NCBI GenBank assembly: GCA_020725645.1
Contig: DYEQ01000076.1
Location: forward strand, 7,206-71,205
Direction: 5' to 3'
From: Candidatus Fermentithermobacillaceae bacterium
GTDB taxonomy: Bacteria > Bacillota > Sulfobacillia > Fermentithermobacillales > DUSS01
Length of the DNA: 64,000 nucleotides
How positions within the stretch are numbered: the first letter of the stretch is position 1; every line of letters starts with the position of its first letter. The notes beneath the pieces were generated by a model. It searched no databases. It had not been told where the DNA came from and was given only the letters and a program-made list of their open reading frames with translations. Positions 1 to 64,000 of this stretch are shown here, in pieces. Position numbers and translations under genes: made by a program.

Positions 1-165
1 GGTCAGAAAGATGCCGATCCCATCTTTCACCGGATAAGTGGCCGAGCAGTTCGTGCAGCGGGCTTCGCCTTCAAGTATCTGGTGCCTTTCAACCCGTTGG
101 ACCTGCCAGAAAAGAGTACCTCCGCACGATGGACACTGGAGCATATCTACTAGATCGCAATGCAT
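1..165 (-). CDS. Partial CDS (N-terminus only; runs off the window start): Trm112-like zinc ribbon, probably the N-terminal module of a SAM-dependent methyltransferase
   Basis: Own minus-strand translation from ATG at 165, with AGGAGG 8 nt upstream: MHCDLVDMLQCPSCGGTLFWQVQRVERHQILEGEARCTNCSATYPVKDGIGIF... The CPSCGG...C..C..YPV.DGI pattern is typical of Trm112/YcaR-like zinc ribbons. It is absent from the ORF track because it is open at the window edge. Confidence 0.35.
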   Translation of the reverse strand, partial: MHCDLVDMLQCPSCGGTLFWQVQRVERHQILEGEARCTNCSATYPVKDGIGIFLT

Positions 166-533
166 AGTATGTACCTCCTTGGGCGGACCGGATTTGCCGC
201 TCCCCGGCGCCGCCGGTAATGCCCGTCCTACCACCCAAACTGCTTCGAACACTGTTTACGTCCCTCAAAGCGGACTACGCCACCGGAGCCGTTCGTCGAG
301 CAGTTTGAAGAGTTCATGGAACCTGTGACCGGATACTCAGGATTGTGGGAATCGAAGCCGAGGCAGACTGTCTCGCCCCCGGTCTCCCTGCGCTCCATAA
401 GACAATACACGCCTACGTCAAGGATGGTTTCAGTGCACTCCGTTGCTTTTCCTGTACGAGAGCCAGTGTTGGTCTCAAGCCTGCACCGCACCCGGCTTTT
501 TGGACACGGGTTGGAGTAGACATCCAACATTCG

Positions 534-2171
534 TCAGTACATCTTTGCGTAATATTCCTGCACCATGCGGTCGGACGAAAACTGTTTCTGCGACATGCTG
601 ATGCTCGAACGCATCATCTGGACCCACTTGTCGCGCCTGTCGTAATAGGTGGGCAGAACCTCCCCGAAAAGCACCTTGTACAGCGAGTCCAAATCGTACG
701 CTTCCGAACCCTCGACGCCGTCCCCAAACTGCCATCCATTGACACCGTGGACGCATCCCTCCGGCCACCACCCGTCGAGGATGCTCAGGTTCAACACGCC
801 GTTCATAGCCGCTTTCATACCCGAAGTACCGCAGGCCTCGAGAGGACGCCGGGGGTTATTGAGCCAAACATCCGAACCCCCGGTCATGAGCCGGCCGATT
901 TTCATGTCGTAGTTCTCGAGGAAGACCACGCTCTTGGGATATTTCCGGGCGTAGCGAGCTAGATTCGCAACTATCTCCTTGCCTGCATCGTCCTGCGGGT
1001 GCGCCTTCCCGGAAAAGATCATCTGAATACGCCCGTCTTCCAGGTAAGGTTCAATCACCCTGGGCTTTCGGAAAATGAGGTCGCTGCGCTTGTACGCCAC
1101 CGCGCGCCGGGCAAATCCGATCAGCAGCCGGTCCGGCGCGAGACGAACTCCCGTCCGCTGCTTCACTTCTTCCAGGAGTTCCTCCTTACAAGCCATATGA
1201 GCTGCCCAGAGGTCGCCGTTTTCGACAAAAGCTCGGCGAATCCGCTCGTCCTGCCACGTCCCGGGGTGAACCCCGTTGGTGATCGCGATTATGTTGGGGG
1301 CACCTTTCACATCCTGCCACATCCGGCGGGCGGTAACCCCGTGCAGTTGCGAGACGCCGTTGGCGGCGCGGGCCAGCCGCAGTCCGGCGACGGTCATGTT
1401 AAAGGGGCTTCCGCCGATCTCGATCATTTGATCCAGGGTAAGACCGTTGTTCGCCCCCATGTACCTCAAGAGCTCGTGACTGTGAGATTCGTTGCCCTCT
1501 TTGACCGGCGTGTGGGTAGTGAACACTATCTGCCGGCGCGTGGTGTTCCACGCCTCGTGGAAAGACATGCCCTGTTCCTGCATCTTTTCGCGGATGAGTT
1601 CGATGCCCGCCAGCACGGCGTGACCCTCGTTGAAGTGATAGACATCCACCTCTATGCCCAGCCCCTTCAGGGCACGGACACCCCCGATGCCGAGCACCAT
1701 TTCTTGAGCTACGCGCTCCTCAGAAAACCAACCGTAAAGCTGACCCGTGATCCAGCGGTCCTCGTTTTCCGGAAGATTGGTATCGAGCAGGTACAGCGGC
1801 GCATTGCCGTATTTATCAAGCAGCCACACCCTGCAGGTCACCTTTCGCCCTCGTATGTCTACGGCCACCCTGACACCCGTGTCCTTCAAGAAGTCGTAGG
1901 AATAGCACGGATACGAGTCATACGGCCTGCCGTCCGGCCCCAAACGCTGCCAGGTGTAACCCTGACGCCACAGGATCCCGACGCCGACTACGGGCAGGTT
2001 CAAATCCGCGACGGATTTTAGGAAGTCGCCTGCTAATATCCCGAGTCCGCCGGCATATGCGTGGAATTCCTCGTGAAGTCCGTACTCCATGCAAAAGTAG
2101 GCCACCCGGAGCTTGCGCTTTTCGGAATCGACTTGACTGCCGTCCATGTTGAGGTCCTTGTTCTCGGCCAT
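534..2171 (-). CDS. glgP: alpha-glucan (glycogen/maltodextrin) phosphorylase, short ~545-aa form
   Basis: 545-aa ORF with an alpha-glucan phosphorylase N-terminus (LRVAYFCMEYGLHEEFHAYAGGLGILAGDFLKS) and conserved downstream blocks. RBS GAAGGGGAGGAA precedes the ATG at 2171. Confidence 0.8.
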   Translation of the reverse strand: MAENKDLNMDGSQVDSEKRKLRVAYFCMEYGLHEEFHAYAGGLGILAGDFLKSVADLNLPVVGVGILWRQGYTWQRLGPDGRPYDSYPCYSYDFLKDTGVRVAVDIRGRKVTCRVWLLDKYGNAPLYLLDTNLPENEDRWITGQLYGWFSEERVAQEMVLGIGGVRALKGLGIEVDVYHFNEGHAVLAGIELIREKMQEQGMSFHEAWNTTRRQIVFTTHTPVKEGNESHSHELLRYMGANNGLTLDQMIEIGGSPFNMTVAGLRLARAANGVSQLHGVTARRMWQDVKGAPNIIAITNGVHPGTWQDERIRRAFVENGDLWAAHMACKEELLEEVKQRTGVRLAPDRLLIGFARRAVAYKRSDLIFRKPRVIEPYLEDGRIQMIFSGKAHPQDDAGKEIVANLARYARKYPKSVVFLENYDMKIGRLMTGGSDVWLNNPRRPLEACGTSGMKAAMNGVLNLSILDGWWPEGCVHGVNGWQFGDGVEGSEAYDLDSLYKVLFGEVLPTYYDRRDKWVQMMRSSISMSQKQFSSDRMVQEYYAKMY

Positions 2172-2868
2172 CAGCTATTCCTCCCCTTCAACGAGTCCCG
2201 CCGCTAAGTTCATCAGACGGTCCGCAACGCTTTGCAACAGCCGTTAGCTATTTCCTCTAATCAATGAGTCCCCCTACCGAATGGCACCCACACCAAGAGG
2301 CCTGGGCCGAGCTCGAAGCGGGGTTGCCAGGATGAACCCGGTAGTTTCATATTGGTGCTCGACATCTGTCACACATATTCCAAGCGGTTACCCGATGTGC
2401 AAGCGCTTGCACAGTAGAATTCGTCACCGCCTCCGGGTTTCCTTCTCGGCACACTGGATAATTTTCAGGATAGTAGTCCGTTTTGGTGCTCGCGGACACG
2501 CCCTATTGTTGTTCCCGAGGGCCAATTGCCAGCCCCGGTGTGTACGGTGGAGGTAGCCACATTCGCGGTAACCCCAGCAGGGCTTTGGCCTCGGCCTCTT
2601 CTTGGCCAAGGAGATCGTTGAAGCTCACGGGGGCGCACTTCGGTGCAGAGCCGCCCCGGCCAGGGGATCTGCCTTACGATAATAATTCCTCTCGGGAAAG
2701 TTCTTTAAGAAATATCAACCACTCCGAAAGGAAGCCCGTCGCTCTAAATCGCCAGTTACGACACACCTGTTTGCCGACGAGGTGCTTCGTCCGGCGGACC
2801 ACCGAGGAAATCGCACTGGCTCGTCTGTACAATCCTTTCCTCTCAGCCAAAGGTTTGAGACACGATTG

Positions 2869-3312
2869 CTAAGGGAAGCCGGCTTGGCTTGCCCGGCGAA
2901 CGAACAAGCGGATCTGTTCGACAAACCGTCCCAGGTCTCCGAGGTCTTTGCGACATATCTCATACAACTCTTCGGGGGTAACTTGGTGGTACAGGTGGAC
3001 CATCCGATTTCGATAACCGGCCATCTCTATAAGCTTCCCGCTTAGATCCGAATCGACTATTCGCAACTCGCCCAGACCCTTGGCGATCCCCTTGTATTCA
3101 GCGGCGAGATCAACGTGACCGGCTTTGGCGAGAATATGACGTCCTACATCAAACACAGCTTCGAGGCATCTGCGCAGATAGCTCTCACACGCAGCAACCC
3201 TGGTCTTATCCGCCAGAAAGCTATCCCGCGGTACCTCGCAGAGAAGGCTTATCTCTAGAAGGTACTCCACTATAAGCGCCAGGCGCTCTTCGATCAAAGT
3301 GATGTTCAGCAT
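2869..3312 (-). CDS. hepT: HEPN/DUF86 toxin (HepT-type)
   Basis: 147-aa ORF carrying the HEPN R-x4-H-x-Y motif (GYRNRMVHLYH). It overlaps the upstream MNT gene by 7 nt. Confidence 0.8.
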   Translation of the reverse strand: MLNITLIEERLALIVEYLLEISLLCEVPRDSFLADKTRVAACESYLRRCLEAVFDVGRHILAKAGHVDLAAEYKGIAKGLGELRIVDSDLSGKLIEMAGYRNRMVHLYHQVTPEELYEICRKDLGDLGRFVEQIRLFVRRASQAGFP

Positions 3313-3737
3313 GGCGAAACCTCGTCGAGAACATCCTGTAAAAACCGCCTCAGGAACGGAGCAAAGTCAGCCGCCCGTCGCAGCACCCGCATTTCATACT
3401 CGTCCCGCTTTTGTTCGCTTGACTGATAGACGCATATGCCCTTGATGGCCTCGGCCTGGAAAACGGAGTGCTGCTCCTCGAGAAAAACAAGGTCCAGCCT
3501 CAGGGGTTTGAAGAGTTCTTCCAACTCGTTGTAAAGTCTCGCGTAAAAGGAAGGACGCTCTGATGGTTCCGGAAGAGGCCCGTCAGTTACCACGCCCACG
3601 TCGATATCGCTCAGGGGGTCATCCTCCACCACTTTTTCCCCAGCGAGGATCTGAACCCCGGCGCGAGCGCGGGAACCGAACAGGTACACCAGCGAGAGCC
3701 CATATCGTTCGCAGATATTCCGCAACGTGCTATCCAT
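3306..3737 (-). CDS. mntA: minimal nucleotidyltransferase antitoxin (MntA-type)
   Basis: 143-aa ORF with the LFGSRARG...SDIDVGVV nucleotidyltransferase signature. It sits upstream of and overlaps the HEPN gene, the classic MntA-HepT arrangement. Confidence 0.8.
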   Translation of the reverse strand: MDSTLRNICERYGLSLVYLFGSRARAGVQILAGEKVVEDDPLSDIDVGVVTDGPLPEPSERPSFYARLYNELEELFKPLRLDLVFLEEQHSVFQAEAIKGICVYQSSEQKRDEYEMRVLRRAADFAPFLRRFLQDVLDEVSPC

Positions 3738-3887
3738 CGAATAATCTCACCTCCCATATCGTACCAGCTCTCTATGACGCCGGCAAGCAGGATGTTCCGC
3801 ATAGCTCTTTCCGAGCACATCGCGACAGGCTCAGTGGCGCGGTGTCCCCTGTCGGGCCGAATCGCCGGATGTTCCGAAAAGCCCGGG

Positions 3888-4742
3888 CTAACTCGACTCT
3901 ACGACCTTGCGCGCCCACGCAAGGGCTTCGGCTATGTCTTTGTAGGGAACGCGATGAGCCCTATCGTCGGGGTTTCTCAGGATCATGGCTTTCTGGAACT
4001 CTTCCAGTGCCAGTAGGACATCACCCTGACTGCGCGCCCTGACGCCCATCCAGTAATGGGCGTCAGGGTTTCTCGGAGCGTACCTGAGCGCTTCTTGAAA
4101 ATGAAATCCGGCCTGCTTATGTTCCGCCTGGGCCATGTAAACGGCGCCCAGTCCGATGTGGGCCTCGGCTAGGGTCGGAAGGTCTTTGAGCACCTTTTGA
4201 TAGGCGGACGCAGCGGCTTCAAGTTCCCCCTTGGCCGCGAGGACTTCCCCCAGGGCCATCGAAGCTAGGGGGCCGTCACTTGTGAGCTCCTGACACCGGA
4301 TGGCTCCGGCTAAAGCTTCTTCGTGACGACCGAGCCGGGACAAGATCCTGGCCAGGAGACAGTGGGCATGAGCATCCGAAGGCATCCTTCTAAGACCTTC
4401 TTCCAGTAGTCTCACTGATTCGGAGAGATCTCCTTCCGCCCAGGTAAGGCTGGCCAGAGCCATGTACGCGGCCTCGGTAGCTCTTCCCGTATCCACCGCC
4501 CTTCTGTAGCGCAGGTTAGCTTTGTCGTAATCGTGCCATACCCACCTGTCGAGAAAACCTACGTGTTCCAGGAGGATCTCACGCCAAATGAACCAGCCTA
4601 ACAACACCCAGGCGAAAAGAGCCAGAAGGACGAGCCTGCCGTCAAGGCCTTTCCATGTGTAAGCAGCCAAACCCCCCAGCAAGATGATGAGAAAACCGGC
4701 GTTCCAGGGATGCCTCCACGAGAATCTGACCGGCTCACGCAA
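3888..4742 (-). CDS. TPR-repeat protein with two N-terminal transmembrane helices
   Basis: 284-aa ORF. The N-terminus has hydrophobic helices (FLIILLGGLAAY, LLALFAWVLLGWFIW), followed by several TPR-like repeats (AEAHIGLGAVYMAQAEHKQAGFHFQEALRYAP...). Confidence 0.55.
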   Translation of the reverse strand: MREPVRFSWRHPWNAGFLIILLGGLAAYTWKGLDGRLVLLALFAWVLLGWFIWREILLEHVGFLDRWVWHDYDKANLRYRRAVDTGRATEAAYMALASLTWAEGDLSESVRLLEEGLRRMPSDAHAHCLLARILSRLGRHEEALAGAIRCQELTSDGPLASMALGEVLAAKGELEAAASAYQKVLKDLPTLAEAHIGLGAVYMAQAEHKQAGFHFQEALRYAPRNPDAHYWMGVRARSQGDVLLALEEFQKAMILRNPDDRAHRVPYKDIAEALAWARKVVESS

Positions 4743-4859
4743 GAAAAAACACCTCCGACCGCAGCACGGATATCCCGGGAAAGAAGGATTCCCCGGATCC
4801 TGCGTTTTGCTTCACGCCGGGAACTCCAGTGTTGAACGTAGCTACCAATATATGGTATA

Positions 4860-6749
4860 GTGTTGTCGCCGGTGGCAAAAGGAGTTATGGAGATGAAACC
4901 AACACGCCCCGGCATCTGGTCATTTAGGAACGCAGTCTTTAGGCAACGGGCACGAACACCCTCAGCTCGAACGGGTCCATCGGACGTTTTGGTGTTCGCG
5001 CTGCTCATCCTCTTCCTGACGATCGTCGCCGAAACGAGCCTTGGTCCCTACGTCCATGCGCAGAGTTCCGGCCCGTCCGCTACCGCCAGCCAGCCCGCGT
5101 GGACCTCGTTCGGAGAAGAAGGGCCTTTAGCAAGTATCACGGTATCCTCCATCAAACCCGGCTGCACGCTAGGGAACCTGGATGTCGTATCGCTGGTGAA
5201 GACAAGTTCCGTTGACGCGACAGGCACTGTCTGTTCCCTCGGGTCTTCGGCCTCCGACGCCGGGACGAATGACCCCTGGTACCTGGACCTCGCCGGTCAC
5301 TGGGCCCGTCCTTACGTCCGCGTTTTGTGGGAAGAGGAGGTCGCCGACGGCTACGTTTACCCTTCCGGTCGCTCCTATTTTAGGCCTGATAGACTGTGCG
5401 ATAGAGCGCAATTCCTCCTCTTACTCGCAAAAGCGTTTCAGCTTGGTCCTTTCGAGCCGCCGGTTCCGTCTTACGCCGACGTGGGCCCTTCGTTTACGGT
5501 CCTGAACGGCAAAAAGGCCTGGACGTACATAGAGGCGTGCGTTCGGGCCGGGATGAGCTTCGTCCCTCCCGGGGGCAAGCTCTTGCCCAACGCCGGCGTC
5601 ACCCGGGAAGACGCCGTCGAGTTTTTGGTGAGATGTCTCGACCTATGGCCCATAGCTCAAGTAATCCCCGAGGACGAAGCATGGAGAATCCTTTCGAGGT
5701 TCCCCGACGGTCACAAGACCTCACCAGAAAGGGTCAAAAGCATGGCGCTGTCGGTGCGCCTGGGCATCGTCCAGGGCTGCGGTGACGGCACCCTCCAACC
5801 CCGGCGCCCGATGATGAGGTGCGAGATGGCCACCATCGTCTACAAAAGCTGTCTAGTGAGGGCGGAGGTCCACCCACCCTGGTTCTCCCCGGACGGAGAT
5901 GGAATCGACGAGACCGTGGAGTTCGAATTCACATGGCTCAAAAACCGGAACATCGTCTCATGGAACGGCGGGATAACCGATGCGACGGGCCAGGCCGTAT
6001 TCACGTTCAATCCGGGTCAGGCCCCGGGCCCTCCTCCCCGCAAGTCGGTATGGGGCGGGACGGACTCCTCGGGACGACCTCTGCCCGCGGGACAGTACTT
6101 TTACCAGCTCTGGGTCAAAGACAGACTGGGAAACCAGTTCTTTTCGGTCAGAAAGCCCCTGTACCTGGTCAAGCACTTTCTAACGGCGCGTCTTCATCCC
6201 GAAGTCGCAGCTGACGGTGACGCCGTATTCGTCCTGGCCGAAACCAGGCCCGCCGCACTCGAGGTGACCGCGACTTTCGCTTCGGGCCGGACCGTCCGCC
6301 TTAAAGCTACGCCGGACGGCCAATCGTGGACCGCAACGGTCGAGATGGGCTCGTGGCTTCCCGTAGGCAAGCAACCGGTTCGAGTCCAAGCGGTTTTCCC
6401 CGGCGCTGCCAGAGAGGAAACGCTTTATGCGATGAGGCTCGACCCCTTGTCCCTCACAGCTGAGGTAAAACCGAACCCCGCGTCCCGCGGGCAAACCCTG
6501 TCGCTCCTTGCTTACACCGGAAAGGGTGTTCAAGCTGTGACCGCCACCCTTTTCGGAGAAACGGTTGCGCTACGCCCGGACGGACCGGCATGCTGGGTCG
6601 GAGAACACCGGGTACCGGTCGCGGCACCGGTCGGGCCCAACGACGTGCTGTTTTCCGCGTTCGCCGATGGGCGGAGAAAGGACTATACCGTGATCCTGAC
6701 GGTAGAGGAGTCTCCCCTCGTCGATCTCACGTTCATCCTGAGCGAGTGA
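4860..6749 (+). CDS. SLH-domain cell-surface protein with an FlgD-Ig-like (PDGDGIDETV) module
   Basis: 629-aa ORF with a signal/TM segment (VLVFALLILFLTIVAETSLG). It has SLH-like motifs (GHWARPYVRVLWEEEVADGYVYPSGRSYFRPDRLCDRAQFLLLLAKAF; FPDGHKTSPERVKSMALSVRLGIVQGCGDGTLQPRRPMMRCEMATIV) and a 'FSPDGDGIDETVEFEF' motif. The true start is probably at an internal Met (MEMKPTRPG). Confidence 0.55.
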   Translation: MLSPVAKGVMEMKPTRPGIWSFRNAVFRQRARTPSARTGPSDVLVFALLILFLTIVAETSLGPYVHAQSSGPSATASQPAWTSFGEEGPLASITVSSIKPGCTLGNLDVVSLVKTSSVDATGTVCSLGSSASDAGTNDPWYLDLAGHWARPYVRVLWEEEVADGYVYPSGRSYFRPDRLCDRAQFLLLLAKAFQLGPFEPPVPSYADVGPSFTVLNGKKAWTYIEACVRAGMSFVPPGGKLLPNAGVTREDAVEFLVRCLDLWPIAQVIPEDEAWRILSRFPDGHKTSPERVKSMALSVRLGIVQGCGDGTLQPRRPMMRCEMATIVYKSCLVRAEVHPPWFSPDGDGIDETVEFEFTWLKNRNIVSWNGGITDATGQAVFTFNPGQAPGPPPRKSVWGGTDSSGRPLPAGQYFYQLWVKDRLGNQFFSVRKPLYLVKHFLTARLHPEVAADGDAVFVLAETRPAALEVTATFASGRTVRLKATPDGQSWTATVEMGSWLPVGKQPVRVQAVFPGAAREETLYAMRLDPLSLTAEVKPNPASRGQTLSLLAYTGKGVQAVTATLFGETVALRPDGPACWVGEHRVPVAAPVGPNDVLFSAFADGRRKDYTVILTVEESPLVDLTFILSE

Positions 6750-6908
6750 GCTTGAGGCAGAGAGTCCCGGCCGAAGAGCTCGATTTGGAAAGATTGAACG
6801 TAAAGGCGGGACGGCAAAGTCTGAGAAAGAACCCCAAGCAAAAAAGCCGGACGAGAAACGTTGACGAGCGAGAAAGCCTCAGGAAGAAAGTTGAAGGAAC
6901 GACTCACA

Positions 6909-7748
6909 CTAAAGAATGCCGTCACCGGGGAGCTCCAACGTAATCGGGCCGAACTCACCCTTCCGGAAGCGAGCGAGGTAAAGCTGGGAGGCGCGGGTCA
7001 GGTCAACTTCGCCGCCTTTCTTGACCTGCCCCGTCTGCCTCCCGAACTGTTCCAGAACGAGCAGGGCCGGGTTTGGCGATAGGTCAGGGGCGTCCTGCCC
7101 CGCTTCGGCGCGCCCGGTCACAGGCGAGACCCGCTCTATCAACCACAGAGCTACTTCCACCGGGTCGTATCTGGTCTCGGGGATGGCGCCGGTGGCAGCT
7201 AAAGCCATCAGGGTATCTCCTTTGACCGCGCCGGGCTCGAGCACTCCGGGGGTATCCAAAAGAAGGAATTCCTCCCCGCACCGTATCCAGTGAATTCCTC
7301 GAGTTAAACCCGGCTTTTCTCCGGTGGGAGCTCTCACCCTGCCTGAAAGCCTGTTGATTATGGAAGATTTGCCTACGTTGGGCAAACCAAAGACCATGAG
7401 CTTGAGGGGTCTTTCCAGAGTACCAGGGGGTCTTGAGCGGTTCACCCGTTCCCGTTCACCCTTGAGAAAGGGGACGAGTTTTTTCATACCCTCTCCCGTA
7501 TTAGCTTGCACGGCGAAGGCGGGTTTCCCCTGGCTTTCGAAGGCAGCGATCCAATCCCGGGTAGCTGCGGGATCTGCGAGATCAATCCGGGTGAGGACGT
7601 AAACGAACTTCCGTGGATGGAGGTATTTCTTCGCCACCCGTATCGAGGTCCCAGGAATCCGGGCATCCAGCGCAAACAAAATGACATCAACGTGGGACAG
7701 GAAGGTCCTCCGCCCCGGGGTCATCAGAGGATTTCCCCGCCGCTTCAT
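6909..7748 (-). CDS. rbgA: ribosome biogenesis GTPase A (YlqF/RbgA)
   Basis: A circularly permuted GTPase. The G-motif MVFGLPNVGKSSIINRL follows DVILFALDARIP, and the gene sits in the conserved position next to lepB-rplS. Confidence 0.8.
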   Translation of the reverse strand: MKRRGNPLMTPGRRTFLSHVDVILFALDARIPGTSIRVAKKYLHPRKFVYVLTRIDLADPAATRDWIAAFESQGKPAFAVQANTGEGMKKLVPFLKGERERVNRSRPPGTLERPLKLMVFGLPNVGKSSIINRLSGRVRAPTGEKPGLTRGIHWIRCGEEFLLLDTPGVLEPGAVKGDTLMALAATGAIPETRYDPVEVALWLIERVSPVTGRAEAGQDAPDLSPNPALLVLEQFGRQTGQVKKGGEVDLTRASQLYLARFRKGEFGPITLELPGDGIL

Positions 7749-8311
7749 CGGATGACCCCGGCGAACTTAAACGGCCAGATTACGATGGAGGCCCTTCCTT
7801 TGATGAGCCGGAGCTCCACAGGACCGAAGCTCCGCGAATCCTCGCTGTTCTGCCTGTTGTCGCCCATGACGAAAACGGTCCCGGGCGGGACCACAAAACT
7901 TGACATGTTGAACAGACCGGGGTAGAAGACGTACGGCTCCTCGACGATCTGACCGTTCCGGTACACTCTCCCCGTCCGGATCTCTATCACGTCCCCCTCG
8001 ATTCCGATGACCCGCTTGATGTAATCCTTGGACGGGTCCAGGGGGTACCTGAATACGATTACATCCCCATGTTTAGGTTTGGAAAAGCGGTATGCGAGCT
8101 TGTTCACCAGCAATCGCTCGCCGTCCTTAAGGGTGGGCATCATGGACGGCCCCTGCACTACGTAGGTCTCGACGATGAAAGTCCGTATGAAGACGGCCAG
8201 GATAAGGGCCACCACTATGATACTTACGACATCTTTCAAGAAGTCCACTCTCGTCTTCTCCCTGCGGGGTAAGCCCCGGTTGTCGAGACTACTTTTGCCG
8301 CTTTTCCTCAA
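7745..8311 (-). CDS. lepB: signal peptidase I
   Basis: An N-terminal TM helix, the catalytic Ser box GPSMMPTL, the Lys box RVIGIEGD and the [11 protein letters not shown] box are all present. Confidence 0.85.
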
Positions 8312-8645
8312 TGCGGGCTTCTTTACCGGATAGTCCTCTCAAATAGAACAGTTTCGCCCTACGCACCCGGCCCCTCCTCAAGACTTCGATCCGGTCGATT
8401 CTCGGGGAGTGCACGGGAAAGGTCCTTTCGACCCCGACTCCGTAAGACACCCTTCGCACCGTAAAGGTTTCCCGGACTCCGCCTCGCTGACGCGCGATGA
8501 CGGTACCCTCAAAAGGCTGAATACGTTCGCGGCCCCCTTCGATGACCTTGTAGTGCACCCTGACGTAATCACCCGGCCTGAACTCGGGGATATCTTCCTT
8601 CATCCCTTCGCGTTCCACCAGATTTACGAGATCCATTCCGATCAC
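8289..8645 (-). CDS. rplS: 50S ribosomal protein L19
   Basis: The blocks [34 protein letters not shown]...[44 protein letters not shown] are conserved L19 sequence. Confidence 0.9.
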
Positions 8646-8738
8646 CCTTTCAACTTCGAAGCTCTAATTCGACTGTTTATCCACCTTGTGTGCCAGTGCG
8701 GGTTGAACTCCGCATCTTATCCGCTACGATTCAACGCC

Positions 8739-9584
8739 CTAGCCGCGCCGTACACCCATGGGAGGCGCGTCCGGGTATAGATCGTCCCTGGTATCCGCTT
8801 CCCAGGCTATTTCCAACAGCAATTCCCTGTCTTCCGGCGTAAGCGCAGCTTTGTCCAGGAGGTCCGGTCTTCTCTCGAGAGTTCGTTTGAGCGCTTGCTT
8901 TCGTCGCCACCGCCGGATCTTTTCGTGGTCTCCGGACAGCAGGATTTCCGGCACTTTCAACCCCCTGTACTCAGGAGGCCGGGTGTACTGCGGACCCTCC
9001 AGGAGGCCCTCGGAAAACGACTCGGCCCTCGTCGACTCCTCGCTTCCGAGCACCCCCGGCACGTGCCTGACCACCGCGTCCAGCACCACCATGGCGGGGA
9101 TTTCCCCGCCCGTCAGTACGTAATCGCCGATGGATATCTCCCTGTCGGCGAGGTACCTCACGCGCTCGTCGAACCCCTCGTAATGTCCGCAAATGAGCAC
9201 CAAATTGGAAAACCCAGCGAGCTCCCGGGCCGCCCGGTCGCAAAAGGGCTCGCCCTGGGGGGTCATAAGGCAAACGCACGGTCTTTCCTGAGACCCCGAA
9301 CCAGCGATTTCCTCCTTAACGGCATCGACGGCCTCGTAAACGGGCTCGGGCTTCATCACCATACCCGGCCCACCTCCGTACGGATAGTCATCCGCCGTTT
9401 TGTGGGCGTCGTGGGTGAAATCCCTGATGTCCACCAGCTTCACCCGGATGACTCCCCGTTCGATGGCCCTGCCCAGAATGCTCGCTCCCAGCACCCCTGA
9501 AAACATCTGGGGAAATAGAGTGAGGATGTAGACATTCACGCTACCGACCCTCTTTTCCCCGACTTCCTCCCCGGTCTCCCGCAT
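8739..9584 (-). CDS. trmD: tRNA (guanine37-N1)-methyltransferase
   Basis: TrmD blocks are present: [58 protein letters not shown]. The ORF track extends to 9614, and the true start (M at 9584 or an internal GTG) is uncertain. Confidence 0.85.
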
Positions 9585-10047
9585 CCCGGTTTCCGGGCTC
9601 TCCTCCCGCCGCACCCGGTTCCTCCGGCGGCCGCGTCTTTTGACCCAGGTCCACGCTGAGCAACCGCCCGTCTCTCACGGCAAGCACGATGCCGTCCTCT
9701 ATCATTATTTCGGCGGCCAAGACCTCAGGCCAGACGTCCCCGGGCTTCACCTCGACTAGTCCCTGAACCTGCCCTCTAACCACTTCCTGGCCTATTTCGA
9801 GACCGGCGATATCCTCGAGGTTCCTCAAAAGGCTCTCCCGTCGCGAAGCTCTCTCCGCCCTTTCCTTCTCCAAGCGAGCTAGATCTTCGCCTTTGGCCCC
9901 CGAACCTCGACGCTTCTCGAGCTCCTCCTCGATGGCCCGGAGCTCCCGGTCGATCCTGCGAATCTCCTCCTGAGTGTTGCGGGCAAGCTCCTGTTTAAGT
10001 CCAGGCGTTACCCTGGACTTCACCGTGACAGACCTGAGCAACAGCAT
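9541..10047 (-). CDS. ylqD: YlqD-like (DUF2869) coiled-coil protein occupying the usual ylqD/rimM slot; it is not RimM
   Basis: The N-terminus, [41 protein letters not shown], is a coiled coil. The C-terminus, [32 protein letters not shown], matches the YlqD pattern remembered from Bacillus. No RimM N-domain is present. The low-complexity C-terminal tail overlaps the trmD start. Confidence 0.45.
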
Positions 10048-10072
10048 GGGTCACGCGGGCGCACAGTGACTG

Positions 10073-10306
10073 TTACTCCAGAATCTCCACAGCCGCTCTT
10101 TTGCCTTCCTTGGCGGCAGCAGCTTGCACGAGAGTCCTGATGGCCCTAACGACCCTGCCCTGCTTGCCTATGACTTTACCCATGTCCTCGGTAGCTACCC
10201 GTACCTCAAAAACGCAGGCCCTCTCGCCTTCGACCTCTTTAACCTGAACACCGTCGGGATTATCCACTATCGACTTGACGATGAATTCCACAAGGTCACG
10301 CAACAT
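10073..10306 (-). CDS. ylqC: KH-domain RNA-binding protein (YlqC family)
   Basis: 77-aa ORF with a KH GxxG loop ([15 protein letters not shown]), in the conserved position between rpsP and ylqD. Confidence 0.75.
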
Positions 10307-10330
10307 AGCCCATCCTCCTCGTTCGTTAGC

Positions 10331-10612
10331 TTAGCGAGTCCCCTCTTCTTTCCGTAGCGCCTGCCATCTTTCGATGATACCCGCCTTTGTCAGGAGGCTC
10401 TTCGCAGTAGGCGTTGGCTGTGCCCCACGTCTCAACCATAATATAGCTTTTTCCTCTTCCACTTTAAAGGTGGGCGGCTCGGTCCTGGGATTGTAGTAGC
10501 CGATTTCGTCGATGCTCCGTCCATCCCTGGGCGACCTCGAATCCATCACGACTATCCGGTAGACCGGCGCCTTTTTCGAACCTATCCTCTTCAACCTGAT
10601 CTTTGTGGGCAA
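10331..10612 (-). CDS. rpsP: 30S ribosomal protein S16
   Basis: The N-terminus [42 protein letters not shown] is canonical S16. Confidence 0.9.
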
Positions 10613-10731
10613 ACTTTCACCTCTCCTTTCTACAGATTATCGAACGAGATTCTCCGTTCCGAGCGGCACGAGCCTCGAGCCGCGTACGAGCTTGTCAAAA
10701 GCCCAAGAGCCAGCCGCCAGCCGGGCCGGGC

Positions 10732-12048
10732 TCAGAACGGGAACTTCCCCGCCTTGTCCATGGAAGAAAGCTTGGACATCATCTTCCGGGCTTCGGAGAA
10801 CTGCTTCAGAAGTCTATTGACATCTTGCACCGAGGTTCCGCTTCCCTTAGCTATCCGCTTCTTCCTGGAACCGTCTATGATCTCCGGTCTTCTTCGTTCC
10901 TCCTTGGTCATGGACTGGATGATAGCTTCCACGCGCGTCCAGTCTTTGGGATCTACGTCGATGTTCAGTTTCGCCCGGGAGAAGCCGGGGATCATCCTCA
11001 GGATATCCCCGATGGAACCCATCTTCCGCATGTCCCTCATCTGCTCGAGGAAATCGTCCAGGGTAAACTGGTTTTTCCTGAGTTTGCGCTCGAACTCCCG
11101 CGCCTTCTCCTCGTCGATGGCTTCCTGAGCTTTTTCGATGAGGGTGAGTACATCGCCCATCCCCAGGATGCGCGAGGCCATTCTGTCCGGATGGAAGACC
11201 TCGAAATCCTCGAGCTTTTCCCCCTTCGAAGCGAACAAGACCGGCTTCCCCGTAACCTTGACGACGGATAAAGCGGCGCCGCCCCTCGCGTCGGAGTCAA
11301 GTTTGGTGAGGATTACCCCGGAAATCCCCACCTTCTCGTCGAACACCTGGGCGACCTTGCATGCCTCCTGACCCGTCATGGCGTCGACGACCAGGACCTT
11401 TTCCTGTGGCGCGGAGACCGAGGCGATTTTCCTGGCTTCTTCCATCATGTCTTCGTCGATTTGCAACCGTCCGGCGGTATCCAGGATAACCACGTCGTAG
11501 CCTTGCCTCCTCGCCTGAGCTATCCCCGCTCGGGCGATGTCTTCAGCTTCTGAATCGCCTCCCAGCGTGAAAAACCCTGCGCCGGCCTTCTGAGCTACGA
11601 TTTCGAGCTGCCTCTGAGCTGCCGGCCGCCAGACGTCGCAAGAAACGCACATCACATGCTTGCCCTGCTTTTTGAGGAGAAGGGCAAGCTTCCCGGCCGT
11701 CGTGGTTTTGCCTGAGCCCTGAAGTCCCAGCAGGAGGATTACCGCAGGAGGAGAACCGGTGAGGTTGAGCCGGCGCACATCCTTTCCCATTATGGCCGCA
11801 AGTTCTTCGTATACGATCTTGATTACCTGTTGAGCTGGGGTGAGGCTGGAAAGCACCTCTTCACCAACAGCTCGCTGGCGTATGTTCGAGATGAATTCTT
11901 TGACCACTTTATAGTTGACGTCGGCTTCTAGTAAGCTAAGCCTGACTTCCCGCAAAGCGGCATCAACGTCAGCTTCGGTGAGTTTTCCTTTTCCCCGCAG
12001 CTTTCTGAATATATCCGAAAGTTTCTGGGTCAGCCCCTCAAACGGCAC
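10732..12048 (-). CDS. ffh: signal recognition particle protein Ffh (SRP54)
   Basis: 438-aa ORF with an N domain, an SRP GTPase domain (LLLGLQGSGKTTTAGKLA, DTAGRL, TKLDSDARGG) and a Met-rich M domain (IQSMTKEERRRPEII). Confidence 0.95.
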   Translation of the reverse strand: MPFEGLTQKLSDIFRKLRGKGKLTEADVDAALREVRLSLLEADVNYKVVKEFISNIRQRAVGEEVLSSLTPAQQVIKIVYEELAAIMGKDVRRLNLTGSPPAVILLLGLQGSGKTTTAGKLALLLKKQGKHVMCVSCDVWRPAAQRQLEIVAQKAGAGFFTLGGDSEAEDIARAGIAQARRQGYDVVILDTAGRLQIDEDMMEEARKIASVSAPQEKVLVVDAMTGQEACKVAQVFDEKVGISGVILTKLDSDARGGAALSVVKVTGKPVLFASKGEKLEDFEVFHPDRMASRILGMGDVLTLIEKAQEAIDEEKAREFERKLRKNQFTLDDFLEQMRDMRKMGSIGDILRMIPGFSRAKLNIDVDPKDWTRVEAIIQSMTKEERRRPEIIDGSRKKRIAKGSGTSVQDVNRLLKQFSEARKMMSKLSSMDKAGKFPF

Positions 12049-12104
12049 ACCGTTTCACCTCCTCGTGTTCCCCCTGCGCCCTAACGCTCATCCGGTCCAG
12101 TTCA

Positions 12105-12560
12105 TCACCCGCTTGCAGTGGTCAGTTCCTTCAGCAGACGCAGAGCTTCCGCCTTTACCGATACCCAATTGGACTGGTCCATGGACTCGAGAAGCTTTTT
12201 TAACGTCTCGAATCTCCCGTTGACTTCCTGACTATACCGGAGAAAACCGATTTCCTGCTCGAACCTGTTGAGCGCCTCGACGCACGATTGGAAGGCATCC
12301 TGAGCCGCTCCTCTGGAGATGCCCAGTTCCCGCGCAATTTCCGAAAACGAAAGGTCCTCGTCGAGCTTGAGTGTCGCGACCTCCCTTTGCCTCGGTGACA
12401 AAAGGCCCTCGTAGAGGTCTTTTAGAAGCCCGAGCCTGGCCACTTCGTTCACGTCAGCGGTGCCACCCAGCCTAGCTGCCCTCCTTCTTGAAGCGGTGGT
12501 GTATGGGTCACGAGCAATACACCTTGCATTGTAGATGTACCGGTAGGGTGCAGTCAACAT
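12105..12560 (-). CDS. ylxM: YlxM/p13-like HTH protein (UPF0122) of the SRP operon; likely a shorter true start
   Basis: The YlxM-like core is present: LLKDLYEGLLSPRQREVATLKLDEDLSFSEIARELGISRGAAQDAFQSCVEALNRFEQE. It sits between ffh and ftsY. The ORF carries about 45 extra C-terminal residues, and the 5' start is ambiguous (a GTG at VNEVARL is possible). Confidence 0.65.
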   Translation of the reverse strand: MLTAPYRYIYNARCIARDPYTTASRRRAARLGGTADVNEVARLGLLKDLYEGLLSPRQREVATLKLDEDLSFSEIARELGISRGAAQDAFQSCVEALNRFEQEIGFLRYSQEVNGRFETLKKLLESMDQSNWVSVKAEALRLLKELTTASG

Positions 12561-12786
12561 CTTTCGTCGGCGGATTGTTATCGGCCAATGACGTTATCAC
12601 CCCAATAGCGCCCGAAGAAATGTCACCGTGGCGAAAGGGCCCGCTTTCTTAATCTCAACACTCTCACCCAGATGCGACGTAGGAAGAGTTCACGCTATGG
12701 AACAGGTGGTTTTAGGCGCAAGAAGGAGTATTCCCTTCGGGTGCAAAAATGAATTGCAGTCCGGATTCATGGAAGGAGCGCAAACA

Positions 12787-14919
12787 ATGGGCAAAGTACA
12801 CATCCCGCCGGCGCCCGAGGCCCCGCAAAAGATCGTGGTGGACATGGTCCACGGTCAACGCATCGAAGATCCGTTCCGCTGGCTTGAGGACAGCGACAGC
12901 CCCGAGACGGTGAAATGGACCTCGAAGCAAAACGAGCGCACCAGCGCGGTGCTAGACAGCCTCCCGTGGAAGGCCGGGATCAAGGACGAACTTTACGATC
13001 TCCTTTCCCGCGAAATAGTGGGATCGGTCAAAAAGCGCGGTTCTAAGCTGTTTTTCCTTCGCCGGAGGGCGGGCATGAACCAGCCCATCCTGTGCGTGAT
13101 GGACGAGACGACCCGGAAAGAATGGGTGCTTCTCGACCCGAACAAAGAGAGCGACCGGGGGCTCGTCGCCCTGGACTGGTGGCATCCCTCGCCCGACGGC
13201 AAGCTCCTCGCCTACGGCTATTCCGAAAAGGGTGACGAGTGGAGCGTGCTCCGTATTCTCGACATCGTGACGGGAGAGCGTCTACCCGATCGAATAGAGA
13301 GGACGAGGTACTCCAGCGTCGCCTGGGACCGGGACGGAAAGGGTTTCTATTACACCCGCTATCCCCGGCCCGGACAGGTTCCGGCAGGCGACGAAAACTA
13401 CTACAGCCGGGTCTTCTACCATGAGCTAGGCGACAACCCGGCCAACGACCCCCTTGTTTTCGGTGAGGGCAGAAGAAAAGAGGACATGTTCGGGGTTGAA
13501 TACTCGGACGACGGCCGCTACCTATTCGTTTCGGCAAGCTCCGGTTGGACCAGGACCGACCTTTATTTCCGGAACGCGTCGGACCCGGAAATTTCCAGAA
13601 CGGCGCCGTTCATCCCGGTGATCGAAGGCGAAGAGGCCCTGTCCAGCGGTATAAGCACTGGTGACACCCTCTACCTCATGACTAATCACCGGGCCCCCAG
13701 GTACCGCATAGTCAAGGTGGACCTCAGAAATCCCTCCCGCGACCGTTGGGAGGAGATCGTGCCGGAACCGGAGGACATGACTCTGACCGCCTTTGGCGTT
13801 GCCCAAGACCGCCTCGTACTCGTGGCGATGAAAGATGCCGTATTCCGCCTGTACCTGGGAAATCTTGATGGGAACGATTTACAGGAAATCTCCCTCCCTG
13901 ATCTGGGCACGGTCACGAATGTGGCTTCGCGGACCGACAGCCCCATAGTCTACGTCGAATTCCAATCCTTTACGATGGCCCCATCCATCTTTCGACTCGA
14001 CACCCGGACCGGACGGATCGAGCTTTTCCTCCAGAGCGAACAGGCGGTCAAACCCGGAGAGATCGCGGTTCGGCAGGTCTTCTACCCGTCAAAAGACGGG
14101 ACGAAGGTCCCCATGTTCATCCTCCATAGCAAGGACATCCCGGCGGGCAAAACGGCCCCGCATCGCAAGGAAGGGGCTTCCGGCGCCAGCGCCGGGCCGG
14201 GACTGGCCCCGGACGTCCATCCGTTGCCCACAGTCCTCACCGGCTACGGCGGCTTCAACCTCGCCCGCACCCCGATGTACTCCGCTACTATCGTCCCCTG
14301 GCTGAGAAAGGGTGGGGTGTATGCGGTAGCAAATCTTCGAGGCGGAAGCGAGTACGGCGAAGAGTGGCACAGGGCCGGGATGCTCGATAAAAAGCAAAAC
14401 GTTTTCGATGACTTCGTTGCAGCTGCCGAATACCTGATAAACGAAGGATACACTTCCCGCGATAAACTAGGCATCATAGGCGGCTCTAACGGTGGTCTCC
14501 TGATGGGAGCGGCTCTGACCCAGCGACCAGACCTCTTTAAGGCCGTCGTGTGCCTGGTTCCCCTCCTCGACATGGTGAGGTACCACCTGTACCACATCGC
14601 CAAACTGTGGATATCTGAATACGGTGACCCGGATAACCCGGAGCACTTCCCGTGGTTGTACGCTTACTCACCTTACCACCACGTCGAGGCGGGGGTTGAA
14701 TATCCCGCGGTCTATCTCCGAACCGCCTTGTCGGACACCAGGGTCCACCCGATGCACGCGAGGAAAATGGCGGCCAAACTCCAGGCCCTGTCCCCTGACA
14801 CGCTGACCCTTCTCCGGGTTGAGTCCGAAGCCGGACACGGTCAGGGGAAACCCGTGAGCAAGGTGGTAGAAGCCGAGGCCGAGTCGTGGGCGTTTCTCGA
14901 GTGGATGCTTATGCGCTGA
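12787..14919 (+). CDS. prolyl oligopeptidase (peptidase S9A)
   Basis: The start is ATG 12787, preceded by GGAAGGAG. The N-terminus reads IVVDMVHGQRIEDPFRWLED, followed by a beta-propeller region and a C-terminal alpha/beta hydrolase domain with the GGSNGGLLMGAALTQRPDLF Ser motif and a DTRVHPMHARK/GHG region. It is inserted inside the ffh-ylxM/ftsY-smc block. Confidence 0.85.
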   Translation: MGKVHIPPAPEAPQKIVVDMVHGQRIEDPFRWLEDSDSPETVKWTSKQNERTSAVLDSLPWKAGIKDELYDLLSREIVGSVKKRGSKLFFLRRRAGMNQPILCVMDETTRKEWVLLDPNKESDRGLVALDWWHPSPDGKLLAYGYSEKGDEWSVLRILDIVTGERLPDRIERTRYSSVAWDRDGKGFYYTRYPRPGQVPAGDENYYSRVFYHELGDNPANDPLVFGEGRRKEDMFGVEYSDDGRYLFVSASSGWTRTDLYFRNASDPEISRTAPFIPVIEGEEALSSGISTGDTLYLMTNHRAPRYRIVKVDLRNPSRDRWEEIVPEPEDMTLTAFGVAQDRLVLVAMKDAVFRLYLGNLDGNDLQEISLPDLGTVTNVASRTDSPIVYVEFQSFTMAPSIFRLDTRTGRIELFLQSEQAVKPGEIAVRQVFYPSKDGTKVPMFILHSKDIPAGKTAPHRKEGASGASAGPGLAPDVHPLPTVLTGYGGFNLARTPMYSATIVPWLRKGGVYAVANLRGGSEYGEEWHRAGMLDKKQNVFDDFVAAAEYLINEGYTSRDKLGIIGGSNGGLLMGAALTQRPDLFKAVVCLVPLLDMVRYHLYHIAKLWISEYGDPDNPEHFPWLYAYSPYHHVEAGVEYPAVYLRTALSDTRVHPMHARKMAAKLQALSPDTLTLLRVESEAGHGQGKPVSKVVEAEAESWAFLEWMLMR

Positions 14920-15095
14920 CCCTACCCGGAAACGACCGGCATGCTGGATGGATCGACGGCCGCCATCCCGTGGCGGAGCGGCATCCTGTAGCGCTCGATG
15001 CGCAGGTCCTCCCGCCCGGCGAGGCAACTGTCCGGACGACATGATGTGAAGTGCCATTAACCGTGGTCGGACAGCTTTCCTGGTCTCCGGTGGGC

Positions 15096-16019
15096 CTAAT
15101 CGTCTCGCCCCCCGGCGAAAAGAGCTTTGGCGAAGTCGGCGGGGGCGAAATCTTTGAGGTCGTCCAGTCCTTCGCCCACGCCTACCAGTTTGATGGGAAG
15201 GCCGAGCTCGCCAGCGATAGCTACAGCTATGCCGCCTTTGGCGGAGCCATCGAGTTTGGTGAGGACAACCCCGGTGACCCCCACCGCTTCCGTGAAGGCA
15301 CGGGCCTGAACCAGGCCGTTTTGGCCGGTCGTGCCATCGATGACGAGAAGGACTTCGTGGGGGGCACCGGGGACCTCCCTGGCGACAACCCTAACTACTT
15401 TTCTCAGCTCTTCCATCAGGTTTTTCTTGGTATGGAGCCTTCCCGCCGTATCCACAACTAGCAGGTCCCTCCGCCGGGCTAAAGCAGCGTGAGCTGCATC
15501 AAAGGCCACCGCCGCCGGGTCGGAACCCTCCTGGTGCTTGATGACCTCCATGCCAACCCTTCTCGACCACACTTCCAGCTGGTCTATAGCCGCCGCTCTA
15601 AACGTATCGCACGCGGCAGCTATCGCGGTCTTCCCCTGCGTAGTCCACCTGTATGCGAGTTTGGCCGCCGTGGTGGTCTTGCCTGAACCATTCACGCCCA
15701 CAAGAAGGTACACCGTCGGGGGAGAATCAGAAACCTGAAGCGGCTTTGATATTGTGCTCAGTATGGCAGCAACTTTCTCCTCGATCAGGCATGCCAGCCC
15801 GCTGGGATCCTGGATTTTCTCCCGTCTGGCCCTCTCTCTGACTTCCTCCACTATCTCCCCGGCAGCTTTAACCCCCACGTCCACCTGTATCAAGAGGGCC
15901 TCGAGCTCCTCGAAGGATTCCGGCCCAATCGCCCCAGGGCTGAAAGCTCTGTCTATTCCTTCCCGCAGAAAAGCGGAAGTTTTGCTCAGGGACGCTTTCA
16001 GTTTCTCGAACAATCCCAT
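15096..16019 (-). CDS. ftsY: signal recognition particle receptor FtsY
   Basis: The start MGLFEKLKASLSKT is at 16019, with RBS AGGTGA. The SRP GTPase motifs LLVGVNGSGKTTTAAKLA, VDTAGRLH and TKLDGSAKGG are present. The track ORF extends 61 codons upstream without homology. Confidence 0.9.
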   Translation of the reverse strand: MGLFEKLKASLSKTSAFLREGIDRAFSPGAIGPESFEELEALLIQVDVGVKAAGEIVEEVRERARREKIQDPSGLACLIEEKVAAILSTISKPLQVSDSPPTVYLLVGVNGSGKTTTAAKLAYRWTTQGKTAIAAACDTFRAAAIDQLEVWSRRVGMEVIKHQEGSDPAAVAFDAAHAALARRRDLLVVDTAGRLHTKKNLMEELRKVVRVVAREVPGAPHEVLLVIDGTTGQNGLVQARAFTEAVGVTGVVLTKLDGSAKGGIAVAIAGELGLPIKLVGVGEGLDDLKDFAPADFAKALFAGGRDD

Positions 16020-16203
16020 GTCTTTCACCTGCTGTCCAAGCTTCTCGGTACGACCGGTTGGATCGCTTCTGCCGCACACCCCAGGCTGCCCAGATGGTAA
16101 AACCCTTGCTGAAGCTGAGTGGCCGGGGCCCGTTACACCGCCCCAAGCTTCACTCTTTGAAACAGCTAATAATCTAAGCTGGCTCAACTGGGTGGGCGGC
16201 ACC

Positions 16204-19200
16204 TTACACGGCTTCCAGTCTTATCCCAAGGATTTTAGAGACCCCCGGTTCATCCATGGTGACCCCGTACACCACGTCCGCCGCCTCGATGGTGGGCTTT
16301 TGGTGAGTGATCACCAGAAACTGAGTATCCCTGGAAAGCCGCCTCAAGAATTCGCCGAACCTGAGGACGTTCGTCTCGTCCAGGGAGGTGTCCACCTCGT
16401 CCAGGACGACGAAGGGCGAAGGCTTCGTCTTAATCAGCGCAAAGATGAGAGCTAGCCCGGTCAGAGAGCGCTCCCCGCCGGAAAGGAGTATGAACGACCT
16501 TCCCCGTGAACCCGGAGGCTGGGCGATGACCTCTATTCCCTTTTCATCCTCGGTTAGGCGCAGGTCCCCTTTCCCACCGCCGAAGAGCTCCGTGAAGATC
16601 TCTCTGAAGCTGGACCTCACCTGCTCGAAGGTTTCCCTGAACCTCCTCTCCATCTCCCGCTCGGCAAGCTCCTTTATGCGGATGAGCTCCTCTTTGGTCT
16701 TAAGCGCTTCCTCTTTCTCCCTTATGTACTGGAAAATGCGCCTGTCCAGCGCTTCGTATTCCTCCTCGGCCCTCAAGTTCGGTTGGCCGAGGGACTTGAT
16801 TTCCGCGTCTATTCCCTCAATTAGGGAGAGAGCTTCGCTCCGCGCGTAACGCCGGATGTGTCCGCTTAAATCGGGGTCAATTCCGTATTCTTTCCGCAGG
16901 ATCACAGCCACGCGTTCCACTTCCTGCGTCTGGCTCGCGATCTCAGCTCTCATCTCTTCCATCTTGGACGAAGCTTCGGCGGCGTCCCTCTTCAGCCGGT
17001 AGATTTCGTTTACGAGTTCCCCAAGAGCTCGTTCCTTTTCCTCAATAGATGAACGCATAGATACGATTTTCCCGTTGAGCTCCCGGACTTCACGGTCCAG
17101 CTCGTCTATGGACATCTCGAGGTCAGCGTGTTTTTTCACGAGCTCTTCTTTCTCCTCGATAAGGCGGCAGAGTTCAGCTTGCTCTTCGGAAAGGGTTCGC
17201 CTGACTGAGTTTGTTTCGACCTCAATGGATTCCAGCCTGCGGTCTGCAGCTGCGATCTCCGCCTCCAGGTTCTCCCGTTCGCGAGTGAGCTCTTCCCACA
17301 GACTGGCTGTGGCATGTTGGGTATCTTTCTCCCTGAGCTCTTCCTCGTACCGGCGAAGTTCCGCCCAGGCGCGGTCGAGTTCCTTCTCGAGCGCCCCCTC
17401 CTCGCCGGCGGATTCCCGGAAAAGGCTTTCCGCCTGTGTGAGAGCATCTTTCCTCAAAGCGAGCTCCTCCGTCAGCGTTCGGACCCTGTCCTCGTCGTCC
17501 GCCACCGCCCGCGATAGACGGGAGATCTCATCCGTCAGGGCGGTAAGCTTAGCTTCAGCTGCCTGGATCCGAGCTTTGTACGAGTCACGCTCCTGGAGAG
17601 CTTTGCTCCTCGCCGCCTCGAGTTCCCCTAGACGCCCCGCCAACGTTTCAAGGGCCGCCGTAAGGCGCTTTTCCTCTTCGCTTAAGGAAAGAAGTTCCTG
17701 CTTTCTTTCGAAAACCTGAGCGTGCCGGGGTGCGTCCCCTCCGGAAATGCTGCCACCCGGCTCGAGGCTCTCGCCGGTGAGCGTGACCACACGGCACGAC
17801 CAGCCGGCCTTCCGCATGAATTCGAGCCCCGTATCCATGTTTTCCGCCAGGACCACGCGACCGACCAGGTACTTCACTGCCTTCTCGATTTCCCTTGGAT
17901 ACGAGATCACGTCCATAAGCGGCCGTACGCCTTTGACGTGTACCATAGCTCTCCTGGCTTCTTCCGGAAGATCCCTGGGTCTCAAGAGGTCCAGCGGAAG
18001 GAAGGTGACCCGCCCGGCCTTTTCTTTTCTTAAGAGCTCGATAGCCCGGCGGGCGGACATCTCATCTTCGACCACTACGTTTTCGACGCTGCCCCCCAGA
18101 GCGGCAGCAAGGGCTGGTATGTACTTCTTATCGCAGGATAAAAGCTCTCCGACCGCGCCCACGATGCCCTCGAGGACACCCCGGGCCGCCGCATCCAGAA
18201 CCGTCCTCGTCCCCTTACCCAGTCCTTCGTGAGCTCTCTCGAGGTCGCCGAGAATTCGGACTCTCGCGGATACGCGGGACAGTTCCGTCCTGGTCGCTTT
18301 TTCCTTCTCAGACGCATTTTTCACTTGTTCGGCGAGTTCCTCGACAGCTCGCGCGCACCTTTCAAACTCCCCTCGCAGAGACCGGAGGGATCTGGAAATC
18401 GCATCGACCTCATCCTGAAGTTCCTGCTGTCGCGACCTGGACGTCTCGATGGACCTGGTTGCCCCCGATATCTCTGTCTCCAGGGATAACACCTGAGCTC
18501 TGAGACGCTCGACTTCAGCTCTCCGTGCATCCCTTTTCTCCTGGGCTTCCCTGAGTTTTTCTACGAGGGCCACCGTGTTTTGCCTTAGAGCTACGATTTT
18601 CTCCCTGAGAGCACCTGCCTCCCGCTCCCGGGCCTTCTTCTCCTCTTCTATCTCGTCTATCTGCTCCAACAGTGAATCACGTTTGGACAGAAGCTCGTTT
18701 TTTCTTTGAAGAATCGCCCCTTTTTCGGCGACGAGCTTCCGGGCGTTTTCCGCCAGAGCTTTACACCTCGCGGTCCTCCCCTCGATTTCCTTACCGAGAG
18801 CTTCAACCATTCCACCGAGGCCGTCCCTTTGCCGGGTAAGCTCCACCAGTCTCCTGGATATCTTCTCCCGCTCGGCGGAGGTGACTTGCTCAAACTCCTT
18901 TTGAGATGCGATCCCTCGTTCCAAACCGGCCCTGGATGACTCCAGTTCACCAACCTTCGTTCCGGCCTCTTTCACCAACACCTCAGCATCGGAAAGCTTC
19001 TTGCCCAGGCTTTGAAGTTTCCGTCCGGCATGCTCAAGGTCCCACAGCCACGTGCCAGCTTCCAGTTCTTTTCTGGACGCCATAAGCTCTCTATATCTTT
19101 TGGCGATGCGACAGGCCTCTTCGAGTTCTGCCCGCCGGGCTTCGAGTTCCAGGAGCAGATCTTCGAGGCGTCGTAACTCCACGTCGATTTGTTCGAGTCT

Positions 19201-19716
19201 CCTCTCGGTCTCTCGCTTTTCCATCCGGAACGCCCCGATACCGGCCGCCTCTTCCACCCACTGCCGTCTATCTTCTGCGTGACCCCCGGCCAATTCGTGG
19301 ATGACGCCCTGCCCGATCACCACATATCCGGAGTAGGAGAGGCCCATATCGGCTGTGGTCTTGATTATGTCGCGCCAGCGGCAGGGTGCACCGTTCATCT
19401 CGTATGAAGAGTCGCCATCTCTCGTAAGTCTCCTGGTGATCTCCAGTTCCGAACCCCGGGGAGTTTCCATCAGGAGCTTGACCTCGGCCATCCCCATAGC
19501 TTTCCTGCGCTCGGTCCCGGAAAAGATGACGTCCTGAGAAGCATCGCATCTCAATACCTTGGGATTTTGCTCCCCTAGAACCCACCGGAGCGCATCGACC
19601 AGGTTAGACTTGCCGCAGCCATTGGGCCCCACAATGGCGGTGACCCCGGGACTCAGCGATAAACTGGTCCTGTGATAAAACGATTTAAACCCGTGCAGGG
19701 TGAGGCTTTTCAGCAA
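16204..19716 (-). CDS. smc: chromosome condensation/segregation ATPase SMC
   Basis: 1170-aa ORF with a Walker A N-terminus (MLKSLTLHGFKSF...GPNGCGKSNLVDALRWVLGE), long coiled coils, a hinge, and a C-terminal signature/Walker B region (LSGGERSLTGLALIFAL...VLDEVDTSLD). Confidence 0.95.
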   Translation of the reverse strand: MLKSLTLHGFKSFYHRTSLSLSPGVTAIVGPNGCGKSNLVDALRWVLGEQNPKVLRCDASQDVIFSGTERRKAMGMAEVKLLMETPRGSELEITRRLTRDGDSSYEMNGAPCRWRDIIKTTADMGLSYSGYVVIGQGVIHELAGGHAEDRRQWVEEAAGIGAFRMEKRETERRLEQIDVELRRLEDLLLELEARRAELEEACRIAKRYRELMASRKELEAGTWLWDLEHAGRKLQSLGKKLSDAEVLVKEAGTKVGELESSRAGLERGIASQKEFEQVTSAEREKISRRLVELTRQRDGLGGMVEALGKEIEGRTARCKALAENARKLVAEKGAILQRKNELLSKRDSLLEQIDEIEEEKKAREREAGALREKIVALRQNTVALVEKLREAQEKRDARRAEVERLRAQVLSLETEISGATRSIETSRSRQQELQDEVDAISRSLRSLRGEFERCARAVEELAEQVKNASEKEKATRTELSRVSARVRILGDLERAHEGLGKGTRTVLDAAARGVLEGIVGAVGELLSCDKKYIPALAAALGGSVENVVVEDEMSARRAIELLRKEKAGRVTFLPLDLLRPRDLPEEARRAMVHVKGVRPLMDVISYPREIEKAVKYLVGRVVLAENMDTGLEFMRKAGWSCRVVTLTGESLEPGGSISGGDAPRHAQVFERKQELLSLSEEEKRLTAALETLAGRLGELEAARSKALQERDSYKARIQAAEAKLTALTDEISRLSRAVADDEDRVRTLTEELALRKDALTQAESLFRESAGEEGALEKELDRAWAELRRYEEELREKDTQHATASLWEELTRERENLEAEIAAADRRLESIEVETNSVRRTLSEEQAELCRLIEEKEELVKKHADLEMSIDELDREVRELNGKIVSMRSSIEEKERALGELVNEIYRLKRDAAEASSKMEEMRAEIASQTQEVERVAVILRKEYGIDPDLSGHIRRYARSEALSLIEGIDAEIKSLGQPNLRAEEEYEALDRRIFQYIREKEEALKTKEELIRIKELAEREMERRFRETFEQVRSSFREIFTELFGGGKGDLRLTEDEKGIEVIAQPPGSRGRSFILLSGGERSLTGLALIFALIKTKPSPFVVLDEVDTSLDETNVLRFGEFLRRLSRDTQFLVITHQKPTIEAADVVYGVTMDEPGVSKILGIRLEAV

Positions 19717-19965
19717 TCCGGTCTCTCCTCAGATCTTCACGTTTACTGATTTAGGATACACGACGTAGGAACCAATTTGAAGCGTCTCGTGACGTTCGTA
19801 CACTCCTCCCTCACTTCGATCATAAAGTGGGCATGTGGATACCTTCGTCCCAGCTGCACTTCGGGTTACATCGGTGTACTCCTCTAGACTCCACCATAAC
19901 ACCTGTAGTCGATTTACCCGTATTATGTAAAGGTTCCTTCGCCCGGCTCATCTAAGTGCTACACC

Positions 19966-20601
19966 ATGGACATGAATCCCAGAGACATCGATGAATACAG
20001 GGTCCTGCGAAAAATAGCTGCGCTCGTGATGGAAAACCCGAACATCACCGTACGGGAGATCGCTCAAAAACTTGGCTATGCCGAGGAGAAGTCCGTTTAT
20101 TACTGGCTTGAGAAAGCGAAATTCGCGGGAATCAAGGATTTCAGGAAGAGCGTGCTCACTGGAACAGTTCCGCCCGGCTTTTTTGCCGGCGACAGGGAAT
20201 CGAAGACACCTCTCAAGGACGTGACGCCCCTCAAGGACGCCCTGAGTTTGCTGGATCTCCCCGTTCGAGAACATTTTCCCATGAGAGCGCCCGGGGAGAG
20301 ACCTCTATCCCAATATCTTCCCGTCAGTTTCGCTCCCGGATCCTACCTGGTCCCCGCTCCAGAAGACCTGCCGGCGGGCTTGATACGCAAAGGTGATCTC
20401 CTTCTGATTGACGCTTCGTCGCCCGTCCAGTCCGGGGACTTAGTGATGGGCGTGTCGGAGACCGGAGAACCGCAGGTTCTGCGGAGATATGTAACCCCCC
20501 GGGGCGGTGAGGTTTTCGTGAACCTGGCAGACCCGGGCAATACGACCTCGCCGGCAACGGTGGCAGGGAAGATCATCCTGCTAATCAGGCTTGCACCGTA
20601 G
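19966..20601 (+). CDS. HTH transcriptional regulator with a C-terminal LexA/S24-like beta-domain (catalytic Ser/Lys dyad not evident)
   Basis: The N-terminal winged HTH reads REIAQKLGYAEEKSVYYWLEKAKFAG. The C-terminus resembles the S24 fold (GDLLLIDASSPVQSGDLVMGVSETGEPQVLRRYVTPRGGEVFVNLADPGN...GKIILLIR). The canonical GDSM Ser is replaced (PMRAPGE) and an Arg sits where the catalytic Lys is expected (VLRRY). Confidence 0.45.
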   Translation: MDMNPRDIDEYRVLRKIAALVMENPNITVREIAQKLGYAEEKSVYYWLEKAKFAGIKDFRKSVLTGTVPPGFFAGDRESKTPLKDVTPLKDALSLLDLPVREHFPMRAPGERPLSQYLPVSFAPGSYLVPAPEDLPAGLIRKGDLLLIDASSPVQSGDLVMGVSETGEPQVLRRYVTPRGGEVFVNLADPGNTTSPATVAGKIILLIRLAP

Positions 20602-20713
20602 ACTGCTCGCAATACTAGTAACATCACTGCTGGGCGATCTCGGGGTGTAGTTTCGCTGAAGGTGACTTGAACCCTAGACTGGTCGCTATAGCAGCATCAC
20701 CCGCGAGTGAAGG

Positions 20714-21415
20714 TTATCCCGCGTCACCGGCCCGGTAGCGGGCCAAAGCTTCCCTGGCGGCGTTTTCCTCTGATTCTTTCTTAGAAGATCCCGCTGCCCG
20801 CGAGACTTCCTTGCCGTCGATGAACACAGCTGTGGTGAAGGTCGGCATATGATCCGGCCCTTCCATGTTGACAACCCTGTATTCCAGAGTAGCACCGGGT
20901 CTTTTTTGCACCAGCTCTTGCAAAGCTGTTTTGGGGTCTTGCAAAGTTTCTGGGAGCTCGCCGGTCAATACCGTCTTCTCCAGCAGTTCCCTCGCTCGAG
21001 ACCAGCCGTGCTGGAGGAAATACGCCCCTATTACAGCTTCGAATGCGCCCGCGAGATTTCTCGGTCTCTTCCTCCCTCCCGTCATTTCCTCCCCCCGGCC
21101 CAGGAGAAGAAGGTCCCCCAGGCCCGCCTGCAGAGCGATAGCTGCCAAATGTGGGCCTGAGACAAACCTCGCTCTCATTCGCGTAAGCTCGCCCTCGGGG
21201 GCCTCGGGGTGTTTCTTGAAGATATAAGAGGCAACGGCCAGCGATACTACCGCATCTCCTAAAAACTCCAGTCTTTCGTTGGACGGGACTTTCCCTTCAT
21301 GTTCGTTGGCGTAAGATACATGCGTCAGAGCTTCTGTCCTCAATTGATCGCTGAGGGACTCCAGGGCCTCCACCAGGAGACCTTTTGTTTCCGAGATCAG
21401 TTTGTCGCCCGTCAC
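20714..21415 (-). CDS. rnc: ribonuclease III
   Basis: 233-aa ORF with the RNase III signature ERLEFLGDAVVSLAVASYIF and a C-terminal dsRBD (GPDHMPTFTTAVFIDGKEVSRAAGSSKKESEENAAREAL). Confidence 0.9.
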   Translation of the reverse strand: MTGDKLISETKGLLVEALESLSDQLRTEALTHVSYANEHEGKVPSNERLEFLGDAVVSLAVASYIFKKHPEAPEGELTRMRARFVSGPHLAAIALQAGLGDLLLLGRGEEMTGGRKRPRNLAGAFEAVIGAYFLQHGWSRARELLEKTVLTGELPETLQDPKTALQELVQKRPGATLEYRVVNMEGPDHMPTFTTAVFIDGKEVSRAAGSSKKESEENAAREALARYRAGDAG

Positions 21416-21529
21416 CCACTTCGGCCTCCAAGCGTAAAGGAGTTCAGCACAGCTGCGTCCACCGGAACTCTACGGTTTTCGACAGGACATCGTCAAGTCA
21501 TGAGTGAAACTCTTTTACCCGCAGACCGG

Positions 21530-22201
21530 GTCTATTCTATCGGAAGGTGGATCTTTTTGGACGGCAGCGACCTGGAGTGTGCCAAACGAGGGGATGCAGA
21601 GGCGTTCGCCCGCCTTGTTCTTCCTCTTGAGCCCAAGATGTACCAGTTAGCCCTGGGCATAACCGGCAACCGTGAGGACGCGGAGGACGCCTGGCAGAAT
21701 ACTCTGGTCAAAGCGTGGCGCAGCCTGACGAAACTAGAGGAGCCTGGCGCGTTTGCAACGTGGCTAACCAGGATCGTCCTCAACGAGGCTAAGCGGGTCT
21801 GCCGAAGCCGGGAAAGGCAAAACCTGATATCGAAGTTACTCTCGCGGCAATTGAACACTCCAGACAGCTTTCCACCTGATTCGAGTGATATATTAGCATG
21901 CATCCAAAAGCTGAAACCCGAGCAGAAAGAGGTTATCCTGCTTCGGTACTGGCTCGATCTGCCTTTCGAGGATATAGCAGACATCACGGGGGTACCTCTT
22001 AATACAGCTAAAACGCGGCTGTACCGGGCACTCGAACAGCTAAGGAGGTTTTTGCAAGAACACCGTTATCCGGTTACGCAAAAAGAGCGCACAATTAAGG
22101 GTCAAACACCAGTTAATTCACCCACCCCGGTGACCCGCGTAGCGCGGGCTTCGACGCATAAGGAGGACGAAGGAGATGAACAGCTACAACTTCGGCCATA
22201 G
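21530..22201 (+). CDS. ECF-type RNA polymerase sigma-70 factor
   Basis: Region 2 (DAEAFARLVLPLEPKMYQLALGITGNREDAEDAWQNTLVKAWRSL...FATWLTRIVLNEAKRVCR) and region 4 (QKEVILLRYWLDLPFEDIADITGVPLNTAKTRLYRALEQLRRFL) are both present. The track start at 21299 would overlap rnc; Met 21530 (MSETLL) is the likelier start. Confidence 0.8.
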   Translation, partial: VYSIGRWIFLDGSDLECAKRGDAEAFARLVLPLEPKMYQLALGITGNREDAEDAWQNTLVKAWRSLTKLEEPGAFATWLTRIVLNEAKRVCRSRERQNLISKLLSRQLNTPDSFPPDSSDILACIQKLKPEQKEVILLRYWLDLPFEDIADITGVPLNTAKTRLYRALEQLRRFLQEHRYPVTQKERTIKGQTPVNSPTPVTRVARASTHKEDEGDEQLQLRP

Positions 22202-23726
22202 TGAACCCGACCTCGCCGTCGGCATCAAAAAAGCTCTTTCTGCATGGCTTTCAGAGGCAGCTCCTCGTCACGGAGTGATGAACTTCGTAAGGCGAAAGAG
22301 GTTTCGACGTAATAGCCCACTGAAAGTAATAAGGGAGGCAGCTTACCGCTCACCCTTCTTTACACCCGCAGCAGCTGTCATCGTTACCCTGGCCTTGTTC
22401 ATCTTCAGCCTCGTACAGATTCCCTTGGTGGCCCGGGCTTTTTCCTCGATCCCCGCCGTCGGTAAGGCATACCAGGACTTTCTCGAATGGGCCGGACTAG
22501 ATGTCGCCTACCAGGCCGGTCTTATAAACGAAATCCGGAAGACGATCACTCAGAGTGGTATCACCGTTGAAGTCATAGGGGCGATCTGCGACGGCACGCA
22601 AACGGTGGTTTATTACACGGTCGGTCCCTCTGACTCTTCCAGAGCTTCCTCGGTGGATGAGCAACTGGATGGTCTCATGTTGACCAGCAAACTCTACGGT
22701 GGTGGCTGGAAGGATGAAGGTACCGCATCCTATTCTTACCCCGTTGATGGAAGGTACTTTTGTGTGATACGCGAAAAACCCGTTTCGTGGATCGCCAGGC
22801 TTCTGGGCGCGGAGCTCACTCTCACGGTCCAAGCGGTAAAACCAACGGATGAGCTGCCGGGTCTTTATAGAGTAAGCCGAAACATTTCACCTGTCTACAC
22901 GTGGAAGGTCTCTTTTCCCGTACAAACCATTACCGGTAAGGCAGAAACCATCAAGATCGGCAAAACGATCACCAGCGGAAACGAGGAGTTCACCCTGATG
23001 GAGATCGTCTTCGCGCCTACGCAAACTATTTTGCGGTTTAAGGTAGAAGCGCTTTCCGAAGACATCTCCGCGCCCTTCCGGGACCCCGGGATCAACAGGT
23101 GGCCCCGGTTGGGCGATTGCTTTTCCCTGGTCACTTCCGACGGGAAGAGGATCCCCTACTACGGTAACAACCTTTGGAATGGGGGCGACAAACGAAAGTG
23201 CGAGGCGTACTTCTGGCCTACCACGAGACGGGACATATCGATCTTATTCAAAGATCTGCTCACGGAACCCAATCCGTTGCAGATGCCTCTCAGGGAGGGG
23301 GCAAGCGTTAAATGTACGGCGGGTGGCTTCATCGAAGTGACCGAGGTTGATACGCTTGAAACCATGACACGCGTAACTTTGAAATACACGGGAAATCTGA
23401 TGCTTCACGATGCAGACATACGACTTATGAAACTTGTCGATGACGAGGGGGCGGGGGAAGAGCGCATTTCCACAAGGTGTACCAGGCACCTCGACTCACG
23501 CAGCATACAGTACACATTCGTTCCCGGTTTTGACCCGAACGTATATGACATCTGGGTCTTCCCTTACTTCCTTGAGACAGAGGGCACCCCCGTGTTCGAA
23601 GTACGAGGCCCGAGTGCCTCCTACTCATATCGCCTCAGCACGAGACACGCGTTTTGCCCGCCGAAACCGAACGAGTTCTTCAGCGCCGCCCGCACCGGCG
23701 CCCTTCTTGCGCCATCAACCACGTAA
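22176..23726 (+). CDS. Putative anti-sigma factor or extracytoplasmic sensor: single-pass membrane protein with a large beta-rich ectodomain
   Basis: 516-aa ORF that overlaps the ECF sigma stop by 26 nt. It has one TM helix (AAAVIVTLALFIFSLVQIPLV) about 70 residues from the N-terminus and a long extracytoplasmic region. The C-terminal ~35 codons overlap fabF convergently. Confidence 0.4.
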   Translation: MNSYNFGHSEPDLAVGIKKALSAWLSEAAPRHGVMNFVRRKRFRRNSPLKVIREAAYRSPFFTPAAAVIVTLALFIFSLVQIPLVARAFSSIPAVGKAYQDFLEWAGLDVAYQAGLINEIRKTITQSGITVEVIGAICDGTQTVVYYTVGPSDSSRASSVDEQLDGLMLTSKLYGGGWKDEGTASYSYPVDGRYFCVIREKPVSWIARLLGAELTLTVQAVKPTDELPGLYRVSRNISPVYTWKVSFPVQTITGKAETIKIGKTITSGNEEFTLMEIVFAPTQTILRFKVEALSEDISAPFRDPGINRWPRLGDCFSLVTSDGKRIPYYGNNLWNGGDKRKCEAYFWPTTRRDISILFKDLLTEPNPLQMPLREGASVKCTAGGFIEVTEVDTLETMTRVTLKYTGNLMLHDADIRLMKLVDDEGAGEERISTRCTRHLDSRSIQYTFVPGFDPNVYDIWVFPYFLETEGTPVFEVRGPSASYSYRLSTRHAFCPPKPNEFFSAARTGALLAPSTT

Positions 23727-24907
23727 TCCAGATCGCATTCGGGATCGGGCTCTTCGTAGTTTATCGTCGGCGGGATCACACCTTCATAAACCGCCATGAT
23801 CGTCGCGATCGTCTCGACCGCCCCTGCCGCCCCCAGAAGGTGTCCGATCATAGATTTAGTAGATGAGACCGGAATGTGATAGGCCCTCTCGCCGAACACC
23901 TTCTTAACGGACTGGGTCTCGTTGACGTCGTTGGCGGGTGTGCTCGTCCCGTGGGCGTTGATGTAATCGATATCACCGGGTACAAGCCCAGCATCGCGGA
24001 TGGCCGCCGACATAGCTCGCGCCGCGCCCTCGCCGTTGGGAGACGGCGCCGTGATATGATAGGCGTCAGCAGACATTCCATATCCTGATACCAGCGCGTA
24101 AATCCTAGCCCCTCGCGACACGGCATGGTCCAGAGACTCAAGTACCAGCGCGCCTGCACCCTCCCCCATCACGAACCCGTCGCGACGCTTATCGAAAGGC
24201 ATCGAAGCTTTCTCCTCGAGGTCGTTTTGGACGCTCATCGCCTTCATCGAGCAAAATCCGGCAAACGCCAGGGGAACGAGGGGTGCTTCCGTTCCTCCTG
24301 CAACCATCACATCGGCGTCTCCCCTGCGGATGATCTCGAAAGCGTCACCGATGGCGTTGGCCCCCGAGGCGCATGCGGTGACCACCGTATCTATGGGTCC
24401 TCTCAGCCCCAGGTCTATGGCCACCTGGCCCGAGGCCATGTTGGCGATCATCATCGGGATGAAAAAAGGAGATACTCGGTCCGGCCCTTTTTGCCGGAAT
24501 ACCTCTTCCTGTTCCACGAGAGTCGTGATGCCACCGATACCAGTGCCGAAGATGACCCCGGACCTGTCGGGGTCGAATTTGCCGGAAATGCCGGCATCTT
24601 CCATCGCCATCCGGGAGGCAACGACCGCGAACTGGACGAACCTGTCCATCTTCCTGGCTTCGCGTCTATCGAGGTACTGGTTGGGATCGAAATCCACTTC
24701 GCCAGCTATTTGGGTGGGAAAAGGGGAGGGATCAAACCTGGTTACGCGTCTGATGCCACTCTTACCTTCTTTCAGAGCTTTCCAAAACTCTCCGGTGCCG
24801 GTTCCTATCGGGCTGATAACTCCGATTCCCGTGATCGCAACGGGGCGGTTCCTTCCGGTCCGTTGAGTAGCCCGAACCACATCTTCCACTAGAAGGGTAT
24901 CCTCCAT
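23621..24907 (-). CDS. fabF: 3-oxoacyl-ACP synthase II (KAS II)
   Basis: 428-aa ORF with the active-site Cys motif (VVTACASGANAIGDA), His motifs (YINAHGTSTPANDVNE; KSMIGHLLGAAGA) and the C-terminal NSFGFGGQNACLVL block. Confidence 0.95.
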   Translation of the reverse strand: MEDTLLVEDVVRATQRTGRNRPVAITGIGVISPIGTGTGEFWKALKEGKSGIRRVTRFDPSPFPTQIAGEVDFDPNQYLDRREARKMDRFVQFAVVASRMAMEDAGISGKFDPDRSGVIFGTGIGGITTLVEQEEVFRQKGPDRVSPFFIPMMIANMASGQVAIDLGLRGPIDTVVTACASGANAIGDAFEIIRRGDADVMVAGGTEAPLVPLAFAGFCSMKAMSVQNDLEEKASMPFDKRRDGFVMGEGAGALVLESLDHAVSRGARIYALVSGYGMSADAYHITAPSPNGEGAARAMSAAIRDAGLVPGDIDYINAHGTSTPANDVNETQSVKKVFGERAYHIPVSSTKSMIGHLLGAAGAVETIATIMAVYEGVIPPTINYEEPDPECDLDYVVDGARRAPVRAALKNSFGFGGQNACLVLRRYE

Positions 24908-25132
24908 TGGAGTTTCTCTTCCCCCTGTCTTCTTCTCCTACATGCTAGGGAATGCTCGAAGGCACAGACGGGTAGCGGGGGCGCGCCACCTTCCGGCGCC
25001 CTATGAGGTGCCTTAAGACTCGAGCAATCCTCCGCAACCCGGCCACATTTCGACCGGTAGGACGAGATGTGTCTCCCGCGTCCCGGGGGTCCCGGACGCG
25101 CGTCCCTTCCGGGACGCGGGGATGGTGCAAGT

Positions 25133-25384
25133 TTACCCGTTGTCTTTGGAGTGCCGCTTGATGTATTCGACGGCATCCCTCACGGTGGAGAGGTTTTCCG
25201 CATCCTCGTCAGGGATGCTCAAGTTGAATTCCCCTTCCATCGCCATTATGAGGTCCACTATCTCAAGGGAGTCCGCCCCCAGATCGTCGATGAAGGATGC
25301 ATCCATGGTGACTGAGGATTCGTCCACGCCGAGTTGCTCGACGATGATCTTCTTGATCCTCTCGAAGACCTCATCTGCTGACAC
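25133..25384 (-). CDS. acpP: acyl carrier protein
   Basis: 83-aa ORF with the phosphopantetheine attachment motif [17 protein letters not shown]. Confidence 0.9.
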
Positions 25385-25416
25385 CCGCGTTCACCTCCTT
25401 TTCGTCACAGCATGAT

Positions 25417-26172
25417 CTATGAAACCCATCCCATAGACATGCCTCCGTCTACCACGAGGACCTGCCCGGTTATGTACGCTGCTCCTGGTGAAACCAGAAA
25501 GCTTACTACCCCGGCCACATCTTCGGGTGTACCTGCGCGCCCGAGAGGAATCATGCTCTCCATCTTTTCCTTGACGGTTTGGGGCAACCCCTTGGTCATC
25601 TCGGTATCTATGTACCCGGGCGCTACGGCATTGGCGGTTATACCATACCGGGCGAGCTCTTTGGCAATTGCTTTCGTGAACCCTACGATTCCCGCCTTAG
25701 AGGCACAGTAATTAGCCTGACCGATGTTGCCCGTGAGTGCCACAACCGATGATATGCTCACAATCCGGCCTGACCGCTGTCTCATCATTTGGCGGGCGGC
25801 TGCTCTGGTGACGTTGTACACCCCCTTAAGGTTGACGGATATGACCTTATCCCAGTCCTCTTCGGACATCCTGGCAAACAGAGCATCCCGCGTCACGCCG
25901 GCATTACAGACCAGGGCATCCAGGCGCCCGAACCTGGCTATGACCTCCCCCACCATTTTCTCAGACTCCTGGAAATCGGCGACGTTCGCTTTGACGAGGA
26001 ACGCCTCACCGCCCGATGCCAGTATCTTCTCCTCGGTTTCCCGAGCTCCTCTTTCGTCGGAGGAGTAATTCACCGCCACTTTAAATCCATCTTGGGCGAG
26101 TTTCAGCGCCACGGCGCGGCCGATTCCCCGGGACGCTCCTGTTACCAGAGCAGATGAAATCACGCCAATCAT
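25417..26172 (-). CDS. fabG: 3-oxoacyl-ACP reductase
   Basis: An SDR with the N-terminus ALVTGASRGIGRAVAL, the NAG motif (LVCNAGVTRD) and the catalytic block SISSVVALTGNIGQANYCASKAG. Confidence 0.9.
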   Translation of the reverse strand: MIGVISSALVTGASRGIGRAVALKLAQDGFKVAVNYSSDERGARETEEKILASGGEAFLVKANVADFQESEKMVGEVIARFGRLDALVCNAGVTRDALFARMSEEDWDKVISVNLKGVYNVTRAAARQMMRQRSGRIVSISSVVALTGNIGQANYCASKAGIVGFTKAIAKELARYGITANAVAPGYIDTEMTKGLPQTVKEKMESMIPLGRAGTPEDVAGVVSFLVSPGAAYITGQVLVVDGGMSMGWVS

Positions 26173-27122
26173 CTTAGCAAAGCCTCCTTGTGGAAATCAA
26201 GGACGGCCCCGAGCTCCGCCTGCGAGATGAAGTTCGCTGCCATTGCGTTGGGGTTTATTTTCCTCACGAACCCCGTCAACGATTTGCCGGGTCCCACCTC
26301 GAGAAAGGCAACGGCGCCATCCCTCCTCATCGCCTCCACGGAGGTTTGCCACAAGACCGGCGAGGCTACCTGCTTGACGAGATTCTCTATGATTTCACGG
26401 GGGGTCATTTCCGTTTCTCCGGTTACGTTGGAGTACACGGGGATGGACGGCGCCCGGACGGTAACACGTTCCAGTTCTCTCCTGAGCTTCTCCTCGGCGG
26501 GAGCTATCAGGGGCGAATGAAACGGAGCGCTCACATCCAGGGGGATGGCCTTTCCCCCCTTGGACCGGGCCAGTCTCGAAACCTCGGCGACCGCAGCTGC
26601 CTCACCGGAAACCACTATCTGACCGGGGCAATTGTAGTTGGCGGGCTGAACCACTCCCACGGAGCGGGCTTCGAAGCACATCGCCTCAATCTCGGCGGCG
26701 GAGAGCCCCAAGATAGCTGCCATCCCTCCTCGCCCAGGAGGACAAGCTTCCTGCATAAACCGGCCGCGTTTTCTCGTGAGGACAACGGCGTCCCTCAAGG
26801 AGAGACTTCCGGCGATGACCAGCGCAGTGTACTCGCCCAAACTTAAACCCGCTACCATGTCCGGCTTAAGCCCCTTGGACTCGAGGACCCTAGCTGCGGC
26901 GACGCTCGCCGTCAGTATGGCGGGCTGGGCGTTGACTGTCAGGGTGAGCTCCTCCCTGGGTCCTTCAAAACAAAGCTTTGAAAGGGATTCTCCCAGAGCG
27001 TCATCGGCCTCTTCGAAGGTGCGCCTCGCTTCCTCGAACTCGTCGTAAAGCTCCCGGCACATCCCCGGGAATTGCGCTCCTTGCCCCGGAAAAACCCAAG
27101 CTATCTTCCCCATCGCAGTCAC
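26169..27122 (-). CDS. fabD: malonyl-CoA:ACP transacylase
   Basis: The N-terminus IAWVFPGQGAQFPGM and the active-site block GLSLGEYTALVIAGS are present. Confidence 0.9.
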   Translation of the reverse strand: MTAMGKIAWVFPGQGAQFPGMCRELYDEFEEARRTFEEADDALGESLSKLCFEGPREELTLTVNAQPAILTASVAAARVLESKGLKPDMVAGLSLGEYTALVIAGSLSLRDAVVLTRKRGRFMQEACPPGRGGMAAILGLSAAEIEAMCFEARSVGVVQPANYNCPGQIVVSGEAAAVAEVSRLARSKGGKAIPLDVSAPFHSPLIAPAEEKLRRELERVTVRAPSIPVYSNVTGETEMTPREIIENLVKQVASPVLWQTSVEAMRRDGAVAFLEVGPGKSLTGFVRKINPNAMAANFISQAELGAVLDFHKEALLR

Positions 27123-27367
27123 CTTCTTGCTTTGCCCGGGATGTCATGCCCGAAGCCTATTGAGAAGCATTACGGCACGGGCACGGTGATACCGGTATTA
27201 CAGAACCCGCACTACAGCACCGCGAGACGGTACCGGCAATGCGCTACCCCGTATTACGGCACCCGTATTATGCCGCCGGCACGACGGGACCCACATCGCA
27301 GCCCCGCACGACGGGAATTGAGTCAATACGGCCGAGGCATCGTGCAACCGGCACTACGCCACCCACA

Positions 27368-28228
27368 TTACGGCACGGGGATCGCGATCACGGCGAGCGT
27401 ACCGGGTCCCGTATGAGTGCCGATTATCGATCCGATCTCGGTTTCTTCGTAACGAGCTACATCGTACTTGGGAACGACCATGTCCTTCAGAGCTTTCGCG
27501 CTGTCCGGTGCGTCGGCATGGCACACTCCCAAAAGCACGCGGCTTCCAAATGCAACCCGTTCACCGAGGAGCTCAACCATTCTGGGTATCACCTTCGAGC
27601 TGCCGCGCACCCGTTCCACGGCGGAAACGTACCCTTCCTTGTCCAACGTGAGGATGGGCTTCATGTTCAAAAGGGACCCCACGAAGTGCTGCGCCCGGCC
27701 TATGCGACCGTTTTTAAGAAGGTAATCGAGGGTGTCCACAGAGAAAATGGTCCCATGAGTCGACGCCATCTTCAAGGCAGCATCCCTCACTTGCTCGAAG
27801 GAAGCGCCTTTTTCGGCCATATCCTGGGCCTCGAGGGCTATCAACCCGTGGCCTATCGAAGCAGCTTTGGAATCTACCACCGCAATCTGGCGACCCTCCA
27901 GAGCTTGGGCTGCGATGGTCGCAGCTTGATAGGTGCCGCTCAAAGCTGAAGAAAGCAGGATGGCCACCACCGGCGAACCGTCGGCTGTAAACTCCTCGAA
28001 TACCTTTTGAAAATCTCCGGGAGACGGCTGCGATGTACGCGGGTGGTATTGGGAGGTACGCAGTTTATCGTAAAAAGCCCTGCCTCTCATCTCGTAACCG
28101 TCTTTGTAAGACTCGGGTCCGAAGTGGACCGTGAGGGGAACCACTCCTATCCCCTTTTCCTCCAGGATCTTTGGATCGATGTCACAGGCACTGTCCGTAA
28201 CGATCCTCACCCGTGGCATTTCCCACAC
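27368..28228 (-). CDS. DegV-family fatty-acid-binding protein (FakB-like), embedded in the fab operon
   Basis: 286-aa ORF with a DegV N-terminus (VRIVTDSACDIDPKILEEKGIGVVPLTVHF) and a conserved C-terminal region (GSIIGTHTGPGTLAVI). Confidence 0.8.
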   Translation of the reverse strand: MWEMPRVRIVTDSACDIDPKILEEKGIGVVPLTVHFGPESYKDGYEMRGRAFYDKLRTSQYHPRTSQPSPGDFQKVFEEFTADGSPVVAILLSSALSGTYQAATIAAQALEGRQIAVVDSKAASIGHGLIALEAQDMAEKGASFEQVRDAALKMASTHGTIFSVDTLDYLLKNGRIGRAQHFVGSLLNMKPILTLDKEGYVSAVERVRGSSKVIPRMVELLGERVAFGSRVLLGVCHADAPDSAKALKDMVVPKYDVARYEETEIGSIIGTHTGPGTLAVIAIPVP

Positions 28229-28381
28229 CTCCGTTATGTTGGGTTTAGATTTTGTGGATTCCAGGCAACCGGTGATTTCAGACGACTGCTGGTTTCATAT
28301 GACCGCAGGAGTCATCCCAGTCGTTCTTTCTCACAAGCTCAATTCCCTCGCGGCACTCCAAGGATGGTCGGCCTCGAGGTC

Positions 28382-29380
28382 TCACCACGATATCGCGATA
28401 GAGCCCCAGCTAAGGCCTGCGCCGAACGCCACCAGTACCACGAAATCCCCTCTATTGACGCGACCATCCTTTACCGCCTCCCAAAGGGCGATCGGCACCG
28501 AAGCTGACGAAGTGTTCCCGTACCTGTCGATGTTCACCACCACTTTATCCCGGGGTATTCCCAGGTACTGGCAGGCAGAGTCGATTATCCTGAGATTGGC
28601 TTGGTGCGGAATCAGGAGATCTACATCCTGCGGAGTTTTTCCGCATTGGTTGAGAACGGCCTGAACGGCGGAGTTCATGGTTTTGACGGCGAACTTGAAC
28701 ACAGCTTTACCGTCCATATGTACGTAGTGCAATCCCGCATCCACCGTCTCGTGACTGGCCGGCAGCCGTGACCCGCCGGCTGGAAGTCGCAGCAGGTCCG
28801 CAGCAGACCCATCCGCCCCGAGGTGGGCTCCGATGATGCCTCGCCCATCTTCGACCGGACCGAGCAGAGCTGCGCCTGCGCCGTCCCCGAACAGGACGCA
28901 GGTATTCCGGTCCTTCCAGTTGGTTATTCTCGACAGAGTCTCCGCCCCCACCACCAGCACGTTATCGTACAAACCCGTCTTGACGAATTGCGATCCAACG
29001 GCGAGGGCGTACACAAACCCGGTGCACCCCACTTCCATGTCGAAACATGCCGCCCTGGCTGCCCCTATCTTGGCCTGAACCAGGCAAGCGGTAGCGGGGA
29101 ACAGCATGTCGGGACTGGCGGATGCGACGATCACCAGATCTACGTCTTCAGGCGCTACGCCCGCATCTTCGAGAGCCATCGAAGATGCTTCAGCAGCCAG
29201 GTCGGATGTGGCCATTTCCGGCGTAACCAGCCTTCTTTCCTTGATCCCGGTCCTCTCTACTATCCATTCATCCGAAGTCTCGACCATCTTTTCGAGGTCA
29301 TAGTTGGTCAGCCGGACCGGTGGGATCGATACGCCGAGACCCTTGATGCCGCATCCTCTCACACCGTCCACACCTCTCAT
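28382..29380 (-). CDS. fabH: 3-oxoacyl-ACP synthase III (KAS III)
   Basis: FabH blocks are present: LTNYDLEKMVETSDEWIVERTGIKERR, the Cys motif DMEVGCTGFVYAL, the His motif LIPHQANLRII and the C-terminal GAGLSWGS. The start is probably Met 29380 or GTG 29362; the track ORF extends to 29470. Confidence 0.9.
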   Translation of the reverse strand: MRGVDGVRGCGIKGLGVSIPPVRLTNYDLEKMVETSDEWIVERTGIKERRLVTPEMATSDLAAEASSMALEDAGVAPEDVDLVIVASASPDMLFPATACLVQAKIGAARAACFDMEVGCTGFVYALAVGSQFVKTGLYDNVLVVGAETLSRITNWKDRNTCVLFGDGAGAALLGPVEDGRGIIGAHLGADGSAADLLRLPAGGSRLPASHETVDAGLHYVHMDGKAVFKFAVKTMNSAVQAVLNQCGKTPQDVDLLIPHQANLRIIDSACQYLGIPRDKVVVNIDRYGNTSSASVPIALWEAVKDGRVNRGDFVVLVAFGAGLSWGSIAISW

Positions 29381-29417
29381 CCGTCCTCCTGCCTCTCCCG
29401 CAACATAACTCCCGGAC

Positions 29418-30488
29418 TCATGAGACACCTGCCCCGGCCTGTAAAGTCCGGCTGATCTTTCCCGTAACATCCTGCTCGACGCACCTGAGAGCTGCGCGAA
29501 TGCCGTTGGCTATCGCTCTGCCCCCGGACGAGCCATGGCATTTGATCACAGTGCCTCTCAAGCCGAGGAGGGGCGCGCCTCCGTACTCGGTATAGTCGAG
29601 AATCTTCTTGACCCTGGAAAACGCAGGTTTCAGTAGAAGAGCTCCTAGTTTAGACTTGAAATCCCGGGTCACCTCCCGCTTTATCGCCTGGAGCTGGAAG
29701 AAGGCGGTACCCTCGCAGGTCTTCAGGAACACGTTGCCGGTGAACCCGTCACACACCACCACGCCGCCGTCCAATGTAAAGACGTCCCTGGCCTCGATAT
29801 TCCCCCGGAATTCGACGGGGGCGTGTGATAGGAGTTCAAAAGCCTTTCTGTAGAGAAGATTCCCTTTCTCCTGCTCCGCTCCTACGTTGAGAAGAACTAC
29901 GCCCGGGCTCGACCAGCCCAAAACCGCGCTGGCGTACGTTTGACCCATTACCGCAAACTCCACTATGTTCTCGGCCCTGCAGTCGACCGAGGCCCCGAGG
30001 TCGATGAAGAACACCCCGCGGCCGGTCGATGACGGAAGGACGGTACCCAACCCCGGCTTTTCAACCCTTTCCGCCCTACCTAAGAGCAGGACTCCGCCGG
30101 CCACCAGCGCGCCGGTGGAACCGGCCGAGACGAACGCATGAGCTCTGCCTTCCTTGACGGCCATGAGTCCCAAAACGACGCTGGAGTCGGGTTTTCCCCG
30201 AATCGCCCTTACGGGGGGATCGGAAGGAGAGATCACCGACCTCGAGACGATGAAATCCGTGTTCTCCAGGACTAATCCGGGGATTTTCGCCGCCCTCGCC
30301 TTGAGGCGTTCTATGGAGACTTCGTCCCCCACTGGGACGACCTTAATCCCTTTAGCGAGGGCCTCCAGACACCCTTCCAGCGCAGCTTCGGGCTCATCCC
30401 CGCCCATGAGGTCAAGGGCAATCCGGAAATCTGAGGGGGCAGGATCGCTCCGGCCTACGACGTCAGTTCTCTGGCTTTCCTCAGGCAT
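29418..30488 (-). CDS. plsX: phosphate acyltransferase PlsX
   Basis: The start ATG is at 30488, with RBS GGGAGGGTGA. The N-terminus reads MPEESQRTDVVGRSDPAPSDFRIALDLMGGDEPEAA. The track ORF begins further upstream in sequence without homology. Confidence 0.9.
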   Translation of the reverse strand: MPEESQRTDVVGRSDPAPSDFRIALDLMGGDEPEAALEGCLEALAKGIKVVPVGDEVSIERLKARAAKIPGLVLENTDFIVSRSVISPSDPPVRAIRGKPDSSVVLGLMAVKEGRAHAFVSAGSTGALVAGGVLLLGRAERVEKPGLGTVLPSSTGRGVFFIDLGASVDCRAENIVEFAVMGQTYASAVLGWSSPGVVLLNVGAEQEKGNLLYRKAFELLSHAPVEFRGNIEARDVFTLDGGVVVCDGFTGNVFLKTCEGTAFFQLQAIKREVTRDFKSKLGALLLKPAFSRVKKILDYTEYGGAPLLGLRGTVIKCHGSSGGRAIANGIRAALRCVEQDVTGKISRTLQAGAGVS

Positions 30489-31290
30489 GGTCACCCTCCC
30501 TCTCCGCGTTACGCTGGCCTGAACCTTCCGTCTGTGCGACATCCGGTTGTAGGCTGTCCTGTTGCCGTTCGCTGCCTGCGACGATCGTTCCCGAACTCGA
30601 CTCGGGACTGCCATCCGCTTGTAGAACACCGCCCGTCCAGGAAGCAGGACTCGTTCGGAGAACGTCAGCTGTTTGGGAAGCGCCACTCGTTTGAGAAAGG
30701 CGGCCTGTTTGCGAACCGCTTCCGCGACCGCCGTCGTCCAGCGCAAACATCAGGAATTTGGCCCTGAAAACCAGGTCTCCCCGGGACCGCGTCTCCACGA
30801 GGACCACCGATTTGTTGCCCTTGGTTCTTATCACCTGTGCTTTAGCTACCAGCTTTTCCCCGATGCGCACGGGGCGCTTGAACTTGAGGTTGGCGATGCC
30901 CGTGACGACACTGCCGGCGTCCATCACCGAAAAAGCTAGAGAATCAGCTTGAGCGAAAATGTAGTGGCTGCGGATGATGCCTGAGCGCTCGAAGGCCATC
31001 TCGGGAGTAGCTTCCATTACGGATATGGCCGATTTCCCCAGCTCAACGTCGAGGAGTTCGCCTATGATTTCCCGAGGCGGAAGAGATTTCACCCGGCTGT
31101 AAGCCATCTCGGCGAGCTTCTTGGTTCGCTCCCTTTGATCGGGTATACCCAGGGCCATCCGGTCAAGCCGTACCGTCTGAGGGCTCACACCGAAATGAGA
31201 GGCTAAGCTCTTGTCGGAGAGGAAGGGATTGCGGGAAAGCATCGCCCGGATTTCCGCCCGCCGCCTGTGACATGCATCTGTTTCTCTCAC
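30481..31290 (-). CDS. fapR: fatty acid/phospholipid biosynthesis regulator FapR, with an unusual ~75-aa low-complexity C-terminal extension
   Basis: The N-terminal HTH (LSRNPFLSDKSLASHFGVSPQTVRLDRMALGIPDQRERTK) is followed by a hot-dog thioesterase-like domain (FRAKFLMFAL), then a Gly/Ser/Gln-rich tail that runs to the plsX start. Confidence 0.8.
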   Translation of the reverse strand: MRETDACHRRRAEIRAMLSRNPFLSDKSLASHFGVSPQTVRLDRMALGIPDQRERTKKLAEMAYSRVKSLPPREIIGELLDVELGKSAISVMEATPEMAFERSGIIRSHYIFAQADSLAFSVMDAGSVVTGIANLKFKRPVRIGEKLVAKAQVIRTKGNKSVVLVETRSRGDLVFRAKFLMFALDDGGRGSGSQTGRLSQTSGASQTADVLRTSPASWTGGVLQADGSPESSSGTIVAGSERQQDSLQPDVAQTEGSGQRNAEREGDHA

Positions 31291-31384
31291 TGCCGTACTG
31301 CCTCCCTTTCGACGGTACCGTCAGCCGCTCGAACCCGCTTCCACGAGCTATCAGGGCCGGTCGTTTGCCGGGATAGGCTCGTCA

Positions 31385-31401
31385 TTAGTACTAGGTTATA
31401 A
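31385..31401. promoter_or_regulatory. Candidate FapR operator (TTAGTACTAGGTTATAA) upstream of fapR
   Basis: It resembles the Bacillus FapR box (a 17-bp inverted repeat of the TTAGTACC..GGTACTAA type) and lies about 100 bp upstream of the fapR start. Confidence 0.3.
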
Positions 31402-31501
31402 CATCTTACTTCAATGGGTTGATGTAATGCCCTAATTCTATAGCCGAGTATATACGGAGGACCGGAACGGAAGCAAGAGCTACTTTGATGCTTTCGCGTA
31501 G

Positions 31502-31714
31502 ACGAGTAAATTCGCAAAACATCATGGATTACGTTGTTTCCCAGGGGGTATCTTTGTGCGAAGATTCTTCGGAAAGCTGCACGGTCCCAAGGGGAGAGTC
31601 TTGTCGTCCTTGGCGAAGCGCGTGTTTCTCGATAAGAACCTGGCAGAATCCCTAGCCAAGATAGCAAGCTTTCGAAATCCACTGGTGCACGGATACGGAA
31701 GCGTGGATAAATAA
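31502..31714 (+). pseudogene. HEPN/DUF86 toxin relic (C-terminal motif preserved, no start codon)
   Basis: Own translation gives ...VLSSLAKRVFLDKNLAESLAKIASFRNPLVHGYGSVDK*. The R-N-x-L-V-H-x-Y-x-x-V-D HEPN motif is intact, but there is no in-frame ATG after the upstream TAG at 31499. A possible frameshifted continuation follows (MLRGNLTDVEAFFTKITKSL, 31727-). Confidence 0.3.
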
Positions 31715-31861
31715 GAGGATGCTTGACATGTTGCGCGGTAATCTCACCGATGTGGAGGCATTTTTCACCAAGATAACCAAGAGCTTGTGCGGAAAACGCC
31801 GGCGAGATCGGTTAAGCATCCTCCGGACTTGAGTTTTTAGCCAAGCAGGAGTTCCACTCGG

Positions 31862-32044
31862 CTACTTCTCCTTAACCTTCAGCACTTGTCTGCCGTTGTA
31901 GTACCCGCACTCCGGGCAAACTCTGTGCGGAACTATAAGCGCGTGGCATCTGGAACACTCGGCCAAAGAAGGTGTCTCGAGCTTCCAGTGCGCTCTTCGC
32001 ATATCCCTCTTGGAGGCGGACTTTCGTTTCTTGGGAACTGCCAT
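31862..32044 (-). CDS. rpmF: 50S ribosomal protein L32
   Basis: MAVPKKRKSASKRDMRRAHWKLETPSLAECSRCHALIVPHRVCPECGYYNGRQV is canonical L32. The start is Met 32044; the track ORF begins 31 codons further upstream. Confidence 0.85.
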   Translation of the reverse strand: MAVPKKRKSASKRDMRRAHWKLETPSLAECSRCHALIVPHRVCPECGYYNGRQVLKVKEK

Positions 32045-32081
32045 CTCGTTCCTCTCCTCTTGTTCAGCGGATTCGGCGGAC

Positions 32082-32840
32082 TCAACCGCCTTTGCCGGTC
32101 CGTTTATCGCTATCGTCACCGGTTTCACCCGTTTCACTAGCCTCGCCGGTTTTCCTGTCGGGTTTCAAAGCCTCCAGAAGCTTTTGGCCGAAAAGGCTCG
32201 GACCTTCTTCCTCCGGACGGCAAGAACAATCTCCTTCGTTGAGGTTCTTGCCGCATACAGGGCAGATTCCCTTACATTCCGGCCTGCACAACGGCTTCAT
32301 CGGCAGGCTGAGCGTGACCTCGGCGATGATCGTCCCGGAGATATCGGCCCGGTCTCCTTCTACAGGATACACGCCCATATCCGTCTCAAGAGCATCCTCG
32401 GGCCTAAAGACGTCTTCCTCTTCGTCCTCGTCGTTTTCAAATTGGGGTGCCGGTCCTCGTCCCCTTTCGGTTCGCCCCTCTTCCTTCTTTTCGAGGTCTT
32501 GGGTCTTTTCCAAGACCCCGGGGTCTACAAAGAGAGCTTCGAACCCAACATCAAACCGCTGGGTAAAGCGGGTAAGGCAGCGGGAACACTCGAGTTCAAC
32601 GGCCCCCGTGGCGTTCCCCTCTACGTAAATGCCGTTGCCCGTATTGGTCGCAACACCGCGAGCTCTCACGGGCTCTGGAAAACGAACCTCCGAGCCGCCC
32701 GCTACCACCGGGTCGAACCGTGACCGCTCGTCGAAAGCAGTGCTGGCGCCGACCTCGTCGATGATCTCGGAAAGGTCGATCTTCAATCTTTCATCCCCAG
32801 AACATGAGGGATTATACCCAGCGCCGGGTAGGGGTGTCAA
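32082..32840 (-). CDS. yceD: YceD/YlbN (DUF177) family protein
   Basis: It sits directly upstream of rpmF, the conserved position. The two Cys pairs (ELECSRCLTRF...CRPECKGICPVCGKNLNEGDCSC) flank an acidic insertion. Confidence 0.75.
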   Translation of the reverse strand: MTPLPGAGYNPSCSGDERLKIDLSEIIDEVGASTAFDERSRFDPVVAGGSEVRFPEPVRARGVATNTGNGIYVEGNATGAVELECSRCLTRFTQRFDVGFEALFVDPGVLEKTQDLEKKEEGRTERGRGPAPQFENDEDEEEDVFRPEDALETDMGVYPVEGDRADISGTIIAEVTLSLPMKPLCRPECKGICPVCGKNLNEGDCSCRPEEEGPSLFGQKLLEALKPDRKTGEASETGETGDDSDKRTGKGG

Positions 32841-32992
32841 GCAAGCGAATTGCCTCAGCGAAAATCTAAACGAAAGTGAATCGTTGCCTCACCTGAGGAT
32901 CTAAACGAATTACGACCCCCACAAGAGTTGCGGCGGGGGGCGAGGAAGGTGGGGCTGTCAATGAAGACCTGAACGGTGCCACCACAGACCCG

Positions 32993-33805
32993 CTACTTAC
33001 CGGACACCTCCCGCAATGCTTGAAGAGCTTCCGAACAGTTTCGCACCGGCAGGATTTTCATGGTCCCGGCATATTTCCTGGCGGACAGTTCGTTCTGCCA
33101 GGGGACGATGAAGTACTGAATTCCCGCAGCCCTGGCAGCCATGGTTTTCTGTTCTATGCCACCCACCGCTGCCACGCTCCCATCGGGACGCAGGATGCCG
33201 GTCCCGGCGACCTTCCCCACGGGTTTGAGCTCATCGGGCCTGAGCCGGGATGATATCTCCAGAAAGAACATCAGGCCCGCCGAAGGGCCCCCGATATCGG
33301 CCGTATCCAGCGTAACCTTTAAAGGAGACTCCTCTTCCGGAGTCACGGGATAACCCGACATCTCCAACGCGAGCTCCACTGCCAGCCGTTGACTCTCTTC
33401 CATCTGCTCCCGGGCCCTTTTGCTATATTCCTGGAGACTCAGCCCGCCGAGGATCGCTTCTTTACTCCACAGCGCTGCCCGAGGACTCACGGCAGCGTAA
33501 AGCGCCTCGTACAAGTTGGCTTCCTTTACCATCACGAGAACCATATACAACCGGCCGCTTGAGGGCGGGTGTCCCTCCACCGATACCATTTCCTGCATGG
33601 GTCTTACCGGGCCGGGGTAAACGGCCAGATAACCGGTGGGCACGAAATACAGAGCTACCAGTACGGCGATCATACCCGCGGCGCAAAGCAGAACCCTCCG
33701 GTTGTCCTTGAACCACCGGAAGATTCGTTTAAACCAACGAGGTTTTCGGGCCTTTTGAAAGTCTCCGAACTCGCGGAAATCACCCTGGGAGCGCAACCGA
33801 AACAC
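32993..33805 (-). CDS. ylbL: Lon-like S16 peptidase of the YlbL/SepM family (PDZ domain not evident)
   Basis: An N-terminal TM helix (VLLCAAGMIAVLVALYFVP) and a Lon protease catalytic region (DTADIGGPSAGLMFFLEI...KPVGKVAGTGILRPDGSVAAVGGIEQK) are present. Confidence 0.7.
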   Translation of the reverse strand: MFRLRSQGDFREFGDFQKARKPRWFKRIFRWFKDNRRVLLCAAGMIAVLVALYFVPTGYLAVYPGPVRPMQEMVSVEGHPPSSGRLYMVLVMVKEANLYEALYAAVSPRAALWSKEAILGGLSLQEYSKRAREQMEESQRLAVELALEMSGYPVTPEEESPLKVTLDTADIGGPSAGLMFFLEISSRLRPDELKPVGKVAGTGILRPDGSVAAVGGIEQKTMAARAAGIQYFIVPWQNELSARKYAGTMKILPVRNCSEALQALREVSGK

Positions 33806-33889
33806 GCCATATCCCTTCTTTCGAATCGACCTCGAATAGCTCTTCCTTTAGACCAATATAGATTTCATGTGAACGAGGGAGGTCCCGGC

Positions 33890-35167
33890 ATGCAGGTAAT
33901 CGGAATCATCCTGGCCATCGGCCTTTTCGCATTCTCCCTGCCACTGCTCCTTCGAAAAAGAGATGCGGTCATTTCCCTGAGTCTCGCCGGACTCGTGGCC
34001 GCCATAGCTCTATCCATGGTTCTATTCCCGGAACCCTCGTTTAATGCGGCCGAGAGAGGGATCAAGGTTTGGTGGGATATCGTCCTCCCCGCCCTCCTCC
34101 CGTTCTTCATCGCCGCTGAACTGCTCATGAGCTTGGGCGTGGTGCATTTCATGGGCGTCCTCATGGAACCCATCATGAGACCTCTGTTCAACGTTCCCGG
34201 GACGGGTTCCTTCGTCCTGGCCATGGGCCTCGCGTCCGGGTACCCGCTGGGTGCGGCGCTGTCAGCGCGCCTAAAGGACAACGGAATGGCATCGAAGACT
34301 GAAGCCGAAAGACTCATGTGCTTCGCCAATACATCGGACCCCTTGTTTATGACCGGCGCGGTCGCAATTGGGATGTTCAAAAGGAAGGACATAGCTGGCA
34401 TAATACTGGCAGCTCATTATTTGTCGGCGCTACTGGTGGGGTTTGCCCTTAGGTTCTGGCGACGGGGTCGCGACTGGAGCCCGCCGATAGAACAGGAGAG
34501 CCAGGGATTCATAGTCGTTCGTGCTCTCAGGACCATGAGGGCCGCGCAGCGCAAAAACCCCAAGCCCTTCGGGGAACTTTTGGGGGACGCGGTGAAGAAG
34601 TCCGTGAATACCCTCCTCATAATCCTCGGATTCATAGTGCTGTTTTCCGTGATATTCGAACTTATGAAGCTATCTGGGGCCATAGCCATCCTATCCAACG
34701 TAATCTTCCGTCTCGCTCCCAAGGCCCTTTTCCCGCAGGAGCTTCACGAAGCACTGCTCAGCGGCTTCTTCGAGATCACCATCGGAACGTCGGCCGCAAG
34801 CCAAGCTGAATCGCTCCTCCCCTATAAGGTGGCGGCCTGCAGTGCCATCATAGCCTGGAGCGGCCTCTCCGTTCACGCCCAGGTAGCGGCGGTAATTCAG
34901 GGGTCGGGCCTATCGGTATGGCCGTACACTGCCGCACGGGCGTTTCAGGGAGTCCTTGCTGCAGCTTTTACTCTCCTGTTCATGAACCCGTCGTCGCCTA
35001 GATGGGCTGTGCCCGCGTTCGAACCGGTGATCCTCACGGGGCCGTTGGCTTGGTTTTCTAACCTGGGGTCATCGATGAGCTTGTGTCTGGTCATAACGGG
35101 AGGAGTTTTCGCTGCATCTTTGGCGAGCTTGATCGTCCATGCCGTTAAGAGAAACCTCGGACGCTGA
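33890..35167 (+). CDS. ylbJ: sporulation integral membrane protein YlbJ family (nucleoside-recognition/Gate domains)
   Basis: The start ATG is at 33890, with RBS GAGGGAGG. It is a ~425-aa polytopic membrane protein in the conserved ylb neighbourhood (yceD-ylbL-ylbJ-coaD). The track ORF starts 107 codons upstream without a hydrophobic N-terminus. Confidence 0.6.
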   Translation: MQVIGIILAIGLFAFSLPLLLRKRDAVISLSLAGLVAAIALSMVLFPEPSFNAAERGIKVWWDIVLPALLPFFIAAELLMSLGVVHFMGVLMEPIMRPLFNVPGTGSFVLAMGLASGYPLGAALSARLKDNGMASKTEAERLMCFANTSDPLFMTGAVAIGMFKRKDIAGIILAAHYLSALLVGFALRFWRRGRDWSPPIEQESQGFIVVRALRTMRAAQRKNPKPFGELLGDAVKKSVNTLLIILGFIVLFSVIFELMKLSGAIAILSNVIFRLAPKALFPQELHEALLSGFFEITIGTSAASQAESLLPYKVAACSAIIAWSGLSVHAQVAAVIQGSGLSVWPYTAARAFQGVLAAAFTLLFMNPSSPRWAVPAFEPVILTGPLAWFSNLGSSMSLCLVITGGVFAASLASLIVHAVKRNLGR

Positions 35168-35298
35168 GCCGTCTTGGCCCTCATTCCAGCTGTTTCGCGC
35201 GGACGTACCGGAGGATGACCTGGGCGCGGTCCAATAACCTGGTTGACCACGGGTGCGTCCAAAAGCCCGAGCGGGAGTGATTCTTTGGCTTACTCCTC

Positions 35299-35958
35299 TT
35301 ACTCCTCTTCCTCCTCGCCGTCTCTGTCCTGAACGCCTGGCATCTCGTTTTCTTCCAGTGAGCTGTCCGGTGCCGGGGGCGAAGATACGTCAAGCTGCCT
35401 TCGCCCCTCTCTCACCGCCTCGAGAACCTCGCTCAAGACTCGTTCCACCCTGAGCATCAGTTCATCCGCATATTGTCTGGAACCAAAGGTGATTTGCCGG
35501 GCCACTTCCCTAGCTTTGTGAAGGAGCTCATCCGCCTGCACTTTCGCTTCCCGGACGATAACCGATTCCGAAGCGATGGTAGCTATCTGCCCCTGGGCAT
35601 CCCTGATTATCTCCTCAGCTTCCTTGCGCGCGTCTGCAAGGATGCGCTCACGTTCTTTCAAAAGCCACCGCGCCTGCTCCACTTCCTGAGGAAGAGCGGC
35701 GCGAATATCGTCGATCAATCCGAACACCTCATCCTCGTCTACCAGGAGCTTACCCACCAGGGGAACGCGCGGGCACTCCGAGAGGTAGCTGTCAAGCTTA
35801 TCAAGGAGGGTCAGGATGTCCACGGGAATCACCTCGTATATTGCGGGAATCTCCTGTGCAAACCAGGATATCACCACATCATGGGATCCTACGAATGTCT
35901 TCGGAACTTGTCTCTGAGCTTCGGAAGGACGTTGGGAGGAACCAAGCCTTCCACGCAC
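35299..35958 (-). CDS. coiled-coil protein with an acidic C-terminus (F0 b-subunit/DivIVA-like heptads); function unknown
   Basis: It carries heptad-rich segments (ARWLLKERERILADARKEAEEIIRDAQGQIATIASE...KVQADELLHKAREVARQ) and a poly-Glu tail. The annotated start overlaps the coaD 3' end, so an internal start is likely. Confidence 0.35.
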   Translation of the reverse strand: MRGRLGSSQRPSEAQRQVPKTFVGSHDVVISWFAQEIPAIYEVIPVDILTLLDKLDSYLSECPRVPLVGKLLVDEDEVFGLIDDIRAALPQEVEQARWLLKERERILADARKEAEEIIRDAQGQIATIASESVIVREAKVQADELLHKAREVARQITFGSRQYADELMLRVERVLSEVLEAVREGRRQLDVSSPPAPDSSLEENEMPGVQDRDGEEEEE

Positions 35959-36398
35959 CCGCCGTAGGAAACCGTCTCCTTGACGAGACTTGAGCTCAAA
36001 AACAGGTACTCCACCGACGTCATCATGAACAGAGTATCGACCTCGGGAGCGAGTTTCTTGTTCATGAGCGCCATCTTAAACTCGTAATCGAAGTCGGATA
36101 CGGCGCGAAGCCCTTTGATGATCACCTGGATTCCGTGCTTGCGGGCGAAGTCCACGAGCAGCCCTGATGAACACGAGACTTTCACATTCTCCATGCCTTT
36201 GCAAGCCTCGACGAGCATTTCGACCCTTTCCTCCGCGGTGAAAAGCGGCGATTTTCCGACATTTTCGAAAACGACTACGTAAAGCTCGTCAAATATCCTC
36301 GATGCCCGCTTTATGATATCCAGATGACCGCAGGTGACCGGGTCGAAACTACCCGGATATATCGCACGCTTCAACTTCCCCTTCCTCTCTTTCCACAA
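35889..36398 (-). CDS. coaD: phosphopantetheine adenylyltransferase
   Basis: The blocks AIYPGSFDPVTCGHLDIIKRAS, VVVFENVGKSPLFTAEERVEM and ISSSLVKE are conserved PPAT sequence. Confidence 0.9.
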   Translation of the reverse strand: MWKERKGKLKRAIYPGSFDPVTCGHLDIIKRASRIFDELYVVVFENVGKSPLFTAEERVEMLVEACKGMENVKVSCSSGLLVDFARKHGIQVIIKGLRAVSDFDYEFKMALMNKKLAPEVDTLFMMTSVEYLFLSSSLVKETVSYGGCVEGLVPPNVLPKLRDKFRRHS

Positions 36399-36803
36399 GC
36401 CACTCTGACCTGCTATGCTTCAGTCCCAAAAAACCGCCTTGTTTTTCTCTTTAATGAATAAAACTTCTTTCGGCGGTCCACAATACCCTTTGAGAGTCGG
36501 GGTTGAGCGGAAGCTCACCCAACAGGCTCTTCCTCCGGTTTCTCCTCTCCCAATGCCGCTCATTTTGAGCGGCATTTGACTTTCTGCGAAGACCAAGAAC
36601 CGGATAAGCTCCGGAAAACGTTTCTACAAAAACGCTCTGAAAACCTCCGTGATTTCTGCGGCCGGCCCCGATTGTCCCTCGACGTAACAGGGATAAAGTG
36701 CCCGTCGCCCCCCAACGTGACCCACCACTCATCATCACTTGAAAAGCAGTCATGGCCAATGTGGGTCATGACGTACGTAATGTGAGACACCAGCCACCAC
36801 TCA

Positions 36804-37241
36804 TCATTGCCTCAACAGGAGCCATGCCCCGAGGCCGAACAACACAGCGCCGAGCGCCTTGAGGGGAGTAAACGATATCTTTGTGCCCAGCAAACCTGCG
36901 AGGTCCAAAAGGAGAGCGGTGCTGATTTGAGTGAAGAGAATCGCAGTGGTAGCAGGTGCAACTCCAAGTCTTCCAACGCTGGAGAGCACCCCCCAGATGA
37001 TGAGAACGTTCAGCGGTCCGCCCAAGAACGCATACCAGGGGCTTTCTTTGATTTTGCCAAAGCTCCCGTCACCCGGCGCGAGAAGCAAAACCATTCCGAG
37101 AAGGATTGTCCCTATAACATGGACTATAAACGACGCATGAAACGAGCCGACTTTCTTGCCCAGGATCGCATTGAACGCCCCCTGCAATGCCATAGAGCTC
37201 CCCGCCAGGGACGCCACGAGGAATGCGATGAGCGGTCTCAA
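36804..37241 (-). CDS. small DMT-superfamily membrane protein (DUF606/YdcZ-like)
   Basis: 145-aa ORF with four or five hydrophobic helices and a pattern resembling EamA-like half transporters. Confidence 0.5.
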   Translation of the reverse strand: MRPLIAFLVASLAGSSMALQGAFNAILGKKVGSFHASFIVHVIGTILLGMVLLLAPGDGSFGKIKESPWYAFLGGPLNVLIIWGVLSSVGRLGVAPATTAILFTQISTALLLDLAGLLGTKISFTPLKALGAVLFGLGAWLLLRQ

Positions 37242-37289
37242 CTCTAAAGTCCCCCTTTGCTATCGAACGTTTCACCGGAACACCGCCGC

Positions 37290-37487
37290 GCTACGGGTCC
37301 TGTGCGAATTCCTCCGGTTAGAACACACGTGCTCTCAGCCGCTCATCCAACACACCTACTGCGCAACGAGTCCTATGCGAATTCCTGCGGTTGGAATACA
37401 GGCCCTCTCACGCTTTACTCAACACACCCACGGCGCGACAGGTCCAAAGCGAATTCCTCCGGTGGGAACTTGCTATAATTACCGGGT
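37290..37487. repeat. Three tandem ~72-bp direct repeats upstream of gpr (core tgcgaattcctccggtt[a/g]gaa); the last copy ends in an extended -10 TGCTATAAT
   Basis: I aligned the three units by eye: 37290-37364, 37365-37436 and 37437-37487 (a partial third unit), at roughly 75% identity. TGCTATAAT lies at 37471-37479. Confidence 0.7.
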
Positions 37488-37699
37488 CAGGCCTGGTGAG
37501 CTCTTCGCAATGGATCCCATGGGAATTTCCCCGGTTGCAACTTGGCCGGTGCCGGCTGGCCCCGGGCACAAACGTCTCTACCCAGAAACTTCCTTGGAGC
37601 ACCTCCGGAAGGTTAGATCTTTAAACTGGAATAAGCTTCACCTACCGGGAGAAAGATTAACCGCGAAAGTTCACGGCACGTCTTTTCGGGGGGATCGCT

Positions 37700-38665
37700 A
37701 TGGCAGCACCACCCATCGCGCAGGACCAGTGGCAGGACCCATGGAGCGAAAGAACAGATCTGGCCCTGGAGAGAGCGGTCATGGCTCAACAGAGGATGGG
37801 TCAGATCCCAGGCCTTCTCACCACCGAGGACTCCACCGATGGGATTAAAATCACCAGGGTCAAGGTTACGACCCCGCAAGCAGCACAAGCCGTAGGCAAG
37901 CCTCCCGGCAATTACGTAACGGTTGAATGCCCCGACTTGCGGTTTCGAAGCAGGGTTACCTTGAAGAAAGTTGCAGATGTGGTAGCATCCGAGCTTACAG
38001 CTATGGCGGGTCTTCCCAGGCAAGGTGACGTCCTCATAGTGGGGCTGGGCAACTGGCAAGCTACACCCGACGCCCTCGGACCGAAGGTCGTTTCCCAACT
38101 CATGGTCACGCGGCATATCAGAGAGTTCATTCCTCAGGAGCTGGGAGGCAGGCTTTACCCCGTGGCCGCGATCTCTCCCGGTGTCTTGGGGATTACCGGG
38201 ATAGAGACTATAGATATAGTAACAGGGGTTGTCCGGCAGATCCGTCCGGAACTGGTGATAACGGTAGATGCCCTTGCGGCAAGAAGCGTTTCCAGGCTCA
38301 TCACCACCATTCAACTGGCAGATACGGGAATCCAGCCGGGTTCGGGCGTGGGAAACCGGCGACCCGGCATAAACCAGGAGACTCTCGGAGTACCGGTTGT
38401 GGCGATAGGGGTTCCGACGGTGGTCAGCGGAGCTTCCATAGCCGTCGAGGTTTTAAACGGGTACTTCCAAAAGTATAACCCGCACGCGACAGCGACCGTC
38501 GATTCGGTGATGGACTTCCTCACCGCGGACCTGCATGACCTCATGGTTACACCGAAAGATATCGACGTGGAAATTCTGGAAATGTCCAAGCTCCTGGCGG
38601 GCGTCTTAAATCACGCGACGCAACCGGCTGTTAGCGAAGAAGAAATACTGGACTATCTCCAGTGA
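37700..38665 (+). CDS. gpr: germination protease (spore protease GPR, SASP-degrading)
   Basis: GPR family blocks are present: RTDLALERAV near the N-terminus, VLIVGLGNWQATPDALGP, ISPGVLGITGIET, TVDALAARS, QLADTGIQPGSGVGN and VPVVAIGVPTVV. Confidence 0.8.
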   Translation: MAAPPIAQDQWQDPWSERTDLALERAVMAQQRMGQIPGLLTTEDSTDGIKITRVKVTTPQAAQAVGKPPGNYVTVECPDLRFRSRVTLKKVADVVASELTAMAGLPRQGDVLIVGLGNWQATPDALGPKVVSQLMVTRHIREFIPQELGGRLYPVAAISPGVLGITGIETIDIVTGVVRQIRPELVITVDALAARSVSRLITTIQLADTGIQPGSGVGNRRPGINQETLGVPVVAIGVPTVVSGASIAVEVLNGYFQKYNPHATATVDSVMDFLTADLHDLMVTPKDIDVEILEMSKLLAGVLNHATQPAVSEEEILDYLQ

Positions 38666-38778
38666 CCATTTCCGCTCCTCTCGCTTGTAGATGTGCACTA
38701 TCGTGCAGGTCACACCCAGTGTTAGCCTACGTGTAACGACTGCGGGAACCGGGCTCACGCGGTTCCACAAACACTCCG

Positions 38779-39220
38779 GTGCAAAACTGGTTGGCACTAA
38801 GGAATGAAAATCTCCGGGTAGTGCAAACCATGTTGGCACCGAGTGGCCCGACAAGTGCCGCAGTGCAAAGTTGGTTCGCACTGAAGGCTCAAAACCTCCG
38901 GGCAGTGCAAACCACGTTCGCACTATGAGGCCCGACAGGCGCCCCAGTGCAAGCCTCGTTGGCACTGAGGAGTGAAAACCTCCGGCCTGTGCAAACTACG
39001 TTGGCACTACGCGGTCCGACACACCCCCAGTGCAAACCTGGTTGGCACTAAGGAGCTAAAACCCCCGCACAGTGGAAACCACGTTGGCACTATGAGACCC
39101 GACAAACGCTCCAGTGCAAACCTGGTTGGCACTAAGGGCTGAAAACCTGTCCGCAGTGCAAACTACGTTGGCACCGAGTATTTCCAAAGACGCGCCAATG
39201 CAAACCGGAGTTACGGGCAC
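38779..39220. repeat. Phased array of 10 (plus one degenerate) imperfectly palindromic 19-bp cores, GTGCAAAC-NNN-GTTGGCAC, on an exact 42-bp period, organised as 5 x 84-bp units with two alternating spacer classes
   Basis: Core starts are at 38779, 38821, 38863, 38905, 38947, 38989, 39030, 39072, 39114, 39156 and a degenerate one at 39198. Spacings are 42 bp, with one of 41. Spacer class A is ~TAAGGAnTGAAAAyCTCCGGGyA and class B is ~yGAGnGGCCCGACAnnnGCnCCA. Confidence 0.9.
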
Positions 39221-39342
39221 GGCCAAAAAAGGACGCGGGGTAGCAAATCGCCACCCCTAATCCTCTGAACAACTCTGGTTCCTGACCTTCTTCCCCGACT
39301 AACGACTTCTTGTGGAATGGGTACAGTTAACCTTACACCATG

Positions 39343-39585
39343 CTACCTCGCCTGAGGTCCGGGAGCCGCTGGGAATCTGCCACTGGCGAGGCTCTGCTCG
39401 GCCAGCTCGATCATACGCCGCACCATGTGACCGCCAACCGCTCCGCAGGTCCGCGACGGGATGTCGCCCCAGTATCCGCCCGGAGGCTGAATCCCGAGCT
39501 CGTTGGCCACTTCATTTCTGAACGCGTCGAGCGCCTGACGAGCTTGCGGTACAACTGCGATGTTTCTCTTCTGACCGGTTCCCAC
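39343..39585 (-). CDS. ssp: small acid-soluble spore protein, alpha/beta type
   Basis: RNIAVVPQARQALDAFRNEVANELGIQPPGGYWGDIPSRTCGAVGGHMVRRMIELAEQSL matches the alpha/beta-SASP signature. The start is GTG at 39585, with RBS AAAGGGAGGTGA. Confidence 0.85.
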   Translation of the reverse strand: MGTGQKRNIAVVPQARQALDAFRNEVANELGIQPPGGYWGDIPSRTCGAVGGHMVRRMIELAEQSLASGRFPAAPGPQAR

Positions 39586-39631
39586 TGCTGCTCACCTCCC
39601 TTTTGCTCGTTCTTGCGTTACTTATTATGTT

Positions 39632-39660
39632 CACTTTTATTGGGCGCATACTGGAAGTTG
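39632..39660 (-). promoter_or_regulatory. Forespore sigma-G/sigma-F-type promoter for ssp (GTATG-N17-CATAATA)
   Basis: On the minus strand, the -35 GTATG (39660-39656) and the -10 CATAATA (39638-39632) are separated by a 17-nt spacer. This fits the GHATR-N17/18-CATNNTA consensus, about 45 nt upstream of the GTG start. Confidence 0.4.
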
Positions 39661-40186
39661 GTAGGCACTGAGCCATTATTATGTTAACGATGATTAAATT
39701 TGAATTTTCGTAAACCCTCCCCGTCTTCGGCCCTTCGAAAAGCAGAAGTCAGTGCTCTCGCTGTGGAAACGTCGAGATTAAAGACATGATATCGGGACAC
39801 TTCGTGGCAAGGTAAACATAGAAGTCGAGGCCAGTCTCTGTTCGCAGAAGCGTGCGGCTGACCTCACCAAACCTCAAATGGTCCAGGCCATTAGAAAACT
39901 GGCGGCCCAAAGAATTACCACCGAGGTGGAACAATCCTTGAAGGCAATGCAAGAAGACCCTTGCGATCCTTCGGATTTGCCGACGCTCTGCAGAGAAATG
40001 ATCTCAAAGTCTCGCGGGAAGTTAAGAACCAGCGGGATGAGGTCATCAAAAACATGCCTGTAGAGGTTCGGGTCGGGTTGAGACCGGCGCGCCCGCTCGG
40101 CCACCATTCACCTCATCAACCAGTGTCTCTCCAAGAAACGGTCGACGGGGCCGGCTGACGCCACCGGTGTAGCGCGATTCACCTCA

Positions 40187-42322
40187 TCACCGGGACCTGC
40201 CCGCCAGCACCACGTGCCCGTACTTCCTTTTCACCTCAGCTAGGAGGCCGGATATCTCGCTGCCGCCTTCGGACAGTTTGCCCACCAGCGCCTCCGCCTC
40301 CTCCCGCGCTCTCGCGATCAGCTCCACGTCTATCCCCAGGTCGGCGATGTTGATGTCGGGGAGACCGTGCTGCCTGGTACCGAAGAATTGCCCCGGGCCC
40401 CTCTCCGCGAGGTCTAGTTCAGCCAGTTTCAGGCCGTCGTAAGTGGTGCACATGACGCTTAGCCTTTCATACGCCCGTTTCGAACGGGGGGAGGCCACGA
40501 GAAAGCATATGGACTCTTCGGCGCCGCGACCTACCCTCCCCCGCAGCTGGTGGAGGGTGGCAAGTCCGAAGGAGTCGGCGTCCTCGATCACCATGACCGT
40601 GGCGTTGGGGACATCCACCCCCACTTCGATGACGGTTGTGGACACCAGGACCTCGATCTTGCCGGCGACGAAATCTTCCATCACGCTTTCTTTTTCGCGG
40701 GACGATACGCCCCCGTGAACGAGACCTACCGAGAGACCACGAAGATAGCCCTTCCTCAGCTCTTCCCGGGTCTTCACGGCCGAAACCCGCCCCGATTCCC
40801 CTTCCTCGATGACGGGACAGACCACGTAAGCTTGCTCTCCCCGGCCCACCCGCCGCCTGACCTCGTCGTAGGCGTGCCGTCGTTCGGACGGGTGGAGCGC
40901 TACGGTCTTCACTCTTTTGCGACCCGGGGGAAGCTCGTCGATTATGGAAATGTCCAGGTCACCATAGAGGGTCAGTGCAAGAGATCTCGGTATCGGCGTG
41001 GCACTCATCACGAGAACGTGGGGGACCAATCGATTGCCCTGACCACCAGACTGGCCGCCGCTCCGACCGCCACCCTGACCATGATTACCCTGACCGAGCT
41101 GAGCTTTTTCCTGAATGGAGATCCTTTGCCGGACCCCGAACCGGTGCTGTTCGTCGGTCACGACGAGACCGAGGTTCTTCCAACGGACGCCTGGTTCCAA
41201 AAGAGCGTGAGTCCCCAGCAGGATGTTCACCTCACCTCTCTCCAAGCGGCCCAAGATATCGCAACGCTCCTTGGGCTTTGTGCTCCCCGTCAGGATTTCC
41301 ACCGTCGCCATGCTATCCAGAAGTCTCTTTAGGTTCCTGTAGTGCTGCTGAGCCAAAACCTCGGTGGGAACAAGAAACGCCCCCTGGAAGCCGTTTTCAG
41401 CCGCGGCCATGAGGCAATATGCCGCTACCACCGTCTTCCCGCTGCCCACATCCCCCTGGAGGAGCCTGTTCATGGCCCTTCCCCCCGAGAGGTCCCTGGA
41501 TATCTCCCCTATCACCCGTTCTTGAGCTTTCGTTAGGGAGAAAGGGAGTCTCGAAAGAAACTCTTGTGCCCGGGTGAACGCGCCGAATCGCGGCCCCCCA
41601 CCATCCTCTTTAAGGCCCTGTCTCATCAGGAGGAGAGCTAACTGGAATAGCAATATTTCGCGAAAAGCCAGCGTCCTGCGGGCTGCCTGCCAGGCTTCGA
41701 CGCTCTCGGGAAAGTGGATCTGGCACAAGGCGTCCGGTTCCGGCATGAGGTTATACCTATTCCTGATTTCCTCGGGCAGGACACCTTTGATGAGAGGACC
41801 GTATTTCTCTAGCGCGGTCTTGACCACTTGGCGCACCGCCGACGACGTCAAGCCCTGCGTAAGGTGGTAAACGGGAAGAACCGGTCCTTTTCGGATGCCA
41901 AGGGCTTTGTCGGGAACGATTTGCCACACCGGGTGGGCGATTTCGACGGATCCCCTGCGCCACGCCGCCTTCCCTGACGCCATTACCACGCTGCCCCGCT
42001 TAAAGGAGGAAGCTACGTAGGGCATATGGTAAAAGATCAGGTACAGCGCACCGGTACCGTCTGAAATCTCCACACGGACCGCAGGCCCCCGCATGCTATG
42101 GATTCTGGACACCCCGAGAACTCGACCGGAGACGGTGACGTCTTCGCCGGGTACCACTTCCTGGATGGGCCTCAGTTTCGAGTAGTCGTCGACCCGAAAG
42201 GGATAGTGTTCCAGGAGGTCCCTTACGGTGTGAACGGATAAAGCTGCGAAACGCTGAGCTCTAGCGGGACCCACGCCTTTGAGGTAACGGATCTCGTCAT
42301 CCAGGGTCATACCGGATTTCAT
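40187..42322 (-). CDS. recG: ATP-dependent DNA helicase RecG
   Basis: 711-aa ORF with a wedge/OB N-domain and helicase motifs (LLQGDVGSGKTVVA, VVTDEQHRFGV, VLVMSATPIPRSL, HQLRGRVGRG). A Gly/Gln-rich insertion lies between motifs II and III. Confidence 0.95.
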   Translation of the reverse strand: MKSGMTLDDEIRYLKGVGPARAQRFAALSVHTVRDLLEHYPFRVDDYSKLRPIQEVVPGEDVTVSGRVLGVSRIHSMRGPAVRVEISDGTGALYLIFYHMPYVASSFKRGSVVMASGKAAWRRGSVEIAHPVWQIVPDKALGIRKGPVLPVYHLTQGLTSSAVRQVVKTALEKYGPLIKGVLPEEIRNRYNLMPEPDALCQIHFPESVEAWQAARRTLAFREILLFQLALLLMRQGLKEDGGGPRFGAFTRAQEFLSRLPFSLTKAQERVIGEISRDLSGGRAMNRLLQGDVGSGKTVVAAYCLMAAAENGFQGAFLVPTEVLAQQHYRNLKRLLDSMATVEILTGSTKPKERCDILGRLERGEVNILLGTHALLEPGVRWKNLGLVVTDEQHRFGVRQRISIQEKAQLGQGNHGQGGGRSGGQSGGQGNRLVPHVLVMSATPIPRSLALTLYGDLDISIIDELPPGRKRVKTVALHPSERRHAYDEVRRRVGRGEQAYVVCPVIEEGESGRVSAVKTREELRKGYLRGLSVGLVHGGVSSREKESVMEDFVAGKIEVLVSTTVIEVGVDVPNATVMVIEDADSFGLATLHQLRGRVGRGAEESICFLVASPRSKRAYERLSVMCTTYDGLKLAELDLAERGPGQFFGTRQHGLPDINIADLGIDVELIARAREEAEALVGKLSEGGSEISGLLAEVKRKYGHVVLAGRSR

Positions 42323-44193
42323 TCCAGCGACACGATGTAGTAGTAAAGCGGCTGGTCGCCTCTATATACTTCGATTTCCAGGTCGGCGAACCTTTTCGAA
42401 AGCTCTTCTTCGATAGCTTTTTCGGTTTCGGGAGAAATATCCTCTCCGCAGTAAACTGTGAGGACTTCGTATCCAGGCGCTTTCATCTTCGAGATGATCC
42501 GGTAAAGGACCTCTTCCGGGCTTTGACCTACCATTTCCACCTTGCCGTCGCAGAGCCCTATCACATCACCCTGTTTGAAAACATGGCGCCCGAACCTTCC
42601 GTTTCTCGCGGCGAAAGTAACCTCCCCCGTCTTCACCCGGCGCACTGCCTTCGAGGCCCGCTTCAGGTTTTCCGTCATGCTGCTCTCGACGTTCAGGGCC
42701 ATCAGAGCGGATATACCCTGAGGTACCGTCTTGGATGGTACGACGTATATCCGCCGGCCCGTGAGTTTTTTGGCCTGTTTTGCGGATAGAAAGATATTCG
42801 CATTGTTCGGAAGGAATATAACCTTCTTGGCGCTGACCTGGTCAACTGCCTTCGCTAAGTCCGCGGTGGACGGGTTCATCGTAGCTCCTCCGTCTATCAC
42901 AAGGTCCGCGCCGAGACTCGACATTATCTCCTGCAGGCCTTTCCCCGAAGCCACGGCGATTATGCCCGTCTCCTTTAACTGCTCGTTACCATTAGCAGTG
43001 GGTACCGTTCCAGCTTCAAGCCCGGCACCGGTGGATTTCGCGTCTGTATCCTGAACCCCACCGTCCGCTTTATGCCCTTCTTGAGCTTCGGTGACCGCCT
43101 GCCCGCCTGAAGCTAATCTGTCCCGAGTCGGTGCTTCAAAACCGGACCCGTTCGATACTGTCTCGAACCGCTCACCCGGCTCATCCTGCCGCCGTTCTTG
43201 GTCCGACCTGCCGTCTCTCAAAAGCTCCATGCTCTGCTCGATCATATTATCGATGACGACTTGAGACAGCATCCCGTATTTCAGGCAGAGGGTGAGCACT
43301 TCCCCGGGTTTAGACGTATGAATGTGGACTCTCAAAAGCTCGCTCGAGCCGACAACCAGCAAGGAATCCCCGTATTCCTGGAGCTTGTCCCGTATCTCCT
43401 GCCCTGGAAGGTCTTTACCTGAGATGAGGAACTGCGTATCATAGGGAAACCTGATGTCGAACACTTCTTTTTCGGTGAGCTCAAAGGCCCTTGATTTCTT
43501 ATGAGACGCCGCCCTGCCATCCGCTTCCCTTGCGGCGACATCGAAAGCGGTCAAAGCACCCTCTGTTATGATGCAAAGACCTTTTCCACCGGCATCCACC
43601 ACTCCAGCCTGCTTCAACACCGGCAACATATCGGGAGTCCTTTCGAGAGCCTCTTGGGCACCAGAAAGGAACGCCTGCAGCACCTCCCGGATATCGCTTG
43701 CGCGCCCGGACCGTTCAATAGCTTTCGCGGTCCCTTCCCTCAGCACCGTGAGCATCGTCCCCTCGACGGGCTTCACCACCGCTTTATATGCAGTCGCCAC
43801 GGCTTCTTTTAGCGCGACAACCACCTCGGCGGCCGTAGCGCTGTCCGCCGCCTTCAGAGCGCTGGATATCCCCCTCATGATTTGCGAGAGAATCACACCC
43901 GAGTTTCCTCTCGCACCCATGAGGCATTCGAAAGCGCATATCTCCGTGACCTCGGAAAGGGGTACATCCGGGTCCTGAATGGTTCTCAACTTCAAGGCAG
44001 CCCTGGATAAGGTGAGGAACATGTTAGTACCCGTATCACCGTCGGGTACCGGGAAGACATTCAAGGAATCAACTTCGCTCTTTCTGGATTCGAGATAATC
44101 CGAAGCCCGAAGGATCATCTCTTTAAAGAGCCAGCCTGTCAGCTTATCCACCATGACGCGTTCATTCTCTCTGTATGCGTATGCCTTCGACAT
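42319..44193 (-). CDS. yloV: DAK2-domain fusion protein YloV (fatty acid kinase FakA-like)
   Basis: A DhaL/DAK2 N-terminus (NVFPVPDGDTGTNMFLTL) is joined by a long linker to a C-terminal DegV-like module. It is in the conserved position between recG and the Asp23 gene. Confidence 0.75.
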   Translation of the reverse strand: MSKAYAYRENERVMVDKLTGWLFKEMILRASDYLESRKSEVDSLNVFPVPDGDTGTNMFLTLSRAALKLRTIQDPDVPLSEVTEICAFECLMGARGNSGVILSQIMRGISSALKAADSATAAEVVVALKEAVATAYKAVVKPVEGTMLTVLREGTAKAIERSGRASDIREVLQAFLSGAQEALERTPDMLPVLKQAGVVDAGGKGLCIITEGALTAFDVAAREADGRAASHKKSRAFELTEKEVFDIRFPYDTQFLISGKDLPGQEIRDKLQEYGDSLLVVGSSELLRVHIHTSKPGEVLTLCLKYGMLSQVVIDNMIEQSMELLRDGRSDQERRQDEPGERFETVSNGSGFEAPTRDRLASGGQAVTEAQEGHKADGGVQDTDAKSTGAGLEAGTVPTANGNEQLKETGIIAVASGKGLQEIMSSLGADLVIDGGATMNPSTADLAKAVDQVSAKKVIFLPNNANIFLSAKQAKKLTGRRIYVVPSKTVPQGISALMALNVESSMTENLKRASKAVRRVKTGEVTFAARNGRFGRHVFKQGDVIGLCDGKVEMVGQSPEEVLYRIISKMKAPGYEVLTVYCGEDISPETEKAIEEELSKRFADLEIEVYRGDQPLYYYIVSLE

Positions 44194-44533
44194 TGACCTT
44201 TACGTTCGCCACCTTTAGCCCGGTTACCTGCTCCACCGTGTATCGTACTTTCTCCACCACCATCCGGGCAACTTCAGAAATCCGGACGCCGTAACCAACT
44301 ATTATGTAAAGCGTGATGAAGACGTGATCCCCTTCGATGGATACCTCCACCCCACGGGAAAGATTCTCTCTGCCCAGGAGCTCAGCTATGCCGTCCGTCA
44401 TCTTGCGACCGGCCATGCCCACAACACCGTAACACTCGATGGCTGCAGCCCCCGCCACCGTAGCTATAGCTTCCTCCGATAGCACAAGCTTGCCCAGAGG
44501 AGTCTCGACGACTTTGCCGGTTATCGGCGACAA
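44162..44533 (-). CDS. Asp23/Gls24-family alkaline shock protein (YloU)
   Basis: 123-aa ORF, LSEEAIATVAGAAAIECYGVVGM...VNVEGIRI, typical of the Asp23 family. Confidence 0.8.
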   Translation of the reverse strand: MSPITGKVVETPLGKLVLSEEAIATVAGAAAIECYGVVGMAGRKMTDGIAELLGRENLSRGVEVSIEGDHVFITLYIIVGYGVRISEVARMVVEKVRYTVEQVTGLKVANVKVNVEGIRIQRE

Positions 44534-44852
44534 AGAGAATACCTCCCGAAGTTACTTTTCTTGTGACGGAGGGCGTTTTCCTCCATCCCGTCCTTCTCAA
44601 TTGATAATATTATGTTTGTACCCTAGGATAACAAAGAAGGAAGGCCCTTCCCTTACGAATACGGAAGGAAGATGCCGAAGGCCACCAACCGTTGAGGGCC
44701 TGCCGGGAGTAGGCCGGGTAGCTGACAAGACAGTGGAGGTAAGTGTATCGTACCGCACAAGCCAGCATACTCGCCGATAACACGGATCAGTTGCGTGGCG
44801 TCGCCGCGATAGGTTAGAATTGAGAGGTTCCATCGAGGAGGAGGTAAGTACC

Positions 44853-45050
44853 GTGGCCAGAACGTGCGAGATTTGCGGCAAGAGACCTTCCGTCGGTCAC
44901 AAAGTGAGTCACTCCAACATCAAGACCAAAAGAAGGTGGCTACCCAACGTCCAGAGGGTTCGCGCCATCGTGGACGGGAGACCCATGAGAATATACGTAT
45001 GCAGCAGCTGCCTGCGTTCAGGCAAGGTCAAGCGGGCGATTGGTTCGTAA
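44853..45050 (+). CDS. rpmB: 50S ribosomal protein L28
   Basis: The start is GTG 44853, with [72 protein letters not shown] is canonical L28. Confidence 0.85.
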
Positions 45051-45104
45051 ACGCTTTCGTACTAGACTCGCTGCCGGTTCATAGCGAGTTCTCGAAAAGG
45101 CTCC

Positions 45105-45135
45105 GGTCCCGGGATGTCCCGGGACCTTTCGTTTT
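45105..45135 (+). terminator. rho-independent terminator after rpmB
   Basis: The GGTCCCGGG-ATGT-CCCGGGACC hairpin is followed by TTTCGTTTT. Confidence 0.6.
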
Positions 45136-45274
45136 ACACCTTCTGCCCGAACAGCCCAAGGATGGCCCTTACGACGGGCCTCAGAATCCTCGGTACTTTT
45201 ATGACCTTGACTTTCACGCCTCACCGGGGAGCTTCCCCCAGGGGGAAACACCCCGCTCCCCCTCCTTTCGCTCT

Positions 45275-45445
45275 TCAAAACAGGTCTTTGCCCAGGTAGT
45301 ACGCTCCTCCCAGCAAGCCCAGACCAATGAGCACAAGCCACACCCTCCACGGAATGGCGAAAATGAGAATACCAAGCCCCACACCGCCCAATATCAGCGG
45401 CAAGATGGAATTCTGGTTGAAGCCTCGAATCCGCATTCGCTTCAT
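45275..45445 (-). CDS. candidate small two-TM membrane protein downstream of rpe
   Basis: MKRMRIRGFNQNSILPLILGGVGLGILIFAIPWRVWLVLIGLGLLGGAYYLGKDLF has two clear hydrophobic helices. I found no family match, so coding status is uncertain. Confidence 0.3.
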   Translation of the reverse strand: MKRMRIRGFNQNSILPLILGGVGLGILIFAIPWRVWLVLIGLGLLGGAYYLGKDLF

Positions 45446-45512
45446 GCTTCCACACGCTCCGGGAGGATGGTCTGCCCCGATCAGCATATTCCGGAGGGAA
45501 GATGTGGGTTCT

Positions 45513-46205
45513 TCAGCGTCCCCGGGAACACATCTTCAGCGAACACACCGCTGCCCCGGGATCACTTGCGGAGAACACGTAGCTCCCGGCCACGAGAATG
45601 GTTGCACCTTTCGCCACCACCTCTCCAGCTGTGGCGGCATCGATCCCGCCGTCGACCTCGATCTCGCATTGGACGCCGGCCCTGTCTATCATTTCTCTCA
45701 CGACTTCTATCTTCTTGAGCATGGCCGGGATGAATGCCTGGCCACCGAAGCCCGGATTGACCGTCATTATCAGTACCATGTCGATCTCGTCCAGCACATA
45801 AGGAAGGAAATCCGGGGACGTGGACGGGTTCAATGCGACGGCACTCCGGACCCCCAATTCTCTGATAGACCGGAGGGTCCGGGATAGATGAGGGGTTACT
45901 TCCTGGTGAACCGTGATGTACCTCGCACCAGCTTCCGCGAAAGCTGGTACGGCCCAATCCAGGCACGCGGCGCTCACCATCAAGTGAACGTCCAGGGGGA
46001 GTAGGTTCATTGAAGACAGCGCCTTGGCTGCCGCAGGCCCGAACGTCAGGTTAGGGACAAAGTTCCCGTCCATTATGTCCAGGTGTAACATGTCCGCCCC
46101 TGCCGAAGCTACTTGCCGCACCTGGGACTCGAGTTTAAGGGGATGAGCTGACAGCACCGAAGGAGCTACTTTAACCTTTTGCCTATCATGGATATCTTCC
46201 GCCAA
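45513..46205 (-). CDS. rpe: ribulose-phosphate 3-epimerase
   Basis: The blocks VAPSVLSAHPLKL, HLDIMDGNFVPNLTFG, LDVHLMV and MTVNPGFGGQAFI are conserved Rpe sequence. The likely start is TTG 46205 (AGGAG 6 nt upstream); the track ORF carries 58 extra N-terminal codons. Confidence 0.85.
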   Translation of the reverse strand: MAEDIHDRQKVKVAPSVLSAHPLKLESQVRQVASAGADMLHLDIMDGNFVPNLTFGPAAAKALSSMNLLPLDVHLMVSAACLDWAVPAFAEAGARYITVHQEVTPHLSRTLRSIRELGVRSAVALNPSTSPDFLPYVLDEIDMVLIMTVNPGFGGQAFIPAMLKKIEVVREMIDRAGVQCEIEVDGGIDAATAGEVVAKGATILVAGSYVFSASDPGAAVCSLKMCSRGR

Positions 46206-46375
46206 TTTCTGCTCCTGGCTAGTAGAGCTGGCTGTTCTTATTAACAGCAGCTGGCCTCCCCGAGACCCAGGATTTCGCTCCTTTCGGACTGAACTTGCCC
46301 GCTCCCGATTCGGACACTGCGATGGGGGGCCCAGAGATCGCATAAAGCTCCACCGGACCCGGGAAGTCCGGCCCT

Positions 46376-47269
46376 TCATTCATACCGCCTTTTCCACGCT
46401 TCCAGACATTCCTCGAGTAACCGCAGATAGTTCTCGTACCGGAGCTCGGCTACCGTCCCCTCGGACACCGCCTCCTTTACGCGGCACCCTGGTTCGGTCT
46501 TGTGAAGACACCGGGGAAACCTGCAGAGAGGCGCGAGGTCCACCATCTCCCGGAACAGGTAGCTGAGTTTCTCCGGCTCGACGTTCACCAGATCCACCTT
46601 TTGAAAGCCGGGAGTATCAGCCAGGTACCCGTCACCTGCGACGGGCAAGAGCGAGACCCATTTGGTGGTATGCCTGCCCCGACCGATTTTGGATAGGTCT
46701 CCGACAGCTTGCCGGCTGCCGGTGAGCTTCGATATCAAAAGCGACTTTCCGACTCCGCTGGGACCGGCCAGCACGGTCACCTTCCCTCTGAGAAAGCTGG
46801 CTAACGTATCAAGTCCTTCACCGGTGACGGCGGAGGTAAACGCGGTTGGATAACCGGCGATTTTATATGCTTCGATGACTTTTCGGGCGACGTCCGCCGT
46901 AGCGTCGTAGTATAGGTCGGATTTGTTAATGCATACTACGCCGCTGATGCCTTCCCGCTCGAGGACGACGAGAAGTCTGTCGATGACAACCGGGTCCACC
47001 TCGGGCTCGACGACGGACAATACCACGATCACCTGGTCTACGTTGGCGAAGGGTGGCCGGGTGAGGGCGTTTTTCCTAGGGAGGACCCTCGATACGACCC
47101 ACGCGCCGGATCCCCCCTCGATTTCCACAATATCCCCTGCGAGGATTTTTTGGGAATCGTAGCGCAGCCGTCCGCGCCATCCACACCTGAATACATCCGC
47201 ACCCACTGAAACGAGGCAGCCGTCGGACCGGACGGACAGGACGCGTCCCTCGAGCTTCAGACACCTCAC
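46376..47269 (-). CDS. rsgA: ribosome small-subunit-dependent GTPase RsgA (CpgA)
   Basis: An OB-fold N-terminus, a permuted GTPase domain (VVCINKSDL...VLAGPSGVGKSLLISKL) and a C-terminal zinc motif (CRFPRCLHKTEPGC) are present. Confidence 0.85.
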   Translation of the reverse strand: MRCLKLEGRVLSVRSDGCLVSVGADVFRCGWRGRLRYDSQKILAGDIVEIEGGSGAWVVSRVLPRKNALTRPPFANVDQVIVVLSVVEPEVDPVVIDRLLVVLEREGISGVVCINKSDLYYDATADVARKVIEAYKIAGYPTAFTSAVTGEGLDTLASFLRGKVTVLAGPSGVGKSLLISKLTGSRQAVGDLSKIGRGRHTTKWVSLLPVAGDGYLADTPGFQKVDLVNVEPEKLSYLFREMVDLAPLCRFPRCLHKTEPGCRVKEAVSEGTVAELRYENYLRLLEECLEAWKRRYE

Positions 47270-49167
47270 CTGCCTTCGGACGACGGGGTCTCAGGTCTCA
47301 GAGTAAGCGTGTTAACCATCTTCCCGTCGAAATATATGTCTATCTTAGCTTCGGCACCAATCCATTCGACGGATACCTCAAAATGCTCCCCCGACTTTCT
47401 ATCCTGTTCTAGCACGGTTCTTTCCCCTTTGGCGTCCTTGAGTACCAGTTTTACCCGGACCGTATCCTTATCGACTTTTGGAACCGAGATGGGTATTATC
47501 CTGACATTTGTCGCTGGTCCCGTCCCCAGCGATACCGTGACGATTATCTCCGTCCCTACAGGCACCTCAGTTCCGGGTATATGCGATTGGCTTATTACCG
47601 TTCCAGCGGGTTGGTCGCCCGGGAGCGGTAGGAACCTGGGCTTGAGAAGAGCCTTTTCCAACTCGTCCTTGGCCTGATCCCGCATCATACCAACGACGTT
47701 CGGGACGATCGCAGTTGTGGGCATCGGGCCTTTGGACACCTCGATATCAACGGTGGTTCCCTTCGGCACCTCTATGTCGGGCTTCGGGTTTTGACTGACC
47801 ACTTTACTCGCAGGAACCGTGGGATGGAAGACGGGCACGGAATTGCCGAGGATGAGGTTAGCTTCCTCCAGCATAAGGGAAGCTTCCCTCACGTCCTTAC
47901 CTATCAGATCGGGGACTTTTACCATCTCCCTCCCTTTTGAAACCACCAGACGGACCTCTCGTCCTTGTTTCACCGTATCTCCGGCCTCCGGCACCTGGTT
48001 AATAACACACCCCCGAGGCACTTCCGGGTCATACCTCTCCGCCGCCATCACCGCTACAAGGCCCTTCTCCATCAAGATAGCTTGTGCTTCCAGGAACGGT
48101 TTCCCTTCGACGTTTGGGACCTCGACGAGAGGAACTTCCATCCACCTATTGAAGGCGTATATACCGGCTGCGACCAGTCCGAGAAACAGCACCATGGCGG
48201 CGAGGAAGATCTTCACCGCCAAACTCATCCCCCGCTTCGGTCGTCTTCTTTTCCTTGCCAAATCTTCGTCCCCTTCCGCCGATGCTTCTTCGATTTGTAG
48301 ATCTTCCGCTCTCATCTGTGCCCCAGTTCCGGTTTGAACCGGAAAACTCATCTTGATGGCTCTCATTAGGTCCTTCGCCGACGAGAACCTGTCTGCGGGT
48401 TTCTTGGCGAGACACTTCATGACCAGAGCTTCCACAGCCGGCGGGACGTCTGGCCGAGACCGTCTAATCGAAGGCACTTCCCCCTCCAGGTGGCGCATGG
48501 CCATGCCCACCGTGGACTCAGCTTGAAACGGCGGACGCCCCACGAGCATTTCAAAGAGAACCACCCCGAGAGAGTAGATGTCCGTCGCCGCCGAAACCTC
48601 GCCGTTGGAGACCTGCTCGGGGGACATGTAAGGCAACGAACCCACCACGAGGTCACCGGTGGTGGATACCCCGCCGACCGCTCTCGCGATACCGAAATCG
48701 GTCACCTTTACGAGCCCTGTCTCGGTTATGAGGATGTTCTGGGGCTTTATGTCCCGGTGGATGATGCCCCGGGCATGTGCTTCATGAAGGCCGCTCGCCA
48801 CCTGAGCCGCTATGTCCAGAGCCTGGGCAACCGGAAGGCGGCCTGCTTGCTTCAGTTTTTGCCTTAAGGTCATCCCCTCCACCAGTTCCATTACGATGTA
48901 GTAGAGCCCGTAATCCTCGCCTACGTCGTAAATGGCGACTATGTTGGGATGGGACAATCTGGCGGCAGCTTGGGCCTCCCTGCGGAAACGAGCCACGAAC
49001 TCCTCATCTTCGGCCATTTCCTGGCGGAGAAGTTTTACCGCGACGTTCCTCCCGAGAACCGTATCGAACGCCTTCCATACGACGGCCATGCCTCCTCCGC
49101 CAAGTTTTTCCTTAATTTCATACCTGTTTGAAAGCTTCCGCCCTATCATTTCGTCGCGCTCACGCAA
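47266..49167 (-). CDS. prkC: Ser/Thr protein kinase with PASTA repeats (PrkC-like)
   Basis: The Hanks kinase domain (LGGGGMAVVWKA...HRDIKPQNILI...DFGIA) is followed by a TM helix and PASTA-like repeats (VEVPNVEGKPFLEAQAILMEKGL...). Confidence 0.9.
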   Translation of the reverse strand: MRERDEMIGRKLSNRYEIKEKLGGGGMAVVWKAFDTVLGRNVAVKLLRQEMAEDEEFVARFRREAQAAARLSHPNIVAIYDVGEDYGLYYIVMELVEGMTLRQKLKQAGRLPVAQALDIAAQVASGLHEAHARGIIHRDIKPQNILITETGLVKVTDFGIARAVGGVSTTGDLVVGSLPYMSPEQVSNGEVSAATDIYSLGVVLFEMLVGRPPFQAESTVGMAMRHLEGEVPSIRRSRPDVPPAVEALVMKCLAKKPADRFSSAKDLMRAIKMSFPVQTGTGAQMRAEDLQIEEASAEGDEDLARKRRRPKRGMSLAVKIFLAAMVLFLGLVAAGIYAFNRWMEVPLVEVPNVEGKPFLEAQAILMEKGLVAVMAAERYDPEVPRGCVINQVPEAGDTVKQGREVRLVVSKGREMVKVPDLIGKDVREASLMLEEANLILGNSVPVFHPTVPASKVVSQNPKPDIEVPKGTTVDIEVSKGPMPTTAIVPNVVGMMRDQAKDELEKALLKPRFLPLPGDQPAGTVISQSHIPGTEVPVGTEIIVTVSLGTGPATNVRIIPISVPKVDKDTVRVKLVLKDAKGERTVLEQDRKSGEHFEVSVEWIGAEAKIDIYFDGKMVNTLTLRPETPSSEGR

Positions 49168-50065
49168 GGGAATTCACCTCCGGGCCTCCTCCGGTATCGA
49201 CCCAGAAGACTACCAGTGTAATGTTATCGTATCCGCCCCTGGAATTGGCGAGATTTGCGAGGAAACTCGAAACTTCCGACCTGGGCCTGGTCTTTACAGC
49301 TTCGAGGATCTCCGAAGAACTCACTAACGTGGTAAGACCATCGGTGCAAAGGAGCACCGCGTCGCAATCTTTCAACTTTTCGTGGTAGGACGATACCGGA
49401 AGATCCGCTTCCGTGCCCAGAGCAAGAGTAAGGATGTGGCGCTGTGGATGGCGCATAGCTTCGTCCTCGGAGAGGGCCCCGTTCTTCACCAATTCGCCTA
49501 CAATGGAATGGTCTTCACTGATTTGTTTGATAACGCCGGAAGAAATCAAGTACGCCCGGGAATCACCCACATGGGAAACGTACAGGTCGTTCCCCTGGAT
49601 CAGGGCAGCTGTCAGAGTTGTCCCCATTCCCGGGTAACCGAAGAGTCCGAGAGCTTCCTTATACACGACTTCGTTGGCCTTCCTCACTCCGTTTTCGAGG
49701 GCTTCCGGCAAGCTCCGGGGCGCGTGCTCTCCTGGCTCAACCTCCTCCGCAAGGTTTCTTTTGCCTTCATCGCCGTCATCCCACCCAGCTACCGCGCGAA
49801 CCAGGTAATCGTAGCAAGTCTGGATGGCCAATTTGGACGCAAACTCCCCTCCTTCGAATCCACCCATGCCGTCGGCCACGGCTAGAAACCACAGATCCGG
49901 TTTTTCTCGTATCCGTCTAACAAGCCACGCATCTTCGTTTTTGCTTCTCACCAAACCGGGCAGGCTCTTAGCGTCCCAACGCAACCCCATCACCTCCGGG
50001 AGCTTGGCCGTTCCTAGATTTTCGCTCCGTCGCCCATCCCGTCCTTTTTTATTGAATGAACACAC
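49160..50065 (-). CDS. prpC: PP2C-family Ser/Thr phosphatase (PrpC/Stp)
   Basis: The PP2C motifs RSKNEDAWLV, VADGMGG, LCTDGL and the C-terminal SRGGYDNITLVV are present. Confidence 0.85.
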   Translation of the reverse strand: MCSFNKKGRDGRRSENLGTAKLPEVMGLRWDAKSLPGLVRSKNEDAWLVRRIREKPDLWFLAVADGMGGFEGGEFASKLAIQTCYDYLVRAVAGWDDGDEGKRNLAEEVEPGEHAPRSLPEALENGVRKANEVVYKEALGLFGYPGMGTTLTAALIQGNDLYVSHVGDSRAYLISSGVIKQISEDHSIVGELVKNGALSEDEAMRHPQRHILTLALGTEADLPVSSYHEKLKDCDAVLLCTDGLTTLVSSSEILEAVKTRPRSEVSSFLANLANSRGGYDNITLVVFWVDTGGGPEVNSLA

Positions 50066-50091
50066 CTTTCAAAACTTGACATCTCTTTGAT

Positions 50092-51462
50092 TCAATGGCA
50101 TCGAACGACTCTGGCTATGAAGAACCCGTCCGTTCCATGGACGTGTGGGAGCAGGACGACCGTTCCGGGTATAACCGAACGCGATCTCCCAACGCCAAAG
50201 GAATTCCTATCCTCGAACATACTCGGCGGGAGCAAGGGTCGGGGATCCGAGGGGGAAAAGTCAGGATGGTTCCGAAGAAACTCCGAGAAAACCCCCTGGT
50301 TTTCTTCATCCGTGAGGGTACAGGTGCTGTAAACCAGCACACCCCCGGGTTTTACTAAAGGCGCAACGGCATTCAGGATCTTTCTCTGGATGTCCACCAT
50401 TGCGCTTACGTCTTCTTCCCTTCGCCGCCAGCGGAGATCCGCACGGCGTCTCAAGACTCCCAGCCCGGTGCACGGGGCGTCAACCAGCACCCGGTCGAAC
50501 GGCCCCTCGATTTGGGCCGCGACTGTTTCGGGGTCAGTCACGTCCAACCGAATGGTTCGAATGCTTTCCAGGCCAAGCCTCGTCGCCGACTCCCTCAGAA
50601 GACCCAGTCCTCCTTCATACTTGTCGGTGGCCACGACCAGCCCATGGTCTCCCATGAGTTCGGCGAGATGCGTGGCTTTTCCGCCGGGCGCCGCGCAGGC
50701 ATCCCATACCGCTTCGCCGGGCTGAGGATCTACCGCCAGTGACACGGCCATAGCTCCTTCGTCTTGGACCGAAAAAAAACCATCGCGGTAACCGGGAAGA
50801 TCCGTCACCGGTCCCGCTTTGGTCACCTCGACGGATATATCGAGGTGCCGTCCGGGTCGAGCTTGCACCCCCGCTTTACGTAAAAGGTCCAACAGGGTAT
50901 CCCGGGTTGTTCTGAGAACGTTGGCCCGCAACGTCACGGATGGAACCCCCTGATCGAAAGAAGCTAGCTCGAGAGCTCCTCTTTCGCCGAAGGCGTCTAT
51001 GAACCGGCGCACCATCCACCTGGGATGAGAAAACCGCACCTCAATGTAAGATTCCAGGTCCTCGATGGGAGGCATCTCGAGGTGCCCCGTGTGCTCCGCC
51101 ACCCGCCTCAGCACGGCATTGACCAGGGCGTTTTGAGGGCGAGCTTTTCCGACCGCATCAACCGTGGCCGAGACAGCTGCCGGCGCAGGTATACGCGTGA
51201 AGAGCATCTGATAGACTCCTAGCCGTAGCGCCTCCCTCACTCTAGTCTCCAACCGTTCCAGCGGGTACCTCGACCACGAGGCGATGACGCTATCCAGAAC
51301 GTTCCGCCACCTCCAGGTCCCCATCACCAGCTCCTCACAAAGAGCACGGTCCTCCGGGGACAAAGCTCGGAAGCTTTTGCCCTGAAAAGGGCTGGCCCGG
51401 AAAGCTCCTTTCTCTCCGCCGCAAAGAATATCGAGAGCAACTTTCCGGGCCGTTGGTCCCAT
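50092..51462 (-). CDS. rsmB: 16S rRNA m5C967 methyltransferase RsmB (Sun)
   Basis: A NusB-like N-domain is followed by a SAM methyltransferase domain (VWDACAAPGGKATHLAEL, DRVLVDAPCTGLGVLRRRADLRW, VYSTCTL). Confidence 0.85.
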   Translation of the reverse strand: MGPTARKVALDILCGGEKGAFRASPFQGKSFRALSPEDRALCEELVMGTWRWRNVLDSVIASWSRYPLERLETRVREALRLGVYQMLFTRIPAPAAVSATVDAVGKARPQNALVNAVLRRVAEHTGHLEMPPIEDLESYIEVRFSHPRWMVRRFIDAFGERGALELASFDQGVPSVTLRANVLRTTRDTLLDLLRKAGVQARPGRHLDISVEVTKAGPVTDLPGYRDGFFSVQDEGAMAVSLAVDPQPGEAVWDACAAPGGKATHLAELMGDHGLVVATDKYEGGLGLLRESATRLGLESIRTIRLDVTDPETVAAQIEGPFDRVLVDAPCTGLGVLRRRADLRWRRREEDVSAMVDIQRKILNAVAPLVKPGGVLVYSTCTLTDEENQGVFSEFLRNHPDFSPSDPRPLLPPSMFEDRNSFGVGRSRSVIPGTVVLLPHVHGTDGFFIARVVRCH

Positions 51463-51466
51463 CTAG

Positions 51467-52159
51467 TCAGTCCCGCCTCGACCTCAAAAGGAACAGTCGA
51501 AGGAATTGAGCTATCGCCATCGCGGTGGCCGCGACGTAAGTGAGAGCGGCGGCGTTCAGCACTTCTCCCACGGGCCTTACCTCGTCCCGGGAAATGTACC
51601 CGCCACCTTCCAGCATTTCCATAGCTCTTCGGGATGCGTTGTACTCAACGGGAAGGGTGATGACTTGGAAAACCACGGCACCCCCGAAAAGGAGGAGACC
51701 CAAATCCATGAGGAAACCGCTGTTCGTGAAAAGACCCATGATGAAGAGGGGAAACGCCGCCATCGACGCAAACTGCGCCACCGGAACCAGCCCATTCCTT
51801 ATCTGCAACCCCGCGTATCCCACCGCATGCTGAACGGCGTGCCCCACCTCGTGAGCTGCTACGGCCAGGGCAGCGACGGACGAGCTATCCATAGTTCCCG
51901 TCGAAAGCCTCAGAGTCCTGCTCCTGGGATCGTAATGATCCGATAAAGCTCCCGGTATCCTCTCTATTTCCACATCGTCCAGTCCGGCCTGGCGCAGAAG
52001 ACCTTTCGCCACTTCGTAGGCGGAATAGCCTCTTGAGGATCTGACTCTTGAATACTTCTCATAAGCAGTTCGGACTTGCATCTGCGCCCAGATGGCGAAA
52101 ACCAGGGCAGGCAAGACGAATAGAATATAGCCGCTGTCAAAGAAGAAGTACGGCATCAT
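51467..52159 (-). CDS. YugP-like membrane zinc metallopeptidase
   Basis: The HExxH motif (AAHEVGHAVQH), an N-terminal TM helix and C-terminal hydrophobic segments are present, in the conserved ylo neighbourhood. Confidence 0.65.
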   Translation of the reverse strand: MMPYFFFDSGYILFVLPALVFAIWAQMQVRTAYEKYSRVRSSRGYSAYEVAKGLLRQAGLDDVEIERIPGALSDHYDPRSRTLRLSTGTMDSSSVAALAVAAHEVGHAVQHAVGYAGLQIRNGLVPVAQFASMAAFPLFIMGLFTNSGFLMDLGLLLFGGAVVFQVITLPVEYNASRRAMEMLEGGGYISRDEVRPVGEVLNAAALTYVAATAMAIAQFLRLFLLRSRRD

Positions 52160-53619
52160 TTTACCCCTCCTTTAGCGTGTCCATCTCCAAACCGGCTGGG
52201 AAGCCCCGCCCGCCCCCTGAGAAAAGCCGCAGCTGACATCGGCCTTTTCCCCGAAGGCTGCACCGTAACCAGGCCCAGGGTGCCTTCGCCGCACGCCACG
52301 GCGACCTGGTCTACGTCCACGGACAGGATTTCGCCCGGAACGCCCGCGGCTTTTTCTCTAGACAAGACCCGGGTTTCCCAGAGTTTAATACGTTCGCCAC
52401 GGTACCAGGTCGTCGCGCCCGGTTCGGGGGAAAGCGCTCGCACCAGGTTGTGAATCTCGATGGCGCTCCTATTCCAGTTTACCACCTCTTCGCCGGGCTT
52501 CAACAGGGGGGCCTTAGTGGCCTTCGACGCGTCCTGCGGGGTGCGAGGCGCCGAACCGGCTCTGATGAGTAAAATCGCTTCTATGAGGGAGTGGGCTCCC
52601 AGGGACGCAAGCCTCTTTTCGAGGGTACCGAAAGTCTCATCCGGTCCGATTTCCACAGCTTTTTGGACGCAAATGTCACCAGCATCCATTTCTTCGGACA
52701 TCCACATTATGGTCACGCCGGTGGTCGTTCGCCCATCCATGATCGCCCTTCGAATGGGGTTAGCTCCCCGGTACTCCGGTAAGAGCGAAGCATGGACGTT
52801 CAGCGCCCCCATCTTCGGAAGCGCCAGGATCTCGCCGGGGATTTTCTGACCGTACGCCGAAACCACTATTAAGTCGGGCGAAGCTTCCTCAATCGCCCTC
52901 ACGCTTTCGGGGGAACCCACTTTTTCGGGGGTTATCACGGGTATGCCGAGCTCCCGCGCCCTGACCTCCACCGGAGTGGGAGTGAGCTTCCGTTTCCGCC
53001 CTTTGGGCCTCGGGGGTTGCGTCACCACGAGTTTCACTGGGAAACCCGCCCTCACCAGTTCGTCCAAAGAGGGAAGGGCGAACTCGGGACTGCCCATGAA
53101 AACGACCGCCGGCAGCGCCAGCGTCTCGGCGACGACTTCGCCCGCCTCTTCTTCCGGCACTTTCGTGACTGCCGATGCGCGATCGAGGAAGACGACCCCG
53201 TCCAGGTGGTCTATTTCGTGCTGAAGAGCTCTGGAGAGAAGTCCATCTCCATCCATCCAGAACTCGTGGCCATCCCGGTCCAATGCTTTTACCGTAACCC
53301 TGGCGTATCGCTCGACCTCTCCCAAAAGTCCGGGGAAGCTCAAGCACCCCTCCCAGGCGGTTTCCGTTTCGTCCGAAGTTCGGACTATCTCGGGATTCAC
53401 GAGAAAGCGGGGTCCTTCCCCCACATCGACCACCACCAGCCGCTTGGACACCCCGATCTGCGGCGCAGCTAAACCCACTCCCTGAGCTTCCTTCATGGTA
53501 TCCAGCATGTCATCTAAGATCTGCCGGATTTCCCTGGTAACCTTCCGAACGGGTTTTGCCTTTTTCCTCAAGACCGGGTCGTCAAACTTCCGTATTTCCT
53601 TCGCCGCCACCGGCGTCAC
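52156..53619 (-). CDS. def-fmt: Single ORF fusing peptide deformylase (N-terminal ~165 aa) to methionyl-tRNA formyltransferase (C-terminal ~310 aa)
   Basis: Def motifs GVGLAAPQIG, EGCLSFPG and QHEIDHLDG are followed in-frame by the linker DRASAVTKVPEEEAGEVVAETLALPA. Fmt motifs follow: VVFMGSPEFALPSL, VVTQPPRPKGRKRK, NVHASLLPEYRGANPI, TGVTIMWMSEEMDAGDI. I re-translated the junction (53110-53200) from the DNA and found no stop. Confidence 0.8.
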   Translation of the reverse strand: MTPVAAKEIRKFDDPVLRKKAKPVRKVTREIRQILDDMLDTMKEAQGVGLAAPQIGVSKRLVVVDVGEGPRFLVNPEIVRTSDETETAWEGCLSFPGLLGEVERYARVTVKALDRDGHEFWMDGDGLLSRALQHEIDHLDGVVFLDRASAVTKVPEEEAGEVVAETLALPAVVFMGSPEFALPSLDELVRAGFPVKLVVTQPPRPKGRKRKLTPTPVEVRARELGIPVITPEKVGSPESVRAIEEASPDLIVVSAYGQKIPGEILALPKMGALNVHASLLPEYRGANPIRRAIMDGRTTTGVTIMWMSEEMDAGDICVQKAVEIGPDETFGTLEKRLASLGAHSLIEAILLIRAGSAPRTPQDASKATKAPLLKPGEEVVNWNRSAIEIHNLVRALSPEPGATTWYRGERIKLWETRVLSREKAAGVPGEILSVDVDQVAVACGEGTLGLVTVQPSGKRPMSAAAFLRGRAGLPSRFGDGHAKGGVK

Positions 53620-53750
53620 CTCACATCAGATGCGCATAAGGCTTCAGGCGCATCTTTTCGAATTCCCTTCTGACATCCCGCTGCGCCATAAGCGATAAAC
53701 TTTCCGGCGCGGGTTCTGTAAAAGCTCACAGTTATAGCCGTGAGAGGTTT

Positions 53751-55814
53751 TCAGACCAGCCGAACCGGGTCAACATCCACGGTGATTCTGGTGCCGGACC
53801 CGATTTCCCAGAAAATCTCCTCCGCTTTCGATGCGAGGGCGGTCACCTTCGCGCGGTCCGGACCCTTCAGTAAAATATGCCAGCGGTAGGCGCCCCGTAC
53901 TCTCTCCTTTAGACAGGGGGCCGGTCCGAGGACAGTCACCCTTCCTTCGCCGGAAACCTCGTCCTGCTCCAAGCTTAACGCTTCTGCCCGAAGTTTCTCC
54001 GCGAGGCCCGAGGCCTTTTCTCTTACCTTTCCCTCGCCTTTCCCCACCACCTCGATGCGGGCGAGGACACCAAAAGGAGGATATCCCAACGCTTTTCTAT
54101 CTTCCATCTCTTCCTCGTAAAAAAGGTCTTCGTCCTTTTCGGCGATCCACCTTATCGAACGTCTTAACGGGTCAAAAGCCTGCAGAACAAAGACACCCGT
54201 CTTCTCGTCGAGGAGATCCCACAGCCGGGACAGGGTGAGATAAGCATCCTCTTCCACGTTAAATCCGGGGAGACCGAGTCTGGAACCGGCGAAGGGTACC
54301 GCAACCAGTTCAAGCGGTCCGGACTGAAGCGCCGTCGCAACCCCTATAGCCATCTCAGTGCCGATGAGGCACGCTGGTCTCGTAGAGAGGAACCTTCCTA
54401 CGGTCGTCTCGGGCTCTTCGAGCCTGGCGGTGTCCGCGTCCACGCGGAAAACAGGGACCTCCGGGAAAAGCCGGGAGAACTCTTCCTCCAGCCGCTCGGT
54501 GCCGAAGCCCCTTGGCTTTAGGGAGTATCCTCCGCATTCGGGACACGTCTCAGGGACGGGGGTGGAGTGCCCGCAGACGTGACACACCATAGACCTCGAC
54601 CCGGAATGAAATGAGAGAGCCACCGAGCATCTCGGGCAAACCGGAACGTAACCGCAATCCCCACAGAAGAGGGCCCTTCCATATCCCCGCTGGTTGAGGA
54701 AGATAAAAGCTCTGCCTTTGCGGTCGAAGCAATCTTTGAGCGCGTCCGCCATCTTCCAGGATAGTATCTTGCCCTTCCGGCGATACTTGCGCGCTTCGAT
54801 GACCTGAACCTCACCGGGGTAGCGCGGACCTTCATCTTTTAGAAGGTCGTACGTCCCGCTGTTCAGGGCAAACCGGGAATTCACCGGTAACCGGCTGACC
54901 CCTATGATGACTCGGGCCCCTTGAAATCTTCCGCGCATGACGGACACGGTGCGCGCGTCGTACCTCGGATGGTCTTCAGCCTTGTAGGAATCGTCTTCTT
55001 CAAGATCCACTATTATCAGGGAAAGGTCTTTTACCGGGGCGAATACGCCCAGCCTGGTACCGAGGACGAGTCTTTTCTCTCCCCGGAGTAAGCGGAGCCA
55101 TTCTTCCCTTCGCCTCTTGTCAGTCATGCCGGAGTGAACTTCGGCAAGGGTTTCGCCGAAAAGGGGCCTAATCTTATCCTTGACTCTTCGGACGGCCCGC
55201 ACTTCCGGGAGGAGAAACAGCACGCCCCGCCCCCGGAAAACCTCGTTTTGGATCTGCTCGAGAAATACATCGAACCTGAAGGACTCGGTCCCCCGGACGA
55301 TGAGGGGCTTCGTCCCTTCGCAGGTCACTTGCTCGCGGTTCATCTCTCCCAGCTCGGGCCGTTTCAGGTCCTCGCAGGGGCTCTCGCCGTTAGCTGGGCG
55401 CACGCCGGGAGCGCTCTTTCGCGTGGGAGCGACCGTCTCTTCCAGGGGCCCTTCACCCTTCGCACGGGGTACGCCCGGAGGCCACAAGCATCCCCACACG
55501 GAGGCGACGGGAACGGCATAATATCTCGCGACCTCTTCCCCGAATTCGACGAGATCCGCCGGGGGAAGGTACCGCCGGTCGTAAAGTGTGGATATGTCTT
55601 TAACGGCGACTCCCTCGGGCTCCAGCCCTTCCCCCAGGATGAAACCATTGGCCATTCTCGGGCCGAAGGGGACGGAAACCATGAGACCTTTGACCGGCCT
55701 CGTCCCGGGAGGCAGGTAGTAGGAATAGGGACGATTCCCAATGCCGGGCACATCCACAAGAACGTTCACACATATTTTTCCGCTCAACGCGAGGACCCCT
55801 CTACAAAGAGACAC
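53751..55814 (-). CDS. priA: primosomal protein N' (PriA helicase)
   Basis: 687-aa ORF with helicase motifs and the Cys-rich zinc-binding region (CGDCGYVPVCPRCSVALSFH...CHVCGH...CPECG). Confidence 0.9.
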   Translation of the reverse strand: MSLCRGVLALSGKICVNVLVDVPGIGNRPYSYYLPPGTRPVKGLMVSVPFGPRMANGFILGEGLEPEGVAVKDISTLYDRRYLPPADLVEFGEEVARYYAVPVASVWGCLWPPGVPRAKGEGPLEETVAPTRKSAPGVRPANGESPCEDLKRPELGEMNREQVTCEGTKPLIVRGTESFRFDVFLEQIQNEVFRGRGVLFLLPEVRAVRRVKDKIRPLFGETLAEVHSGMTDKRRREEWLRLLRGEKRLVLGTRLGVFAPVKDLSLIIVDLEEDDSYKAEDHPRYDARTVSVMRGRFQGARVIIGVSRLPVNSRFALNSGTYDLLKDEGPRYPGEVQVIEARKYRRKGKILSWKMADALKDCFDRKGRAFIFLNQRGYGRALFCGDCGYVPVCPRCSVALSFHSGSRSMVCHVCGHSTPVPETCPECGGYSLKPRGFGTERLEEEFSRLFPEVPVFRVDADTARLEEPETTVGRFLSTRPACLIGTEMAIGVATALQSGPLELVAVPFAGSRLGLPGFNVEEDAYLTLSRLWDLLDEKTGVFVLQAFDPLRRSIRWIAEKDEDLFYEEEMEDRKALGYPPFGVLARIEVVGKGEGKVREKASGLAEKLRAEALSLEQDEVSGEGRVTVLGPAPCLKERVRGAYRWHILLKGPDRAKVTALASKAEEIFWEIGSGTRITVDVDPVRLV

Positions 55815-55827
55815 ACGTCTGGGTGTT

Positions 55828-57117
55828 TCAACGGTTCCGACGTTTCTCCAGGAGGGACTTTATTCTATCGAGGATGATATGGGATGCCTCTTCTTTGGGC
55901 ACGAGGCCCAGATCCTCCTTATGCCCGTCCGGATAAAACAAAGTGAGGATATCAGTGTCGCTGCCAAAGCCGGAGTCCGGGCGATGTACGGGATTGGCAC
56001 ATATTATATCCAGGTTTTTTTCGGCGAGTTTCTTCCTGGCGTTTGACTCCAGGTCTTCCGTCTCCGCGGCGAAACCCACCAGGATGCGGTCGCCTTTCTC
56101 CACACCCAGGGTCTTCATTATGTCGGGAGTGGGGACCAGGGTTACCGTCGCCTCCGCGCCGGTCTTCTTGATCTTTTGGTCATGGTACAGAGCAGGCCCG
56201 AAATCGCACGGAGCCGCCGCCCCTATTGCCACCTGGACCCGGGGAAAGATCTCGAGGCAGGCGTCGAGCATCTCCCGTGTGGTCTCCACTTTCCTCAAGA
56301 CCGCCCCTGGCGGAGGGGCAAGAGAAACCGGTCCGGAAACGAGGTGGACGGCGGCACCTCTCTCAAGACATGCCCGCGCCAGAGCGTAACCCATTTTGCC
56401 GCTAGAGGGATTGGATATGAACCTCACGGGGTCAAACCATTCCCGGGTCGGACCGGCCGTTATGAGAAAAGACAGTCCCTCGAGATCCCTTTTGGGGCAC
56501 GCGAGTTTCACGATTTCGTCGACGATTATTTCCGGGTCCGGCAGCCTTCCTTTGCCCATCGCGCCGCACGCGAGTCTTCCGTATTCGGGCTCGAGGATGT
56601 GGTATCCGAGAGAACGGAGCTTTTCGATGTTCCCTTGAACTACCGGGTTCTCGTACATGTTGTGATTCATCGCGGGACAGACGAGTTTTGGAGCGGTACA
56701 AGCCATCACAGTGGTCGTGACGAAATCGTCCGCTATCCCCGAAGCTATCTTCCCTATTGCATTGGCTGTGCACGGTACGAGGACCATGACATTGGCGGCC
56801 TCCGCCATCGATACGTGCTCCACGTTCCAAACCCGCGGTTCCTCGAACATTTCCACGACAACGGGGTTGCCGGAAATGGTGCGGAAAGTCATCGGGGTCA
56901 CGAATTGGGTGGCGTTTTTCGTCATCATAACCCTGACCGTGGCACCAAGCTTAACCAGGCGCGAGACTACCTCTACAGCTTTGTACGCAGCTATACCACC
57001 GGTCACTCCGACGACGATGGTCTTTCCTTTAAGCATGAGTTCACCCCCGACCGCTGTGGAGGTTGGGCTGTCCCGGGCAATGGCAAGAAACCTCGTTTCA
57101 TCCCGTGCAATATACAC
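55828..57117 (-). CDS. coaBC: bifunctional phosphopantothenoylcysteine decarboxylase/synthetase
   Basis: An N-terminal flavoprotein domain (KTIVVGVTGGIAAYKA) is followed by a C-terminal CoaB domain (ITAGPTREWFDPVRFISNPSSGKMG). Confidence 0.9.
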   Translation of the reverse strand: MYIARDETRFLAIARDSPTSTAVGGELMLKGKTIVVGVTGGIAAYKAVEVVSRLVKLGATVRVMMTKNATQFVTPMTFRTISGNPVVVEMFEEPRVWNVEHVSMAEAANVMVLVPCTANAIGKIASGIADDFVTTTVMACTAPKLVCPAMNHNMYENPVVQGNIEKLRSLGYHILEPEYGRLACGAMGKGRLPDPEIIVDEIVKLACPKRDLEGLSFLITAGPTREWFDPVRFISNPSSGKMGYALARACLERGAAVHLVSGPVSLAPPPGAVLRKVETTREMLDACLEIFPRVQVAIGAAAPCDFGPALYHDQKIKKTGAEATVTLVPTPDIMKTLGVEKGDRILVGFAAETEDLESNARKKLAEKNLDIICANPVHRPDSGFGSDTDILTLFYPDGHKEDLGLVPKEEASHIILDRIKSLLEKRRNR

Positions 57118-57189
57118 AGGAGGGCGCCGTCACACGCCCTCCCCGGCCCTGGTGATCCCAGACCTCGTCCTTTTCTGAAAGTTTTCCTG

Positions 57190-57462
57190 CTACGAGCCGT
57201 CCTGTTCGCCCTGGGTTCGGTCGGCCATGTCATCCTTGCCCATCCTACCCGCTTTACCCGTCTTGTTCGCTTCGTCCGGCCGCACGACCTTGACCTTGTC
57301 CTCCAAGATCTCCGTCAACGCGACGGTTACAGCTTTCCTGGTGTCAAGAAGGGTCTGCTTCCTGGTGGCCACTATCTGCCTGGCTCTCTTCGCGGTCGCG
57401 ATCACCAGGGCGTATTTGGAGTTCACCTTTTTCACCAGGCTCTCTATAGGCGGATTGAGCAT
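57190..57462 (-). CDS. rpoZ: DNA-directed RNA polymerase subunit omega
   Basis: [30 protein letters not shown] is canonical RpoZ. Confidence 0.85.
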   Translation of the reverse strand: MLNPPIESLVKKVNSKYALVIATAKRARQIVATRKQTLLDTRKAVTVALTEILEDKVKVVRPDEANKTGKAGRMGKDDMADRTQGEQDGS

Positions 57463-58135
57463 GGCATGACCTCCTCTTTGCCCGTGGCGTGCATGACCCC
57501 TGCGAGAGAAGCCGCTCCCCTAACACTATGGCATAAAGCCTATCCTGGGCACGTTTCAGATCGTCATTGATGATAACATAATCGAAGATGCCGAGCTCCC
57601 TGACCTCTTCCTGCGCCACCCGAAACCTTCGTTCCATCTCCGCCTGCGTTTCAGTGCCCCGTGCCTTCATTCTTCGCTGGAGCTCCTCAAAAGAGGGAGC
57701 AAGCACGAATATAAAAATAGCATCGGGGCAACGCTTTTTCAAGGTTTTGGCACCCTGGACGTCCTTCTCTACTATGACGTCCCAACCCGAGTTTCTTGCT
57801 CTTTCCAGGTCCTCGCCGGGAGTACCGTAAAGGTTGCCATAGACCTCGGCCCACTCGATAAACGTTCCCTGGCGCTCCAGGGCTAAAAACTCATCTTTGC
57901 TGACAAACTTATAGTCGAGTCCGTCGACTTCGCCGGGTCTGGGAGCTCTTGTGGTCACAGAAGGGCAGAACTTGAGTCCCTTGTCTCGTTGAAGCAAAGT
58001 TTTCCTCAGCGTCCCCTTACCACAGCCTGAGGGCGCCGATAGGACGAAAAGTAGTCCTCTCCCCCGATCAAACACGTCTTCGACTCTCCGGTTTCCCTTC
58101 GTCGGCATCTTCGTCCGCTTCCACGCGAGCGGCAA
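57344..58135 (-). CDS. gmk: guanylate kinase (the ORF carries a ~55-aa C-terminal extension that overlaps rpoZ)
   Basis: The Gmk blocks [44 protein letters not shown] and DYVIINDDL are present. The ORF continues about 55 codons past the usual C-terminus. Confidence 0.85.
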
Positions 58136-58376
58136 CGGTTTCTGGATGGACTGCGCTAAGTATAATGTGACCCGAGTCGGTGATAATCACCGCTCGGGTA
58201 CGTCTGCCTTGCGTCGCGTCAATAAGCATTCCCCGGTCCCTGGCATCGGCCACGATCCTCCGCACGGGAGCGGAGTCAGGAGAGACCATCGCTACGATCC
58301 TATTGGCTTGAACTATGTTTCCAAAGCCGATGGAGACCATCCTAGGTTTCATCGTCCAGCGAGCTGCCGGCCGCAA
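58068..58376 (-). CDS. remA: RemA/YlzA (DUF370) family protein
   Basis: [69 protein letters not shown] matches the RemA pattern remembered from Bacillus. It is in the conserved position upstream of gmk. Confidence 0.7.
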
Positions 58377-58428
58377 AACCCGACCTGTTCCCCGGGCGGC
58401 ATCCCTATCCGCCGCTGCCGCTCCGCTC

Positions 58429-58782
58429 TTACTTGGCCAGCCGCTCGAGCAAAGCCTCCTTCTGTCTCTTGCCCAGCCCTTGCACTCTCCTGGATTCGTC
58501 GATCCCGACTTCCTCCATGATCTTCTCCGCCTTCACCTTGCCGATCCTGGGCAGAGACCTCAGGAGATATGATACCCTCATGCGACCGATAACAGGATTG
58601 TCTTTCTCGAGGATTTCGGCAAAGGAAATATCGCCCCTCTTAAGTTTGTTCCTGAGATCGGCGCGTGCTCTTCTCATTTCCTGAGCTTTCTCGAGCGCCT
58701 TTTTCTTCTGCTCGGGCGTGAGTTTGGGTAATGCCATAATCTCCCTCCTTCTTAGCATGCTTACCGTAATGTGACGAGCCAA
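58429..58782 (-). CDS. mihF: integration host factor-like protein (actinobacterial MihF type)
   Basis: [44 protein letters not shown]...[46 protein letters not shown] has the mIHF-family pattern. The start is probably Met 58735. Confidence 0.6.
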
Positions 58783-59059
58783 CAGCCTATGTCAACCTTT
58801 ACCTGCTTATTCGCTGCAAATTGGAAAAATCCTCTTTATGATATCTTTTCCCCGTGAAAATAAGCATCCTGCCGCCCGGCCCCGGATTGAGTTTTGACCA
58901 GGACGGCAGGCTCCTTTTAGACCTGCTTAGAACTTACTTGCCACTTACGGCCGAGACTCGGCAGGCGACCACTCAAGACGATTCGGGGGGTTACCTGCCT
59001 AGAGAAGAGCCGCCCGAGTCCGCAGCGTTGGTTACTGTTTCGGTCAACCTACGTGGGGA

Positions 59060-59353
59060 CTATCGTTTCACAATGGGTTGGGTCCAGTTCCACCCACTGT
59101 TGTTGTCCCAGTGGTCCGCCGAATCCTTGAAGCAGAAGTTTAGGTCTCTTTCGCCTTCCACCAGGATTCTCGCGGAAAACGACCCGTCGGCTATCTTCGA
59201 CATCGGAACTGTTTTGGGGTTCTTCCAGTCGTCGAAGCCGTAGTGGAGATACGTACGGTCGGCGCCGCTCTTGGCCAAGAGACCCCTGTAACCCACTTCG
59301 ACCATTTGACCTTTCACCGGAGGGCTCGGATTTACCCAGATTCTGTCGTCCAC
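59060..59353 (-). CDS. stand-alone starch-binding module protein (CBM25/26-like)
   Basis: 97-aa ORF with YLHYGFDDWKN...FCFKDSADHWDNNSGWNW (the WDNN.G.N motif). It lies directly downstream of the GH15 gene on the same strand. Confidence 0.5.
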   Translation of the reverse strand: MDDRIWVNPSPPVKGQMVEVGYRGLLAKSGADRTYLHYGFDDWKNPKTVPMSKIADGSFSARILVEGERDLNFCFKDSADHWDNNSGWNWTQPIVKR

Positions 59354-59444
59354 GTTGACACCTCCAATCGATCTTTGTTTCGCCGGCGTTAGTCTTCCCC
59401 CGACCGCCCCAGTTTAGACCGGGGCAAGATCGAGAGACGAAAGC

Positions 59445-61658
59445 TCATCGTAGGGAGTTGATGAGGTCCAGAAAACACGCATGAGACCAGGCCAGTGGCA
59501 TTACCGAGAGGGGTTTGAGGGTGCCGGGGTGGACCTGCTCGGGAAAGGCCCCGGACGGGGAAGCTACCCTGGAAAACCACCGCAGCGTTACGGGAAGCTC
59601 GCATCTCCCTCCTTCCCGGCTCCGGGAGTCCCAGGCCCCAATAACATCCTCGCGCTGCAGTAGGCCCAGGGCGAGCCCCGCCTGCAAGTACCATACGGTG
59701 GTTACTATCCAAGGGTTCCCCGGGTAATCGAAGTTTTCCTGACGCCAGTACCAGTCGCCTGGATACCGGGCCATACCTCCCCCGGAAAGCAGGGCACGCC
59801 CGGCCCGCCTTCTGGTTTCCGCTAGTATTCTCCGGATCTCTCCCCAACAGCACCTTTCGTCTCGAGCTAACCCGCTATCTCTGAGAAGCACAGGTATCAG
59901 AAAGAGGCTGGCGTCATCCACGAGATCGTCCGGAGAACGGAAAATGCCCTGGTTAGCTGGGGAGAAGTCGTTGAGGAGACCTTCCATCAGATCCAGGGCA
60001 GCTTCTTTAAAGGCGTTTGTGCTCGGGGTACCCAGGACATGGGATATCTTTGCAGCCGACCACAGTCCTGCCGCCGTCGCCGCCTGAGTAAAGGCAAAGT
60101 TCCCACGTCGCTCCTCCCATAAGTCGTACGAAGCCAGGACCACTCTTCCATCCGCGCGCCGGTAAGAACAAAGGAACTCTGCCGCGGGTTTTATCAACGA
60201 AGAGTACAAGCTCTGTAGAGTATCAAGATCCCCCGTGGAATCCAGATACATTCCCGCTGTCAGAAGCGTCAGAGCTGTCTCGTCAGCTTGAATGGGAAGA
60301 CCCCGAGGATCGGGGAGCCACGGATGCCAGCCCGAGCCCCTCGTACCGTCCGGCCTGTATCGTTGCCAAAAAAAGCCCCGTTCGTGAATACATTGGGCAG
60401 CAAACTCCAAGTACGTTCGAGCTACGTGCGTCATTCCGCACTTTAATAGCGCATTGGCCACCATTGCCGCGTCCCTCGGCCAAACGTACCTGTAATGGTC
60501 CCAGTAATCTGTCATGATATCGTCGTCGCATGAAGCCACTATGGCACCGTTTTCGCTCCAGTGGGCCGATGCGACGAGAACGGATGTGTTGTATAGGTAT
60601 TCGAGGTTATCCAGCTCGAACGACAACCCGGGCCTCGCAGGCCGCTGTATGGTCGCCGGCGGGATTTCGCTGCATCCGCCCGTCGCTTCAATGCCCTGTC
60701 CACCCGTTGCTGCCGCGCCGGGTCCGCCGGTTTGTGGTACGCCGAACCCGCCTTCGCCCGGCGCGGATTCGACACCAGCTATATCCGCTTGTGCAGAAAG
60801 CCCCCTACCAGCGTGGTAAACTTCCTGTGCTGGGTTGGATCCGGGCGCTTCCGACCACGCCTTCTGAAATAACCCCGGCGGCCGCAGGTATCGTTCCCAG
60901 TAACGCCGTGTCCTCGCGGAAATCCCGGAAAAGCCAAGGGCAAGACTTTCATCCATGGCCCGGTCCGCGTCTTCTTTGGTCGAACCCAGAGCTACTATGT
61001 AATTCAGACGGACCGGTCCTCTCACCAACCCGGTGACTCCGATAGCGCTTTCCACATAACCGTGATCCACGGGGTTTCCCAACACTCGAGGGGCATCGGG
61101 TAGAAAGCGTACGCCTCCGTCCCTCACCTTGGCGGCCATGCCATGAACTTCTAGTTCTCCAAGAGAACACGTTGGTTTGGATGCCGCCCCGGGTTCGAGG
61201 GCTAGGGAATGAGCTATCCATACGCTTCCTTTGTAGTGATATAGCTTCTTGTCCTGCGGTGACCAGGCCGCGCACTCGCCCACCATGCTCTCGGCGATGT
61301 TGTATCTTTGCCGGAAAAATAAGGCGATGTCTCCGGAAAAATCAGTCACAACAAAGGACCGGACCCAGACGGGAACGTACGGGTCAACCGCATCTTGAAC
61401 GAAGTCAAAAGGAGACGATTTGCTCACGGCGTGCTTCCACGTTACGACCATGCCGCGTTCGTAACGGCCCGTGACCTCATCCTTTTCTCCGAATAGAGGC
61501 GCCCATTTCCCGCTCCACAGGAAAACTCCGGTTCCTTCTCCGTGGCGCACATGGCTCAAAAGCCCAACCACGGGGAAAAAGAGTTCCCGCATCGTCGCCG
61601 TCAGGTCGAAGGTTACGCACAACCTTCCGTTGGAAAGAACGATCGACCTCATCCGCAT
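59445..61658 (-). CDS. GH15-family glucoamylase / glucodextranase-like glycoside hydrolase
   Basis: 737-aa ORF with an N-terminal beta-sandwich (MRSIVLSNGRLCVTFDLTATMRELFFPVVGL) and a C-terminal (alpha/alpha)6 catalytic domain (WDHYRYVWPRDAAMV, LWEERRGNFAFTQAATAAGLWSA). Confidence 0.8.
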   Translation of the reverse strand: MRMRSIVLSNGRLCVTFDLTATMRELFFPVVGLLSHVRHGEGTGVFLWSGKWAPLFGEKDEVTGRYERGMVVTWKHAVSKSSPFDFVQDAVDPYVPVWVRSFVVTDFSGDIALFFRQRYNIAESMVGECAAWSPQDKKLYHYKGSVWIAHSLALEPGAASKPTCSLGELEVHGMAAKVRDGGVRFLPDAPRVLGNPVDHGYVESAIGVTGLVRGPVRLNYIVALGSTKEDADRAMDESLALGFSGISARTRRYWERYLRPPGLFQKAWSEAPGSNPAQEVYHAGRGLSAQADIAGVESAPGEGGFGVPQTGGPGAAATGGQGIEATGGCSEIPPATIQRPARPGLSFELDNLEYLYNTSVLVASAHWSENGAIVASCDDDIMTDYWDHYRYVWPRDAAMVANALLKCGMTHVARTYLEFAAQCIHERGFFWQRYRPDGTRGSGWHPWLPDPRGLPIQADETALTLLTAGMYLDSTGDLDTLQSLYSSLIKPAAEFLCSYRRADGRVVLASYDLWEERRGNFAFTQAATAAGLWSAAKISHVLGTPSTNAFKEAALDLMEGLLNDFSPANQGIFRSPDDLVDDASLFLIPVLLRDSGLARDERCCWGEIRRILAETRRRAGRALLSGGGMARYPGDWYWRQENFDYPGNPWIVTTVWYLQAGLALGLLQREDVIGAWDSRSREGGRCELPVTLRWFSRVASPSGAFPEQVHPGTLKPLSVMPLAWSHACFLDLINSLR

Positions 61659-61756
61659 GACCCCCGGATAATTCTTTCTCGAATAAAACCCTTGCTTATT
61701 CCTAATATCTAGTACAGATTCAGCGTCACCCGAGTACCGGTTGGCAGGGGGAAGAC

Positions 61757-62764
61757 ATGTACACCTGGATCTGGATACCCATTGCAGCAGGGGTTTTTGC
61801 CATAGCTCTGGTGATATTGCGGTGGCTTCTGGCCGTCCGCCGGCCGGGCGTTACACGTCAGGCCGCTGAAACCTCGCCTGAGGAGACGCGCGAGGGCGGA
61901 CGCGGAGGCGCCCGGGAAGGTGCCCATGGCGCCTACGCCCGGTCGTACCCGGCTCAAAAGATTCTTCGCAGCATCATTAAGTCGAAGAGAGCTCTCCCCA
62001 AGGAAGTCGAGCTCGCATGGGAAGCTTCGGAGATCATCGATATCCAGCCAGGTGCCCACGCCCGGACGGGCAAGGAACCGGCTCCCTGGGAGAAACCACC
62101 GGCCTCCGATAGGACGTCTGGTCCTGGTCCCACCGCCGGTAGGGAGGTGCACGTAAGGCCGGGCGGAGGACGTGCACCTGGTACTCGAACGGGCCCTGGG
62201 GAATGGGAAGGCGTCTCCCAACCTTCGTCCGTCCCCGCGACAGCTGCGGTACCCCTGGGTGAGCTCCAACCCGGCAGCTGCTGGGGCCGGGAGGAGAGGT
62301 ACCAGCTTCCCTCCCGCTACGGAGTCGACAGGCTGGTACTCCTGGCGAGAGACCCGTACTGGCTTTACGCTTACTGGGAGATAACCCACCAGAAGTACGC
62401 GGAAATGCGCGACAAACACCTGCGGGAATGGGACCTCTCAAGACCCTTATTGCGGCTGTCCGATATCACTCCCGGCGTCCCTCAGGAACAGCGGCACCTC
62501 GACATTTTCATAACGGAGGAGGCCGATAACTGGTACGTCCACGTCGGAAGGCCCCGCCATACGCTGTTCGCGGAGATCGGCAGGCTCCTGCCTCATTCCG
62601 TTTTCGTCCCGCTGGTGCGGTCCAACGTCGTCACGCTTCCTCCCGACTCGGTGTCGGAAGAGATATCGGAAGAGTGGGCGCCCGTGGAATGGCCGGGACG
62701 CTACCCGGGTTACAGGCGGGGCATAGGACTGAGCTCACCCTGGGTCTGGGGGCGCCGGACATGA
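61757..62764 (+). CDS. DUF4912-like protein (proline-rich N-terminal region plus a conserved C-terminal domain), translationally coupled to GH57
   Basis: An N-terminal TM helix is followed by a low-complexity Pro/Gly/Arg-rich segment. The conserved C-terminal domain (VLLARDPYWLYAYWEITHQKYAEMRDKHLREWDLSRPLLRLSDI...DNWYVHVGRP) is of the kind often found next to GH57 branching-enzyme genes. Its stop overlaps the next gene's ATG (ATGA). Confidence 0.5.
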   Translation: MYTWIWIPIAAGVFAIALVILRWLLAVRRPGVTRQAAETSPEETREGGRGGAREGAHGAYARSYPAQKILRSIIKSKRALPKEVELAWEASEIIDIQPGAHARTGKEPAPWEKPPASDRTSGPGPTAGREVHVRPGGGRAPGTRTGPGEWEGVSQPSSVPATAAVPLGELQPGSCWGREERYQLPSRYGVDRLVLLARDPYWLYAYWEITHQKYAEMRDKHLREWDLSRPLLRLSDITPGVPQEQRHLDIFITEEADNWYVHVGRPRHTLFAEIGRLLPHSVFVPLVRSNVVTLPPDSVSEEISEEWAPVEWPGRYPGYRRGIGLSSPWVWGRRT

Positions 62765-64000
62765 GGAAGGGACTGTTGTGCCTCATCCTCCACGCCCATT
62801 TGCCTTTCGTGAAGCATCCCGAGCACGACAGCTCTTACGAAGAAAGGTGGCTCTACTCAGCCGTAACCGAGTCGTACATCCCTCTTCTCAGGGTTTTCAA
62901 TGACCTGGCCGAGGACGACATTCCCTTCCGGGTCACGGTGTCGCTCTCGCCTCCCCTTCTCGAGATGCTCTCCGACGGATTTCTGATAGGCAGGTACGTC
63001 AAGCACCTTGATGCCCTTCTTCGTCTGGCCGAAAAGGAAGTGGAGCGAACCTCTTTCGACCCGGCCTTGAATTCGTTGGCCCGCCGCAATCTCGCGGAGC
63101 TCCAGGATATCCGCCGAATTCTCGAGGACAGGTTCCGCTTCGACCTGGTAAAACCCTGGCGCGACCTGGAGTCCGCCGGCTATCTCGAACTCATCACGTC
63201 GGCGGCGACTCACGGATACCTGCCTCTCATGCTGAGAAGGGAATCGGTGAAAGCTCAGCTGATGACGGGGTCGAAGGTTTTCCGGCGGCATTTCGGTCAT
63301 GAGCCCCTCGGGTTCTGGCTTCCGGAGTGCGCTTATACCCCCGTCGCCGAGCCGTTTCTCAAGAAAGAGGGCATCCGGTACTTCGTTCTGGAAACCCACG
63401 GTATCCTTCACGCATCCCCCCGGCCGAAGTACGGGTTTTACGCGCCCATAGTGACCCCAGAGAGACTTCTCTGTTTCGGGCGGGATCCTGACTGCTCCAA
63501 GCAAGTCTGGAGCCAGGACGAGGGTTATCCGGGTGACCCCTGGTACCGGGACTTCTACAGAGACATCGGTTACGATTTGCCCGAAGATTACCTCGGCGAG
63601 GCGCTGCCGGGAGGCGCACGGGCACCTGTGGGACTGAGGTATTGGCGCATAACCGAAAAACACAGCGCCCATAAGGAACTTTACTGGCCCGAAATAGCAA
63701 GAGAGCGAGCATGGGAGCATGCCGGGAACTTCATGTTCTGGAGAACCCGGGAAGCTCAGTGGTGGTCCGGCGTTCTGGGACGTAGCCCCGTGATGGTGGC
63801 GCCTTACGACGCGGAGCTCCTCGGTCACTGGTGGTACGAGGGCCCCATGTGGCTTGAATTCTTCATCCGTCGAATGCACCGGGAGCAGCGGGATGTGGTG
63901 ATGATATCTCCTTCCCAATATCCCGAGTTCTACCCCATCAACCAGGTAGCTCGCCCCGCCGAATCCAGCTGGGGTTACAAGGGCTACCACGAGGTGTGGC
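62761..64000 (+). CDS. glgB: GH57-family 1,4-alpha-glucan branching enzyme (partial; open at the window end)
   Basis: Own translation from ATG 62761 gives MRKGLLCLILHAHLPFVKHPEHDSSYEERWLYSAVTESYIPLL...WLPECAYTPV...LETHGILHASPRPKYGFYAP...YWRIT...HWWYEGPMWLEFFIRRM. These are GH57 hallmark blocks, including the HxHxP start motif. The ORF track instead lists a spurious antisense ORF at 62857-63990. Confidence 0.8.
   Translation, partial: MRKGLLCLILHAHLPFVKHPEHDSSYEERWLYSAVTESYIPLLRVFNDLAEDDIPFRVTVSLSPPLLEMLSDGFLIGRYVKHLDALLRLAEKEVERTSFDPALNSLARRNLAELQDIRRILEDRFRFDLVKPWRDLESAGYLELITSAATHGYLPLMLRRESVKAQLMTGSKVFRRHFGHEPLGFWLPECAYTPVAEPFLKKEGIRYFVLETHGILHASPRPKYGFYAPIVTPERLLCFGRDPDCSKQVWSQDEGYPGDPWYRDFYRDIGYDLPEDYLGEALPGGARAPVGLRYWRITEKHSAHKELYWPEIARERAWEHAGNFMFWRTREAQWWSGVLGRSPVMVAPYDAELLGHWWYEGPMWLEFFIRRMHREQRDVVMISPSQYPEFYPINQVARPAESSWGYKGYHEVW

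Follow-up and report, generated by a model that had tools for sequence, protein, structure and literature searches.

A probable dispersed family of near-palindromic, 42-bp-phased tandem repeats in Fermentithermobacillaceae, with one array between gpr and a SASP gene

On balance, we lean toward reading the repeat array that separates gpr from a convergent SASP gene in this Candidatus Fermentithermobacillaceae bacterium as one locus of a lineage-restricted, dispersed, non-coding tandem-repeat family in the Fermentithermobacillaceae. The array lies within a 64,000-nucleotide stretch of DNA, referred to here as the window. The building block of the family is an 84-bp dimer of two 19-bp near-palindromic cores, a and b, set in direct orientation 42 bp apart. 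Family members take the form of a solitary unit, a 2-unit element, or arrays of 10–18 units in unrelated intergenic regions, and both the presence of units and their copy number vary among close relatives at orthologous gaps. The family is probably a new REP/BIME-like or minisatellite-like repeat whose cores are recognized by a protein.

Ten units make up the window array (38779..39174, + strand), arranged on a 42-bp step as five 84-bp a+b super-units. A pattern search found the cores again where the initial annotation had placed them, at 38779, 38821, 38863, 38905, 38947, 38989, 39030, 39072, 39114, and 39156, each conforming to GTGCAAAC-N3-GTTGGCAC with 0–2 mismatches. Every unit consists of a 19-bp core followed by a 23-bp spacer (22 bp once), and the previously described spacing, 42 bp throughout except for a single 41-bp step (38989 to 39030), is reproduced exactly. 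Also present is the degenerate eleventh copy, ATGCAAACCGGAGTTACGGGCAC, which terminates the array on the + strand at 39198..39220, its start being approximate (~39198). The core pattern produces 16 matches on both strands against 0.05 expected, a number reached by 0 of 100 shuffles, and Tandem Repeats Finder reports a period of 84, with 4.7 copies and 78% matches. As claimed earlier, the spacers fall strictly into two alternating classes that mark out 84-bp super-units, one resembling TAAGGAxxGAAAACCTCCGGG (class A) and the other TATGAGGCCCGACAxxCGCCC (class B); identity is 57–68% within a class and 32% between them.

On one side of the array lies gpr, encoding the spore germination protease (37700-38665, +), and on the other the α/β-type SASP gene (39343-39585, −). 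The two genes are convergent; PF03418 is present on homologues of gpr and on the gpr genes of two relatives (L118 and L119, described below), and PF00269 on the SASP gene. Between the gpr stop and the first unit, a non-repeat segment (38666..38778, +) is shared with L118 alone; it can be aligned to this only relative with units, not to L119 or L124, and no similarity was found between it and the array flanks at other loci. At the opposite end, the intrinsic terminator of the SASP gene (39227..39257, −), a hairpin GGGGTGGCGATTTGCTACCCC followed by a T-run, stands between array and SASP gene and forms the right boundary of the array-bearing segment. The hairpin of this terminator is kept in L118, L119/L120, and L124, and L119/L120 keep it without any unit. 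On the + strand, a terminator scan detected nothing from the gpr stop up to the array, which, if transcribed, would therefore fall within the gpr 3′UTR.

The same gap in relatives reveals how labile the array is. Gpr homologues place the window in the Fermentithermobacillaceae, and an exact search returned no record of the window's own Gpr. It measures 677 bp in the window, with ten units. In a Logan contig whose Gpr is 97% identical (L118), the gap is 338 bp and holds two units together with a degenerate end copy. At 93% Gpr identity, in the metagenome-assembled genome Bu31 (GCA_014896535.1; L119/L120), it is 205 bp with 0 units; at 90%, in another Logan contig (L124), 82 bp with 0 units; and at 76%, in Ca. 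Fermentithermobacillus carboniphilus (L121), a creatininase-family gene occupies the gap, again with 0 units. The two units of L118 match window units 1 and 10, as would be expected had internal blocks been gained or lost. The degenerate end copy, being common to both, is older than the copy-number difference. Together, these gaps identify the window array as a recent arrival, restricted to its lineage, that grows or shrinks in whole blocks. No empty-site junction or target-site duplication is definable at the gpr–SASP gap, because the gpr-proximal flank cannot be aligned to array-free relatives. Absence from relatives, which according to the initial annotation would count against its reading, is seen at this locus in L119/L120, L124, and L121, with just two units in L118, so that a locus-specific reading fails the annotation's own refuting test. 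The comparison, in which relatives at 93% and 90% Gpr identity lack units altogether and the one at 97% has two, does not support any role tied to gpr and the SASP gene. At its own locus the array would appear dispensable for gpr and SASP expression, adding at most hairpins to the gpr 3′UTR upstream of the shared terminator.

Nor is the repeat confined to this gap, as a single-locus reading would have it. Bu31 carries at least 51 units in three arrays, with the same core and the same 42-bp register as the window, at unrelated housekeeping loci. Eighteen units lie between glpX and a SIMPL/DUF541 gene, antisense to both (L045); another 18 lie between the glycerate kinase and YuaJ thiamine transporter genes, sense to both (L003); and 15 lie between an MFS transporter gene and tRNA-Leu/4HBT (L128, which includes L083). 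In another family member, one solitary intergenic unit with a perfect core sits between hemerythrin and PHP genes (L074). All six unit-bearing loci are intergenic, and the neighbors of the arrays are chromosomal housekeeping genes: gpr, SASP, recG, glpX, SIMPL, glycerate kinase, YuaJ, MFS, and tRNA-Leu. The glpX–SIMPL gap varies too, spanning ~1480 bp in Bu31 versus 165 bp, with no unit, at L125–L127, the three places examined among 11 contigs encoding a 97%-identical GlpX. In a scan of one genome per species, core clusters occurred only in Fermentithermobacillaceae among the matches listed. The initial annotation had held that a dispersed repeat lacking conserved phasing would undo its reading; the dispersal is real, and the loss of phasing is not. 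Since phasing is kept across loci, the 42-bp register belongs to the family as a whole rather than to the window locus.

Searches further afield returned little. Beyond the array itself, neither the remaining ~63 kb of the window nor 74 kb of sequence from relatives' loci yielded another copy to a unit profile, and among arrays at different loci neither a shared leader or trailer nor a conserved neighboring gene was found. The plasmid and phage collections searched by blastn contained no match to the repeat, a literature search for the core sequences retrieved primer coincidences only, and metagenome (JGI) and viral scans with two-core patterns yielded 0, 0, and 0 matches plus one contig of unrelated appearance, L123. 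This is an AT-rich, 1.3-kb metagenome contig in which two small ORFs are directly preceded by at least 12 tandem 41–42-bp units; each unit combines the dyad GTGCCA-N7-TGGCAC, here perfect, with a conserved spacer. The contig has the outer hexamers and the period in common with the window family, and homology and convergence are both possible. Separately, the genomes that bear these arrays harbor further tandem repeats, unrelated to the family and variable in copy number, within the same intergenic regions.

The anatomy of the family was derived from the 63 units of the five array loci, a count that leaves out the solitary L074 unit. Of 58 steps between units, 51 measure exactly 42 bp and 56 fall within 41–43 bp; steps of 41, 43, 64, and 72 bp turn up occasionally. 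Conservation is concentrated in the arms of the core, where positions carry 1.3–2.0 bits and units share 83–95% identity; spacer positions carry 0.1–0.5 bits, at 32–38% identity where 27% would be expected by chance. Far less constrained than the arms are the closing pair and the central three bases, save that the center is A or T in 61 of the 63 units. Along the arrays this center alternates between T and A, in 9/9 steps in the window, 14/14 in L003, 13/14 in L128, and only 5/14 in L045, or 37/38 steps outside L045, an alternation that points to the 84-bp a+b dimer as the ancestral building block. The core itself forms a stem of eight positions around a 3-nt loop, with a conserved A•G non-pair at the fifth stem position in 41/52 units that is rarely repaired. 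This amends the 7-bp hairpin first ascribed to each core. The core is flanked by CCCA on its 5′ side and by (T/C)(G/A)(A/G)G on its 3′ side. Nearly all 63 units score better, or occur only, in the GTGCAAAC...GTTGGCAC direction, and the A5/G4′ asymmetry that marks orientation is seen in 41/52 units and inverted in none; hence all window cores face the same way.

This contrast between arms and spacers bears directly on a purely neutral origin, in which slippage or unequal crossing-over multiplied an 84-bp segment and the likeness of the cores reflects descent and gene conversion. Minisatellites or VNTRs such as mycobacterial MIRU and the boxB element of pneumococcal BOX are intergenic tandem repeats with 40–100-bp units, dispersed and of strain-variable copy number. 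The window family is likewise intergenic, dispersed, and copy-variable, with 10, 2, 0, and 0 units at the gpr–SASP gap and 18 versus 0 at the glpX–SIMPL gap, and it lies near other tandem repeats. Polymorphism in both presence and copy number, the higher-order 84/168-bp repeat structure, and the company of unrelated copy-variable repeats in the same intergenic regions are all what a neutral minisatellite would produce. However, the same 16 arm positions are retained across contigs and genomes while spacer divergence has come close to random. Under descent alone, arms would decay as fast as spacers, and conversion between loci would homogenize the spacers too. A solitary unit with a perfect core, moreover, persists in the more distant genome represented by L074. 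Among plain VNTRs the family is atypical, in that a 19-bp dyad core stays near invariant as the rest drifts and the unit is exactly 42 bp long. Neutrality pure and simple is therefore an improbable account.

What is conserved in the arms appears to be sequence rather than pairing. At 37 °C, a single core hairpin is predicted to fold with −6.6 kcal/mol as RNA and −5.0 kcal/mol as DNA, no better than shuffles, and would be only marginally stable, the host belonging to a thermophilic lineage. In a 10-pair structure, comprising the 8-position stem and two flanking pairs, 76% of cells are paired versus 74.7% in shuffles. Covariation in the stem is weak, its score being reached by 10 of 500 shuffles, and G•U (12) shows no excess over A•C (10) in the 8-bp stem, so neither strand is favored as the folded one; weak covariation without strand bias indicates that sequence, not pairing, has been conserved. 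Some compensatory changes do occur (AAGC/GCTG, AAAT/ATTG, and CTGC/GCAG). When 84-nt units are folded by RNAalifold, core a pairs with core b around spacer A into a long, REPIN-like hairpin. Neighboring direct cores can pair in this way because the core is nearly palindromic, and the long hairpin reuses the invariant core bases, adding no independent covariation. Two elaborations of the fold were discarded. Pairing between cores a and b as the cause of the T/A center alternation fails since the loop-flank positions are not consistently complementary, and extension of the stem by two flanking pairs meets mixed results at the first of them, columns 4/24 (AU 19, GC 10, GU 5, unpaired 18).

These results weigh on a decidedly improbable explanation, namely that the array is transcribed as the gpr 3′UTR and its hairpins act in RNA, whether as an mRNA stabilizer or 3′-exonuclease block, as a sponge for an RNA-binding protein, or as a precursor of 42- or 84-nt RNAs in the manner of a type III antitoxin. 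No + strand terminator intervenes between gpr and the array, and the SASP terminator shields the other side; the occasional compensatory changes, the covariation score, and the foldability of the a–spacer–b segment into a long hairpin also count in its favor. Yet the permissive end of an Rfam scan near the array gave only a chance-level lncRNA fragment (E=2.1), and Rfam 15 matched nothing in the window at gathering thresholds. In the window it is the minus strand that folds better, and that strand lies behind the terminator; orientation to flanking genes is sense in the window and L003 and antisense in L045; and no promoter or leader is common to the arrays. Type III antitoxin arrays of the ToxI kind are tandem direct repeats of ~36–45 nt that can fold, placed immediately upstream of a ToxN/AbiQ-like toxin gene in the same orientation. 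The window family differs in its inconsistent orientation, its far higher copy numbers, and the want of a co-oriented downstream toxin gene. No toxin-like ORF follows any array; downstream lies a converging SASP terminator, an opposite-strand SIMPL gene, or a thiamine transporter gene 570 bp away. The structured tandem non-coding RNA floated in the initial annotation finds little backing, given the same weak covariation, similar G•U and A•C counts, and inconsistent orientation to neighboring genes.

A degenerate CRISPR array, or a protein-coding repeat of 14 residues, is scarcely credible and can be regarded as effectively refuted, in keeping with the earlier opinion that coding is unlikely and that the array does not resemble a CRISPR, a tRNA, or an rRNA; nor is it a tRNA or a member of any known RNA family. 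Regular spacing, a conserved repeat, and more variable inter-repeat segments speak for such readings, as do ORFs of 198–222 codons running through the L003 array. CRISPR repeats are near-identical, 23–55 bp long, and set apart by unique spacers, with a leader and usually cas genes. The repeat here, however, is only 19–21 bp, varies from unit to unit, and has a free 3-nt center; the spacers fall into recurrent homologous classes; and there is no shared leader, nor any cas gene in the annotated neighborhoods. The minus-strand ORF at 38606-38965 does exist, overlapping the 3′ end of gpr. Nonetheless, stops interrupt each of the six frames, both in the window array and in the two longest arrays at other loci, and the reading frame is disrupted where a step measures 41, 43, 64, or 72 bp. 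A coding reading was rejected on account of the stops in all six frames, the L003 ORFs being by-products of a stop-poor repeat. Known DNA signals fared no better. The array is not one of sigma-70 promoters, a scan for which finds nothing within it. An array of sigma-54 promoters was dismissed on inspection, as TGGCAC is present and TTGC is absent at N5 on both strands. LexA/Cheo box, FapR, parS, NBS, ram, and CIRCE all misfit in spacing or sequence, a comparison with consensus sequences that serves as a lead only.

The claim that the cores are sites for a dimeric protein fared better. The conserved, sequence-specific dyads and the rigid 42-bp register stand, and with them protein binding remains plausible as judged from sequence. 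In its strongest form this idea makes the array a phased protein-binding element with a host function, its cores acting as operator-like dyads for a dimeric DNA-binding protein. Ten to 18 sites would then lie four helical turns apart on one face of the DNA, forming a nucleoprotein filament with candidate roles in nucleoid organization, as a centromere-like or condensin-loading pad, as a titration sink, or as a BIME-2-like gyrase site. The two outer half-sites are strongly conserved base by base, with the central 5 bp free except for the W center. Pairing is not selected at the A•G position, G•U and A•C occur without strand bias, and single hairpins are marginal for a thermophile. The register holds in 51/58 steps despite near-random spacers. 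The architecture also recalls sopC of the F plasmid, where SopB binds a 16-bp inverted repeat within each of 12 direct repeats of 43 bp (PMC3177203). The geometry of sopC is almost identical to that of the family, in which 10–18 direct 42-bp repeats carry a dyad each on one side of the helix; the repeat geometry of sopC or iterons, tandem direct repeats of about 20–45 bp with a helically phased dyad in each, is thus found here, with a 42-bp step in 51/58 cases and a dyad core in every unit, binding being only predicted.

Against such a host function stands the variability of the arrays. Orthologous loci of close relatives differ in presence, from 0 to 18 copies, which argues against a position-specific chromosomal role. 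sopC is a plasmid centromere, whereas the window family is chromosomal, occupies several unrelated housekeeping loci without adjacent parA/parB-type genes, is present or absent among close relatives, and has no sequence similarity to plasmids or phages. No par, rep, or other conserved gene adjoins any array, and the plasmid and phage collections contain no match. We consider a phased array serving the host rather unlikely. Distinctly unlikely, too, is its more specific version, in which the arrays are chromosomal, sopC-like landing pads with a predicted sequence-specific dimeric protein on the a and b cores, held exactly four helical turns apart. If it were true, the a+b (T/A-center) dimer and the 42-bp length would be under selection, and a thermophilic spore-former would possess a kind of phased nucleoprotein element not described before. 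Such an element could organize the nucleoid, titrate a protein, or relieve supercoiling between neighboring transcription units. Strain polymorphism would then signify turnover of a quantitative trait rather than dispensability.

The dispersed, non-coding repeat family that we favor is close in kind to the REP, BIME, and REPIN elements of Proteobacteria (PMC3116915; PMC3733652), extragenic imperfect palindromes of 20–40 bp. Both are short imperfect palindromes with an 8-bp stem and a 3-nt loop, both are strictly extragenic, and both are species- or lineage-specific, tandem, and evenly spaced, with strain-variable copy number. Both also form dimers of two slightly different units with two alternating linker types; tandemly reiterated, evenly spaced REP/REPIN clusters and REP dimers of two slightly different units have been described (PMC3116915, PMC3733652). 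The resemblance extends to the conserved unpaired purine pair at the fifth stem position, shared with GTAG-24 of P. aeruginosa (PMC3733652). Nevertheless, the match is incomplete. REP dimers are mostly head-to-head or tail-to-tail and BIME units alternate, whereas the window family is exclusively head-to-tail, which is rare for REPs. The unpaired GTAG/CGTC tag by which REPs are defined (PMC3733652) is absent from the family on both strands. Classical REPs, moreover, occur mostly as singlets or doublets; the window family shows no scattered ones in ~140 kb and one singlet, in L074. No transposase or RAYT, the Y1 transposase whose gene the cognate repeats usually flank, is present in the Pfam-annotated parts of the window and loci. 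Lacking the GTAG/CGTC tag and arranged in direct orientation, the family falls outside the classical REP superfamilies and is best called a new REP-like or minisatellite-like variant.

A plausible history of the family can be sketched. The window organism and L118 would share a recent ancestor in which a unit was seeded in the gpr–SASP gap, just as a unit or dimer may occasionally be seeded at fresh intergenic sites. The array would then have been resized through unequal recombination or replication slippage in in-register blocks of 84 bp (sometimes 168 bp), with decay at its edges. This is the most economical model; it agrees with accounts of REP/REPIN clusters reiterated in tandem and of REP heterodimers (PMC3116915, PMC3733652), and with the abundance of other copy-variable tandem repeats in these intergenic regions. 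Throughout, the cores may have been conserved through recognition by a sequence-specific protein, as for REP/BIME elements: either a host factor that binds DNA or a trans-acting enzyme that mobilizes the repeat. Conservation of the arms at the sequence level, with missing pairs left unrestored, suggests recognition by a sequence-specific factor. Such a factor might read duplex DNA or a folded hairpin, and might act for the host or for the repeat alone. In opposition to this explanation, the rigidity of the 42-bp step and the T/A alternation look like constraints that a selfish or neutral repeat does not obviously need, and the two features sustain the phased protein-binding array as a minority reading.

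The practical consequence is that annotation should assign the array neither a regulatory nor a centromere-like role at the gpr–SASP sporulation locus, because close relatives manage without it. The survey of REPs lists no Firmicutes REP family (PMC3733652), and the host of the window is a thermophilic Firmicute. A REP-like or minisatellite-like family would be documented in a phylum where such elements have scarcely been described, and one of unusual architecture: all-direct, strictly phased at 42 bp, and with a dimer of a and b as its unit. Should there be a protein that binds or an enzyme that mobilizes the repeat, the 84-bp dimer could serve directly as a probe for it, and the arrays offer natural strain-typing (VNTR) markers for the Fermentithermobacillaceae of thermophilic digesters and coal-fire vents.

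Across the arrays of the family, which include one in the window (38779–39174) and three at loci of the MAG Bu31 (L003, 5216–5960; L128, 8009–8614; L045, 1500–2255), 51 of the 58 steps from one unit to the next measure precisely 42 bp, even though the spacers are nearly random in sequence. With L045 excluded, the centre base of the core switches between T and A from unit to unit in 37 of 38 steps, while in all arrays the loop bases beside it are almost unconstrained. A comparable tandem dyad array occupies the minus strand of a metagenome contig (L123; VAPF01014416.1, 1–1277) at about 760–1277. It comprises at least 12 units of 41–42 bp, each bearing a perfect dyad, GTGCCA-N7-TGGCAC, and its conserved spacer includes a sigma-54-like TGGCAC-N5-ATGCA as well as GGAG. 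Immediately downstream lie two small ORFs, each with its own terminator. This array matches the window family in its outer hexamers and its period, but it resides in an AT-rich genome.

Other tandem repeats, unrelated to the 42-bp family, occur nearby. In Bu31, the intergenic regions adjoining the arrays carry additional short repeats: 14 bp × 12 (L045, 2434–2600), 12 bp × 14 (L003, 3876–4041) and 16 bp × about 6 (L128, about 8630–8720). The 14-bp repeat is present as a single copy in close relatives (L125). In the window, a degenerate repeat with the core GTCCTGTGCGAATTCCTCCGGTTAGAAC and a period of 72–73 bp lies 5′ of gpr (37288–37540, plus strand), in three clear copies and a weak fourth. 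Upstream of gpr, a Logan contig with 97% Gpr identity (L118) holds two copies and Bu31 (L119) none; strain-variable repeats thus lie on both flanks of gpr.

Elsewhere in the window, HepT-like RNase and MNT/Pol-beta nucleotidyltransferase genes stand side by side (2869–3737, minus strand), a pair of the HEPN-MNT toxin-antitoxin type. The ORF at 19966–20601 (plus strand), for which the initial annotation suggested a local HTH/S24-like regulator, gave no Pfam match at E ≤ 1e-5.

The 119-codon minus-strand ORF at 38606–38965, pointed out in the initial annotation, overlaps the gpr 3′ end and three array units. Array-free relatives have no such ORF, and it is almost certainly spurious. In the more distant relative Ca. 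Fermentithermobacillus carboniphilus (L121, CP062796), gpr is separated from the SASP gene by a creatininase-family gene (11026–11952), which marks this gap as a variable spot in the family.

What the first reader, a model, noticed from the sequence alone, without database searches (positions are those of the whole stretch)
52156..53619. Peptide deformylase and methionyl-tRNA formyltransferase are encoded as one continuous 487-aa ORF
def and fmt are normally adjacent but separate genes. Here all three Def motifs (GVGLAAPQIG, EGCLSFPG, QHEIDHLDG) are followed, without a stop, by a ~25-residue linker and a complete Fmt (VVFMGSPEFALPSL ... NVHASLLPEYRGANPI ...). I re-translated the junction directly from the DNA and it is open. 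A bifunctional enzyme would couple N-formylation and deformylation physically. Alternatively an internal GTG (KVPEEE) could still start an independent Fmt.
Basis: seen in the sequence. Interest (0 to 1): 0.55.

Follow-up and report, generated by a model that had tools for sequence, protein, structure and literature searches.

The report
Fused peptide deformylase–formyltransferase gene
The two enzymes that add and later remove the formyl group on the first methionine of bacterial proteins are here truly made as one protein, but such fusions are already in the databases and one (Exiguobacterium) has been shown to work, so this is a real but fairly ordinary new example.

Summary
One open frame on the minus strand (52156..53619, 487 aa; the likelier start is GTG 53610, giving 484 aa) encodes a complete peptide deformylase, a ~20-residue acidic linker and a complete methionyl-tRNA formyltransferase.

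It is not a sequencing artefact. The same architecture occurs in 14 species-representative genomes of the window's lineage (Candidatus Fermentithermobacillaceae and related Bacillota MAGs, 50-89% identical). It also occurs in more than 110 protein clusters elsewhere, including cultured Thermaerobacter, Exiguobacterium and Patescibacteria.

All catalytic residues of both domains are invariant in 50 diverse fusions. The linker varies in length and sequence, is mostly acidic, and is predicted to be disordered. No conserved in-frame start codon or Shine-Dalgarno sequence precedes the Fmt part, so an independent Fmt is unlikely.

[quoted passage not shown] UniProt labels such proteins 'Multifunctional fusion protein'. 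A near-identical protein is already deposited at NCBI as 'methionyl-tRNA formyltransferase'.

The fusion probably arose several times, by loss of the stop/start junction between adjacent or overlapping def and fmt genes. Verdict: genuine bifunctional fusion, a new member of a known kind, of low-to-moderate interest.

The parts
52156..53619 (-). Continuous def-fmt ORF as flagged (GTG to TGA, 487 aa)
52156..53610 (-). Likelier CDS (484 aa), starting at the second GTG; identical to the deposited protein P0001
   Evidence: P0001 is 100% identical and starts MAAKEIRK
53616..53622 (-). Shine-Dalgarno-like GAGGTGA, 5 nt upstream of GTG 53610; it contains the first GTG
   Evidence: read from the sequence
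53164..53601 (-). Peptide deformylase domain (aa 7-152). Motif 1 GVGLAAPQ at 53458-53481, motif 2 EGCLS at 53338-53352, motif 3 HEIDH at 53206-53220
   Evidence: the model superposes on T. maritima PDF 1LME, TM 0.91-0.97, rmsd ~1 A
53107..53163 (-). Linker (aa 153-171, ...DRASAVTKVPEEEAGEVVAETLALPA). Acidic. The core at 53125-53148 is predicted disordered (pLDDT < 50). No in-frame start codon with an SD
52573..53103 (-). Fmt N-terminal (Rossmann-type formyltransferase) domain, aa 173-349. Basic loop PRPKGRKRK at 52987-53013; catalytic N274/H276 within 52765-52800; DAGD (D312) at 52675-52686
   Evidence: TM 0.93 to B. anthracis Fmt 4IQF and 0.91 to E. coli 2FMT
52210..52503 (-). Fmt C-terminal domain (Formyl_trans_C), aa 373-470
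52156..52159 (-). ATGA overlap: the stop TGA of def-fmt overlaps the ATG of the downstream Zn_peptidase_2 gene (51467..52159), suggesting translational coupling

Best explanation
This is the housekeeping def-fmt locus of a Candidatus Fermentithermobacillaceae-like bacterium (Bacillota). In this lineage the stop/start junction between the two adjacent genes has been lost. One ~53 kDa polypeptide therefore carries an N-terminal metallo-peptide deformylase and a C-terminal Met-tRNAfMet formyltransferase, joined by a flexible, acidic, fast-evolving tether. Each module most likely works as its stand-alone counterpart does: Fmt formylates Met-tRNAfMet in the cytosol, and Def removes the formyl group from nascent chains. 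The fusion gives obligatory 1:1 co-expression, not substrate channelling. Shown here: the open frame, the domain identities, invariant catalytic residues, conservation of the fusion across a whole lineage, recurrence in other lineages, and absence of a conserved internal start. Inferred: that both activities are retained in this particular protein (by analogy with the Exiguobacterium complementation), and that the fusion is near-neutral or mildly advantageous.
For: There is a single ORF with complete Def and Fmt models above curated cut-offs. It sits in the canonical gmk-coaBC-priA-[def-fmt]-Zn peptidase-rsmB-PP2C-PASTA kinase-rsgA-rpe cluster, and the 64-kb window holds no second def or fmt. 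The closest genome locus, L001 (89% id, Ca. Fermentithermobacillaceae Bu31), and 13 further species representatives (50-61% id) are fused at the same place. About 118 of the top 120 protein clusters carry all three Pfam domains in one protein, including the finished genome of cultured Thermaerobacter marianensis. Fusions also occur in Exiguobacterium and Patescibacteria. Catalytic residues are invariant in 50 diverse fusions: G44, G46, Q51, E87, C89, H131, E132, H135, N271, H273, D309. The distance from the HExxH motif to the Fmt FMG motif varies from 24 to 85 aa, and the linker has median net charge -4. The AF2 model has pLDDT 93 and pTM 0.69, with only linker residues 155-162 and the C-terminal tail 479-484 below 50. 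No conserved in-frame start plus SD lies before Fmt, and 5 of 15 fused loci have no start codon at all in the linker. Published complementation of E. coli delta-def-fmt by the E. alkaliphilum fusion is reported in PMC12690207.
Against: There is no direct protein-level evidence for this organism, which is known only from MAGs. Activity of this particular fusion is untested. The window protein is only 43% identical to the validated Exiguobacterium one, has a different linker, and is probably an independent fusion. The rest of the genome could not be inspected for a second PDF or Fmt that might relax constraint on one half.
Confidence: 0.85

Rival explanations
1. Sequencing or assembly artefact: a missed stop codon or indel at the junction falsely joins two separate genes.
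For: The source is evidently a metagenome-assembled genome. Neighbouring lineages have def and fmt separated by a single in-frame stop or by a short overlap, so one error could mimic a fusion.
Against: The open junction recurs in 14 species-level genomes at 50-89% identity and in more than 110 clusters from independent assemblies. These include finished genomes of cultured Thermaerobacter and many Exiguobacterium isolates. The linker differs in sequence between them yet is always open. Composition is uniform across the junction.
Confidence: 0.02
2. The long ORF is translated, but an internal initiation site in the linker (the GTG of 'KVPEEE' or another codon) also produces a free-standing Fmt, so the cell still has separate enzymes.
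For: In the window there is an in-frame GTG at aa 154 of the 487-aa ORF (aa 151 of the 484-aa CDS). The linker DNA is purine-rich (GAAGAAGAGG), which resembles SD sequences. One Exiguobacterium mexicanum record is annotated as a 304-aa Fmt only.
Against: No SD-like motif lies at a proper distance upstream of that GTG. The codon is not a start codon in 9 of 14 fused relatives. L006, L007, L009, L012 and L025 have no ATG, GTG or TTG anywhere between the Def C-terminal region and the structural Met of VFMG. No start-like residue is conserved in the linker across 112 fusions.
Confidence: 0.07
3. The fusion is a precursor that is cleaved in the disordered linker to release separate Def and Fmt.
For: The linker is predicted to be disordered and exposed. 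A putative Zn metallopeptidase gene is translationally coupled immediately downstream.
Against: No cleavage motif is conserved; linkers range from 24 to 85 aa with unrelated sequences. The same Zn_peptidase_2 gene follows unfused fmt in many Clostridia (own knowledge, not tested here). No precedent is known.
Confidence: 0.04
4. One half is a decayed, catalytically dead remnant, for example because a second PDF elsewhere in the genome does the work, as all Exiguobacterium genomes have one.
For: The rest of the genome is not available. Exiguobacterium carries a second PDF (PMC12690207).
Against: Metal ligands and catalytic residues of Def (C89, H131, E132, H135) and of Fmt (N271, H273, D309) are invariant in 50 fusions. 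Both equivalog HMMs pass their cut-offs. Both modules are modelled at pLDDT > 90.
Confidence: 0.02

Closest known systems
Exiguobacterium Def-Fmt fusion (e.g. WP_021067074.1 = P0137; E. alkaliphilum fusion tested in PMC12690207, Mol Biol Evol 2025)
   Same: It has the same domain order (Def, linker, Fmt-N, Fmt-C) and comes from a Bacillota member. The two proteins are 43% identical over 470 aa, with all motifs kept. That fusion was shown to rescue E. coli delta-def-fmt.
   Different: The Exiguobacterium linker is 13 residues shorter and unrelated in sequence (...TDKLAVPDKGTDQRIVFMGTPTF versus ...LDRASAVTKVPEEEAGEVVAETLALPAVVFMGSPEF). The two fall in separate all-fused clades in a rough NJ tree, with unfused Fmt sequences between them, so they are probably independent fusion events. 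The window lineage is an uncultured, class-level group (Ca. Fermentithermobacillia).
Thermaerobacter marianensis / T. subterraneus 'Multifunctional fusion protein' (P0063, P0080)
   Same: These are single Def-Fmt polypeptides in cultured, fully sequenced Bacillota-related thermophiles, 46-47% identical to the window protein.
   Different: They have a tight 25-aa junction with the conserved motif PPES.LRVV|FMGTPxF, N-terminal basic extensions, and long low-complexity inserts in the Fmt C-terminal domain. They form a separate NJ clade.
Stand-alone Def (e.g. T. maritima 1LME, E. coli 1BS5) and Fmt (B. anthracis 4IQF, E. coli 1FMT/2FMT), encoded by the def-fmt operon
   Same: Each module matches its stand-alone counterpart in sequence (1e-39 to 2e-72) and in predicted fold (TM 0.91-0.97). 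The genomic position is that of the classical def-fmt(-rsmB) operon (PMC7264889).
   Different: There is no stop or start between the two. The Def tail is short and acidic, not the basic C-terminal helix seen in most of the sampled unfused Defs, which were mainly non-Bacillota (unfused tails have median net charge +6, fused linkers -4). The nearest unfused Bacillota (L035-L044) already have the acidic tail '...NIVEEQADE*' overlapping the fmt start.
Patescibacteria (CPR) Def-Fmt fusions (e.g. Ca. Woykebacteria OGY26988.1 = P0282; P0188)
   Same: They have the same domain order and are also labelled 'Multifunctional fusion protein' in UniRef.
   Different: They are about 38% identical and shorter (435-461 aa), have very short junctions, and come from a distant phylum.

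Membership tests
Peptide deformylase (PF01327 / TIGR00079) | Profile match above the curated cut-off over the whole domain | tested here: met
   PF01327 scores 182.6 bits (cutoff 22.8), profile positions 2-154 of 156. TIGR00079 scores 157.6 bits (cutoff 103.95).
Peptide deformylase (PF01327 / TIGR00079) | Three catalytic motifs: G.G.AA.Q, EGC.S (Cys metal ligand) and QHE.DH (two His ligands plus catalytic Glu) | tested here: met
   GVGLAAPQ at 47-54, EGCLS at 90-94 and QHEIDH at 133-138. These are invariant in 50 fused homologues.
Peptide deformylase (PF01327 / TIGR00079) | PDF fold | tested here: met
   The AF2 module has pLDDT > 90 and superposes on 1LME (TM 0.91-0.97, rmsd 0.9-1.0 A) and on 1WS0 (TM 0.96).
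Methionyl-tRNA formyltransferase (TIGR00460) | Equivalog profile above its cut-off; N-terminal formyltransferase domain plus C-terminal Formyl_trans_C domain | tested here: met
   TIGR00460 scores 291.9 bits (cutoff 201.5). PF00551 and PF02911 are both present. Competing families (ArnA, PurN, PurU) fall below their cut-offs.
Methionyl-tRNA formyltransferase (TIGR00460) | Catalytic Asn/His/Asp triad (E. coli N108/H110/D146, numbering from own knowledge) in the N.H.SLLP..RG and D.GD motifs | tested here: met
   N274, H276 and D312 (487-aa numbering) are present and invariant across 50 fusions.
Methionyl-tRNA formyltransferase (TIGR00460) | Basic insertion loop in the Rossmann domain that contacts the initiator tRNA acceptor stem | tested here: inconclusive
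   A basic loop, PRPKGRKRKLTPTPV (aa 203-217), lies at the expected position, and the model superposes on the 2FMT complex chain (TM 0.91). tRNA contacts were not modelled.
Def-Fmt fusion proteins (as described for Exiguobacterium, PMC12690207) | def and fmt in one uninterrupted ORF, Def N-terminal, at the def-fmt locus | tested here: met
Def-Fmt fusion proteins (as described for Exiguobacterium, PMC12690207) | Both activities retained in vivo (complementation of delta-def-fmt) | not testable with these tools
   Only indirect evidence is available: invariant catalytic residues.
Def-Fmt fusion proteins (as described for Exiguobacterium, PMC12690207) | Common descent from the same fusion event as Exiguobacterium | tested here: not met
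   The linker sequence is unrelated and 13 aa shorter in Exiguobacterium. The two lie in separate all-fused clades on an NJ tree of the Fmt domain, with 18 fused clades and a Fitch minimum of 16 changes. The tree has no bootstrap, so this is indicative only.
Def-Fmt fusion proteins (as described for Exiguobacterium, PMC12690207) | Accompanied by a second, stand-alone PDF in the genome (true of all Exiguobacterium genomes) | not testable with these tools
   There is no second def or fmt within the 64-kb window (tblastn). The rest of the genome is not available.

The most novel reading that the evidence does not exclude
The fusion is not neutral but repeatedly selected: at least about 10 independent origins across Bacillota, Actinomycetota-like, Chloroflexota-like and Patescibacteria lineages, always in Defs that lack the basic C-terminal helix. 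The advantage could be one of two things. Def might tether Fmt near the translating ribosome. Alternatively, the fusion might enforce co-loss, so that any truncating mutation in def also removes fmt. That would convert the lethal def-minus fmt-plus state into the viable def-minus fmt-minus state, with consequences for how resistance to PDF inhibitors evolves in such lineages.
Probability: 0.12. Interest if true: 0.5.

Novelty: new member of a known kind. Interest (0 to 1): 0.22.

Why it matters
It matters little for basic biology. Def and Fmt are textbook enzymes, gene fusions of adjacent operon partners are common, and a Def-Fmt fusion has already been published and shown to be functional.

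There are modest points of value:

- The fusion is fixed across a class-level uncultured Bacillota lineage. It recurs in many more lineages than the four Exiguobacterium genomes noted in the 2025 survey, including cultured Thermaerobacter and many Patescibacteria.
- Automated annotation calls these proteins just 'methionyl-tRNA formyltransferase', so the genome's def can look missing in gene-content surveys.
- The fusions are natural material for asking whether Def needs a free C-terminus to work at the ribosome, and whether linked def and fmt change the routes to deformylase-inhibitor resistance.

Tried and rejected
- **Exact-sequence lookups.** Look-ups of the 487-aa ORF and of P0001 found no recorded contig. 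The organism was identified instead from the genome scan and the cluster members.
- **Internal start.** I scanned 15 fused junctions for in-frame ATG, GTG or TTG with an SD-like motif. Nothing was conserved, so I rejected this reading.
- **Transcription signals at the junction.** A terminator-like hairpin at 53123-53107 lies inside the linker. The region has 8 such sites against 7.4 expected by chance, and the T-run comes from the conserved Val-Phe codons, so I rejected it.
- **Second def or fmt in the window.** None was found.
- **A solved structure spanning both domains.** None was found by sequence or by fold.
- **First tree attempt.** It timed out. I redid it on a thinned set with a simple Kimura-distance NJ tree. 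That tree has no bootstrap support, and the unfused sequences were biased towards relatives of the query, so the count of independent origins is only indicative.
- **Further literature.** Two more searches found only the 2025 MBE paper and operon descriptions.
- **Same-frame arrangement in unfused loci.** Many unfused loci have def and fmt in the same frame, separated by one stop. I considered programmed readthrough and rejected it as unnecessary. Those loci have ordinary fmt start codons, and the tblastn ranking favours same-frame arrangements.
Full report
**1. Observation**

The ORF listing returns a single ORF at 52156..53619 on the minus strand (GTG start, 487 aa). I read the junction DNA directly, and it is open in frame.

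Pfam places three domains:
- Pep_deformylase at residues 7-152 (E 4.7e-54)
- Formyl_trans_N at 173-349 (E 7.4e-41)
- Formyl_trans_C at 373-470 (E 4.4e-28)

The NCBIfam equivalog models for fmt (TIGR00460, 291.9 bits against a cut-off of 201.5) and def (TIGR00079, 157.6 against 103.95) both pass. ArnA, PurN and PurU models fall far below their cut-offs.

- The gene is on the minus strand.
- The stretch outside both domain models is about 19 residues (153-171).
- The likelier start is the second GTG at 53610. It has GAGGTGA, a 7-base match to the extended Shine-Dalgarno sequence that contains the first GTG, 5 nt upstream. It is also the start of the deposited, 100% identical protein P0001 (484 aa).

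**2. Not an artefact**

GC content is flat across the gene. A protein search found that about 118 of the best 120 clusters (90% identity level) carry PF01327, PF00551 and PF02911 in one polypeptide. They range from 100% down to 41% identity.

The window's own cluster includes NCBI entries MBE3519017.1 and HHY34534.1, named 'methionyl-tRNA formyltransferase [Candidatus Fermentithermobacillaceae bacterium]'. It also includes several independently assembled members with the same or a nearly identical junction.

In a scan of one genome per GTDB species, the best hit (L001, 89% identical) is the Ca. Fermentithermobacillaceae MAG Bu31. This group is placed in Bacillota, class Candidatus Fermentithermobacillia.

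I checked all 80 fetched loci for an uninterrupted Def-to-Fmt frame. L001-L013 and L025, all of them at least 50% identical to the query, are fused. About 50 more distant loci have separate genes, and 17 have fmt only within the stretch fetched. A junction that stays open through about 50% protein divergence cannot be a sequencing error.

**3. Context**

The gene sits in the classical Firmicutes housekeeping cluster: guanylate kinase, CoaBC, PriA, [def-fmt], Zn_peptidase_2, RsmB, PP2C phosphatase, PASTA Ser/Thr kinase, RsgA, ribulose-phosphate epimerase. This matches the def-fmt-rsmB operon described for E. coli and B. subtilis (PMC7264889).

Its TGA stop overlaps the ATG of the downstream peptidase gene by 4 nt. 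tblastn with either half finds no second def or fmt in the 64-kb window. This is therefore the primary def/fmt locus, not an accessory copy.

**4. Anatomy of the junction**

*Length and sequence.* Across 112 fused proteins, the distance from the end of HExxH to the FMG of Fmt strand beta-1 ranges from 24 to 85 residues (median 35). The junctions fall into distinct sequence classes:
- the window's clade: 33-41 acidic residues followed by FMGSPEF
- a Thermaerobacter-like class with a tight PPES.LRVV|FMGTPxF junction
- a class labelled Chloroflexota with PKPTPRVV|FFGTPEF
- a class labelled Actinomycetia with long Pro/Gly/Glu-rich linkers

*Charge.* Linkers are mostly acidic, with median net charge -4 and 79% net negative. 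The C-terminal tails of the unfused Defs sampled are mostly basic (median +6). The exceptions are the nearest unfused Bacillota (L035-L044), whose tails read '...NIVEEQADE*' and overlap the fmt start 'M(S)DMVVVFMGSPEF'. The acidic tail therefore predates the fusion. The fusion is most simply explained by a frameshift or stop loss in an overlapping stop/start junction.

*Same-frame neighbours.* Many other lineages have def and fmt in the same frame separated by a single stop, so a one-base change would fuse them there too.

*Internal starts.* At the DNA level, none of the 15 fused junctions examined has a conserved in-frame ATG, GTG or TTG preceded by an SD-like motif:
- The GTG of 'KVPEEE' has no SD and is GTC, GTT, ATT or GTA in nine relatives.
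- Five loci have no start codon at all between the Def C-terminal region and the structural Met of VFMG.

An independently initiated Fmt is therefore unlikely.

**5. Are both halves functional?**

In an alignment of 50 diverse fusions (41-88% identity to the window protein), all key residues are invariant:
- Def metal ligands and catalytic residues: C89, H131, E132, H135, and motif 1 residues G44, G46, Q51
- Fmt catalytic residues: N271, H273, D309 (E. coli N108/H110/D146 by my own knowledge of the family)

AlphaFold2 on that alignment gives mean pLDDT 93.2 and pTM 0.69. Only residues 155-162 (the linker core) and the extreme C-terminus fall below pLDDT 50. This is the picture of two rigid modules on a flexible tether.

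The Fmt module superposes on B. anthracis Fmt 4IQF (TM 0.93, 1.9 A) and on the E. coli Fmt-fMet-tRNA complex 2FMT (TM 0.91). The Def module superposes on T. maritima PDF 1LME (TM 0.91-0.97, about 1 A). No PDB chain covers both, by fold or by sequence.

**6. What is already known**

[quoted passage not shown] All of those genomes also have a second PDF. [quoted passage not shown]

I identified that protein type in my own results as P0137 (461 aa, WP_021067074.1, UniRef 'Multifunctional fusion protein'). It is 43% identical to the window protein over 470 residues, with a linker 13 residues shorter and unrelated in sequence.

Other named fusions include cultured Thermaerobacter marianensis DSM 12885 and T. 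subterraneus and Patescibacteria such as Ca. Woykebacteria.

In a search of 1.84 billion 50%-identity representatives, about 25 of the best 150 hits are fused. The rest are ordinary Fmt proteins of about 310 aa. Set against 8,249 representatives at E <= 1e-30, which are mostly ordinary Fmt, the architecture is a minority state but a recurrent one.

Further literature searches found no other description.

**7. One origin or many?**

I built a rough neighbour-joining tree of the Fmt domain from 232 sequences, 104 of them fused. The fused proteins fall in 18 separate all-fused clades that coincide with the linker classes. The Fitch minimum is 16 state changes, with an unfused root.

The tree has no bootstrap support, and its unfused members were sampled by similarity to the query, so the number is only indicative. 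Combined with the unrelated linkers, the nesting of Exiguobacterium among unfused Bacillales (own knowledge), and the phylum-level spread, several independent fusions are much more likely than one.

**8. Mechanism**

*Best explanation (confidence about 0.85).* A single bifunctional polypeptide is made, and each module acts as its stand-alone homologue does. The fusion provides obligatory equimolar co-expression.

It cannot provide substrate channelling. Fmt's product, fMet-tRNAfMet, has to be used in initiation, and the chain has to emerge from the ribosomal exit tunnel before Def acts (established knowledge).

*Rivals.* Each is addressed in the structured fields and is unlikely:
- assembly artefact: about 0.02
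- additional internal initiation: about 0.07
- cleavage within the linker: about 0.04
- one dead half: about 0.02

*Most novel reading not excluded (about 0.12).* Recurrent fusion may be selected. One possibility is that Def tethers Fmt at the ribosome. Another is that any truncation of def then also removes fmt, which turns a lethal genotype into the viable double-null one.

**9. Verdict**

However, it is a new member (a lineage-wide one) of an already described and experimentally validated kind, and the protein itself is already deposited, although it is under-annotated as Fmt only. Interest is low to moderate (0.22).

Noticed in passing
window 53751..55814 (-): The PriA homologue (687 aa) matches only the PriA 3'-DNA-binding, zinc-ribbon and C-terminal domains in Pfam at E <= 1e-5, with no DEAD/ResIII/Helicase_C hit. 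By eye the Walker A position reads '...RGTESFRFDVF...' where canonical PriA has 'G.GSGKT', and Walker B reads 'VDLEEDDSYK' where canonical PriA has 'VDEEHD.SYK'. The ATPase motifs may therefore be degenerate.
   Followed up: no
window 52156..52159 (-): The def-fmt stop codon overlaps the start codon of the downstream Zn_peptidase_2 (PF04298) gene in an ATGA arrangement. It is the kind of overlapping stop/start junction (8 nt in L035) that the nearest unfused relatives have between def and fmt.
   Followed up: partly
loci L014-L034 (e.g. L014 3687-3690, L016 4480-4483): In about 20 distant genomes (Proteobacteria-, Balneolaceae- and Myxococcota-labelled), def and fmt lie in the same reading frame separated by a single stop codon. 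A one-base change would create a fusion. The tblastn ranking probably enriches for this arrangement.
   Followed up: partly
loci L028, L029, L031, L033, L074 (Rhodobacteraceae): The Def motif and the Fmt motif are 920-1490 nt apart, compared with about 400 nt elsewhere. This is consistent with the clustered multiple PDF genes reported for Rhodobacterales in PMC12690207.
   Followed up: no
protein P0301 (Exiguobacterium mexicanum, 304 aa): One member of the Exiguobacterium fusion cluster is annotated as a 304-aa Fmt alone. This reflects either an alternative start call or a disrupted def half in that strain.
   Followed up: no
window 53107..53123 (-): A GC-rich hairpin followed by GTCGTTTTCA lies exactly in the linker/beta-1 region. 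Terminator-like sites in this region occur at chance frequency (8 found, 7.4 expected).
   Followed up: yes
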